Assembly (NCBI GenBank): GCA_021613535.1
Contig: CP075492.1
Span: forward strand, 10,478,001 to 10,542,000
Direction of reading: 5' to 3'
DNA: 64,000 nucleotides
Origin: Adineta vaga
Taxonomy: Eukaryota > Animalia > Rotifera
The translations under genes were made by a program, and so were the position numbers. The notes below the pieces were generated by a model, which had not been told where the DNA came from, did not search any database, and saw only the letters and a program-made list of their open reading frames with translations. How positions within the stretch are numbered: the first letter of the stretch is position 1; each line of letters opens with the position of its first letter. Shown piece by piece: positions 1 to 64,000 of this stretch.

Positions 1-912
1 AATTCGATTTTCACGAATCAAATTTACGACAAGACCTAAAAATGAAACAATCTATTCATCGAAATCTTCACCAAAGATTAGTTCTTCTTTACCTTGAGTA
101 AGATTTTCATTAACACGGGTAGTTTTTATCATTTCATTGATACGTACAGGTAAAAGTGCTCCTTGTAAATAACCGATAAGAATATTTTGTTGTAAACGAA
201 CATAATTTTCAGTATATAAAGTTCCAGATTCATATTTAATACCATTTAATGCTGAACCAATGATTCGATTTGTAACAATTGAATTTAAATATTCTGTTGG
301 TAAATCAAATTGACGAATCAATTCACTGAATGCAATTAAACCACGTTCAACTAACATATCATTGATTTCTTCCACTAAACGATTTGTATAATCACTTGAA
401 ATAGGAAAAGAAAAAAAACATGAATAAATATCGTTTTAAAGAAGACATACGCAGATATAAATTGTCCCAATGTAAATTGTAAAGTAGGATCTTCTTTACA
501 TACATCACCGACTTTACTTTCAATATAAGTTAAATCAATTCGAAGATGTTGTGCCAAATCAACAATATTAATTCGACCTAAATATCAATATGTATGATGA
601 CAACGAGAGAATAGTAAAGGTATAAAGTACACACCTCCATTCGCATATATTTCATCAAGAATTTCACGAATAAGTCGTTGTTCAGTTATAATATCCTTTC
701 CATCGGTAGTATAAATCACATTCAATAGACCTTCTTTTACTAATAGACCAATCAATTCCACACAATTTCTTTCGGAAAGTCTAAATATATCAATATTAAT
801 AGATACAACAACATATTATTTAGTCTATATACTTATTGGCTGTTTCAGTTAATTGTAAATTAAGAAAATCAGTACGTAAACTACGAATTTCATCCCATGT
901 CACATCGGCCAT
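1..912 (-). CDS. UFL1: E3 UFM1-protein ligase 1, 5' part (runs off the window start; multi-exon)
   Basis: Manual splicing gives [37 protein letters not shown]...YTTDGKD...GGRINIVDLAQHLRIDL, matching the UFL1 N-terminus; ORFs 375-557 and 52-375 are internal exons. Confidence 0.9.
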
Positions 913-1368
913 CGTTTATTATTTACGTATATATTGCAGAGTAGAAGAAATAAATAAGAATAAGAATAATAGTAATAATATTACAACGTAAGCTCAAATG
1001 ACGCATAGGCATATTTCAAACAACCAATCATCGTTTGTTACCATTGAAAACATCATCAGACAGAGTGCGCTTTAGTTATTTTGCAATTATTGAAAATGAA
1101 TCCTTCTTCTTTTTTTCTATATTCTATTTTATCTGTTGTATGTATTTCTTACGCAATAAGCTGATTGAAAGCCAAGGAAAAAACGAACACATACTTTTAC
1201 AAAAGAAAATTGAAAATATACAATTCTGAGATATTAAGATTGACTAATATTAGGATAGAAAAAGGTTACTCGACACGCAGTTTTCTAAAAACAAAAAACA
1301 AAGGATCAATCAATCACACTTCATAGTTAATCACGAGAAAACAATTAAAAAACAAATCGATCTCCTTT

Positions 1369-4300
1369 TTAAATATGATCAAATGCTGGCAAATAGCTTG
1401 ATGGTCGTTGTAAGGATGCTGAACGAATATTGCGATCAGTTTTCATTTCCATACGATCGTCGCGTTCAATGGATGGTGTTCGATACCATCTATTCGATGC
1501 AACAGGCGGTCGAGAATGATGTTTCGTACTTGTCATTGAACGATTGTTCACAATGTTATACTAGAAAATAGAAATGATTGATAAAAAAAAACAAGAAGAG
1601 ATTTTCGAATAGAGTTTTATTACCTTTGCTTGATAAACGAATACATTTGTACATAGACGAGTAACAGCATTCATTAAATCTCGTGCTTCACATATGACTG
1701 TATCAACCTAAAGAAGACAGAAGATCGTTTCATTTAAACAAATCATTGTTTATTGAAGTATTTCTACTTTAGCAAATGTGGAATTCTTTCCTATTACAGG
1801 AGTTTTTAATTTTAGTTTTAATTGATGACACATTAAAGGAATTTTTTCTAATTGAATTAACATTTCTTGTCGTATATTTTTATTTGGAATCTAAAATGAA
1901 AATAGTCAGATATTGATTTCGTTGATTGAAGAAATTACTTGATGAATAAATTCATGAATAATTGCAGATAAACGAGTGCCTTCTTCAACAAAATAATAGG
2001 CTTGAGTGAATAAATCTTGTGTTGTGCGTAATGTTCCTTCGCCTCGTGTAAATAAATACATTGAATATGCCATCGATGACATATTTTTTGCTCGCTAAAT
2101 CAAAAGAAATGAAATAATCTTGGGAAGAATAAGGAAGAAATAACTAACTTTAGCTATTTCATTTTGTGGTTCATCCCATTTTTCTGCTTCAGCATCCATT
2201 TCTGATGTTACTAATTTCATTTCTAAACCAGCTTTCGCTATTTTTCCTTGTTCTTCAGAATCAAGTTTCGTAGGTTTAACGCCAGCTAAAACAAAAATAG
2301 TTTGTCAGAAATCTAATTAATCATAATAGTACTTTTCGACGTCGTTCCATGTTTACCAGGTCTTGGTAAGGATAAATAGACTGTTTTTTCACCTCGACCT
2401 TCAATATAATCCTGAATTTCTTTAACCAAAATCGAAAAATCATTGATTTCTTGTTCCCAAAAACGACATAGAACATCAAGATTTTCTTTCGGTACTCGAC
2501 TTGTTGGATGTGATGCTACTGATTGTGCTGATGTGATGATCTAGAAAGAAACGAACTTGAAAGAAAGTTAAATGACAAAATTTATTGTACCATATTTGAT
2601 AGATTCTGTAATAACATATCATGATATTCACTTGATACTTGTAATTGATCACAAGAACTAATATGCTTCAAAAGTTTGCTTAACTAAAAAACAAAACAAA
2701 AACATCAAAATAAGTCTGTCTTTCAATTCATTATATCAATGAACCTCAATGGCGATATCTGCTTGTTCTCGAAAACGATCAATTGCTTCTTGTAAGAAAT
2801 CGAATCGACTCGTTAAAGAAAATGTTTTCAATTCATTCAATAGTACCGTTTCATCATGCGTACGGAAAAATTCTGATGCACGCAATATGGCCATTTCTTC
2901 TAACTGTAAATGAGGAAAAAACAAGAATTCAATTTTACGAGAAGAATAAAGAAGAAAAGGATCAATTACATCTTTACGAAAATCATGTCCTATCTGTTGA
3001 ATTGATTGTATAGCTAATGGAAGAACATCACTTTTTAATGAATAACCCATTTCATTATTATTTGTTACAATGGTTATTATTTCTGCTAATTGTTCTTGTA
3101 ATTTTCTATGATAATCAAGTACTTTCTCTCGTTGTTCGATACTTATATAAACTGAATCAGTAAAATCTTGACTGTTATCGATAGTTTTACTACAAAATTC
3201 TTCGAGTTGTTCTTTCGTTGAAGATGTTACTGAAACATTTAACATTTCAAGAGCATACTAAATAAAAAGAAACAAAAAAATTTGATAATCTTTAAAGTTT
3301 TCTAATGTTTTACTTCAAATTGTCTGAGTGATTTAACAAAATTGATTTCATCTTTCGTCAGTTGAAGCATCAATGCAGGATTGAGTGTTGCTATTGTTGA
3401 ACCAGAATCATAAACAATCAAACCCACTAATTCAAGTGCACGACGAACTTGATCATAAACAAGATCTCGACATTGACGAGCATAAACACATTCAATATGA
3501 CGAAGATAGCTCTAGAGAGAGATAATGAATATAAACATTCAATTAGTTTAGATGGATTATTTATACCTTTGAGGAAGTTAAAATTAACATGGTACATTTT
3601 TCGAGAATAGTTCGCGAAGCAGAAAGTTGAGATCGACGTCGTTCATCTTTTAGATCCTAAATATACGAAAAAATGTTCCTTTCCATTGAAATTTCAGAAT
3701 CTATTTTAATTTTTACATTTTGTCGATCGCCAGTTAGATGTGCTAATTCCACCATTTGACTTCCATAAACTCCAAATAGTTTAACAAATTCAGAGAATGA
3801 TGATACGGCTTCTAATCGATTTAAAGTCGATATGACCTACGATATAGCAAAAAATAGAATTCTTTTTTTCGAAAATAAAGGAGAGTAAAAAACCTTTTTT
3901 TTAATATGAACGATTTGTTTTACAACAACCATATCAGCAAGTAAAAGAACACGTGTTACTGCACTCAATAAACTACGTGCTGCCTGTACCATACTTTGTC
4001 TATCAGTTACACAAATAGGTTTACCAGATGTATCATATTCTACACATGTGATCCGTTTGATTGATTCACCTATGATAAGAAAATAAAGGATGCATCAATG
4101 AGAATATCGAGAGAAACTAACCAGCGGATCGAGCTTCTTGACAAGCATCAACTAAATCTGATTTAATTTCTGAATTTTCATTGGCAATTGATTCTCCTAC
4201 AAGAATAAAAAAGAGAGAAGGAAAACGTCAACGGCTATCAAAATCTGTTGTTGTTGTTGTTTTGTTTTTTTGTTTGAAAAAGAAATTCTTACCAACAGAA

Positions 4301-4512
4301 ACAAATCGTTCAACAGCCATATGTACAGCATCTCCGACTCGATTAATAGCTTGCAATGTTTTATCATTGATAGTTGCAGATGATGATCGTGGTCTTTCTT
4401 TAAAATTGATTAAAGTCGAGATTTGTGTAACAAGCGGTACCAATGTTGTTTCAATAGATTTTGTTTTTATTTCGAGCGATTTTGGCGATGGAATTTTATC
4501 CGCTGATGCCAT
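1369..4512 (-). CDS. CTNNAL1: Alpha-catulin (vinculin/alpha-catenin family), many exons
   Basis: LEIKTKSIETTLVPLVTQISTL N-terminus; C-terminal exons include AKNMSSMAYSMYLFTRGEGTLRTTQDLF, typical of alpha-catulin. Confidence 0.85.
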
Positions 4513-4631
4513 ACTATTATCTCGTTCTTCTTTTACATCATCTAGAATAGAGAAAAAAAACACCGATGTTTATTTTTGATATAATCGCTATGAAAAACCA
4601 AAATAACAAATCGCATTCAATAAAATAAAAA

Positions 4632-6003
4632 TTATCTTGGTGATTTCTTTTGTGAACGTTCAAGATCATTATCCTCAGCACTGTATAATTCACTAACAAT
4701 TCGATAAACATACGATGGAGCATTACCCATGCCACTACCGATAATTAATGTTACTAGTTCCGGTGGTACATAGTCATGCGTAGGAACAACAGTATCTAAG
4801 GATGATTGATAACTCGATTCATACGCGAGAATATTTTCAGGTGATGGAAAACTATTACACATAACTGGATCAAATGATGGAAGATAAGTTGGAGAAAATT
4901 TATATGTTGGTGCACAGACAAGTAATGGAACATTATAATTTTTGGCTGCTAATGCTAAATTATATGTACCAGATTTTGCTGTCAAACCTCCATTAGCTAG
5001 AAGACTTCGTGTACCAATCAGAATTTTATTAACACGAGCCATTATTGCAAATACAGCTGAATCAGTGACAACAGTTACAGAAATATTTGATTGAGATAAA
5101 TTCAGAGCCATTTTATGTCCAGTAAAGAAAGGTGCATGTTCAAGAATAAAGACATGAAATTGTCGTTTTTTACCAGCTGCATACTTAAAGAATTGTTCGA
5201 CAGTATATGAATATCCTAAGGTTAAGATAATTTCATTGGCATGAATATGCGCTAAAGCTTGTTGAGCAAGATTTTTTACACTTAATTCAATTTCTGTTGA
5301 AGCCCAATTTAAATCATCCATTAATTCGGGTCGTAGTCGCTGAACCGGAACATCACCTTCGATATTGCTGACTGGTAATGATTCAGTTAAATCAGCGTGA
5401 ATCTGTTTCTTTTTTAATTTGAGATCTTCATTGGAATCTTCTGTTTCATCTTCATTCATAGCTGACATTGCTGGACGATCATTAAGAACAGCTTGAAGTG
5501 TTAAAGATATATCACTACCTTCATTTCGTCCATGAATTATTCGAACAGATACTTCACGAATTAATTTTAGAATACGTCTAAAGGAAAAACATGACAATTA
5601 TTCATTGTTTATGAAGGAAATTAATTTAACTTTGCTAGAAAAAGATTCTTCACTCTCTATCTATCTCGATAGACGATCATAATTCAAATAACTTCAAGTA
5701 AATTCTAATCAATATTTTTGTTATACAACATTTTCATCTTAAAGTATTTCTTTTCAGAATAGCATACCTTGTAATATTAAATGTAATACTATCGACGGGT
5801 TGTCCTTCATTAAGTCGATGTGCATACGAACGAATTAAAGTAATTAATTCACTTGCATTTGACCATTTTGATTCTCCAATAAGTTTTTTCAATATTAATA
5901 TCGTTGCCAAGGCTAAATCAACTGAACGTGTATAAGTTGATTGTTTAACATTATTACAAAATCGATCGATTTCATTTTCAATATCAACAGTTATACGTGC
6001 CAT
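4632..6003 (-). CDS. EIF2B2: Translation initiation factor eIF2B subunit beta (exons 6003-5768, 5577-4632)
   Basis: HIHANEIILTLGYS, DSAVFAIMARVNKILIGT, LANGGL, DYVPPELVTL, GNAPSYVYR motifs. Confidence 0.93.
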
Positions 6004-6442
6004 CGTTTATTTCGTTATTAATTATCTAAAATTCGAAGAAGAAACGTACATTTATAGTAATAATTCAAGCTGATGCAATTCGAGAAAACAATCCAATTGA
6101 TTTCGAAATATCTCATTAGAAGATATTCTATTAGATGAAACGATGCCATTAATTTCTGTACTTAAAGATAGAAAAAGGTCATGAACAATCTCCTGTCGAA
6201 AGATAAATGTCAGCTTTGGTATTATCTACGAATGTTTACTGATTTATTGATTACATTTCTAATCGGTTAATTTCACCTAACTAATCAAAATTACTTCTAG
6301 GCCCTCTACAGTTTCGTGACAAACGTCACTGATATCAATGAAACATTGACATTGAATGTAGCGCCATGTCATTGAATTTGATGATTATACTAAATGTAAT
6401 GTAACCTGACTTTTTCCTATTAAAAACTAATTAGAGGAAAAA

Positions 6443-6988
6443 ATGGTTCATATTATATACACCGTCGGGCATTCGTCACATGATTTCGAAACATTTTTTT
6501 CTCTATTAAAACGTTATCATATCGAGCAAATTATTGATATTCGTCGTTCGCCTCGATCGATTCGTTATCCACATTTCAATATCGATCAACTGAAGCATAC
6601 ATGTTTACTTTCATATTCATTTCAAGGTGATATATTAGGTGGACGTCGTCGACGACGGAAATCTTTAGATAATCTTAATAATGGTTTAATAGATTCCGAT
6701 TCACATGCCTATGCAGATCATATGCAATGCGATGAATTTCAAAAAGTTATTAATAATTTAGTCTCATTATCTTCTTCATCTACACTTGTTCTCATGTGTT
6801 CAGAAAATAATCCTGAACAATGTCATCGTTCTCTACTAGCCGATTATTTATGTCTCGTTCATGAAGTTCAAGTTCGTCACATTCTTTTCAATGGTGAAAC
6901 ATACGAACATCAAGTCAATCCCTTGGCAAGAATTCATGAACAGAGTAACACATGTATTTATCCGAATAATATTAGTTCAGTAATATGA
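6443..6988 (+). CDS. DUF488 family protein, intronless
   Basis: IYTVGHS, DIRRSPRS..PHFN, LGGRR, YADHM, LMCSE...CHRSLLAD motifs of DUF488. Confidence 0.85.
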   Translation: MVHIIYTVGHSSHDFETFFSLLKRYHIEQIIDIRRSPRSIRYPHFNIDQLKHTCLLSYSFQGDILGGRRRRRKSLDNLNNGLIDSDSHAYADHMQCDEFQKVINNLVSLSSSSTLVLMCSENNPEQCHRSLLADYLCLVHEVQVRHILFNGETYEHQVNPLARIHEQSNTCIYPNNISSVI

Positions 6989-7442
6989 TTACAAACTTTA
7001 TTCACACATATGAATATGTTATAGAAATCTCATCTAAAATATAGTGATGATGGATAGAAATGAAGAGAGAAAAAAAACGAAGAATAGAATGGAACGGAAG
7101 CGAACGATCGTAATTAATCTGTAAAACAAGTCATCAATGTATACAATCATGGTCGTTTTTCTGACAGTCTTTTTCTTCTTCTCATCTTATCCTACGGAAG
7201 AAAAAAGAAAGAAAAACTAATAAAAGAAGATATCTAGATCCTTTAATAAGAGAAAAGAACAGAAAGAAATTTTCAAGTCATCGCTCAGCTTTGTAATCCT
7301 CTATCTTCTTTTAACATTTCATTTATTTATATATTTTCTCCCTTGTGTTCGGTATTTAATTTATATCGTCAAGCAATGAACATCTCTTTCTTTCTTCTTT
7401 TTTTTCTAGATGTAAAAGAAAATCCAAGCAAAAATAAAAGTC

Positions 7443-8455
7443 ATGTCGTCAAACATAGATAATAACGAAGAACATGATCCTATTGCTAATTTAAATATGT
7501 TACCAGCACGAAGTATTCTTAAAACAACAACAAGTATCGATGAAAATCGATTGGAAAATAATCAAGAGACGACGACGACATATCCAGCAACAGGGATGAA
7601 ACGATCTGAAAGTAAAAGGTAAAAATGAAATTCATTTCATATTTCGAATCGTTTTGTGTGTATGTGCTTTTAGTCATAAAATTCCTCATTTTGATGAAAT
7701 GAATATAATTGCAACTTATCATCCAATTGATAAAGATTATGGTCATATGAAAATTGAAGAACCGAAAACACCTTATGTTGCAAATGATAATATTGATGAA
7801 GAAATGGATACAGAATTTCATGCTACTGAAATAATATCTTCAGGTGTTGATCCTGATGCACTTGCTGATAGGTTGGAATATTCATACATTTTATTTTTCT
7901 TATCATTTACTTTTCTTTCTTTCTTTCTTTCTTTAAAGATTAAATGAATCATCGTGTAGCTCATCACGAATATCACCTGATCATACATCAAAAACATCTA
8001 TTCATCAAAATCCTCTAGACTTAGAACATCGTAAACAATTTGAACATCAACGGAAAGAACATTACAATGAATTTGAAATCGTTCGATTACATAAAAAACA
8101 AATCGAAGCTGAATTACGTGCACTTGAACAAGATGAAGTGTCTGAATCTGAAAGTTCGTCACCGAATAATTCAATCAAACCAATTCTAGTTCATTCTCCT
8201 TCATCGTCTCATCATCATCATCATCCACATCCACATCATGTGCATGTTCAGGATGATGATCAACATGAGATCGATGAACTGTCATTAACTTCCGAAGAAC
8301 GTGGTTCGTATTTGAAAGAAAAAAAAGAGAAACATTAATGATAATTCTAATTATATTTGTATTTAGAACGGAGAAAACAATTTGAATTGAAGCGAAAACA
8401 ACATTACAACGAATTTCATGTTGCTCATGCGACAAACAAAGACGAAGACAAATAA
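7443..8455 (+). CDS. PPP1R2: Protein phosphatase 1 inhibitor-2 (4 exons)
   Basis: RSILK motif, FDEMNIIATYHPIDKDYGHMKIEEPKTPY, and FExxRKxHYNE present twice. Confidence 0.9.
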
Positions 8456-9034
8456 TTCTGTTTTGTACATAAAACTTTTCTTTTTCTCAAATATTTACAG
8501 ATACAACGAACTCGTAATCAATATTGCTTTTTTAAAGATAAATATCTTATTGTAGTTATCATTTTTTAAATCCACCATTTCATATCGAATATATATATAT
8601 ATATATTTATATACGCCTGTGACATACTTCTTTCATTCACAGTAGACTACATGTATATAATCCAGGTATGATTGCTAATCTTGACAATATAAAGGAAATT
8701 GGAGCTTTATTCGTTCTTCCGGTGTTAAGATGAGACTTTTTTAATCAAGTCTTTTATAACTATTAGTCATTCTTAATCTTCAACGAACGGATATTTTTCT
8801 TTTATTTTTAAAAATTAATATTCATATACTTAATGAACTTATTTCGTACAATTGTGAATATTGAATGAATTTATTTCTATCTCTAAATATGAAATATACA
8901 ATGCAGAAAGAAAAAAAAACGAACATCTACAGATGAAATTAAATAATTATTGATTTTGTTTCTAACGAAAAAATAAAAGAAAAACAAGGCAGGAAGCTAT
9001 TAAAACAACTCGGAATAAACAAACTCATATGAAG

Positions 9035-10005
9035 TTAACGAATTAACAAACGTCGTAAATTATTTCGTGTTTTATTTGAAAATATCGGAGAAATCGATGA
9101 ACGTTGACGCCATGGTGATTTAATTGGACCTATTGTTGTTTTACATGGACTCGATGGATGATACGGACCGGAACAATATTGACAAAAACTATTTCGACAT
9201 AATGGATTTGTACAAATACTAGAATAGATAGATATGAAATTATAGCCTATTGTCAACATCAGTCAGTGATAGCATACCCATGTTGATCATTCGTATCTAC
9301 AATTGAAACAAAACCACAGAGTGGACATCGTTTTGGAACTGTTGGTCCATGTAAATATTTCAAATATCCATAACGAAATGTCATTGTACTTGCAGTAAGA
9401 TGAAGATCATCATTTTGTCTTGATGTGAGATTGTTAGATGGAGAATTGATGGTTGTCATTTGAAAAGATATGTTCGATTTTGCGTGCGTTGTATTTGTTA
9501 TTGTTTGCATTGGTGAACTCGTTAATTTTGAATCTTGAATAGATGAATTGAGACTATTGAAGAGATTTCGTTTCACATTTTTGGTTTGTTTACGTCGAGA
9601 ATAATCAGTTAAGATCATAGACCATGTTTTACATACATTTAAACTCTGATTAAAATCCATAGTTGATAAATGTTTTAATATTTCATCGATTAAATGATAG
9701 GCATTACGATAAGATAATTGTGTTAAAATATCGAAGTATTTTCTTGTTGTAATATAATTTTCATAATCAATTGTTGAAAGAAATTTTTGATTAATTGGAC
9801 TTGAATGTTCAGAAAATGGAGAAGTTAATTGATGAAAAATGACATGTGATGGAGAGAGACGAGAAGGAGATGCTAAGTAAGATGATGATGTACAAGATGA
9901 AGTAAATGTTAAGTAACCGGAATCTGTTTGACTATCATGAAGTATAGAAGAATGAAGAGAATCATTGCAACTATCAATATTTTCATCATTTATATAACTC
10001 GACAT
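9035..10005 (-). CDS. Emi1/Emi2 (FBXO5/FBXO43/Rca1)-like APC/C inhibitor; intron 9219-9277
   Basis: DSGYLT degron, F-box-like segment, KRNL D-box, zinc-binding region (CPLC...C...C...FCQYC...H), C-terminal RNNLRRL tail. Confidence 0.8.
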
Positions 10006-10544
10006 GATTTTTCAATGTCGAGTTAAAATACAATCTAGAAAAAGGATAAAAGATTATCTCTTCGATTCATACTTCAAGTAAAAATGTGCCTATTTATATA
10101 CTTCTCATATAACTTACCCTCATATTAAATGAACAAAGAGATAATTCTTCTGTATTCTCATACCTTAATCTCATCTCTTGTCAATAGAAATCGATTGATC
10201 TACAACCTTCTATCAATGATGGACACGCCTTGGACTCTTCATATCATTCGTACATTGAAGTTCAACTTCACAAAGGTGTTTACTATTACTTTTCGTTCGC
10301 TCTTTGTTTTCGTTGAACAATGAACTTGTTGTTCAGTAGACCAATTTTTTCAAGAAGAAAAATATTTTTAACGAAAAATGTTTCATAAAACTATTTTTGA
10401 ATTTAAGTTTGCCTCTTTTTTTATCGAAATATTATCGTAGAGGTCATGCAGATAAATCTGATTGGTTAGTCTTTGTCTATTACCTTGATTTGTCAGATGT
10501 ACATATCTATGTCTGTCTTTCTTTGATTGACTCGAAAGAAAAGA

Positions 10545-11824
10545 ATGTCTCTGACAACAACTAATATGTTAAATCTTGTCGAAAAAGATGTTGATAAAGC
10601 TATTGAATCTGTTCAAGAATATTATGATAACATCGAAACAAATCTCGATCAAGTCATCGAACAAATTCAAACAACACTTTCTCATCCAATCGATGATCAA
10701 CATCTGATTCAAACATCTCTTCAAAATACAATTAAACCATTAGCAAAACAATACAGTGATAAACATAAAGATCTTCATGGTTCCATATCAAAAATTGGTA
10801 AAACAATTGATAAATGTTTTCAATCAGATTTTGGTAATGTTCCAATAACAGAATTATTTGATACACCGGAAAAATATAAATTAATTTATATGATTATATG
10901 TGAAGATCTGTATCGTCAAGGACGAATGACTATTGCCGATAAATTAATTGAAGAATCGAAATTAAATGATAATGATTTATTTAATTTAGAGAAAAATTTT
11001 CTTGAAGAAATCAATATGATTCTCGAAAATTTACGTGAAAAGAATCTCATGCCAGCAATTGAATGGTGTTTACGTCATCGAACTCAATTGAATCAAACAG
11101 GTAGTCTCTTAGAATTTCATTTACATAAAATGCGTTTTGTACAATTATTACAAATGGGTACATTTCAAGAAGCAAAAACTTATCTTACAAATTTACGACA
11201 ATATTCGATTAGTAATGGACAATGTGAACAAGATGTTAATCAATTAATGGGTGCATTAGTTTTTGCACAACGAGATTTAGCAAAATCACCTTATAAATAT
11301 TTACTTGAACCACATTTATGGTTACAATTATCAGAATTATTTATGCAACAAGCATTTCAACAAGTAGGATTAGCACAAGATAGTCCATTGTATGTTGTTA
11401 TGAAAATTGGTTTTCAAGCTTTACCAGCATTAATGAGGTAAGAATCAAAGATTTGATTTAGGAAAAGTACTCATGTCATTCTATCGATTCGTTAGTATTG
11501 TAAATGCTATGCAAAATACTCAAGTATGTCATATTTTATCGAAAGATGAATTACCAATTGAAATTGATGTTGGTCAAGAACATCGATATCATAGTGTTTT
11601 TGCTTGTCCAATTCTTCGACAACAAACAACAGATCAAAATCCACCGATGAAACTTGTTTGTGGTCATGTTATATCAAAAGATGCATTGAATAAATTATCG
11701 ATTCAAAATAAATTAAAATGTCCTTATTGTCCACTAGGTGAGAATTACAAATTTTCAATGTGTTACAATAGTTTTTTCCTTTTTAGAACAAAGTCCGTCG
11801 GATGCTCGGCAATTGTTTTTTTGA
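10545..11824 (+). CDS. RMND5: RMND5/GID2 CTLH-complex RING subunit (3 exons)
   Basis: [13 protein letters not shown], LisH/CTLH/CRA region, [14 protein letters not shown]...[17 protein letters not shown]...KCPYCP. Confidence 0.93.
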
Positions 11825-11989
11825 ACCTTATTAATCCGGTTTTTCTCACTTCTTTTATTGTATTATAATGTATTTTGTTTTCTTGTGCCAATAATGAAGA
11901 TCAGTGAATACTCTTTCTTTGTTTTTAATTATGTAAATTTTCTTTTCATGATCTTCTAGATAGAGAAAGAAGGTATCTCATATTTTGAA

Positions 11990-13406
11990 ATGTATAGAAA
12001 ATATTTTGATCCATTGGATTATAATCTATCGGCTGATTTTCGTTTAACGAAACTGTCCGATCTTAAAGGTTGAGGGTGTAAAGTTCCTCGAGATGTGCTC
12101 CACCGGCTGCTCGAGGGACTTCAAACAGCCGATAAAAACGGCTATGGTGATGGACAGCATCACCAAGGACTCATGCCTGAGTCCAAACCAACACCGGTGG
12201 TCGGTATGTAATTGTTCAATAATTCATTAAAGAGAACATCGAATGTTTTCGAGTTTGTTCTTCTCTAGGAATTGGTCTTGATTCATGTGTAATACCAATA
12301 CGTCATGGCGGACTTTTTCTGGTACAATCAACTGCTTTCTTCTATCCACTAGTCGATGATCCATATGTTATGGGAAAAATCGCTTGTGCAAATGTTTTAA
12401 GTGATGTTTACGCTATGGGAGCTGTGGAAGTAGATAATATGTTAATGTTATTAAGTACAAGCAATAAAATGACAGAAAAAGAACGAGATACTATTATGCC
12501 ATTGATTCTGCAAGGATTCAAAGTAAGAGAACGAATGATTCGATTTGTTTGAAATTGAATGTTGTTTTGATTTATTTATTTATTTAGGATTGTGCTGAAG
12601 AAGCTGGTACAACTGTTCAAGGTGGTCAGACAGTCATTAATCCATGGTTAATTGTCGGTGGTGTAGCTACTTCTGTATGTACACAAAATGAAATAATCAT
12701 TCCAGAAAATGCAATTGTTGGTGATGTATTAGTTTTAACTAAACCATTGGGCACACAGGTTTCATTTTTTATTAACATTTCATTTGAATAATTCTATAAC
12801 AATTGATAAATTCTAGGTAGCTGTCAATGCTCATCAATGGTTAGAAAATCCTGATCGATGGAATCGTATTAAATCTATGATAAGTGAAGATGATGTTCGA
12901 AAAGCCTATCAACGTGCGATGAATTCAATGGCTAGATTAAATAAAATTGGTATATATATTCTTCAAACATATATATATATATTCGATTTGGTTTATTTTT
13001 TTTGCTAGGTGCATCTCTTATGCATAAATATAATGCACACGCTTGTACAGATGTAACTGGCTTTGGTTTATTAGGACATGCTCAAAATTTAGCAAAGCAT
13101 CAAAAACATGACGTCTCATTTGTTATACATAATTTACCAATTATTGCTAAAATGGCAACAATAAGTAAAGCTTGTGGTAATGCATTTGGTTTATTACAAG
13201 GTACAAGTGCTGAAACATCCGGAGGTTTACTTGTTGTTTTACCACGTGAACAAGCAGCAGCTTATTGTAAAGATATTCAAGCACAAGAAGGTTATCAAGC
13301 ATGGATCATCGGTGTAGTTGAGAAAGGTGGTCGAACGGCAAAAATTATTGATAAACCAAGAATTATTGAAGTACCTGCCAAAGATACGGAAGGTGAATTA
13401 TGGTAG
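11990..13406 (+). CDS. SEPHS2: Selenophosphate synthetase, selenoprotein form; in-frame TGA (Sec) at 12071-12073; exons 11990-12203, 12269-12522, 12588-12758, 12817-12949, 13009-13406
   Basis: [17 protein letters not shown]; GIGLDSC; [17 protein letters not shown]; GGQT; [11 protein letters not shown]; ETSGGLL; SECIS in the 3' UTR. Confidence 0.93.
12081..12184 (+). promoter_or_regulatory. Structured UGA-recoding element (SRE-like hairpin plus three further hairpins) in coding exon 1
   Basis: Stems 12081-92/12110-21, 12127-31/12139-43, 12145-52/12158-65, 12167-73/12178-84; first stem begins 7 nt after the TGA. Confidence 0.75.
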
Positions 13407-13460
13407 ATGCGAATCAAAGAAAAAAGGCATTTTGTTGTGAATTATTCAATTTATTGTTTG

Positions 13461-13554
13461 TCTTTATACTAAAATGGATTTGAATGATGTATTAATAACG
13501 AATATAATAGAATATATTCTGTTATAGTTATTAATCTGATTGTTCCAGTAAAGA
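13461..13554 (+). promoter_or_regulatory. Eukaryotic SECIS element (form 2)
   Basis: ATGAT 13484-88 / TGAT 13537-40 core; helix II G(T)ATTAATAAC/GTTATTAATC; unpaired AA 13501-02; apical helix TATAATAGAA/TTCTGTTATA; helix I includes TGGA/TCCA. Confidence 0.88.
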
Positions 13555-13754
13555 TTAACTTAAATTGATCAATTTTTCTTTGTTTGTACTGTAATTTTGT
13601 GAAAATAAAGTCTTTACGAAAGAATTCACATTCTCATCAAGATAAATCTAATCGTACACGTACATACAAAACTTATTTCAATAAATATAACATAAGCTTT
13701 ATTCATGAATAAAATATATTATAAAATGAAGAAAATGTTGTGTTTTCTTCTCTC

Positions 13755-15474
13755 CTAACTATAATTTCCATCTACTACAACAATATGTTCTGGTATGTAG
13801 CCTTGTTTTCCATCACCACGTCTAATTAATTTCCAATTACCAATTGATTCAATCGTATTAACAGGTATGACAACTTCTGATTCCAATACACTAATATCAC
13901 CGACAAATTGTCTTTGATAATTTTCAATTACACGTAAACGTTGATTTGAACGAAAAACAACCGGTTCATGATCAGCAATATTAAATGAAAAACTTTTACA
14001 TGGTGTCATATTTAATGTTCCATAAGCATCTTGATCATACGCATGAAGTGACATATTAGAAATTTGTCGCGAAAGAGTTAAGTCATCTTTTGGTTGTTGA
14101 CGTGTATAAGTATTTGCTTTTATTTTGCGTGGACATGTCGATGAGTGTGACTCATTATTTAATTGACATGGTCCAATTGATGAAATAAAACGACCAGGTG
14201 GTGGATTTGAGATTTCATACGAACGATTATTCATAATTGATAGACGTGAATAATGTGGTTTGTCATAAATACTTACATTGAGTAGACTAATATTATTTTG
14301 TGATGGTGATTCAAATGATGGATTTGAAGGTTCAGATAGACGAAGACAATAAATAGGTACTAAACCTGTTTCGCTAGTTTCGGGGATTTGAATAAAGACC
14401 CAGTTGGATACTTTATACAATGCTTTTACATGTGTATCTAAAGAATAAATGTATATTCAATGAATATATGTCAATATCTGTATTATTCACGCCCAATGTT
14501 CTATTTGTTTCCAATTAGATAGCCAAGTAGAGACGCTCAGAGGAGAAAGAAACAAATATATAACATCTTTCATTATTGATCTATATGCACGTGAAAAAGA
14601 TTAACAATGCGTATTAACTTTGATATGAATACAGAAGAAATCGTCAATGAGACGAAACTATGAGGTGTTAGAAGAGCAATTAAATGTCAGTTCAATTGTC
14701 TGCTATCGATCATTTCTATTCTCTCGTTTTTCCAATCAGACAATCGAATGGATTTCTTCATGCAGAACAAAGTGGCTATAAATCTATCTATATATATATA
14801 TACAGACACACGTAATACCTTTCGTTACAGCAATGGTATTCTTATTGAATTGCGTTGATTTAGCATGCAACGGTTTATATGACTGAGAAATAATCATAGA
14901 CAGATTGGCTGGTGATGTAGGTGTTGCATGAGACAGATGTTCATCACTATTGAGATGTTCTAACGGTTGTTCGGAATGATCGACTGGAAGAAATTCTTTT
15001 GTAGTTAATGAATGAGACGAACTTTTAGTTCGATCTTTTTTTGAACACTAAGATGAAAGAAGATTAGTCATAAGATTATATCATCAATTAAACGTACCCT
15101 TTCTATTGAATTTGTTTCGGATTTACCTGGAACAAAATCATAAGATCGTTCTTTATTGATTCGTTTACAGGCACTTGTCAACTCTAGAAGTACAAAAATA
15201 ATGAAGATTCAATTTTTTTAGATATTTCTGATCGAAAAAAAACCCTTTTTCTACTTACTTAGAATATTACATGAATCCCACATATTCTACGAATGAGTAA
15301 TATGTGCAAAGAAAAAGACAGTTTTATACTCAACAGGGGGAATATAATTATCCGTTTTTTTTGTATGTAGATGAAAGGATATTCATGTAGTTCGTTTGAA
15401 TGAATCTTACCTTTGACATGTTTGCGAAATTGAAGAATACGTAAAAGTTTGGCAAATGTTTTTGATTGTTCCAT
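13755..15474 (-). CDS. SH3-domain protein (probably two SH3-like domains), multi-exon
   Basis: C-terminal LRVIENY...GDISV...WKLIRRGDGKQGYIP; a second WVFI...ETGLVP segment; splice sites link to ATG at 15474. Confidence 0.6.
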
Positions 15475-15840
15475 GCAGTTAAACAAGGATGGCAATGTTG
15501 AAAATCAACTTAGCATTGTAATTAGGACGATGTCTATGAATCGAAATGAACGAAATAACGAATGATCACACCTGTTTCTATTCTGAACCAATGAACGAAA
15601 GAAAAAGAGAGGAAGAGCGAGAGAGTGAAGAAGAAGAAAAAACAGAATGACCTTCAGCAGAGTTCATGCAATGAAGTCTGTTCGTCTTTTTGATTTGCTC
15701 ATATGTGATAATCGGACATAAGTATCTATCATTATAGTGTCTAACGGTTCAGATTGATTGATCTCTTGAGAATCAGATCTTTCAAAAGATTTATTTTTTT
15801 TTCTTTAAATTAGAAAACAAGAAAACAAATAAGATATTTA

Positions 15841-18310
15841 TTAAACAGTCACATCAAGAATTTCTTTAGAGAGAAAAGACGTTCGTTGCGTTAGATCTTG
15901 ATCAGATCGAATTCGTTTGATCCATATTTGTTCATTATTCGGTAATGAACGATATGAATAAGATCTGGGATGAAATTTTGATTTTAGAATCGTTGAATTT
16001 ACTTCAGGAAATGAATAGGATGACTGTTTTGAAGGAATAGTAGATATTTTTTCAGGTATTTTTCGAGCAAATGAGGATTTCAACGGTCGATTATCAGCAA
16101 CTGAAGGAAAATTAAATATAGGTGCTTGTCGAACGATATTTGTTGGAGTTTTAATTGAATTTATAGTTGGTGATGAATGTATCTAAACAGAAAATATGAA
16201 AACGATTTAGTATGCAGATAGTCAACAGTTTAATATCTAAACAATTCTAATCTAATAAGACAATATTCTACAAATTGAACTCTGCGATACGATGTTTCTA
16301 TTACTCATAAAATTTAAAGTAATTGGTTTTTATATATAGAATGTTACTCGTTTTGCATTTATTCCTTTCATCTACATATTATAGATATTTATATATATAT
16401 ACATAGATTAGCAACAAATAAAAAATAGAATTTTTAAAATTCATTCTTTTGAATCATTTCTTTACTTACCGATCTCATTCGTAAAGAAATCTGTGAATCG
16501 TTTGATTTAATTTTCTTTGTTCTGGATTTGACTGTTGGTGAACAAAATGAAAATCGCAAAAACCAGATTCGTTCATCTTTATCAATTGATTGATTTTTAT
16601 ATGAATTCAAACGATTAAAATACTTTGATTGGCCATCAGTACTTATATTCGATATACGCGTATTTAGTTGACAACCAGGATTTGAATTATTTACCTGAGA
16701 AATATCGTCCAAAGAATTCATACATGAACTTCGATGCGTCGTAGATTTTTTCGTCCATTCAGGATTAATATATTGTGCACAATATTTGCTGAGAAATGAA
16801 AAATTTGAACGAAATGTTGAACGAAATCGTTCCGAAAAACAACAATATAAAACAAAATTAATTGATGCATTTACAGCTACTAAACAATTGGCAAAATTAT
16901 TATAGATTAATACTTGAGATGTTCGAGCTAATTTAGGAAAAATGGATAGAACTGTTAAGGAAATCGCTTGAGGAATTTGACAAACAGTAAAAACAAGGAC
17001 GACAGCAACTAAAAACAAAAATAAAATGAGAAAATATAGAATTTTTCGAAATGATTAACATATTGACTGACTTAACATAATGGTCGTTTTTCGTTGTTCA
17101 CCTTGACTACCACGATTATGTCGACGTAATTCAACGCCACCAAGATTTTGCTGTATTTCTTGTTTAGAACGACGAACATATGAAATCAAAATACTATTGA
17201 ATATTAAAAGTAAAACGAGTGGAATCCATATGATGGCAAATCTAAATAAAAGAATTTAATTTAAGATTCAAATCGACTTTTTGATTAGTAAACAAAGAGA
17301 ATCGTAATATGATAAGTGTAGGTAGTGCATGTTGTACTCTTCGTATTTATTAATTTCTAAAATATTCATTGATGCTCATCTTTCATAAAATGAATTATTG
17401 ATGTAATACGATCAATAGAAGCATGATTTCATGTTGTCGAAAGCTTATAGCCGAAGCAAATTCTTTTTAACATATCCAGGTCAAGTTCATGTTTACTATA
17501 TATAGAATATTATATCAAATGATTTGCATGATTTTATATGTGATATTAGATCTTTATCGATAGGTGAAAAAGCAATTATATATAATTTTTCTTTGACAAT
17601 AAACTATCATATTAGTAACTGAGTTCTATGGTCTATGCAACCACGCAATTGATATTTGATCGTGTATAATCTAAATTAACATTTTGAACCTACTATTTAA
17701 ATATAGTTTATCTTCTTTTTTTCTTCAATATTTGTTATTCTAGTAAAAGTAATTTTTAATCATTGATACATACGTTACAAAATTGAAATAAATTTGATGA
17801 TAAAGTACACTATTGCCTAGTGCTGTGGGCTTTGCTCTTATATGAGTTAACAATGGTTTCATTTGAAATATTTCGACTTTCGATCACTCGTACAAGTTTC
17901 ATTTCAAATACTGATGGTAATGTACATAAAAGTGATGCACACATAACACTTAAAATAATCTTTCGTGCTCGATGAATTGTACACCATGTACGACTTTGTA
18001 ATGGATAAGTTATAGCAACCCAACGTTCAACTGTAAATGTAACAGTTAACCAAACACTTGTATTCGAAGAAAAATCAGCGATGGGTCGACAGATAGTTAG
18101 AAGAATTTCCGACAACGATTTATTTGTAAAACAAGGATTTTGTAATGTATTCATGATCAATGTTAATACGAGATAAGCGATATCAACGAGAGCTAAAGCT
18201 ACGAGATAATTATTCGTTGATGATCTAATCATGCGTCGTTTTGTTAGAATAATCACGACTAATATATTACCAGTTACACCTAGATAATTACATGAAAGTA
18301 TAATGAACAA
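15841..18310 (-). CDS. Class A (FMRFamide/peptide-receptor-like) GPCR; apparent frameshift near 17850; 5' exon not located
   Basis: GNILV, LALVD, FTVERWVAI, CQIP, NASINFVLY; donor AGATCG|GTAAGT near 16469 splices in frame to a last exon 16182-15841. Confidence 0.7.
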
Positions 18311-20809
18311 AAGACAACGTGTTATTTGGAATTTTAATTATGGTAATCGATTTATATTCTGACATTTCACTGAAATAACTCATTGAAAGGTTTTGTTGAC
18401 ATTGTTCTATGTTTACTATATGGAACTGTTTTTATCCGAAAATAAATTCTTACCGAAAAAAGATATGATTGGCCAAAGCCAATTTTTTATTAATATTCGA
18501 ACAAAAAAAAGACTTGGATCAGTATTCTGTCGAGCTAGTATCGAAGCATTACAATGGACCAAACCAAACATATCTTGCTATTGATGGATTGATTTGTCAT
18601 GTGAAGTTAATCAAATGGAATACACAACAGCAATTTGATATTCTCTTTTTCTAATCAACTGACAATGTAACAACATTGGTTTATTATCTAAAAAAAAGAA
18701 CGAGAGAAATATAGGAAGAAAAGACAAGCACAAATCATAATTAGCAAATAATAACATAAAGGATACTAAACAAAGGAAACTGTCTTTGAAAAAGAAAGAG
18801 ATGTACTCTCGCTCTTTCATATGCAATATAGAAATTGTCAAACGTATGGAGAACGAACGATAATAGCAAAGAAAATATTTTTTCGTATTTTTCTTTTTCT
18901 ATCGATTGTTCGTCTAGTCCATGACAGGATGACAAAAAAGATACTTATATCAATAAAAAAAAGAAGAAATTTATTGAAGTGATAAAACTTTCGATTTCAT
19001 CTAATTGAAAATCTAATGTACCATACTGGATTTCCGTTATCCATATAAATAGGCATGACATACCTACTAGAACTCGTCAATTCTATATCATGCTTTCTAT
19101 TAATATTCATTTACATGACCGTGAAATGACGATATCTTTTTTTTAAATCGGAAACTAACCGAAATGAATAATATGCAAAAAAGAAGTCATCGCAGTACGA
19201 TCTTTTTTTTTCTATGAAACGAACTTTTTCTTTGCTAAATTAAGTGCATTTTAAGTAAAACCGAAAGAAAAGAGACTACTCTACTTAATGCAGATTTACC
19301 TTTCTATTGTTCGTTAATAATATGTTGAAGAGAAAAGCTATTTTCTGAAGAATATATAAACATATTGTCCAATAAATGTGCTCTTACTTCTTTATATTCC
19401 ACATACTCAAAACAAATGTATGCAAAACTCAATTGAAAAAAAAACAAAATCGGTAACCTTTTTACACATAGAATAAACAATTCTTTTCTCATAGGAAATA
19501 TTTCTTTGTGTATTAACTTAGGAAAATAGATTTATTTTTTATCTCTATTCTTTCACAAGTTCATCTATTCATCACTTTCAAACGGCATAATGATCATGCT
19601 TTATTCAAATATTCGTAGTCATACTTACCTACTTAGAAAAATCAATTAAATATGATGATAATTCAATCATAAATATTGATAAATGTATTGTTACATTTCT
19701 TTATTTATATAAGACATGATCGATACTATACAGTACAACTGTTTGGTCAAGAACGATCTATATTAGATGAGATAAATAGAGATAATAATCAATCGGTATT
19801 GTATATGCATAACTGCTTTTCCTAATAGATTTTTTTCCTGTGCAATGTCTGCAGGAAGTAAATGTAAGGACGGGTATATCGAAGGAATAAATGATCAATA
19901 AAGATTATAATTGCACCTTTGATTTATTCATGCGTATAATGAAAAAATGTGCTTTTTTTTCTTTCTACAATGATCATCTAGCAAATATCTGTTTAGTCAT
20001 ATGATTTGACTGTGAAGTGAAATGACAAGTCGAATAAATACGTGACTTATAACATATACTGAGAATGATAATTACATTAATGAAAACGGCTTGATGTTTA
20101 TATCTTAATATCTAAAATTTTCTAAAGAGTTGATTAAAGAAAAGGTCTGTTTTTGTATAATCTATTAAACACATATTTACTTTCGAGAAACAATGGTTTA
20201 TCCAAGTTTTCTCGACCTATATAAACTCCTTCAACTCAATAGTAGCCGAGATTACAAAATGTATTAATACTCTTACTAATAAGATCATATCTAAAGAAAA
20301 GATCTAGTTTTTGCTTTTTAATTTTATAAATTATGTTTATTTTTATATACTGTGCTTTCCAGTCTAAGATACATCATAGACATTATTTTTATCTTTGAAT
20401 ACATTTCAATACGAGGGTTTTCTTGATAAATAATTCAAAATTCTCGAATAAACATTTCTTTAAGGTATCGTTTAATATGAAATTCTCAAGCAGAATCTGA
20501 TTGAATATCTAAATCAGTATACCTCAGGGAAATTTCGACAGATTTTACTAATAAATCTTTTCGGTGAATACTTAATGATTTATTATTCGACGATATCATA
20601 TGTCAGTTCTTTAGTTTTATGAACGGGAGTCTCATGTGATGTTTTCGTTACTTCGTGAGAGAGAGACAAGTTAATGACTGATTAATATTTCATTATTGTA
20701 TTAAATATTCATATATACTATACGACATGTTACAAAAAGAGAGAACAATATATATTTTTTAACGCACGCCTCTATAAATAGTTTCCAATGTAAGTAATAT
20801 ATTAAATCT

Positions 20810-21994
20810 TCACATTTTTGTTGTATAATTTAAATTAGAACGATAATTCTGAGCTGATTGTTTCATTAATTGTGTAACTGTACCTTGTGGTGGCCGATTC
20901 AATTGTCTTAGTGTAGTTATACCATGATTGGAATTTGTTATCTGTTGATCATGAGTAAACTTATTAAGACATGGGAAACATTTGAAAAATTCTTTTCGAA
21001 ATAATTTTGATGTTAAACAATGTAAATAGAAATTCAATGCATAATTGATTGTTATAATTAAACCAAATATTGATGCTAAAAGAAGACTGAATGAAAATGA
21101 TTGTTGAATATTGAATGTTGAAAGCGCAAGACGAAATAATCCAACAGGAATGGTCGTAAAGAAGAAAAGAGTTAATGTAGCAAACATTAGTATTAACATT
21201 TGTCGATGTAGATAACGTGCACGACGTCTTTCTTGTTGATTAACGATTGATTGTGTTATTGGGAGAACACGATTTCGTCGAGCTGTAATCTCTCTTCTTA
21301 TTGCTATAAGTAAAATGATGATACAACATGCAGGAATAATTGTCACCGAAAAAGTTGTTATACTTGGCCAAAAATAAGTATAAAAATATGAATATGTTGA
21401 ATACAGTCGATTAGCACCACAAGTTGTTGTTACTCCTGGTGCGATTTGACCAAACATTGGTGTAAGTAAATGTATATGTAAAAGACAATCGAAACTTAAT
21501 GCAACTATTATGGAATAAATAGCTGTTCGAGGTTTACAAATCTGCTGAGCCCGAAGAGAATATCTTGAACGTATCCATCGATCACATGTAACTAAAATAA
21601 AAATCATTAAGTTATTTCAATTTTGATTACAAATATATCTACTTGTTGTAAGCATCCATGCACTAAAATTAGTCGATAGGTAACTAATAAAATGTCGAAA
21701 TTGACATGTATGAGCATAATTTGTTTGATCCGAAATTTTAAAACCATAGATAATTAAAACATATGAACAAAGTAGTAAATAAATTGTGTCAGATATACTC
21801 ATTGCTAAGAATAATATTCCGGTACTTAAAGTTCTCATGGTTTTTTGTGAAAATGTTATTATTTGACAAATATTACCCATAAATCCAATAAACATGACGG
21901 TCATATATCCGTAAAGATAAATATTCGATGAAACATATATATAATAATAGTCTAATGATGTCAGAGTTGTATAAGAAGAACCCGAATTATTCAT
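20810..21994 (-). CDS. Class A GPCR (2 exons)
   Basis: GNIC, LAMSISD, TCDRW, TTIP, NYALNFYLHCLTSKLFR; seven hydrophobic segments; intron about 21592-21642. Confidence 0.85.
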
Positions 21995-22940
21995 ATTTTT
22001 AATACTGTTGAGATAGAATGAAGGAAATGTCGAAAGGATCAGTATAGTAATATTAAAGTTGAATTGCGTCGGCCTATATATAGAAACTGCTACCATGACA
22101 GTTGCTATCTCATGTTTTTGATTAGAATTTTTGTCTATAATTATTTGCTAATCTTATATTCTGAGGAAGAACGGAATTGGCAAAGAATGAGGATGTACTT
22201 TTGATTCTACTGAAAATGCTAACAGGGCGTAAATTTTAATGATGGTTAGTTTCTATTTTTCTCATGAAGAAGACAATGCCGAGCGTTTTGTCTTTTTAGT
22301 GGAATGTCTGAAAAAAAGTAGCTCTCGAAAATCTGCGTACAGCATCAATTAATTTCGGGTGAAGGGTTACATCGAAGCATGACAATAAGTTAAATTATTT
22401 TATCTTCACGTCAATTTGATTCTGAAAGATTAATTCCATACATGTCGCGTACAAAGATCAGCGATGTTTTTGACCAGAAGGAATCTTGCACTGTCAGATA
22501 GAATTTGAAACGAACGTCATCATGAATGATAATTTTTTATAAAGATTTAATTCTACTAACTAAACGGTAAATGCATAGAATACGAAGAGTACCTTTTCAT
22601 CTTTCGGTAATTCAGCATGACTATGTTGAAAGAATAGGTATCATGTCATTATGACAGTCAGAAGTGATATAATCATAGGTAATAAGTCTAAAACTCCTTC
22701 ATTAGCTGGATATATTTGGAAATATTCAGTTTATAGATCATGTATTAACAAAAACAAAATATTCGATAAAAAAAAGAACATAAAAAACCGTGATTTTGAT
22801 ACAAATTAAAAAGTTACATGAGTGGTAAGCATATTGTCAAGACCTCTCAATACATAGCTCTCAAAAAAAATCAACTCCAACACATTGAAATAATAAACCT
22901 GTTCGTCACTTCTTTCTTAGAGTTGTTTGTGATAAATACT

Positions 22941-23708
22941 CTAAATTTCAATTAATTCTGAATGAAAATCTTGTTGTACAGTTTCAAAACTTTCCGTTGG
23001 TGAACAATGTCGATGGTTAGGAAGATTAATAGCATGAAAATCATCCGATGGTGTTAAATGTTCGGCTGCACGTGCTCGATATTCAAAATTTTGATGTAAT
23101 GCATGAATCGATGCTTGACGATTTAATATATCAAAACCAATATATGCAACTTCAAGCATACTAAGTACAACATAAGTAAATAAATTTTCCACACGTACTA
23201 ATCGACTTTCTCGACTACATTTATAAATATTTAGATAATCTCTTTCATATAAAATCACCATTAAAAGTGTATGTAATGCTAATGTTAATAGAACTAATAA
23301 TTGCATTGCACCGTACCATGTTATACCAAGATCATTTCGAACTTTGGTATTTTCCCATTTACGAAGGATAATTATAAATAACGATAAATAACACATAACA
23401 ATAATTGATATAAATATAAAATGTGTTACTTTAAGAAAACGTAATTGTGCATGTTCATATATACAATGATTAACAGTTGTAAAACATGAATAGATTTGTG
23501 AAGATATATTATAAGATATTGGATGTTGATTATAAGCATTATAAAGATGAATTTCAGATGCACTCACGTGTAGGCTATTAAAAAATAAAGCACCAGCTTC
23601 GACACAAAATAGAACAACGATAAATTTTGGATCCATCGTTTTTTGGGGAATAGTTGGAAGACTATGTTGACTTTGTTTTGTGATCGATAACGGTCTTTGA
23701 TATTCCAT
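22941..23708 (-). CDS. Unknown multi-pass membrane protein (about 4 TM), intronless ORF
   Basis: 255-aa ORF with four hydrophobic stretches; no family recognised. Confidence 0.6.
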   Translation of the reverse strand: MEYQRPLSITKQSQHSLPTIPQKTMDPKFIVVLFCVEAGALFFNSLHVSASEIHLYNAYNQHPISYNISSQIYSCFTTVNHCIYEHAQLRFLKVTHFIFISIIVMCYLSLFIIILRKWENTKVRNDLGITWYGAMQLLVLLTLALHTLLMVILYERDYLNIYKCSRESRLVRVENLFTYVVLSMLEVAYIGFDILNRQASIHALHQNFEYRARAAEHLTPSDDFHAINLPNHRHCSPTESFETVQQDFHSELIEI

Positions 23709-24790
23709 TTGGTTTTTTTTCTAGAATAAAAACAGAAGATTGAAGCATTGGGATTTCAAGTTGAAACAATTGTATTCTATAGAAATGAAAGACTAAACCA
23801 CAAACGGCTGTGTATATGAAAATAATAACATACTAGAAATATAAGACTTTCTTTCGTTCTTTCTTTTCGAACTGTAGATATTCTTTGTAAAAAAAAATGT
23901 TATTTCTCTTTCACCTGTAAGCATTCAAAATATGTATGTGTAATTGGATTAAAGACTAATGGTTAATAGGAACTTTCAAATAATGACACATAAGAAAAAC
24001 AGAACAAAGCGAAAACTTTACGTAAGATATAACGAACGTCTGTTTTAGTCTTAGTTAAATAGTAAATATACTCATTGAATTAAGTTCGATAGAGAAATCA
24101 AACGATAACTTGATGAACATTAATGAATGAAGCCAACTGAGGACAGATATGTTACATGGTAATCAATACATATCAATGAGAGACATGATGGAACAAAGAA
24201 TTTTAAGTCAATCAAGTAGATGTCTGAAGTGGTGAATTTTTATCACAAAGCAATTTCTCTCTTCTTTGTTATTACATCAAATCATAAATCAATCACCTTC
24301 AGGTACCTTCTTATTGAAAGTAAACTAATGTAAAGATGATGAAAAACTTCTGAGATAAGAAAACAAAATGAAATTTTATCAAGATCGTAAAAGATTTTGT
24401 TATTGTTTTTGTTGTTGTTGTTGTGTACGATTGGAATATATTCATGGAAATCCATTTTTACAAACCTTTGATGTATGAGTAATAGACTATTAGATTTCAT
24501 CCGATACAGAATAAAATATGGCAATAGCTGTTTGCAGTTGAATGTATTGATAGTTACTTTAAAATAGAAACGAAAATATGTACGTTTTTTTTCTCTTCAT
24601 TTATTTTACGCGTTCGAATGTTCTCTTGGATTTTTTTTTCGTCTTTCTTCTTTCAAAGTAAATAGTCAATATTTCATTACATATCACCAAGAGAGAGAGA
24701 AAGAAAGAAAAATGGAGAAAGAAACTCATCGTCTCTTGCATCCATAGACAAAAGAAAACGCGACAACAACAAGTTTTTTATTTTGACATT

Positions 24791-25415
24791 ATGCCAAAAT
24801 ATCAATTATCAGCAGCATCAGAATATCGGTAATGATTAAAATATAAACATTTTCAACTAATTATTTGTATTCTTTAGAATTTTAGTTTTAGGTGATCGAT
24901 CTGTCGGAAAAACGTCATTGATTATTCGTTATGTTCGCAATGAATTTCCTTCTCGTCGACTGTCTTCAGATGAATTAACAACTTCTTATCAGACAATTAT
25001 CGATGGAAAAGATTATACGTTAATCTTTCGTGAAATTTCAACAATATATGAACTTGATAAATTGACATTTTCGGATACAATTCCAACTGCATGTTTAATA
25101 CTCTTCTCGATTACTGATGAACAAAGTTTTTCCAATGTACATATTTTCTATGAAAAACTTCGTTCGAAACTTTCTACTCAATCAATACATATACCGATTT
25201 TACTCATAGCAAATAAAATTGATCTAGAACATGAACGTGCTGTTAGTGAAGAATCCATTGATAAATTAAAATTTCATGGTATTGATGTATTTGATATAAG
25301 TGTGAAAGGAAATGTTGGTATTGGTGATATTATTTATACTGCAATTAAACATTTACAATATGATAATTTAGACAGAATCAAACCGCCCAATGCTTGTGCT
25401 TGTATAATCACGTAA
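24791..25415 (+). CDS. Atypical Ras-family small GTPase (2 exons)
   Basis: G1 GDRSVGKT, G4 NKID, G5-like SVK, C-terminal CIIT CaaX; G3 DxxG absent. Confidence 0.8.
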
Positions 25416-25527
25416 AACATGTCTTTTTTCTTTATTGAGTAAAATAGGATGAATGAAATATGATACAAATAGCAAAGCGAAAAACACAGAAATATTGTTT
25501 TTTTATTTTGAAAATCTTGTTTCTTTT

Positions 25528-26230
<703 letters not shown>

Positions 26231-27305
26231 TATTATTTAATTAAAGATAAATTATTTGAAAAATATGATTTGTCTCTATCCAATGGAAAAGAAAAAGAGA
26301 ATAATAAAGATAATTCATATTTGTAGATGATATCATGCAAGAAATAGAGCGATACCAAATGATGCATATTCAAATACAAGAAAAGAAAGAAAAACAAAGT
26401 CTACATAATTAAACTGCAATGTTTATCATTCTTAATTTAGATTTCAATCCTCTTTAATTTTCAATCATCCTTGACTAAGTATCATTGTTTATTCTATTCA
26501 GATTATCTAAAAAAGCAAACTTACTTATCCAACCTAGTTGCCTATGTATCAAACTGTGCGATGCCCAAGTAATGTATATATATGTATATGGATAGAGAAA
26601 TGGATTGTATATTTGTTTTTTCTAGAAGAGAGGCGGAAATACTTTGTAATCTAACTGTCCTCTTCTATTTTTCTTTTGCTTTCTTCTTGGTGACATGTCT
26701 TCATACACCCAGTTCGTCATCAAAAGACAGAAGTTATGTACTCTTTTCTTTTTTCTTCAATTATGTTGTTGATGAGAAAAACATCCAAATAGTACGAGAG
26801 ATATCGCTAAGATGATTGTACATCTCCATTTTGTTCGTTCTCAAAGATGATATAGCCGTCGAAAGAAAGAAAATACATGCTTGTCATTTATTCTCCTACG
26901 CATTCGATTAGTCTAAGGATAGCAAGTATACATCTGCTATTTTACTCGATAGTTGGTTAGTGATACGACAATTACGTCAAATCAATCAAGTATTCATAGT
27001 TACAACATATGAGAATTCAATTTGATCCGTAACCAAAAAAAAGCGAAAATTTTATTTTTATTACTTAAATCAACGCTTGTTTGAAAATAATAATCTTTAA
27101 GTATATACAAGTTCGTATTGCTCGGTGGTAAAATAGAGAATATCCATCAAAGCAACAAAAGAGAAAAAAGAACAAATGAATAAAGAACGTCTAGAAAAAT
27201 ACAATAATTATAATTTTTTTCTCGTCGATTTGAGTAGACAACAACGAATAAAGGAAAGATTCTGGAAAATATATATTAAAATTTTTTGTATTGCTCTCTC
27301 ATCGT

Positions 27306-27828
27306 TTATTGTACTGTTGGACCAGGTGGATCTTGATCATTACGACGCGGCCCCTAGAAAGAAAGAGATGTAATGTGAATGAGAAAATCTCTCATCATCA
27401 TACTTCATTCGATGGTTTGCCGAGATTGTTTCGATTGTTTCGAAGTGTTCGTGGTCGAAAAAGGAAAAGTAATAGAGCAATAGCAAACCATACTGCTAAC
27501 ATTATGTACATATTCGACATTCCTGTATTACCACCACCGACATTTTGAGCACCCGGCACTAAACAAAAAGAAAGAATGTTTTCTCAATAAAAACAAATAT
27601 TCACTGATTGAAAAACATACATGGTCCATTAAAACATTCCGTATCAGTGCATGTTGTTTGTGCATTACGAAGCATATCAGTAAGACGATTCATGGCACGT
27701 TCATGATTCATTTGAAACATATTCTAATAAAAAAAGAATGAGTCGATATGAAAATACTAGACAAATCTTACAATGCATTCACATGGATCAAAACCACCAT
27801 CTCCAGGGTTACCTCCAGCACCGTCCAT
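27306..27828 (-). CDS. SMIM14: Small integral membrane protein 14 (4 coding exons)
   Basis: GGFDPCEC...HERAMNRL..MLRNAQTTCTDTEC...TM...FRPRTLR...QDPPGP. Confidence 0.9.
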
Positions 27829-28305
27829 TATCTATTAGAATTCAGATATGAAAGAAGGAATCTCTATATTGAAAATATTTACCGTAAATAGTACCGAAAT
27901 AAAGAATGAATGTGGATAAGGATGCTAAGAATAGAACTATTTTCAAACGAAAAATAATCTGAAAAAAACAAATCATACATCATATGATTAAATAGAAAAT
28001 AATGTGTTGGCGACCGATTTGTCGTTTCGCTCTATCACGACAATAATAAAAAAATGAGTCCTTTTTTAAAGTGCAACGCATATGATGAAAAAGAACATCA
28101 TATACACCCGAATTTTATTCTAACCAATCAATAATAGCCATGAATTTAGCATCCTGTGACAAATAGCAATCTATCGAATCGATAAGACGTTTTTGGCTAT
28201 AGATAGCGCCATAGATCGAAGTGACTGATATATCACTCAATATAGAAAAACTTCTCATAGGATAGAATGAAATAAAGATTTTGTATATTGATGTTCTCTA
28301 CTTTT

Positions 28306-29145
28306 CTAATCAATAGTATCTAAATATCGTGTCCATTCAATTAAATTCATCCATTCTCTAGTCATATAATGAAAACTAATGGATTCTTTTGAACAACAAT
28401 CAAAACCTGAATAAGGTTTCAATGTATTATAATCCAAATACCATTGTGGAAATTCCATATAATACAACGATAATAATTCTAATGGAAAAAATCGATGTTG
28501 TAAACCATCCATAGCACCATTTAAAGTAACATTAAGATGTTGTAAACATCGACTGATATAGACATCTTCCATTCCTGGAACATACCATTCGGAACAAGTC
28601 GTTTGTAAATTTGGTAACATTCGTTTAAGAGCGACAGTGTTAATGACATAACCTGCACCGCCACTTAAATGAACAGGTGCACCATTTTTCGGTGCAAACA
28701 CATGTCCGAATGCTAATGCTTCTGATGTTTCATACAATAAATGACGTAAATTTTCCATAATAACATATGTATCATCATCAGCCATCAATAACCAATCGAA
28801 ATCATAAGGTTGAGGTTGTTGAATAATAACATTGATTGCATCAAATACTTTAATACTGAGTTCAACATAATTATCACCGACATCAAATAAATTTAGAATA
28901 GGTAATATTGTATTATTCCATTTTGTAAGATTTGTTGCTGCTAAAAAGACATGTTTATCACATCGTTTCGCCCACGTTTGATGTATAGTTAATGCTCGTG
29001 TTGCTAAATTTTGACCAAATGTTTTAATAACACAATAGATGCGTTGATGAGAAGATGAATTCGAAACCGAATCAACTGGTAAAACGAAAAGAAGAAGGAT
29101 AAAACTAAAGAAATTGAAGTTTACCATCATTTTGAAAACATACAT
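28306..29145 (-). CDS. Core 1 beta-1,3-galactosyltransferase-like (GT31/Fringe family), intronless
   Basis: TWAKRCDK, DWLLMADDDTYVIMENL, SGGAGYV, EDV..C, CCS..SISFHY. Confidence 0.85.
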   Translation of the reverse strand: MYVFKMMVNFNFFSFILLLFVLPVDSVSNSSSHQRIYCVIKTFGQNLATRALTIHQTWAKRCDKHVFLAATNLTKWNNTILPILNLFDVGDNYVELSIKVFDAINVIIQQPQPYDFDWLLMADDDTYVIMENLRHLLYETSEALAFGHVFAPKNGAPVHLSGGAGYVINTVALKRMLPNLQTTCSEWYVPGMEDVYISRCLQHLNVTLNGAMDGLQHRFFPLELLSLYYMEFPQWYLDYNTLKPYSGFDCCSKESISFHYMTREWMNLIEWTRYLDTID

Positions 29146-29326
29146 ACATGTGTGTTCTTTTACATTTCGCTACTTCAGTTACATAAATGTCAATAAACTG
29201 TTCTTTTTTTTCTCTTCCGAAAACGAAAAATTATTGTACAAGGCTAATTCAGTTCGATACTAAATTTATTGTTTAATAAAGCTGAGAGTTTTGTTAACAA
29301 CGAAGAGACAAAAAGAAAGAGAGAAG

Positions 29327-31768
29327 TTAAACAATCGTTTGTTTCAAGATTGATGATAATGTTTTCTTCTTTTGATTTTGTTCCAATGATTTACGAATAT
29401 CCGATGGTATTTTTCCATAACATGGTTTACATACAGGTGTTGCATCGACATCGAAAAATTTACTTTTTTCATTCATTTGTGTTTCACATGCTGAACAAGT
29501 AAAATGTTCCTTACAATATTTTTTATTACATGCCGTATAAGCTAGAAGAAAGAAAAAAAACCCATTCTATTGATTGATGAGGGGAAAAGCGTCATTTTAC
29601 CTCCATTAGGAAGAGTTCGATTACAAATACAACATGATGAACCGAAAAGAAAATGATAATCTGTTTCACAATAAGCTAAACCTTTGTATTCGAAATGTTT
29701 GCTTCCAAGAAATGGTTGACCACAACGTGCACAACAAAAATGCTATGAATGAAAATGATATTCATCAATCATAATTCCTTTTAATAAATATATATAAATC
29801 AAACCTCGACATGCCATTGTTTTCCCAGAGCACTAACAACGCGATCATCAATTAAACGTCGACATGCTGTACACACAGGTAAATCAAGTTTGTTATAACA
29901 CGTTTGACAATATAATAAACCATGTACATCTCGAGCGTTTTCATCTAATTCTATTCTAGAAAAGAAATCTCAAATTTTTATCATCATTCTTCTACAAATG
30001 AATAACTAACCGACAAGTTGAACATTGAAAATGGTAGGCATGATAGCATTCACCTTTATATCTGATGTATTTATTTTCAATGAATTGTCTTTAAAGAAAA
30101 ACAAAATGAATCTTTTATTTAACAAATTTGATCTTCTTTACTTACTGACATGTTGAACAAAATGGTAGAGAAACATTTGGATCTTTCAATTTTTCTTTGA
30201 CATGACATTCTCGACATAACGCCCTAGAGAATTGACATTCGTTGTTTGTTATTGTTGAAATAAAGACAATTTCATCATCATTCATTTCTTACCTGCCATT
30301 ATTTTTCGAGAAACCAATATCAAGTAGTGGAATATGACATAGATGACAACGAAAACAATCAGGATGAAAACATTTTTGTATTGCGCGAATAACTCGACCA
30401 ACAATTGGATGTTCTAAATCATTATACGAATTTGATAAAGAAGTCTATTTTTTTATAAGAGAATTTCATACCACATTCCGCACAACAAGGTGCAAATAAC
30501 ATTTGAAAATCTCGTTCACAATATTTTCGACCTTCATGCTTGAAAATACAAATATTCATTTAAAAAAAAACAAATTCAGATGAATTACTTCGAAATATAA
30601 TCCATTTTCAAATGGTTGAAAACATTGAGCACAACTAGAAAGTCATTGCATCGATTTCATTGGATAAAATTTAATTTCAAACTTACACAAAACATTGTGT
30701 ATGCCAAATTTGTCCAGCAGCATTAATAATCTGTTCATTAGTAGCAAATGATTGTTTACAATTAACACATATATTATCCGATGTCATAAAACTAAAATCA
30801 AACGACAAAAAAAGTAATGAATTTTTTCAAATTTCTTTTTTCTTTTCCAACCAGGATTTATTATCAGGTTTCGGTGGATTTGCATTGGTTTTCTTCGCTA
30901 ATTTATTCTTAAATTCTTCATTATCTAATTCAAATGTTTCCAATAAATTATTTAATAAAGCAATACTTGATGATATACTATTGCTATTATCATTAACACT
31001 TGAAGTTCGTCGTTGTTGTTGAGACATATTCATTAATGATCGAGATGACGAGGACACAGACGAGGATACATCCGCATCATTAGATAATGATATTAAATCC
31101 GCTAGAGCATTATTAAGTTGAGTTTCTTTATTAAGAACTTCACTAAAACATTTATTTTGTCGTTTGGAAATCATCGATTCTTGACTACGATTACGTGTTA
31201 ATATTGGTGTCATATTCTGTGAACTTTCAATACTGTAATATGATGAAGATGCTGATGACGGTTGCTCGTGTTTCTTGTAATGATCGTTATTCAATGTTTG
31301 CTGTATTTGTTCTTTCTTTGTTGTTTCTTGTTCTCTATCTCTGGTGACTTGATCTTGATGGATTTTTTCTATGTATGTTTGATTATTCTCGTTAGAAGAA
31401 GAAATATTATTGTCGTCGTTATTATTAACCTTGATATTTTTTGTATGCTGGCAACAATTAGATTCTACTCGGTTGGTAACAACAATATTATCTATCGGTA
31501 AAAAATCTTGAGCGCTTACATAAGGCGTCGAAACACTTCGTGCCTCATATCCTTTAATTAATTCGGAAACCGATGGAACAGTTACTGTTTCAACTGAACA
31601 TAATGATACTGTTGATGATGATGATGATACAGTCATTAGATTTGCATGTGTAGCACGTCGTTGTGGTTTCATTCGAGCGATAGCTTCGGTTAAATCCTGT
31701 TGACTTACACAAAATCGTTGTTGTTGCTGTTGTTTCAATCTTTGCTGTTGTAAACGTTTTCGTTCCAT
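29327..31768 (-). CDS. LIMS1: PINCH/LIMS (UNC-97) five-LIM protein with a long N-terminal extension
   Basis: [39 protein letters not shown] and later LIM repeats; the 313-aa ORF splices in frame (TG|T) to LIM1. Confidence 0.85.
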
Positions 31769-32147
31769 TGTGATGTGTTTCGTTTCAAATTGATTGAAAA
31801 CGTTTATATACTTGTATTCTGATAGGTTTGATTACGTGATCAATTCAAACTATTTTTCTTCTCTTTTGATCATTAAAAAATGAAATTCAATATGATAACA
31901 GACTGATGCTGTTACTGTTGCACATTATTGAAATCAAACGAATAATCATCAATTGAAACAAAACTTTACTGTCGTTCTCATCGTACAGATTGATCTAAGA
32001 TTTGAATGTGTCTTTTTTCTTTCTTGCATAAGAATAGTTTATTGTAGTTTCAAATAAAAGTTCACACGATAAGAACAAGAAAAAGCGTACGATTATCACA
32101 GTTAAAAATAACAACACCTAATAAGTTCTTTATTTGTTTCTATGTCA

Positions 32148-33354
32148 TCAAGCTGTTGTAGGTTGTTTTCGTTTTTGTACTTGATCATCAAATTTCATAT
32201 CCGATGTAAATATGTTTGGAATAGAATTTCCAAAATAAACTTTCGTATTTTGTGCTAAAGCTTGATACATTGACCATTGAAGATATTCGGGTGTTAATTT
32301 AAGTTTATTCGATTCAGCTTCAGTATCACTCTTATATTTATTAGCATCAGCTAATGAACGTTCACGTGCTAAATGCATTTCAGCTTCGATTTCAGCAATC
32401 CTCTTTTCACTTTCTTTGCCAAGAATTTTTTGTTCATATTGAATTTTTGCGACTTGAGCTAACTTTTCTGCTTCAATAACAGCACGACGACGATCTGTTT
32501 CCGCTTCTTTTTCAACAACTTTCTGATGAGCAGTTGTAATCATATATCTAATATTATGATATCAATTAAATCCTTACAATAATAATCTTTTAATGAAACT
32601 TACTGTGTCTTTTCCTGTTCCATTGTTTCATAATTTCGACGAATAGCTTCGGGAATTTTTGGTTTCGTAACTAAATAGAAACTTATTTTCGACGAAAGAT
32701 CTCTCCATTGGAAATATTTTCAAGTACCTCGAACTGAACTGATATAAAGTCCTGGTGCTAAATCATTTAAATCTGTTTGTAATGTTCGTTTAAGATGATC
32801 GTCAATACTGGAAAACAGATCAATATATACTTCTTGTAATGAATGTACTGAACAGAATTGATTAACTTCATGATGGATTTTATCAAAAATTAATGTTCGA
32901 TCATAATAGACAGTATAATTTCGTACAATATCAATAACAGCATCACGATTTAATATATTTACAACTTCGATTTTATCGAAATAGATCATTGTACCACCAC
33001 TTGTACCGCAAGGAATATTTTTAACTAAATAAACAAAACGAAATTGATACAAGTTCTCTTCCTTCAATGACAATGTTAATAATTTACCTTCATCAGTTTG
33101 TAGAGTTGTTTGAACAATTTTAACTGATGTAAGAAATGGTATCATAACATGATAACCTGGTGCAGTCATCGATGTAAGAAGTGCTCCACCTCTAGAATTG
33201 ACCGATGGTGAAAGGAATATTACTTGACATAGATAAATATCGAATTGTCAACTTGCCTGTAATAAATTCCAACATGTCCTTCAGGAATCTGATGAATTCC
33301 TAAGGGAATTATCGCCCCGACGCATGCAAATGCAACTAACCATTTGAGAACCAT
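32148..33354 (-). CDS. ERLIN: Erlin (SPFH domain); first intron is GC-AG
   Basis: [58 protein letters not shown]. Confidence 0.93.
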
Positions 33355-33877
33355 GGTTTGTTTAGAAAGAACGTTTATGAAAACTAGTGAAACAACATAA
33401 AAAAGGAACACAGCACAAGTGATGAGTCATTATTTGTTACGGATCAATAAATAAAATTAGTCAACCAAGTCAATACATTGCTAAATAGCATTTAATTTCA
33501 AACTGACAGTTTTCAATAATTTATTATATTACTGAACACTTTTTCTTTATTACTGATCATAACTTATTAAACATCGATGACATCTACCGGAATATTCATA
33601 GTGTTACACGTATTATTAACCTGTCATTTTGACCGTAGAGACAAATATATTGAAACATAAACGACATCATTAATAATAACCAGTTTTAAATTTTGTAAGA
33701 AAAAGTATGTTTTATTTTGAAAGAGAAAAAGTTTTATGCCAAATTATATAATATCACTGTTAATAAAAAATAAGAAGTCATCAGTTAGTTATCACAAAAT
33801 ATCACAATCTGTCGTCGTCGGTAAATATTCTAAATGAAACAATAAGTGTTAGAAATTATTGGTAATGATAGAATATA

Positions 33878-34593
33878 TTACTCTCTTAATTTCTTGTATG
33901 ATTCTGCATAGATTCGTTTCGTCAGATTATTCACAAATAAATCCATAGATTTTCCATTGCATTCCAAATCTTTTATTGTATCATCATCATCAGCAATCAG
34001 TGTCAACGCCGAAACTATAATATCTTCTGTTATTTGATCAGAAAAATCTTCAAGATCAGATGAAGTAATCATTTCATCGATGTATGTATTCATGGTTTGA
34101 AAAGTTTCAACTGGATCTAATATGTGTTGATCATCGTTGATCTAGGTTTTTCATCGGAGAAGTAAACAAATACTGTGCACTTAAGATCAGAAGATGACAA
34201 ACCTGATGTAAGACAGTTTCTATCGAATGTTCAACAAATTGATCAGCAAAGTTTTCTAAATCAATCAAAGATTGTTGCGTGTGTTTTGATAAATAGAGGT
34301 TTATTCAAACTAAATGAATATTGAACATCAAATGGTCTTTTCAATTTATTGTTGCTATTTGTATTCGGTACACTTTGATAATGAATTGAATCATTATTGG
34401 TTGATGGTAATGAACATCGTGAAGGTTTTTCTTGAACTGCTTCATTTTGATTATTACTTAAAGATCGACATCGTGATAATGTAGTTGGTTCCGATGATCG
34501 ACTCAATGGAAGAATATGTATTAAATGAGTTAAGGCATTTGTAATTGCTTGTTGAACTTGATGATTTACTAGAATTACTAGTTCCTTTTCCAT
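33878..34593 (-). CDS. Unknown protein (at least 2 exons) starting 27 nt after the mtRF1a stop
   Basis: ORFs 34261-34593 and 33878-34093 with coding-like codon use and splice sites. Confidence 0.5.
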
Positions 34594-34620
34594 CTAGAAA
34601 GACAAAAGAATATGTTTGAC

Positions 34621-36292
34621 CTATGTCGAAGGTTTATTTATTAGTTCAATTAAACGTTGTAATCTATCTTGTTGTTTTAATTCTTCAATCATCGCATGTA
34701 AACGATGAGTACCATCAAGAAATTCAGTAACATGATGAGCATTTTCCTGGAGACGTTCATCAGATATACGATTTTGTGGAATATTATAAGTTCGAATTTT
34801 CTCATTACGATTTCCACTTCCAGTTTGTTGTTTACGTGTTCGTTGTAATCGAGCTTGTTGTTCATCATATTGCATTTGATAAAGTCTATTGAGAAAGAAA
34901 CGGTACGATTTAAAGTCAATTCAATATTTTTCTTTTACTTATTTTGCATCGCTTTAATTGCAAGATTTTTATTCTTATTGAAAAATCGTTCATCTTGTCG
35001 TTCGAGGACAGTGCCTAAATAGAGGATAGGAATTTATTTGTTTTGTTAGATATTCGAATAGTTTTCTACCTGTAGGTAAATGTGTTAAACGACAACCAGA
35101 TTCACTTTTATTGACATGTTGACCACCTGGACCACGTGCTCGAATCGGTTCAGCTAGTAAATCTTTAGCAGGAAGTTCGATGTTAATCTAAGCAGATTTC
35201 GAAACGCATCGATATTGAATAAGCTTCAATACAAACTGATTGAAAAGTATTATACGTCAATAGAATACTTAAAATTTCAATCAACCGTATCAAAAACATG
35301 AGTATCCACGTTTTGAAGAGAAAAGTATTGCGATGAAAATCGAATGGAGGTAATTAAGTTTATTCAAGCTGTACTTACATCTTTTGGTTGAGGTAAAACA
35401 GCGACAGTGACTGTACTCGTATGTATTCTTCCACTTTTTTCTGTTTGTGGAACGCGTTGTACTCGATGGACACCACACTCATATTTTAAACTTTTAAATA
35501 CATCGAAACCATTTAGAAATGCTTTTCCTTGACGTAAACCACCTAAAGTAGAAGTCACTAGAATTGATTATGATTGTTATTTTTAATTCTATACCTATAT
35601 CTGTTTCATCATATTCAACTGTTTGGAAAGACCATTTACGAAAGTTAGCATAATTTTTATACATATGAAATAATTCTTTTGCAAAAAGCATTGCTTCTTG
35701 ACCACCCACACCTGTAGTTACTTCAAGTTCCGCATCGTCATTATCAGCTGGTTCTCTTGGTAAAATTTCATCTAGAATCTGTGAATAATCACAAATAAAT
35801 CCTATGCAGACAATATGTATTATTATGCACCTCATTATTAATGAAAGTTAACTTGTTTTCTAATCGAATAAGTTCATCGGCAGCCATTTGTAACATATCA
35901 TCATCATTATTATTATTGTCTATACAAATGACAAAAAAAAATAGATCTTAGTACAAATTCATTCATCTAAAGATCGTAAAAAATTTGATTTTTGTTTTTT
36001 TATGATCACGATAACGATTAGATTATGATTTCGTTACCGTTCGAGAGTTTTCTTGTTTCAATGATATCTTGTAGAATTTTGTCTCGTTTTCTCATTGATT
36101 CTAAAATTGTTTTCAAATATTGAAGTCTTTCGAATGAAGTTTCACTGATTGTTTCTTGCAGTTGATCAAATTCCTTACGTAATTGAGTGATAGATGTTTT
36201 ATTGCATTATCAATAATTGAATTTCTATTTGTTGTTAACATTCGTCGAGAAACTATGACAATGGATAAACGTTTGAAACAAAGTTTCCACAT
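34621..36292 (-). CDS. MTRF1L: Mitochondrial peptide chain release factor 1-like (mtRF1a)
   Basis: [26 protein letters not shown] (PxT motif), GPGGQHVNK (GGQ), RNEKIRTYN; basic presequence. Confidence 0.9.
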
Positions 36293-36723
36293 TTTCGTTT
36301 TCTAGAAAAATAATATCAGATAAACATGTGCGATTGAGATTGCTCGATTGATTAGCTGTGTATATTTCTTTCTTTCTGTGTTTTTTTTATTTATTTAGTT
36401 TTCATGTAAAAAACAAATCGATTGAATGACGAAGAATTATTACAAAAGGAAAAGCAAAACGATGCACGAAAAGTAAAAGAAATTTACAAACATATAGAAT
36501 AGTTCGTATTGTTATGACTGTTCATTCGAAAGAAGGAGAGAAAATAAAAGAACGATTGAAGGTCGTTGATAACAATAAAATACTGCACAATTTCAAGACA
36601 AGATTAATTCGCAATTTATATATATTTATTCACACATCAATGTAAAAGAAAGCAGAATAATTGTGGTAAATACCAATCTGACTGGTAGAAATGTCTTTAT
36701 ATAACAATCATTAGAGAGATTCT

Positions 36724-40255
<3,532 letters not shown>

Positions 40256-40636
40256 CAAAATGCATTTTGATTATTCATATGATTCCATCCCATCGTTCTG
40301 CAATACTAACTACAATGTAAGACGAATGAGCTGTTTATAGAAATTAGATCGATGATGTTAAGAAAAGTTTATATCTTGGATCGACTTTCCGTGAGCAGAT
40401 ACTATCTTTTAGAAAAAACAAAGGATGAGAAAGTTGGCAAAAGTACGACTATTTATGATAATAGAAGACAGCAAGAAATAACGAAGGAAACGTTCTTAAC
40501 TCCGACGTCTCAGTCTGTTTTATTGAAATAAAGCAGCAATAGCTAACACAGTAGGAAGAGAAAAAAGAGAAATAGAAAAAGAAAAAATATTATCGACGAC
40601 AATGATGACGACTGGCGAATAAAATCCGCGCTCAAG

Positions 40637-40664
40637 ACACACACACACACACGCACGCATACAT
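40637..40664. repeat. (CA)n microsatellite, degenerate at the 3' end
   Basis: acacacacacacacacgcacgcatacat. Confidence 0.7.
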
Positions 40665-41479
40665 ACTCATTAACACGACGACAAGAGATAGACGAAAGAA
40701 AACTGTCACTAGATGACGTACGAATAAAAAAAGAATAGAAAAAGAAAATAACATCAGACAGAAATACTAGTTCGTTACTTGTGTCTACTACATTAATAGA
40801 AATCTCTTGACGTAGACAAGCTCTATCATTATGTATTCTACTAACGCATCTATGCTCCTGTTTCCCATTAGATAAAAAAAACAGTTACGAGCATATTTTA
40901 TTTTTTAAGTGCTGTTTTCATTAAACTTATATAATGATCTGCTCTTTTCAAAGTCATGCATGTCTGACGTAAATTAATTTTTCTATGTGCTGATTTCTAT
41001 TAAAATAGGTCATCATCTCTCATACGTCAGTATCATACAAATATACGATTATATTTCACGAGATTTCTAAATAGAAATGTACCGAAAATATTTCTGCTAT
41101 GACAAGAATGACTCGTTGAGAAGTCCATTCTTGTTATTCATTTTAATGGACAATAAAATTAATTTGTGAATAATCTAAAATAAATAAAACAAACGATGAA
41201 TTCTGTCAAGATCTTTTTTTTCTTCTTTTTTGACATGTTTGTGTATTTAAAAATAGATATACGACGAAAAAAGAAAGAAAGAAAGAAAGACATGACTAAA
41301 ACACAGCTTTTACCGGACGTAAACAGGAGAGTTTTAGGAAAACAAAATGAAATGGAAAAAAGAAAGTCTTATTTATTTTCATTAAGATATCATGAACATA
41401 CGAGTACACGAATCGAACTGAAATCTGATAAAAGTACATTGATTAAATCATTTGATAGTTTCTTTGTTTTCATCAAGAT

Positions 41480-42913
41480 TTATATGACTTGCTTTTGTAT
41501 AGATATTTGCCCTTCGTAAACCTTACAAATAAGAAAAGATTCTTTAAAAAAGAAAGCAAAAGCCGTTTCGAAGAAAATCTTACCTTGTACTCGAGAAATA
41601 AGAAAGAAGACGACTGTTCCAAACATAAGTACTATTAATAAACCGAAAATCGGACATAAAATAAGAAATTTTATTGTTTGCTTTCTATTCGTTAATTGAA
41701 TTGTCGATAATAATATCTCTTTATCAATCATATTATTAATTGTTGTTGGACTAACAACAAAACCATTCAAACAATCTGAATCACAACTAATTTTTTCAAT
41801 TGAATCTGGAGTATGAAAATAATTTGGAGATGATCTTTCAGATATTTCATCATTATCACACGTTCGATAAGATTGACAAGTCTAGAAAAAAAAATCGTAA
41901 TGACCTGTTTTTTTTCTTCTTTTCACAACTTACATTAGAACACCGACGAATAATAAATTCCACTCGATCAATTGGAACATCATCAACAAGAAAGATTATT
42001 TGATGACCGGTATCTTCAAGAATTTCGACGGCTGAATCAACACATCTAGAACATAGATAGATTAATTATCTTCATTAGAAATCAACGAGATTTGTCTTTA
42101 TTACCCATGTAAAAACCAATGATTCATTGAATATTCAATTTGACCAGAACGTCTCGCCCATACAATTTCAAATGATTCTTGATCATCTAAAAGAACACAA
42201 ACATATTTTCTCATTTGTTACTTTGTATTCATTTACCTAATCCTGTGGCTGTCAAATTAAATGTATAGAATGTATGAATACTATTATTTGTTTGTGTAAC
42301 CGTAATCATTGGTGCAATTGGTTGATACTAAATTACATTGATTCAATAAAATTTTCATGTCACATCAATCGTACTTACATGGATTCGACAATAAATACAT
42401 GCTTGTTCACCATGGTCTATTGATATCTAAAGAATTTCATGTCAATTCATATAAATCTGAACATTGTACATACAACTGGAACTTTTAAATATTCTGATCC
42501 CAATCGTGTTATGTTACATTGATGAACAAATCCTTGATATTTTCCTCGATGTTGACAAAATGAATTCGTATTTGCAAATTTCCAATTAAATCCATTACTC
42601 TATAAAAGAATTTTACTTTCCTATTAAACAATAATCTATCTATTTTTTTTGTTAAATTTACATTAATTTCATTAAATATTAAATAAGAATTATTGCACTT
42701 AACATCAATATCTGATCCGAATGATAATGTTTCAATAAATGAACATTGCGAATCTTCTTTCATAGTCCGTTCTAAATAAAATTTTGAACAAAAAAAAATG
42801 TCTTCTTCGTTCGTTCAATTATTCTTACCTTCACATTTGATTATTAATATACTAATCAATATGATAAAGAACTGCACTGAAATGTGTCTGATTCGAAAAG
42901 AACACGTTAACAT
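41480..42913 (-). CDS. Unknown type I membrane/secreted protein, multi-exon
   Basis: Hydrophobic N-terminal segment, Cys-containing ectodomain exons, C-terminal TM (FLILCPIFGLLIVLMFGTVVFFLI). Confidence 0.5.
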
Positions 42914-44612
42914 TGAGTATCGACATTAGCAAATGTTTGTATCTAGAGAGAAAAATATGCGTCTCAGTTCTCTACTTAATTAAAATTTTATGTAACTGCG
43001 AGCAAATTTAATGATATTTGGAGGATACGTTGGAGGCTATAGTAAACATTTTATAGTAAAAATCTTGCCTCGATTTCCCAAAACTTTCTAGAAATGTATC
43101 ATCAAAACGTGACAAGGCGATTTCCCAAGTTTCGCAGCTATGAGTAATTTTAGAAGTCTGACTTTTAAGTTTTTTTAAACCTTTTAAAGTTCTTTTGTAG
43201 AGTGGGTTGTGGAAAGTAAGGAAAACAAGCTTCTATTAAGTTGCAGATCTTGAAATGCTCTTTCAAACAAGCAATCAGTCAGACATCTATAATCAACGTC
43301 ATGCTGTGAAATGCGGAAGCTAACATTACTGACGTGCTTAAGGTGCATCTTGAGAAATTGTACTGAAAATTTTATTAGAATATCTTGCAAAGATCATTGA
43401 AGTTGCTCGCTGCTACCTAACATTTTAATTAAAATGAAATAGGAGAGTATTAAGTACAAAACATTCATTGCTAAAATAGATATTTTCATAAATTTGCTTT
43501 GAAAACTTACTAAATCATGATTATTGTTGATTTTTAAGACAATTCGATAAACATATTTTACTAAAAGAATATTAGCCATCTATAAAACATAAGAAGATTC
43601 TATGAATGAGTGAGAAAGTGATCAAGAGAATTTATCATATGCAATTTAAAAATAGGAAACTTATGTGTAATTAGAAAAAGTATTAGAAAGTTCTTCTTCT
43701 TCTTTTTTTCTCTTTCATGAAGCTAAGATGACTTATTAGATACATGAATATTTAATCGCGAGGCGATCATATGAGAACGCTTTTTTGTAAGAAAAAAAAA
43801 AGCTGAAATTTTTTCAACTTCGATAAAATCTTCAGACAAACATGTCAATAAGGAATTATTAGTTATTGATTATTCATAATCAATGTTTTTCTACAGAAAA
43901 ATAGCTAATTATGAAAAGTACATTCTTTCAACAGTTTGACATTTGCCGTCTGAAAATACTCGTTTCTTTTCCTATTATGATTTCAGTGTTAACTAAAATC
44001 TAAGTAACTCAATATAGTAGCGAGAGAAGAATTACATATAGATGAAATGTGTAGGAGTTAGAAAAAGAAAGAACAAATATTCAACATGATCATGAATAGA
44101 TCTGCCTGAAAAAATGTTTATTATTCAGGATTTGTCAAAGAAAAGATCTTTTTTTTAGTATAATGGAATATTTGGCTGATGAGTTTTCACAGAGAAAGAA
44201 ATATTATTTTTTGTACTGAAGGAGCAAATTGTTTTTATGACTTCAGAGCTTTTTTCAACTAAATGATAATACAAAGCAAATAGAGTGGTAGATTAAAACG
44301 TCAAAAAGTCTTCCATCCATTCTCATCCGTAGTTTACACAAAATTTCCTGTCAAGTATTTCTTCTTTGAAAAATATTTGTCGCAATAAAAAAAATAACTC
44401 AACAAACAAAATTGATCACAAGTCATATTTTTGTTAAAAAATATTTCATTCACCGATATTTTCTTCAACAGCGGCATCTATGATACTAATCTATTTGTTT
44501 CTTTCGTAATGTTAGAAAATAACGCAAAGATGCAAAGAACTGATTATCATCTGATCGTTGTATTTTGTTTTCTATCGAACCGAAAGTTTTCCTTATAGAT
44601 TCTCATTTATAT

Positions 44613-45122
44613 ATGGCTTCATTAACTCGTTTAACATTATCAGCACCATCAACTCTATGCCGTCTTGGTCATTTATTAGCAAAGCGACAAATTATTTTAC
44701 CAGAACAATTACCTATATTAACATCAGCTATTCTCCCATCGCATCGTACAATTTCTACATCAACAGTTCGTCTTGATATCGATTCAGCTGCAAAATATAT
44801 TGGAGCTGGTGCAGCAACCGTAGGTGTTGCTGGTGCTGGTGCAGGTTAGTTAGTTTTCGAAAAAAATTCATTTGAATATCACTTCATTTTCGTATTGCAG
44901 GTATTGGAACAGTATTCGGTTCATTAGTTGTTGCGTATGCACGTAATCCAAGTTTAAAACAACAACTTTTCTCATATGCTATTCTCGGTTTTGCACTTTC
45001 CGAAGCTATGGGATTATTTTGTCTTATGATGGCTTTTATGTAAGTGTTTTTAATAAGAGGAATTTATCAATCTATTTGCATGATTATCTTCTTATTTTTT
45101 TAGGCTATTATTTGCTTTTTAA
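44613..45122 (+). CDS. ATP5MC: Mitochondrial ATP synthase subunit c (exons 44613-44844, 44901-45039, 45104-45122)
   Basis: Presequence then [60 protein letters not shown]. Confidence 0.97.
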
Positions 45123-45569
45123 AAACATTATAATCCGTCTTATACGTGTTTTTATACGTATCGAACATGTATTATTAGCATAATTATTCTCATTGATGTA
45201 TGATTTGACTTTAATTTTCTAGTTTTATTATTATTATTATTATTTTTGTTCAAACCTCTCCAAACGATTTCCTTCTCATATCATTTCTTTGTTACTTCAA
45301 TAACAACAGTACTTTTATAGACAGTATTTTGTTTGTTTTTTTAATTTTCGAATGAAACCTCGATATAGATATACATAAATTCTATGAATGAATCATAACA
45401 CATTAATTCATATGGTATAAAAGTCGAAACTATGACATGAGTTAATATATCTGAATTGGAATGAAATATTTATGTAAAGTCAAATCGTCAGTGTCCTCTT
45501 TTTTGAATAAATATGATTGGACACATTTAAATTAGTACCGTTAATTCTTATTTTGTGTTCATTATAACT

Positions 45570-46765
45570 ATGGATTTACAAATACTCAATATTGATTTGT
45601 TTAAAAAGTTATCATTAGCTATAACAATCATTCGTAATACACCACCTGGTATTAAACCTGATGTATTTACACGTAATTTAGCTAAACGATTATTTCCTCA
45701 ATTAAATCGTTCTGGTCAATTGATAACTCTTCTTGATGAACATCTTATTCGTCGTCAACAAGATTTTCTATCACGTTCTATATCTTCGCATTCTAAATTG
45801 TCTTCGAGTCTTTCTCTCATGGATTTTACCAATGCTTTCTCCGATCATGATCAACAATCCAATAAGAAAATAACCCATGAATATGAATACGGTGAATTTG
45901 CTGGAAAAATTTTGAAATTAAAGGATAAAAAATATCAAATTAAAATCACTGATATTGAATTTCTACTGAATACTTTAACAAAATGGATTTTAACAATTGA
46001 TATAGATCATCGAACATTACCAATCGACGCATGTCTCTTTACAATACAAATCATTGCCAATCATTTGAAAACTGATAATGATAAACCATATCATCTTGTT
46101 CTTGATCTATTACCAATGATTGATAAATTTATTGATGGTATACTTGATTTACTTGAACATTCAATGGAGAATAATGTAGGTTATCTTCATCAAATGATTA
46201 TTTCATTAGGTTAGTAAAGAATAATTTGATAAAATTAATATTGAAAATAGTAATATAGAAATCTTATTGTTTAGCATCATCAAATTCTTGTGTTTCTCGT
46301 ATTTTGGATAAGATTTGTACACGTCTCTATCAAAATTGTGAAAATTCTGAAATCAATGATGATTATGATCAACAATTTCCAAAAACGATTTCATCCATCG
46401 ATGCAATCGATCGATTATTTAATATCCTTCATGAAATCATTCATAATCGTAGTATTTTTCAACGTCGTCTATCTCAACGTTCTATTGATAAATTGTATAC
46501 ATTCATGAATCAAACTTCAACTTTTTTGGATGGAAAAGTAAACTATACTCATCTATTTAAATTACAAGGACAATTACAAGCAGCTAATTATAAAAGAACA
46601 GGAATGACAAGTAAAATCTTTCGAACATATACAAGTTCAAGTAGTAGTGATCATTCACAATACCAGCAACAAAAACATTATACAACAAAAGCACCATCAA
46701 TGTCATTGAAGAATAATAGTTTAGACTATTCTCTTAGTCAACAATCGCAATCGCAATACTTTTGA
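45570..46765 (+). CDS. MEI4: MEI4-like meiotic double-strand-break factor (exons 45570-46209, 46275-46765; 376 aa)
   Basis: N-terminal KLSLAITIIRNTPPGIKPDVFTRNLA resembles the MEI4 signature as recalled from vertebrates (KLALALAIIRSKP...YTEHLA); length and helical character fit. Confidence 0.65.
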
Positions 46766-47342
46766 AATTGAACATTTGTTTACTGTTTTGTTAATAGAAA
46801 TATATGATATGCAAACAAAAGTAGAGCAGCTCGTTTGACGTCAATCATATGAATTTAATATACATTGTTTCGTATCGAAGAAGGTTTTCGTCACACTAAA
46901 TTTCAAGCAAAATTTTACTTTTATACTCCCCCGCCTCTACTCTCAAGCATTTATGTTTGTTTGATAGTTTTGCTTAACAGCAAATATTCTGTTGAAAATA
47001 CCGATGAGAAAAGAAGGTAACGAAACATGAGAGAAAAATAACGACAACAACGTCATAGAATAACAGAAGAATTTCTTTTCTTTAAGCTAACTGTAGTCTA
47101 CCATTACGTTAGTCATATTACGTACTAGATGTTAAAAAAATAAAGAGAAAAAAAGGAGGAAAAAGAAAAATAAGAGAAAGAAAAAAACAAGTTTATGCAA
47201 GAGAAAAAAGAATTTGAAGGAAATTTTGTTTTTGTTATTATTTTAAAAATAGAGAAGAATATAAAAAGCACATCTAACCGTTTGATTCTTTCAGTAGTGA
47301 TATTATTATTATTATTATTGTTGTTGTTATTAAAGATCGAAA

Positions 47343-48153
47343 ATGAGTAAGTTGACTTTCGTTTTCGTATTAAGATTTTTCACTAATAGAATATCGTAAG
47401 ATGTGAAGTATTAGATACTTGGATTATTTTAATTAAAGCCAATTAAAATAATAAGATTAAATATATAGTTTCGCATCTTATATGATTCTACAATTAGAGA
47501 AAAAAACATTATTAAAAGAGGTCTTGAAAATAAATATGATTGGAATCTATTTTCTATGTAGACTTCATAACTAAACAAATTGAAAAAAAAGTTGGAATGG
47601 ATTTGAATGGAGACGGAGTCGTCGGATCAGGTAGGTGATTGCATCTCTGGATAAAATAAATGTCATTTTACATTTTTGACAAAATAAAGGTCACGGTTAT
47701 AAGCACGGACATGGAGGAGGAGTAGGAGGAGGAGCAGCCGGCGGTGTAATGAACCAAATAGAGAAAGCCACTGGCATGGATCTCAACGGTGATGGACGTG
47801 TGGGTGGAGGAGCTGGTATGGCTCATGGATATAATCCAAATCAATATGGTGCACAAGGATATGGAGCAGCTCCGAATCAGTATGGTGCACATGGATATGG
47901 ACCAGGTCCAAACCAGTTTGGTGGACAAGGTTATGCACCAGCTCCGAACCAATATGGTGCACAAGGTTACGGACCAGGACCGAACCAGTATGGTGGACAA
48001 GGTTATGCACCACCTCCGAACCAGTTTGGTGGACAAGGTTATGCACCACCTCCGAACCAGTTTGGTGGACAAGGTTATGCACCACCTCCGAACCAGTTTG
48101 GTGGACAAGGTTATGGACCAGGCCCAAATCAATATGGTGGATCTTACCATTAA
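47343..48153 (+). CDS. Gly/Gln/Tyr-rich repeat protein with two QIEK..GMDLNGDG.VG motifs (3 exons)
   Basis: ATG A|GT at 47343; spliced product MNFITKQIEKKVGMDLNGDGVVGS...MNQIEKATGMDLNGDGRVG followed by 12-aa repeats. Confidence 0.8.
47839..48140 (+). repeat. Coding tandem repeat, 36-nt unit (NQ[Y/F]G[A/G]QGY[A/G]PxP), 8 copies plus a partial
   Basis: Direct repeats such as aaccagtttggtggacaaggttatgcaccacctccg. Confidence 0.95.
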
Positions 48154-48617
48154 ACCAACATGAAATTTTTATAGTGAAACTGTGTGTATCTTGTAAAATT
48201 TCATTCCAACTCTATAAAATAATCGTGCAAATCTCACATTAATTCATAGAAACTTTGCCAATACTTTGATAAAAAGAGATGCATTCGTTTCCTGTTGCTT
48301 CTCATACTTGTTCATGATTATCATCGGTCTGTTCAAAAATAAGAAAGCAAACATCGATTGTTTTTCATCGCATATTTGAGTGTCATTGAATAAATGTCTA
48401 CATTCAGGGGAATATGAAATAGAAGATTTATCTATTAGTTTATATTTCTTTGTTTCTAAATCGTAAATAAGATTATGATGACCAATTTGACTATATTTAT
48501 AAATAGAAAAGTTTGAAAATAACTTTACTATTCTTTATCATTCATCTACCTTGTATCCCAATAATTATAAGATACTTCATATTAATTTTTCTTATCTTTT
48601 TATTGCACTAGTCTTTA

Positions 48618-49067
48618 TCAACTATTCAGTTGTTTCTCTAGAATCAAACGATGACTATCAACTGAATGTCTTTTATCAATATCCATCAATTTAAAATCAT
48701 GTGAAATCAAAAATAGAAGCATGGATTTAAAGCAATTACGTGTTTTAATTGTTAACACATTATAGTTTCGTTTCTTTGCCCATTGTTCTGTTTGATTCAT
48801 TAATTGTACGAATATTCCATGACGACGGTACATTGGAAGAACACCAGCTAACCAGATATAAAATAATGTATTACATTCATAACCCATGAGATAACCAACT
48901 GGTTGATTATCGACATAGGCAACTAGTATCAATGGATGTTTAGCATTGTTTATTCGTTCTAATAATTGTTCATAGGTTGAAGATTGCGTTTGAAACTCTG
49001 GTATTTGTTGATGAAGAGAAAATGCCTGATCAAATAAAGTTAAACTTTCTTGTATTTCAATTGACAT
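48618..49067 (-). CDS. GNAT family N-acetyltransferase, intronless
   Basis: FYIWLAGVLPMYRRHGI (acetyl-CoA motif A), KTRN.F..ML..L...F. Confidence 0.85.
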   Translation of the reverse strand: MSIEIQESLTLFDQAFSLHQQIPEFQTQSSTYEQLLERINNAKHPLILVAYVDNQPVGYLMGYECNTLFYIWLAGVLPMYRRHGIFVQLMNQTEQWAKKRNYNVLTIKTRNCFKSMLLFLISHDFKLMDIDKRHSVDSHRLILEKQLNS

Positions 49068-49095
49068 GATCTAAAATTGTTCGAAAATCTTTAAT

Positions 49096-49464
49096 TTATT
49101 TATTTCCTAAATAAAGAATCGCATCGATAGTATTCGAATGAAGTTTCAAAGCTCGAACAGCTGTATTTCGATCAACTTTCATTTGATTCATAATACATTC
49201 AATGTCTTTCGCATCCACGCCTGCTTCATCTTCATTTTGTTCTCCAATACTTAAAAAATTCATATTAGATATAAGAGAGATTTCATGCCAATTTTCTTTC
49301 GTATATCGTTTGCCTTTATAGATCAATTTCAAACGATCAGATGGTATATGAATATAATTAGCAATCAGATTAAATTGTTCAGATTTGGAAAGATCCGCTT
49401 GATTATCGAGATGCATATGATATGTGGTAGTACCATGTTTAATAGAAATCGGAATTGTAGTCAT
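49096..49464 (-). CDS. Ubiquitin-like domain plus NAC/HYPK-type UBA protein, intronless
   Basis: ISIKHG...IPSDRLKLIYKGK (UBL); KDIECIMNQMKVDRNTAVRALK...IDAILYL (NAC-alpha/HYPK-like UBA). Confidence 0.7.
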   Translation of the reverse strand: MTTIPISIKHGTTTYHMHLDNQADLSKSEQFNLIANYIHIPSDRLKLIYKGKRYTKENWHEISLISNMNFLSIGEQNEDEAGVDAKDIECIMNQMKVDRNTAVRALKLHSNTIDAILYLGNK

Positions 49465-49927
49465 GATCTAAATAGGTTGAGATTCGATAATTTTGTTTTT
49501 GATATGTGATAAAAATCAAATTAAAGTAGAAATTAGTAAATTATTATGTTTCATTATCATTTTGCTATTGCTACTATAGACAACCATTTGAGGTATATCA
49601 CCATTGCAACAAAACTGAATTCAACCTCTGCAGTAAAAAGAGGGCGGTCATCACCAATAAGACATCTGGTAAATTGATAGGTTGCATTCGAAGATATGAT
49701 TTCACCAATTCTACAGCATTCTAAAGGTAGATGGATGGAGGTGAGTGTCATCAGTATGATATCAAAAAGCCTAAAGAATGTCGCTACATGCTGGTCATAA
49801 GAATAACGAAAGGTTTGATTTGTTATATTGGTTAAAGATTACACGATTTTTTATTGGTGTTTCTGTTAATATAATTTCATAGGTAATAGATTAGAAAATT
49901 TATTTTATAAAAAAAAACAAGATAGAA

Positions 49928-50950
49928 ATGTCGATTCCTACAAAGATGAAAGCTGTTTTGTTGAAAAGTTTTGGTGAACGTGATAATATGTATATTGGTG
50001 AAACTGACGTTCCTAAAATGAAAGATGATGAAGTTCTCGTCAAAGTTCATGCATTTGGTGTCAATCGAGCTGATACAATGCAACGTAAAGGTGAATATCC
50101 ACCACCACCGGGTGTTTCAGATATTATTGGATTGGAAGCTTCAGGAGAGATTGTCGATGTTGGTAATGAGGCTAAACAAAAATGGAAAAATGGGGAACAT
50201 GTAATGGTTTTAGTTGCTGGTGGTGGTTATGCTGAATATGTTGCTGTAAACATGGGTGCAGTTATGAAAATCCCAGAAGGAATTTCAATGGTTGAAGCCG
50301 CCGGTATTCCTGAAACATATTTAACTGCATTTCAAGGTTTACGATTGATTGGTAATATAAAGAAACATGATCTTGTACTTATTCATGCTGGTGCAAGTGG
50401 AGTTGGTACAGCAGCAATTCAATTAGCGAAATTATTTGGTGCAAAAATCGCCACTACAGTTGGTACAAATGAAAAGATTGCTTATTGTAAAAAACTTGGA
50501 GCTGATAAAGCAGTTAATTATAAACATGGACCATGGGTAGGAACAATGAAAGAATTTACGCAAGAATTTAATAAAGATGGTTTTGATTTGATCTATGAAA
50601 GTATTGGTACAGATTATGTTGAAGCAAATCAAGAAGTCATCGGTACAGATGCACGTTGGGTTATTTATAGTACTCAAAGTGGAACAAAAGCAGATAAATT
50701 ATCACTTAGTCAATTGATGAAAAAACGTACGACACTCTGTGGAACGGTTTTACGAGCACGACCTATTGATTATAAAACAAATTTAGTCAAACAATTTGAA
50801 GATGAAGTTATATCGAGTTTTGTCAATGGAAAATTAAAAGTTGTTATTGATAAAACATGGCCTATGGAAAAAATTATCGATGCACACAAGTATATGGAAG
50901 ATAATTTAACCATGGGCAAAATAGTTATGACTATTATTAATGATAAATAA
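49928..50950 (+). CDS. NAD(P)H quinone oxidoreductase, PIG3/TP53I3 family (MDR), intronless
   Basis: GVNRADTMQRKGEYPPPPGVSDIIGLE, GGGYAEY, LIHAGASGVGTAAIQ, GTVLRAR, AHKYME.N...GKIV. Confidence 0.92.
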   Translation: MSIPTKMKAVLLKSFGERDNMYIGETDVPKMKDDEVLVKVHAFGVNRADTMQRKGEYPPPPGVSDIIGLEASGEIVDVGNEAKQKWKNGEHVMVLVAGGGYAEYVAVNMGAVMKIPEGISMVEAAGIPETYLTAFQGLRLIGNIKKHDLVLIHAGASGVGTAAIQLAKLFGAKIATTVGTNEKIAYCKKLGADKAVNYKHGPWVGTMKEFTQEFNKDGFDLIYESIGTDYVEANQEVIGTDARWVIYSTQSGTKADKLSLSQLMKKRTTLCGTVLRARPIDYKTNLVKQFEDEVISSFVNGKLKVVIDKTWPMEKIIDAHKYMEDNLTMGKIVMTIINDK

Positions 50951-51892
50951 GAGACTTTCTTTTTAAATTTGTAGTCAAACTAATTTATACTTTTTACAGA
51001 AGCAAAAATAAATAGATAGTTCGAAAATGATGAATTAATATGAATTTTTCAATGAAATAGATTAGTAATGTTCATTGATCTCTAATTACACTGGTCAATA
51101 TGTAACGTATGTGTTTGATTTATTCCTGATGATAAGACGCTAAGTTTTCTTTAATGTTATTTAAATGTCAATTGTTGTCTGGCAATCGTCTGATGCTTTT
51201 AACTTAATTCATGCTTCAAGGTCAATTGAACACCAAGTGTAATGCGTAATTGATCGTCTGATGACATAGAATATATTTTAAAGAATGATGAGATTCTAAC
51301 TAGAACAAAAATACTCTCAAGATGGTTCGAAATAAAAAGATTTTGCATTATTCAGAAAAGCAAACAAATCACTTCTTATATACGGAAGATTACATAAGTA
51401 TGTTGTATTTCCTTCTTTTCAAAAGAAAAAGCAACTAGTCTGGTTATATTCAAGTGTTTCCCATACTTCAACTTATGTCATTCATTTTCTAAAAATACAT
51501 TGGAGAACAGAATGAAAAAGAAGATGACTTATATGTGGAAATGTTCGGCATCTAGCGATCTCTATGAATGATTATATCCGATGGATTGTTTCTACTCACT
51601 TCGACCATTCTATTCTAAGAAGAAAATTCTTTGAGTTGCTTGAGAAAAGAACGACCGACAAGAAACAAGAGAGAAAAAATTTACTCTCCAACGCTTCTGA
51701 TTTTTCTCCTTCTTCCTCTTCTTCTTCTTCTTCTTCTCTTGTTACTTTTCTTTGTTCGCGTTAGTAACGGAATAGTCTATATAGATTCATTCGTTTGCGT
51801 GACATTTGACATCTTCTGTCGATTTTAGTTTGATATGTAGTATATAAAGTGTTGATTTAGCGAAGATTTCATTTCAAATGAATTGAAAGACA

Positions 51893-54023
51893 AGTAAAAG
51901 ATTTCTTTTCGTTTTACATAATATAAAACAATTGAATGAAATTTCGTTTTAGTGGGAACTTATATTGTGGAATATGATTATACTTCGAAATCATCGGATG
52001 AATTAACTATACGAAAAGGAGATATTATTACCGATGCAATGCCAGTTGAAGATGGCTGGTTAAAAGGAGAATGTCGAGGAATGTCTGGGTAAATTAAAAC
52101 TCTTTTTCTTTTTTGAAATAAAATTACAATTATATTTTCTAGACTATTTCCGGATAATTTTGTTACAGTATGTAATGTTTTTTTTGAAGTTGATTCGATT
52201 TTTTTTCTGTTCGATTTAGTTATTAAAAAAAGAAAAGGCAAAAACTCGAACATTTTCAACATCGCAAACAAATAATAAAAATGATACATTAAGAAAACGA
52301 GCATTAACAATGAACGATGCTCGTATGTGAAATATTCTACTTTCAATATCTCTATTTTTTATTCAAAATCATTTTAGCTTCTCAAAATGGATTTCTATTT
52401 CAAGTAAGAGCAGTTTATACTTACCTCCCACTTCATGATGATGAATTATCCATCAAACCAAATGATATCATTAACGTTACTCGAACGGTTAGTTTTGTTT
52501 ATTTATTCAATTACCAAGAAAATAGTTTTTTTTTTGTGTAGGCTGAAGAAGGTTGGTATGAAGGTCGTCTTAATGGTAAAATTGGTTTATTTCCATCCAA
52601 TTATGTAACACGTATTCATGATGATTCAAAAACGAAAACAAATCAATTGATTAAACCTAAACATGTCAATGGTCTCAATGAATTAGTTAAAAATGAAGTA
52701 ACAAAGAAGAATTCTTCGGTCAAAGCGCGAGTTTTATATGATTATAAAGCAACAGCTAATGATGAATTAACATTAACAACAAATGATATTGTTACAATAG
52801 TTGATAAGAATTTAGAAGACGAAGGATGGTGGAAGGTAAATTCTTTAAACTATGAAATGTTCTTTTCATTTATGTCTTTCTCTTTAAAAATAGGGTGAAC
52901 TTAATGGTCGCATTGGAGTGTTTCCAGGTTAGATTTCAATGTTCTATTTTTATCTTAATTAATTCTAATTATTTCCAATAGATAATTATGTTGAGGAAAT
53001 TTCATCATCATCGGTTTGTTATTTTCTATTTTGAAGAACACGCACATCGACAATCTTTTTATAGAATCTTAAACATCGACCTAATACACCTGAAAATCGA
53101 ACTAAACATCCGTCTCGGATATTATCAAAGGCAGCATCAACCAATGGTAAGAACGTCTTTTTTTTATAGATAAAAAAAGAAAATGCGTTCTTTCTTTCTT
53201 TTCATTTTCTTAGGTTCATCTCAAAGTCATTCTAATGATTCTGATCATCCCATTAAATCAGCAACAATTAATGATGATGAAGGTATTAAATATAAACGAA
53301 ATTGGAAAAATATTTTTAGGAATTATTTTCTTTAGATAATTCATCACGAAATCGTCAAACAGAAGAAGATGAACTTGATTCAAAAGAGAAATCCAATGAA
53401 ATGAATAAACAAAAACCAATATCAATCAAACGACCACCATCAGCTACAATTCGAAAAACTGTTCGTTTTTATTTCGAAAAAAAGAAGAAATTAATTTGAG
53501 ATTTCAATTTCTTTTTAGGAACACGATTACAATGAAACAAATCATTTACAATCTACTGATACGAAGGTTTATTTTTCATATATATCGAACTCTTATCTTT
53601 TCTAAAAACATCTATTTAGAATGAACATAAAATGCACACTCCATCTCCTCCACCCTATCAACGAGGTAACTCATTTTCAAAAACGATAATCGAAACCCAT
53701 CTGGTATGCTTTTACGTATAGAACCAGGTCAATTGGAATCTCCTCGTTATACTCATCGTTCACATTCATTAACCAATACGGTTAATTCACTTCTAAATGG
53801 TACTTCCGATTCTCTCAATCTATCCTATCCTTCAACGACAACAACATTGGAACAAATACAAAAAGATTTCTTCATATTAAAATCTTCTATGAATGAAATG
53901 AAAAGTCATTTTACTAAACAAATTCGAGATTTGATTACGGAATTAGATGAAGAAAAGAAAGTTCGTGCAACCATACAAATTGAAATTGAACGTTTACAGA
54001 AACTTGTACAAAATCGTCATTAA
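51893..54023 (+). CDS. CD2AP/CIN85 (SH3KBP1, cindr)-like adaptor: three SH3 domains plus C-terminal coiled coil
   Basis: MGTYIVEYDY..DELTI...EDGWLKGE; two more SH3 domains; LITELDEEKKVRATIQIEIERL. Confidence 0.88.
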
Positions 54024-54965
54024 TTCATTCTTTCAAATGAAATTCTCTATGTGAATGGTGTTGTCTTCTTCATCTTTAAAAGATTTCCTTTCGTTCTTCT
54101 ATCTTCACATTCCTTGTCTTCTTCTTTTTGTGAAACAAGATGTTCGAATACACATCTTCGTTTGCTTTTGTCACATACGTTTTTCAATGTATATGTATAT
54201 TTTTTTTTTCTTCTAAATATGTAGATTAAGTATAACGAAATCTTTTGACTTTTATTAGTTTTTAGAAAAATAAATGAAAACAGTGAGAACAAATAAGTGT
54301 AGGATGAATATTCGGAAAACGAATTAACATGACAATGTATCAATATATTCAATAATTAGGTGAATCGAAGAGGTTTTTAATAGAAGTTCCTTTCATGGCA
54401 ATGAATTTCTAATAGAAATCGACAGTTTCTATTTTATCGCTTTCGAATTATAATGAGTATGAATGATATTCTTTTTGACATTGATATCTAATTGTAAAAA
54501 TTAGCTTTTCTTGTCGAAATCATCATCTATGACGTAAAATATTTCAGTCTTGCTCATTTTTGTTTTTTATTCAAATGATCAGGAAGCGAAAAGAAAAGTG
54601 AGTGAGTGATAACAACACATGCAAAAAGAAAAAACAAAGAGCACACGAAGAAAAGAGAAAATTCCAACGTCTTCTGTTTTCTATGAATTATAATAATCGT
54701 ATATGAAAACACTGAATGGAAGGGATAATATGATATTATAGAATATAACAATAGTATGAAAAGAAAAACTGAATCGTCACTTTGTTTGTCTCTATTATTA
54801 AACCACGGTATGAAAAAATGATGAAGAAAAAAGAAAAGAAAAGAAAATCATATATCATTGAATGATCAGAATGAAAAACGATACGAATAAACAAGCTCGA
54901 AAGAAAAACAAAGAAACAAGATTTTTTTTGAAATTTATATACATGATTAAATGTATCGAGCTGAA

Positions 54966-56561
<1,596 letters not shown>

Positions 56562-56945
56562 TTTTACTCGTTTATTTATCTAGAAGACGAAGAAAAAAAA
56601 CAAAAGACGTGCCTATCGAGAAATGTGTGTACAAATACACATCTATATGATATTTGTTTCCTCTTGTTCTTTTACTCGTGCTTTCTATTGGCGACTATGG
56701 TTACGTCTGAAATATATAAAAAGTAATCGATTGGTAAAGAGAAAGAATAAACTACGGCGAAGAAGATGTCGTGACAAAGGTGAATAAATAGAAATTAATT
56801 AATAAAATTTAAAGGAAATAATCAAATAAAATCGAGTGGTTTTGCAACAAAAAAAAAGTAGATTTCATTTTTCAGGATATTTCGATGAATCATCAAAGTC
56901 GCATGCTATTATTTTTTGTTCTCAACTCAATCAATCAACATCAAC
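56562..56945. promoter_or_regulatory. Probable bidirectional promoter between PP1 and TMA7
   Basis: Head-to-head start codons about 385 nt apart; ATTGG (CCAAT-box) near 56687 and 56730. Confidence 0.35.
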
Positions 56946-57329
<384 letters not shown>

Positions 57330-58355
57330 AAATACTTAATATTAATCTCAGTCTATTTTATGTTTTGTATTCAAAAATAAAGATCAATATATTGAATATA
57401 CCACAAATGTAGAAAAAGAAATAATCTTCGAATTCGAATAGATGATGATATTCTATCTGTAGGAAAGATTATATATCTTCTCAAAGACAAATAAATACTT
57501 ATTCATAGAAGATACATTGATACTCGTTTTTCGATGGTGATAATCGTGAATGAGAACTATACATATATTGCATCAATATTGATGATCAAGGTGAAAGATT
57601 CACATTACTTCAGATTATTTGAAATTTTGTTTTCCGTCGAAGAAATATGATATGACTAAGATACTTCTAGAAGTACCATATCCGAAAGTTGAATTCAGCT
57701 ATTTATTTCTGACAACTTGACCTTATCAAATTAGTTTCTTAATGCCATCATATCGATGAGACATCTTGATATTTTCAAACAGTCCTTGTGTTCTACAAGT
57801 TTTGTCGATTTTGAAATATATAATTGAATTCAATTACATTTCAGCGACATCTTCTAAAGACAAGACTATATACTCCCTTCATATATCGATACTTTGAACC
57901 AATCAAACATCATGTTTTCGTTTGCTAGCTAGCTAGAGATGAAATGAAAATAACTAAATAGGTACTCGTGACATGAATGACCTAACCAAAACAGATTCTT
58001 TATTCTCACATTAGTTATATCATACTTGTAGAAAAATGGACTCGCTGCAAATCGTAAATACTATAACTGGAAGAAACTGACGAATTGTCGACAATATAAC
58101 GCAAAAATCAGTCAGAAGATACTTCCATATAATCGCTTTTCAACCAACAGAATTATAAATCTATCGTTTTTTCAAACAATTGTCGAGTTCAAATGTATAT
58201 TTCACGATTGTGATAATAATCACTATAATTTATTAATAATCTAATTCATAACATCTAAAATTCCTTTATTTTAGTATTACTTAAACAAAACACGTATTGA
58301 TAGATATTAAAAGTACATATACTTTCTATTTTATTGATGTGAAATCTATTATATA

Positions 58356-60042
58356 ATGACATCATTGTTAACGAATGAAGATTATTTAATTATATCTCGT
58401 CTTTTATCATTTTTTTCTTCATCCTACGGTCCTGATGGTCGTTTAAAATTAATTCAAACACTCGATCATTCTATGAGTATTTGCACATCCATAAGTAGTC
58501 GAATACAACATCAGATGAAATGTCGATATCTTATCTCACGTCTATTATCATCTGCTATACAAAAACAAACATCGATGTACTGTGACGGTGGTCTTTACTT
58601 TAGTATCATATTCTGTAGTTGTCTTAAACAATTTCATGAGATAACAATTGAATCGAATAAGAAACGTCTATTACTATTCGAACAATGTTTAGATTTACTT
58701 GATCAGATAAATCTTCCAATAGAAACAATTACATTCAATTCGATTGATCAATTGATGGCTATTGTTCGATCAATTCTTTGTAAACCATTGATCTACAATC
58801 ATTCCAATCTATTAAGAGAACAACTATGTCTACTCTCAGTAAAAGCATTTCTTGAGAATGTTACAATGACAAATTCGTCATTGCAACAACTTGTTTTAAC
58901 TATCGAAGGTATACCTACGGAAGAATCAACTTTATTCGATGGTTTACTTTATCAAACATCATCCTTATATCCATCACTATGTTCTAAAATAACTCGTTCT
59001 TGTCTTTATTTTACTATATCTCTTGCTGGAGATTATACAATCGATAATGTTGATCATACTGAAACGGAAACACAAATGTTTCAATGGATTCAGAATTCGG
59101 CCGATCAAATATCCAAACAAATTATTGATTATACTTGTTTGCATCATGGTGGATTAATTCTTTGTCAAAAAGTGATACATCCTTCTGTTAAAATCAAATT
59201 GAAACAATTTGGTATCAATACTATTGATCGACTTGGTCGACAATATACATCTTATCTTTGTTATTTAACCAGTAAGAGAAAATCACATTTAACAGTGATA
59301 AATTAAAAGAAAAGATTGATTTAGGTTGTCAACCGATTGAGACATTGACTTTTAATACACTTGATGAACGATATTTTGGTCAGCTAACAGAAATCCAACA
59401 GATTCAAATTGGAAATAAACAATTTCTTCAATTTTTCAATCAAAATCGTCCATTTCATACACTTCTACTTTGTACAAATACAGAACAATCATTACTTGAA
59501 CTCAAAGTAAATGATTATGTCTCTCGATTTCTTATCTTAACTTATTTTTCACATAGGAATGTATGAATTCTAGTCATCATAGTCTAATGAATATTTTCCA
59601 AACAAAACAAACATTATATGGTGGTGGTTGTTCTGAAAGTATGCAAATCTTCTATTTAAAAACTCAAGAAAATGATATTGCTGTACAGTATTTAATAAAT
59701 ATTATTCGAAATGTTCTTCGTGCTCAATCGAATCAAGATTATGTGATTGATCGTGTTCATGGTCATCTTTGGTATTTGTCAGATAATGAGGAAATTAGTG
59801 AAAAATGTGCATGTGAATTATATAAAGCAACAGATCGTTTCATTCAAAACGAATGGAAGAATTTGACATTCAATGTAAATGATAATGCAAAACGGGAGGT
59901 GAAAGTGAATGATTGTATTAGTGAATATTTTATTCGAGAGAAATGTCCAAGATATCTCGATAATTTTCAGATGAGAAGTCATGCTTTTCGAACAGCGATT
60001 GAAACTGCAATGAATCTTCATGTAACTAGTATTTATTTATAA
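58356..60042 (+). CDS. MKKS: McKusick-Kaufman/BBS6 chaperonin-like protein (3 exons)
   Basis: SSYGPDGRLKL, DGGLYF, CQKVIHPSVK..L, IDRLG, GGGCSE. Confidence 0.85.
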
Positions 60043-60089
60043 TCTTTGTTCTAGATTAACATATTTTTGTTTGTAATTGTTCATCGGCT

Positions 60090-61231
60090 ATGCCACAGGT
60101 AGAAATTTGGTTTTTAATCATTGATATAAAAAAAAAGAAATTTTATTCTTTTCATCAAGGCAATTATCGAGCGATCGATCAGTCAATATGATGATATTCC
60201 AAGTGCACGTAAGCTGTTATTGTTGAAAGAATAAGAGGGAGAAGATGTGATTTGAATAGGAAGTAGTCATACGTTAACTGGAATCGATCATCATTTATAT
60301 GTATTTGGTGGTGAACATGAACCACGTGTACCAATTGACAATGATATTTGGCAATTTAGTATATTGGATAATCATTGGAAACGTTTATTAGTTCATAGGG
60401 GTGAACGTCCAGAATCCAGAGTTGGTCATGCAGCTACTGCTGTTGAACATAAGTAAATCTTTATGCTATTAGTTATAGAAATCAACTAACTATTCTCTTA
60501 GATTATTTATTTTCGGTGGTCGTCTCTCTGCAGATATGAAAGATGATACATTGGATGAATTGTATTCATTTGATATTGATTTACAAGAATGGACAAAATA
60601 TACAAAAACTTCCGATGCTGAACCCTGGCCACCAAAACGAAGTTATCATTCGATGGTCAGTAGTGCCGATCAATTATTTGTGTTTGGTGGCTGTGGTGAA
60701 GAAGGTCGTTTGAATGATTTATGGCAATTTGATACATGCGACAAACAATGGAGACAACTATCAACACCTGATCCTAAACAACTTGTTCCACGTGGTGGTT
60801 GTGGATTCGTTTACTTTAATAATGCACTTTGGGTATTTGGTGGTTTTTGTGGTCACGAATTAGATGATATAGCTAGTTTTGATTTAGTAACACAATCATG
60901 GACATATTTAGAAAATGCAAAAATTTCGCCACGTAGTGTTTTTGCTTATGGATGTTTAAATGGTGTTTTAATTGGACATGGTGGCGAACAAGATCCATCT
61001 GATTTAGGACATGCGGGTGCCGGTGAATTTGCTAATGATGTTATTCTCATTCAACCGACGACAGAAAATGGCGATCGTGTACAAGTTCAACGACTTGAAT
61101 TTAGTAAACCAATTGGAGGAAATCGAGGTTGGCATGCAGGTGCGACAATCAAAAACACCTTCTATATTTTCGGTGGAAATACATCAGAAAATAAACGTGA
61201 TAATTCTTTACTTGCAATTGAATTTCAATAA
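60090..61231 (+). CDS. Kelch-repeat beta-propeller, nitrile-specifier-protein-like (4 exons)
   Basis: PSARSSH...YVFGGEHEPRVPIDND, RSYHSM..VFGGC...RLNDL, PRGG, PRSVFA, HGGEQDPSDLGHAGAG, RGWHA. Confidence 0.8.
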
Positions 61232-61489
61232 TCTCCTTTGTTTTTTGTCATGATGATGATTTGTAAAGCTATTAACCAAGCGAAAATTTATAACAGTGAG
61301 AGTTAACTAAGTCCTTTCTTTTTATATTTATGATTTCTTAAATAAAAAGAACTGGATTTTTTTGTGTTAAAAGTTCTTATCATATGCTACAGTATTAATC
61401 ATTTTGTTAAAAGTTTGGAGTTTTATCCAAGAAAATCCAATTAAAAATAAATAATCAATATGAAATATTTGATAATCATCATTTTTTCC

Positions 61490-62393
61490 AGAATGTGTTC
61501 CACATTGGCGTTGTTTATCTGCTTATACACGTCGTTCATATTCAAGTAATGCTTTGTGTGATTATAAATTATTAACAACAAATCAAATCAATTTATGTTG
61601 TTCATTAGAACCTTTGGTAACTGTATGAATTGATACAATAAATGATAAAATAGAAGAAGAATCTCGTTATGAATATTCACGTTGTTTTGTTGATTATGAT
61701 CGAAAAAATCTTGTTGAATCTATTCATTCATCATTTGACCAAATTCTTGTTTGTCGTAAAACTTTAGTTGATTCTTTGGAATTGTTTAAATGGACAATTT
61801 ATTAAATAATTTCCATGGCATCTTCATGCTTTCGATAAAAATCCAAGATCACCATTTGTTTACGTCTACACGTTTCCTTTCTTTATTTTTATTTTGAAAA
61901 AATCAACAAGAAAAAGTTGTACGTGTTAAAGATTCATTACAAAAATTATCATCAGTTTAATGGAGAACAGAACATGATGGAAAAATGTTTATGGCCACAT
62001 GATCAATGACCTGAACGTGATTTAGTTAATTACTCACCATATAAATTATATGAAGCACCAAATACAGTTCGTTGGTATTGTGTACCTGAATCATAGTTTA
62101 AATTTTTCTACGAAAAAACTGTTGTTACGGAACCATATATGTTCTTGTATGGTTTACGTATTTATGGATTTAGTAAAGAACTTATTATTTTGGTTGCAGC
62201 TGTTATAACTGTTGTTAAAACGTAAATCATCATTTTAATTTGTTATTTCAATTGAAAGAGATTGATTTGCATTTTAGACTTAGTCCAACAGTTGGTGAGG
62301 TTTTTAGAGGTTGCCATCAAAAAGAAGTTGATCGATATTCATCAGTGGTTAATAATTCAAAAGCAATGACTGGAAAAATATTACATCAATAAT
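61490..62393 (+). pseudogene. Decayed multi-exon gene of unknown family
   Basis: Coding-like codon runs and GT-AG introns, with in-frame TGA/TAG (about 62007, 62094) and a frameshift near 61800. Confidence 0.45.
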
Positions 62394-62952
62394 CGAAATG
62401 GTTTTTTAAAAATCCATATTATTGACATCGTATTAACAAAACATATCATCATAAATATATATTGTAAGGGAGATAATGTATTATTGTAATATTGTTTAAT
62501 AGGCTTATTATTTTCCAACAGATGAAGTGTTATATAATCAAAATTTAAATCACAAATTAAAGACCAACATTGCTGACAAACTGAATCATATTTATTGAGA
62601 TTATTCTTAGAGATTTGTTTTAGTTCATATACTTTTTGTTCCAGTATTTTCAATGAAATAAGTTTGTCTTGAATAAATATTTTTCATCATAGGAATAGAT
62701 GTAGAAAACATCGAATAATAAATCAAAATTAATGTTATACTAATGATTAATAATATCCATTGAGGTTGATTCAATAAATAATCAAGAGGTTGTGATCGCT
62801 TAAAAAATAAATCAAAATAATTAATTATCAATAGATAACTTTGTTTTACTAAATAAAAAAAGATTTTATTCTCTTACCACCATTTTGTTAAACACTTTTT
62901 TTTCTATTTTCTTATGTAAATTTTCATTTGCAGCATCTGTATAAGATGACAT
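62381..62952 (-). pseudogene. Small membrane-protein gene with apparent frameshift
   Basis: Exon 1 MSSYTDAANE...|GTAAG; ORFs 62625-62831 and 62381-62653 overlap in different frames. Confidence 0.35.
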
Positions 62953-62971
62953 AATGAGAAAAAAATAATAT

Positions 62972-63877
62972 CTAGAAGAAGAAAAAGAAGAATGAAATGA
63001 AAAAGAACTTTTTATCAGGTTTTTCTTTATCAACTAGTTTTAAACAAACAATGATAATTTCTATAATTAATGTATGTACACATTTGAATAACACACATGC
63101 TGATAGAATAATCACCATTGAATCGAAATACAAAGTTTGTTGTTGATTACTGTTACCCATGTCGAACAATACGATCCGTATACTGACTGTAATAACAGGC
63201 GCAGTAATACGGTCCGTTTTGAATCGGTACATAGCAGAAAAGTAACTGTTTTGAAGGAAAATACAGTCGGTTTTCGAGGCCGTAAAAGTGCGCCCGTGAT
63301 TACAGGCCGAAACGGTCTATTTACTGCCGTAAAGGTACCATTTTATCACAGTTCACGTTCCGAAAACACACTGTATACGGCTCCGTTTTGATCAACCTGG
63401 GTATAAATGGATCCAAAAAGCATCGTTGATGTAATTGTTGTAATAATGGTGATAAATTTTGGACCACCGAAAATGAAAAATAGAACCAAAATGTTTAAAA
63501 TATTTAAGATATTATATAAACATTTTGCGTATTCAGTTACATTTGTTATCAGTGCGTTTGTGTCATGAGTTTCAAGTACCTGTTTAATTTTCAAATCAGT
63601 TGAATCATCAAAAGTTGCTTGACCTAATTTGACTCTTAGAATGGATGATGCTTCAACTGATACGAATACAATAAATGAACCATAGAATATTAATAACAAT
63701 AAAATTAATATGAATAAATGCTCTTTGCTGATGTACTTTCTTAAATGTTGAGCAACTGGAGTCTAAAAAAGCAAGACTATTCGAGTAGTGTAAAAATCGT
63801 TAATTCGATTCGAGTATTGAACTTCTTCTTCAACTTCTAAAGTTTCAGTTAAGAATTTGATTACTCGAATTTTAACC
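62972..63877 (-). pseudogene. Membrane-protein exon disrupted by a MITE and an in-frame TAG
   Basis: Removing the MITE plus one TA joins ORFs 63346-63699 and 62972-63232 in frame (GSIY-NSNQQQ); in-frame TAG near 63763. Confidence 0.55.
63156..63401. mobile_element. MITE (246 bp, imperfect ~30-bp TIRs, TA target-site duplication)
   Basis: Left end CCCATGTCGAACAATACG-ATCCGTATAC vs reverse complement of right end CCCAGGTTGATCAAAACGGAGCCGTATAC; TA at 63154-55 and 63402-03; GC-richer than the flanks. Confidence 0.85.
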
Positions 63878-64000
63878 TATTGAATAGCATAGGTATCCTA
63901 ACATATGGCATCGTCGACTATTTTAAATGTGCATTTAAGTTATATGGTGTAAATGCTTTGCAGACCGTTATCAATCGATGTCTCTCCCGCTGAGAACGCT

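Follow-up and report, generated by a model that had tools for sequence, protein, structure and literature searches.

A hairpin array following the selenocysteine UGA of a bdelloid SPS2-type gene is a selected, lineage-specific extension of the selenocysteine redefinition element

SPS2 synthesises the very selenium donor on which its own selenocysteine (Sec) depends, and the efficiency with which its UGA is read therefore sets a feedback loop. To our knowledge, only a handful of reporter studies (SEPN1, SELENOP) have shown how structures beside a Sec UGA contribute to recoding. In the account of Howard et al. 2005 that is cited in PMC4561486, the Sec redefinition element (SRE) belongs to metazoan SPS2 and to other selenoprotein mRNAs; every SPS gene with a UGA has a stable stem whose start lies 2-10 nt beyond that codon (PMC4561486), and SRE1 of SELENOP stimulates Sec insertion (PMC5727441). 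The SREs published consist of either one stem-loop or one extended stem. The locus described here, situated in a window of 64,000 nt from the genome of Adineta vaga, resembles them in having a coding-sequence hairpin 7 nt after the Sec UGA, synonymous-site conservation and a 3′UTR SECIS-like element on the mRNA, but differs in its three further hairpins, in the 133-nt length of its near-invariant tract, and in the confinement of two of the hairpins to one lineage.

Other described systems offer partial parallels. The hymenopteran readthrough element (HRE) of insect SPS1-UGA genes is a multi-stem structure around the UGA (PMC4561486, Supplement S6), and the window gene shares with it such a multi-stem arrangement around an SPS UGA, a stem upstream of that codon and the letters GGG-UGU. 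However, HRE genes are devoid of a SECIS, occur in species without selenoproteins and carry an ultraconserved hexanucleotide, whereas the window gene has a conserved SECIS-like element and a hexanucleotide that is not conserved, and its additional stems lie downstream in tandem instead of forming a clover with the UGA at its apex. In vertebrate SELENOP mRNA, the structures known as ISL and SRE1-3 were tested by synonymous disruption (PMC5727441). There too, several conserved structures with roles in translation and UGA redefinition occupy a single selenoprotein coding sequence, but the gene is a different one and the structures are spread near different UGAs, whereas here they are clustered after a single UGA. 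Work by Firth and colleagues in 2011 reportedly established that extended 3′ stem-loops stimulate viral UGA readthrough of the alphavirus and coltivirus type. Those structures are single long irregular stems that act without a SECIS; like the present tract, they form an extensive structured region whose start lies about 8 nt downstream of a leaky UGA.

The SPS gene, its transcript and its second copy

The presence of a UGA-containing selenophosphate synthetase gene, proposed in an initial sequence-only reading, was borne out, and a SECIS-like element was additionally located in its 3′UTR. The relevant features of gene and transcript are:

11958..11959, + strand: AG acceptor for spliced-leader trans-splicing, with the mRNA body from 11960
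11990..12070, + strand: start codon and the 27 codons preceding the UGA, from translation, matched by the X1 mRNA contig without mismatch
12071..12073, + strand: in-frame UGA, Sec codon 28, kept in all orthologs
12074..12079, + strand: GGG UGU (Gly-Cys), which in the window sequence fits the GGG-UG[C/U] readthrough hexanucleotide
12269-12522, 12588-12758, 12817-12949 and 13009-13406, + strand: SPS exons 2-5, with the stop TAG at 13404
13476..13546, + strand: type-II SECIS-like element, with AUGA at 13484-13487 and UGA at 13537-13539
13604..13617, + strand: AATAAA signal and transcript contig end, the X1 contig stopping at 13617

Reading from the ATG at 11990, the frame encounters TGA as codon 28 and then GGG TGT; the encoded product is a SelD/SPS protein with the UGA at the catalytic Sec/Cys position (U-G-C-K-V-P context), as in SPS2, and the matches to its last exon are AIRS_C and proteins annotated as selenide, water dikinase. 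The mRNA consists of five exons. Exon 1 ends at 12203, with GTATGT next, and the corresponding splice joint 12202/12268 (GT..AG) was seen in four transcript runs; joint 12948/13008 had GT..AG ends in all four runs and joint 12756/12815 had them in run X1, while joint 12523/12593, located inside a skipped repeat, was deduced solely from transcript contig pieces. The X1 contig (1422 nt) spans 11958 to 13617 over all introns with a single mismatch, in the 3′UTR, and the UGA exon and the SECIS-like element are thereby placed on one spliced mRNA.

The SPS mRNA is trans-spliced to a spliced leader. In the X1 spliced contig the letters CTTACCAAG, which are not genomic, stand ahead of its start at 11958, the X17 contig carries CTTACCAAGAG at its 5′ end, and CTTACCAAGAGGT is present in 54 copies in the genome compared with 2 for a control pattern. 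It is this genomic copy number that backs the leader; a literature search with its letters yielded unrelated primer matches only. As to whether the genome holds a separate SPS1, a check that the sequence-only reading had called for, none was found: the sole SPS loci in the genome are two copies, each with a UGA and each expressed.

An Rfam scan of the window gene at permissive E-values detected no known motif, the SECIS models giving no match at E up to 1, and an equivalent scan of five orthologous loci at E up to 5 returned nothing, SECIS included; the SECIS-like element was thereafter assessed through alignment and folding. It comprises an AUGA/UGA core, a helix II of 9-10 bp followed by unpaired AA, and an apical helix, is conserved across orthologs, and shows covariation of helix II in L004, L033 and L029. 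The second SPS copy of the genome, locus L002, has a variant SECIS core (UUGA...GGA) and a plain SRE, and a 3′UTR block common to other orthologs is missing from the window-type clade, which was sampled as five genomic sequences and three transcriptomes.

Fold of the tract following the UGA

The sequence-only reading had listed an array of four hairpins after the Sec UGA, in a tract of about 54% GC within an AT-rich gene. RNAfold returned exactly the stems so listed, and the GC content proved to be 0.54 at 12071-12203 compared with about 0.30 in the surrounding gene. The structural features, together with two upstream elements and the end of the exon, are:

12025..12035, + strand: 5′ strand of an alternative long-range helix, pairing with 12126-12136 and competing with hp2
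12038..12052, + strand: hp0, upstream hairpin, UUUCGU / ACGAAA with a 3-nt loop, its end 19 nt before the UGA
12081..12121, + strand: hp1, the SRE, a 12-bp stem (12081-12092 / 12110-12121) with a 17-nt apical part
12127..12143, + strand: hp2, 12127-12131 / 12139-12143, AGCCG / CGGCU with a 7-nt loop
12145..12165, + strand: hp3, UGGUGAUG / CAUCACCA, stem 12145-12152 / 12158-12165 with a 5-nt loop
12167..12184, + strand: hp4, GGACUCA / UGAGUCC, stem 12167-12173 / 12178-12184 with a 4-nt loop
12185..12203, + strand: A/C-rich tail of exon 1, reaching to the 5′ splice site, with no variable site in five window-type sequences

The minimum free energy predicted for the tract 12071-12203 was -57.5 kcal/mol (z = -5.2), none of 200 dinucleotide shuffles being as stable, and the 81-nt part after hp1 taken alone gave z = -4.8 (0/300 shuffles). 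A synonymous null, in which the peptide was kept and codons were redrawn from the gene's own usage (n = 3000), led to the same outcome both for the whole tract (-57.5 against -28.6 +/- 3.8; 0/3000) and for the part after hp1 (-31.6 against -17.7 +/- 3.1; 1/3000). GC at third codon positions was 0.45 in the tract, compared with 0.16 elsewhere in the gene.

When the whole of exon 1 was folded, hp1, hp3 and hp4 had pair probabilities of at least 0.96, the individual values being 0.98 for hp1, 0.97 in every folding context for hp3, and 0.96 for hp4. In the window's own sequence the pair probability of hp2 dropped to 0.07 in the exon 1 fold, because the alternative long-range helix there reached 0.91 (12027-12035 with 12126-12134).

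A number of other candidate features were considered and set aside. A 5-bp closing helix (12075-12079 / 12191-12195) was predicted in the tract alone but had a pair probability of 0.01 in the whole-exon fold, and it is lost in relatives, in which GGG to GGA breaks the pairing. A stem holding the UGA itself was weak and not conserved, the column that pairs with the UGA being variable. ARAGORN detected no tRNA-like structure in 11800-12400, and a repeat or mobile element was discounted, the part after hp1 being unique in the genome.

Conservation and selection among bdelloid sequences

Among 20 distinct bdelloid sequences hp1 was present in all 20 and its pairing was conserved, with 97.9% of cells paired, a value to be read in the knowledge that most of these sequences were found with a pattern fixing the hp1 5′ arm; independently found loci (L002-L005, L029, L030, L033) agree on hp1. 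Two further hits of the pattern scan, L013 and L018, were GC-rich false matches without an SPS reading frame. The variants of the hp1 stem, which has one U-G pair, all keep the pair (G-C to G-U, U-G to U-A or C-G, A-U to G-U), no change on both sides of a pair being present among the 20 sequences, and the G-U pairs in the hairpins fit the sense strand only. As a stable stem-loop with a 7-nt spacer after the UGA, and hence within the 2-10 nt expected of an SRE downstream of a Sec UGA, hp1 matches the known element in position and form, as the sequence-only reading had suggested (PMC4561486). The upstream hairpin hp0 is conserved along with it (97.5% of cells paired in the same 20 sequences), its variation consisting of U-A to U-G and a single two-sided change.

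Equivalent analysis of hp2 gave 80% of cells paired, with changes on both sides in three pairs, and a covariation score greater than that of all 500 shuffles; the alignment thus indicates that hp2 is widespread among bdelloids and covarying. The long-range helix competing with it formed 8-11 of 11 pairs in Adineta-like sequences, L015 having 11/11 with a U-A to A-U swap, and only 71% of cells were paired overall. It is conceivable, if rather doubtful, that hp2 and the mutually exclusive long-range helix constitute a conformational switch, one that would link ribosome transit over the first 27 codons to the conformation of the recoding element.

By way of contrast, hp3 and hp4 are confined to the window-type clade: the ohnolog in this genome lacks both, as do all the other bdelloid clades sampled, and there the stretch downstream of hp1 gives z = +0.4 to -1.5. 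Neither hairpin is therefore a trait of rotifers in general, and the covariation looked for in orthologs was found in hp2 and not in hp3 or hp4, in which no compensatory change was seen because the stems never vary. The case for selection on hp3 and hp4 therefore rests on substitution rate and on the placement of the few changes. In the five window-type sequences the hp3 stem is invariant, and in transcripts from another three organisms the sole hp3 change listed, 12157 G>A, falls in the loop; the only hp4 changes, 12174 T>C and 12177 C>T, are both in the loop and both alter the amino acid. In some relatives, such as L021, a 4-bp ACUC/GAGU precursor of hp4 could be read by eye.

For comparisons of rate, exons were searched singly and the exon segments concatenated for distances and the tree. 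Between the window and L017, 91 of 947 positions differ in the rest of the coding sequence (27% of third positions) compared with 0/81 in the part after hp1; between the window and L029 the corresponding values are 138/947 (37% of third positions in other exons) and 2/81, both in loops. Across the five window-type sequences the stems of hp2-4 vary at 0/40 sites, compared with 44/252 in exon 2 (p = 0.0014), and at third positions at 0/14, compared with 38/84 (p = 0.0007). The constrained tract begins at the UGA: 10 of the 81 nt before it vary, nearly as much as exon 2. All changes within the tract lie in an apical loop, at the Gly wobble position, or keep the pair (A-U to G-U), and the differences listed for transcripts of three more organisms are loop changes only. 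In a sister clade without hp3 and hp4, the part after hp1 is the quickest-evolving portion of the gene, 1.4-4.5 times faster than the remainder. This pattern of substitution shows that, in the window-type clade, purifying selection acts on the nucleotides of the three added hairpins. The linkers between the hairpins are as invariant as the stems (0/25 vary), which simple hairpins do not explain and which hints at tertiary structure or a bound factor.

The hexanucleotide behaved very differently. The sequence-only reading had linked GGG-TGY, along with extended structure, to SECIS-independent readthrough in insect SPS1-UGA genes, but the orthologs have any of G, A, U or C as the third base of its Gly codon, the site that varies most in a stretch otherwise free of change: GGG is present in the window, L021, L025, L020 and L003; GGA in L017, L012, L010/L014, L029, L005, L006/L007, L009 and L024, the closest relatives among them; GGU in L002, L030, L011, L004, L016, L022, L015 and L008; and GGC in L033. 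The gene accordingly departs from the HRE in two respects, since no ultraconserved GGG-UG[C/U] directly follows the UGA and a conserved SECIS-like element is present. The result bears on the hypothesis that GGG-UGY marks a dual-function SPS2, bdelloids being without SPS1 and the hexanucleotide not being conserved.

Readings of the array

The array is a real and selected lineage-specific extension of the SRE; as distinct from its structure, expression, clade limits and selection, any role for it, be it more efficient recoding, two products or protection from NMD, is one that we infer. The reading we favour, and regard on balance as probable, is that of a layered cis-acting RNA module in an expressed SPS2-type mRNA, in which the added hairpins reinforce or insulate the SRE for recoding. 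Its oldest layer would be the 12-bp hp1, 7 nt after the UGA, together with the small conserved hairpin upstream. While the UGA occupies the ribosomal A site, hp1 would stand at the mRNA entrance; by slowing the ribosome there, it would be expected to tip the balance from termination towards Sec-tRNA decoding under the direction of the 3′UTR SECIS. The second, widespread layer would be hp2, and hp3 and hp4 would have been gained in one lineage, comprising the window copy and its orthologs, and then held by strong RNA-level selection. These added hairpins would most probably keep the GC-rich tract locally folded, prevent hp1 and hp2 from mispairing, the rival long-range helix being one example, and confront the ribosome with more structure to unwind, so that a very early UGA would be recoded more efficiently. 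Against such a module stands the prediction that in the window sequence hp2 loses to the long-range helix. Moreover, hp3 and hp4 start 74 and 96 nt downstream, counted from the first base of the UGA, so far beyond the reach of the ribosome decoding it that any effect of theirs on recoding must be indirect, and SPS expression itself does not depend on them, since the ohnolog and other bdelloid clades have neither.

That distance, which would keep both hairpins from touching the decoding ribosome, is equally an argument for a selected RNA structure with a role other than UGA recoding, a possibility to be taken seriously while we hold it unlikely. The candidates are mRNA stability or escape from NMD at an early UGA with four exon junctions downstream, splicing of intron 1 (the donor is 19 nt after hp4), translation pacing, and a platform for regulatory proteins. 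The same conservation evidence would apply, invariance extends to the linkers and to the 19 nt ahead of the splice donor, and the loss of the 3′UTR block suggests a wholesale rewiring of post-transcriptional control in the window-type clade. The start of the constrained tract at the UGA, after 81 nt that vary almost like exon 2, and its continuity with the SRE nevertheless tie it to that codon, while the Rfam result offers no known motif and the free variation of the loops argues against their sequence-specific recognition. A single gene yielding both a Sec (SPS2) and a non-Sec readthrough (SPS1-like) protein, as proposed for SPS1-less metazoans, would suit a genome with no separate SPS1 and a UGA in both SPS loci, and would be in keeping with the GGG-UGU of the window sequence; furthermore, the flanking of the UGA by hp0 and hp1, and its possible enclosure by the long-range helix, loosely recall the three-stem hymenopteran element (PMC4561486, Supplement S6). 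We nonetheless judge it improbable, given that the third base of the hexanucleotide is the one freely varying site, that Sec insertion is the selected outcome because the SECIS-like element is conserved with covariation, and that with two expressed copies a division of labour needs no two-product gene.

Two further explanations would dispense with a structural role altogether. An overlapping ORF of 45 codons does exist at 12093-12230, opening with an ATG in the hp1 loop, but its claim to be the cause of the conservation is practically negligible and was rejected: in its frame the substitutions are mostly non-synonymous, 5/6 changing the amino acid (12097, 12109, 12133, 12157 and 12174, by hand-read codons), all of them spare the hairpin stems, and the ATG is missing in several bdelloid orthologs, which have GAC GTG there. 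An absence of any function, whether through a chance fold or through recent gene conversion or transfer homogenising exon 1 among lineages, gains some room from the small sample of the clade but is in our estimation very improbable. The z-scores of about -5 hold under two null models, the few existing changes all avoid stems, and the introns and 5′ flank beside the exon are unalignable or about 75% identical, so a conversion tract would need to match the post-UGA part of the exon exactly in several lineages.

As regards the two SPS copies, it is conceivable, if rather doubtful, that they divide the work and that the hairpin array is part of this division. The window copy would then be the one with the reinforced module (SRE plus hp2-4), the canonical AUGA/UGA SECIS core and the lost 3′UTR block. 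In either case the genome presents a natural experiment in which two expressed copies have the same SRE hairpin and one of them carries an 81-nt three-hairpin extension. Should the copies divide the work, they would provide a new, naturally paired system for the role of structure downstream of a Sec UGA, and the contrast of a near-invariant extension with the fast-evolving stretch of the sister clade gives clear predictions.

The SPS gene, its transcript and its relatives

The window (G000:C3:10478001-10542000) belongs to a 100.8 Mb assembly of six contigs, and the selenophosphate synthetase (SPS) gene within it has the following features:

11990, + strand: start of the SPS ORF
12071-12073, + strand: in-frame TGA at codon 28, then GGG TGT AAA GTT CCT
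12203, + strand: end of exon 1
12269-12522, 12588-12758, 12817-12949 and 13009-13406, + strand: exons 2-5

Translated, the UGA region reads U-G-C-K-V-P, which is the SPS catalytic motif; searches with the last exon hit AIRS_C and proteins named selenide, water dikinase. Contigs from public transcript runs were placed on 11800-13700; being assemblies, these show presence and splicing rather than expression levels. A 1422-nt contig from run X1 spans 11958-13617 with all four introns skipped and one mismatch, in the 3'UTR. GT..AG ends were recorded at joints 12202/12268 and 12948/13008 in all four runs and at 12756/12815 in X1; the 12523/12593 joint lies within a skipped repeat and is deduced from contig pieces only. 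A second X1 contig is the mRNA of the other SPS gene copy.

On the X1 contig, non-genomic CTTACCAAG precedes 11958, where the genome has AG, and an X17 contig from another organism has the 5' end CTTACCAAGAG. The SPS mRNA is read as trans-spliced to the bdelloid spliced leader, which we take these 5' letters to be; with the leader junction at the AG before a body starting at 11960, the UGA therefore lies ~111 nt from the junction. The genome contains 54 copies of the leader end plus GT, CTTACCAAGAGGT, against two of a control pattern; the 54 lie mostly in head-to-head pairs ~168 nt apart and in clusters (e.g., C1:1639465-1639645 and C5:9884354-9925971) and are probably spliced-leader RNA genes.

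Orthologs were sought with the last exon as query and flanking DNA then fetched, while metagenome contigs were scanned for the 22 bases starting at the UGA. Twenty distinct bdelloid sequences cover the UGA region, the relatives of the window gene coming from moss and other plant-associated metagenomes and sharing its upstream neighbour, a CTLH/RING gene. These habitats, the shared neighbour and the spliced leader together fit a bdelloid rotifer of the Adineta type. One of the twenty is L002, the second SPS copy of the same genome (contig 6, 75% identical); the separate SPS1 that the sequence-only reading had proposed seeking did not emerge, no third SPS locus being found in the genome. In a tree of exons 2-5, the window gene and loci L017, L012 and L010 form one clade (support 90/86), nested within a group with L002, L004, L011 and L021 (98/99). 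A later addition, locus L029, shares the N-terminus and the 133-nt exon part and is the deepest window-type member.

The window copy is without an intron at 12372/12373, where L010, L012, L017, L029 and L002 have one of 45-61 nt; since these closest relatives and L002 retain it, it was probably lost in the window copy. Intron 1 is absent in L011.

Rfam returned no SECIS match in the window gene or the orthologous loci. Alignment and folding identified a 3'UTR element common to the orthologs:

13476-13546: SECIS-like element, with AUGA (13484-13487), a 9-10 bp helix, unpaired AA, an apical helix and UGA (13537-13539)

Its helix II covaries, being AUUAAUAAC / GUUAUUAAU in the window, AUUGAUAAC / GUUAUCGAU in L004 and AUUGCUAAC / GUUAGCGAU in L033; L029 carries another, putatively paired variant that changes two bases on each arm, as judged by eye from its 3'UTR. 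This conserved, covarying element argues that Sec insertion is the selected reading of the UGA. The SECIS-like core of L002 (1290-1370, - strand, G000:C6) has UUGA for AUGA on the 5' side and GGA for UGA on the 3' side, and that of L030 has AUGA with GGA. Within the first ~70 nt after the stop, a 3'UTR block (…CTGGCGTG… then …ATTTATCAT…) is conserved in L002, L004, L005, L009, L011 and L030, and is missing from the window (13407-13470), L017 and L029.

Folding of and selection on the post-UGA tract

RNAfold of 12071-12203 returned all four hairpins originally described from the sequence and added a 5-bp closing helix (-57.5 kcal/mol; z = -5.2; 0/200 shuffles as stable); the part after hairpin 1, folded alone, gave z = -4.8. 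When the peptide was fixed and synonymous codons redrawn 3000 times from the gene's own usage, the whole tract averaged -28.6 +/- 3.8 and no draw reached the observed value, while for the part after hairpin 1 (-17.7 +/- 3.1) a single draw did so. Third-codon-position GC is 0.45 in the tract and 0.16 elsewhere in the gene, and codon choice here therefore favours RNA structure. The folded molecule is the sense RNA, since the G-U pairs become C-A mismatches on the other strand, which rules out an antisense RNA.

Comparison of the window with L017 revealed 91/947 differences in the rest of the CDS (27% of third positions), 1/52 in the part comprising the UGA and hairpin 1, and 0/81 after hairpin 1. 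The corresponding values for L029 were 138/947 (37%), 4/52 and 2/81, both in loops; L029 is thus about as far from the window as the other gene copy is. Introns cannot be aligned, and the 5' flank is ~75% identical. Across the five genomic window-type sequences, 44/252 sites vary in exon 2 as against 3/81 after hairpin 1 (Fisher p = 0.0015) and 0/40 in the stems there (p = 0.0014). At third positions, none of the 14 in these stems varies, compared with 38/84 in exon 2 (p = 0.0007). In the 81 nt leading up to the UGA, 10 vary, a proportion close to that of exon 2, which places the onset of the constraint at the UGA. Within the tract, the sites that vary are:

12076: Gly wobble position
12091: hairpin 1, A-U to G-U
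12097 and 12109: apical part of hairpin 1
12133: hairpin 2 loop
12157: hairpin 3 loop
12177: hairpin 4 loop

Among the best-supported differences, the ones listed for spliced transcripts of three further organisms, 12174 (hairpin 4 loop) was new and 12157 recurred. In the same five-sequence counts no site varied in the linkers or in the final 19 nt of the exon (0/25). Plain hairpins do not account for this, which suggests a bound factor, a compact fold or counter-selection of alternative pairings. In a control clade without hairpins 3 and 4 (L005, L009, L016, L022 and L024), the homologous part has accumulated changes at 1.4-4.5 times the rate of the remaining gene (e.g., 15/90 against 25/555).

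It is not the peptide that is conserved, since two of the loop changes are replacements (Met to Thr and Pro to Leu). A 45-codon ORF in another frame (12093-12230) starts at an ATG in the hairpin 1 loop, but five of its six internal substitutions change its amino acid by codon reading, which excludes it as the cause. Gene conversion is disfavoured, as its tract would need to fit the post-UGA part of the exon precisely, and to do so in several lineages. The hairpin tract is no genomic repeat, and searches of it yielded neither a tRNA-like structure nor an Rfam family.

Ages of the hairpins

Hairpin 1 corresponds to the Sec redefinition element (SRE) known from metazoan SPS genes: it lies at the canonical distance from the UGA and occurs in every sequence, with 97.9% of cells paired, and although most sequences were found by a pattern fixing its 5' arm, the last-exon loci agree, two of these (L029 and L030) differing in that arm with pairs still kept. 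All its stem variation preserves pairing (G-C to G-U; U-G to U-A or C-G; A-U to G-U). A small upstream hairpin (12038-12043 / 12047-12052) is conserved similarly (97.5% paired), and its codons CGU and ACG are taken to be unusual for an AT-rich gene. In L003, a metagenome locus with a bdelloid-like SPS (1742-2000), the UGA and hairpin 1 are followed by a long Thr-rich low-complexity in-frame stretch replacing the usual short linker.

The pairing of hairpin 2 holds in 80% of cells; both bases have changed in three of the five pairs, and its covariation score exceeds those of all 500 shuffles. Its 5' arm (12126-12136) is also nearly perfectly complementary, over 10-11 nt, to codons 13-15 (12025-12035). 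The helix so formed is incompatible with hairpin 2, and the UGA and hairpin 1 would lie inside it. In whole-exon folds this long-range helix prevails in the window, L017 and L012 (probability 0.91-0.98) but gives way in L010 and L029, in which it is weakened by single substitutions. Overall, 71% of its cells are paired, and L015 keeps 11/11 pairs, including a U-A to A-U swap. The comparative data slightly favour hairpin 2, and the RNA may switch between the two helices.

Hairpins 3 and 4 are restricted to the window-type clade and absent from L002; in the other sequences, L002 included, what follows hairpin 1 is no more stably folded than shuffled sequence (z +0.4 to -1.5). A 4-bp precursor of hairpin 4 (ACUC/GAGU) was seen by eye in some relatives, e.g., L021. 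The array offers a clean natural contrast for experiments.

Possible roles of the array

The gene produces an expressed selenoprotein mRNA. In it, an SRE at canonical distance is accompanied by a conserved upstream hairpin and a SECIS-like element, as well as by a clade-specific extension on which strong RNA-level selection acts; the element is a new lineage-specific variant of the SRE. By analogy with reporter studies of SREs in SELENOP (SRE1; PMC5727441) and SEPN1 (as cited in PMC4561486), hairpin 1 would act in the same manner, and hairpins 2-4 may reinforce or insulate it. Since hairpins 3 and 4 lie 74-114 nt past the first UGA base, any effect on the decoding ribosome must be indirect. 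Strong competing explanations are roles in mRNA stability, in splicing or in the binding of a protein. The observation made in the sequence-only reading was confirmed, and its interpretation was partly supported.

That reading had also taken GGG-TGY after the UGA as support for two products from one gene. GGG-UG[C/U] is the readthrough-associated hexanucleotide of Mariotti et al. 2015 (PMC4561486, Supplement S6), tied there to SPS2 genes of species without SPS1 in a data set that does not include rotifers; bdelloids, like those species, have no SPS1. The window GGG-UGU matches, but among the sequences the Gly codon ends in G, A, U or C, with A in all four other genomic window-type sequences. 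On this alignment the third base behaves as a free synonymous site, which weakens the two-product argument.
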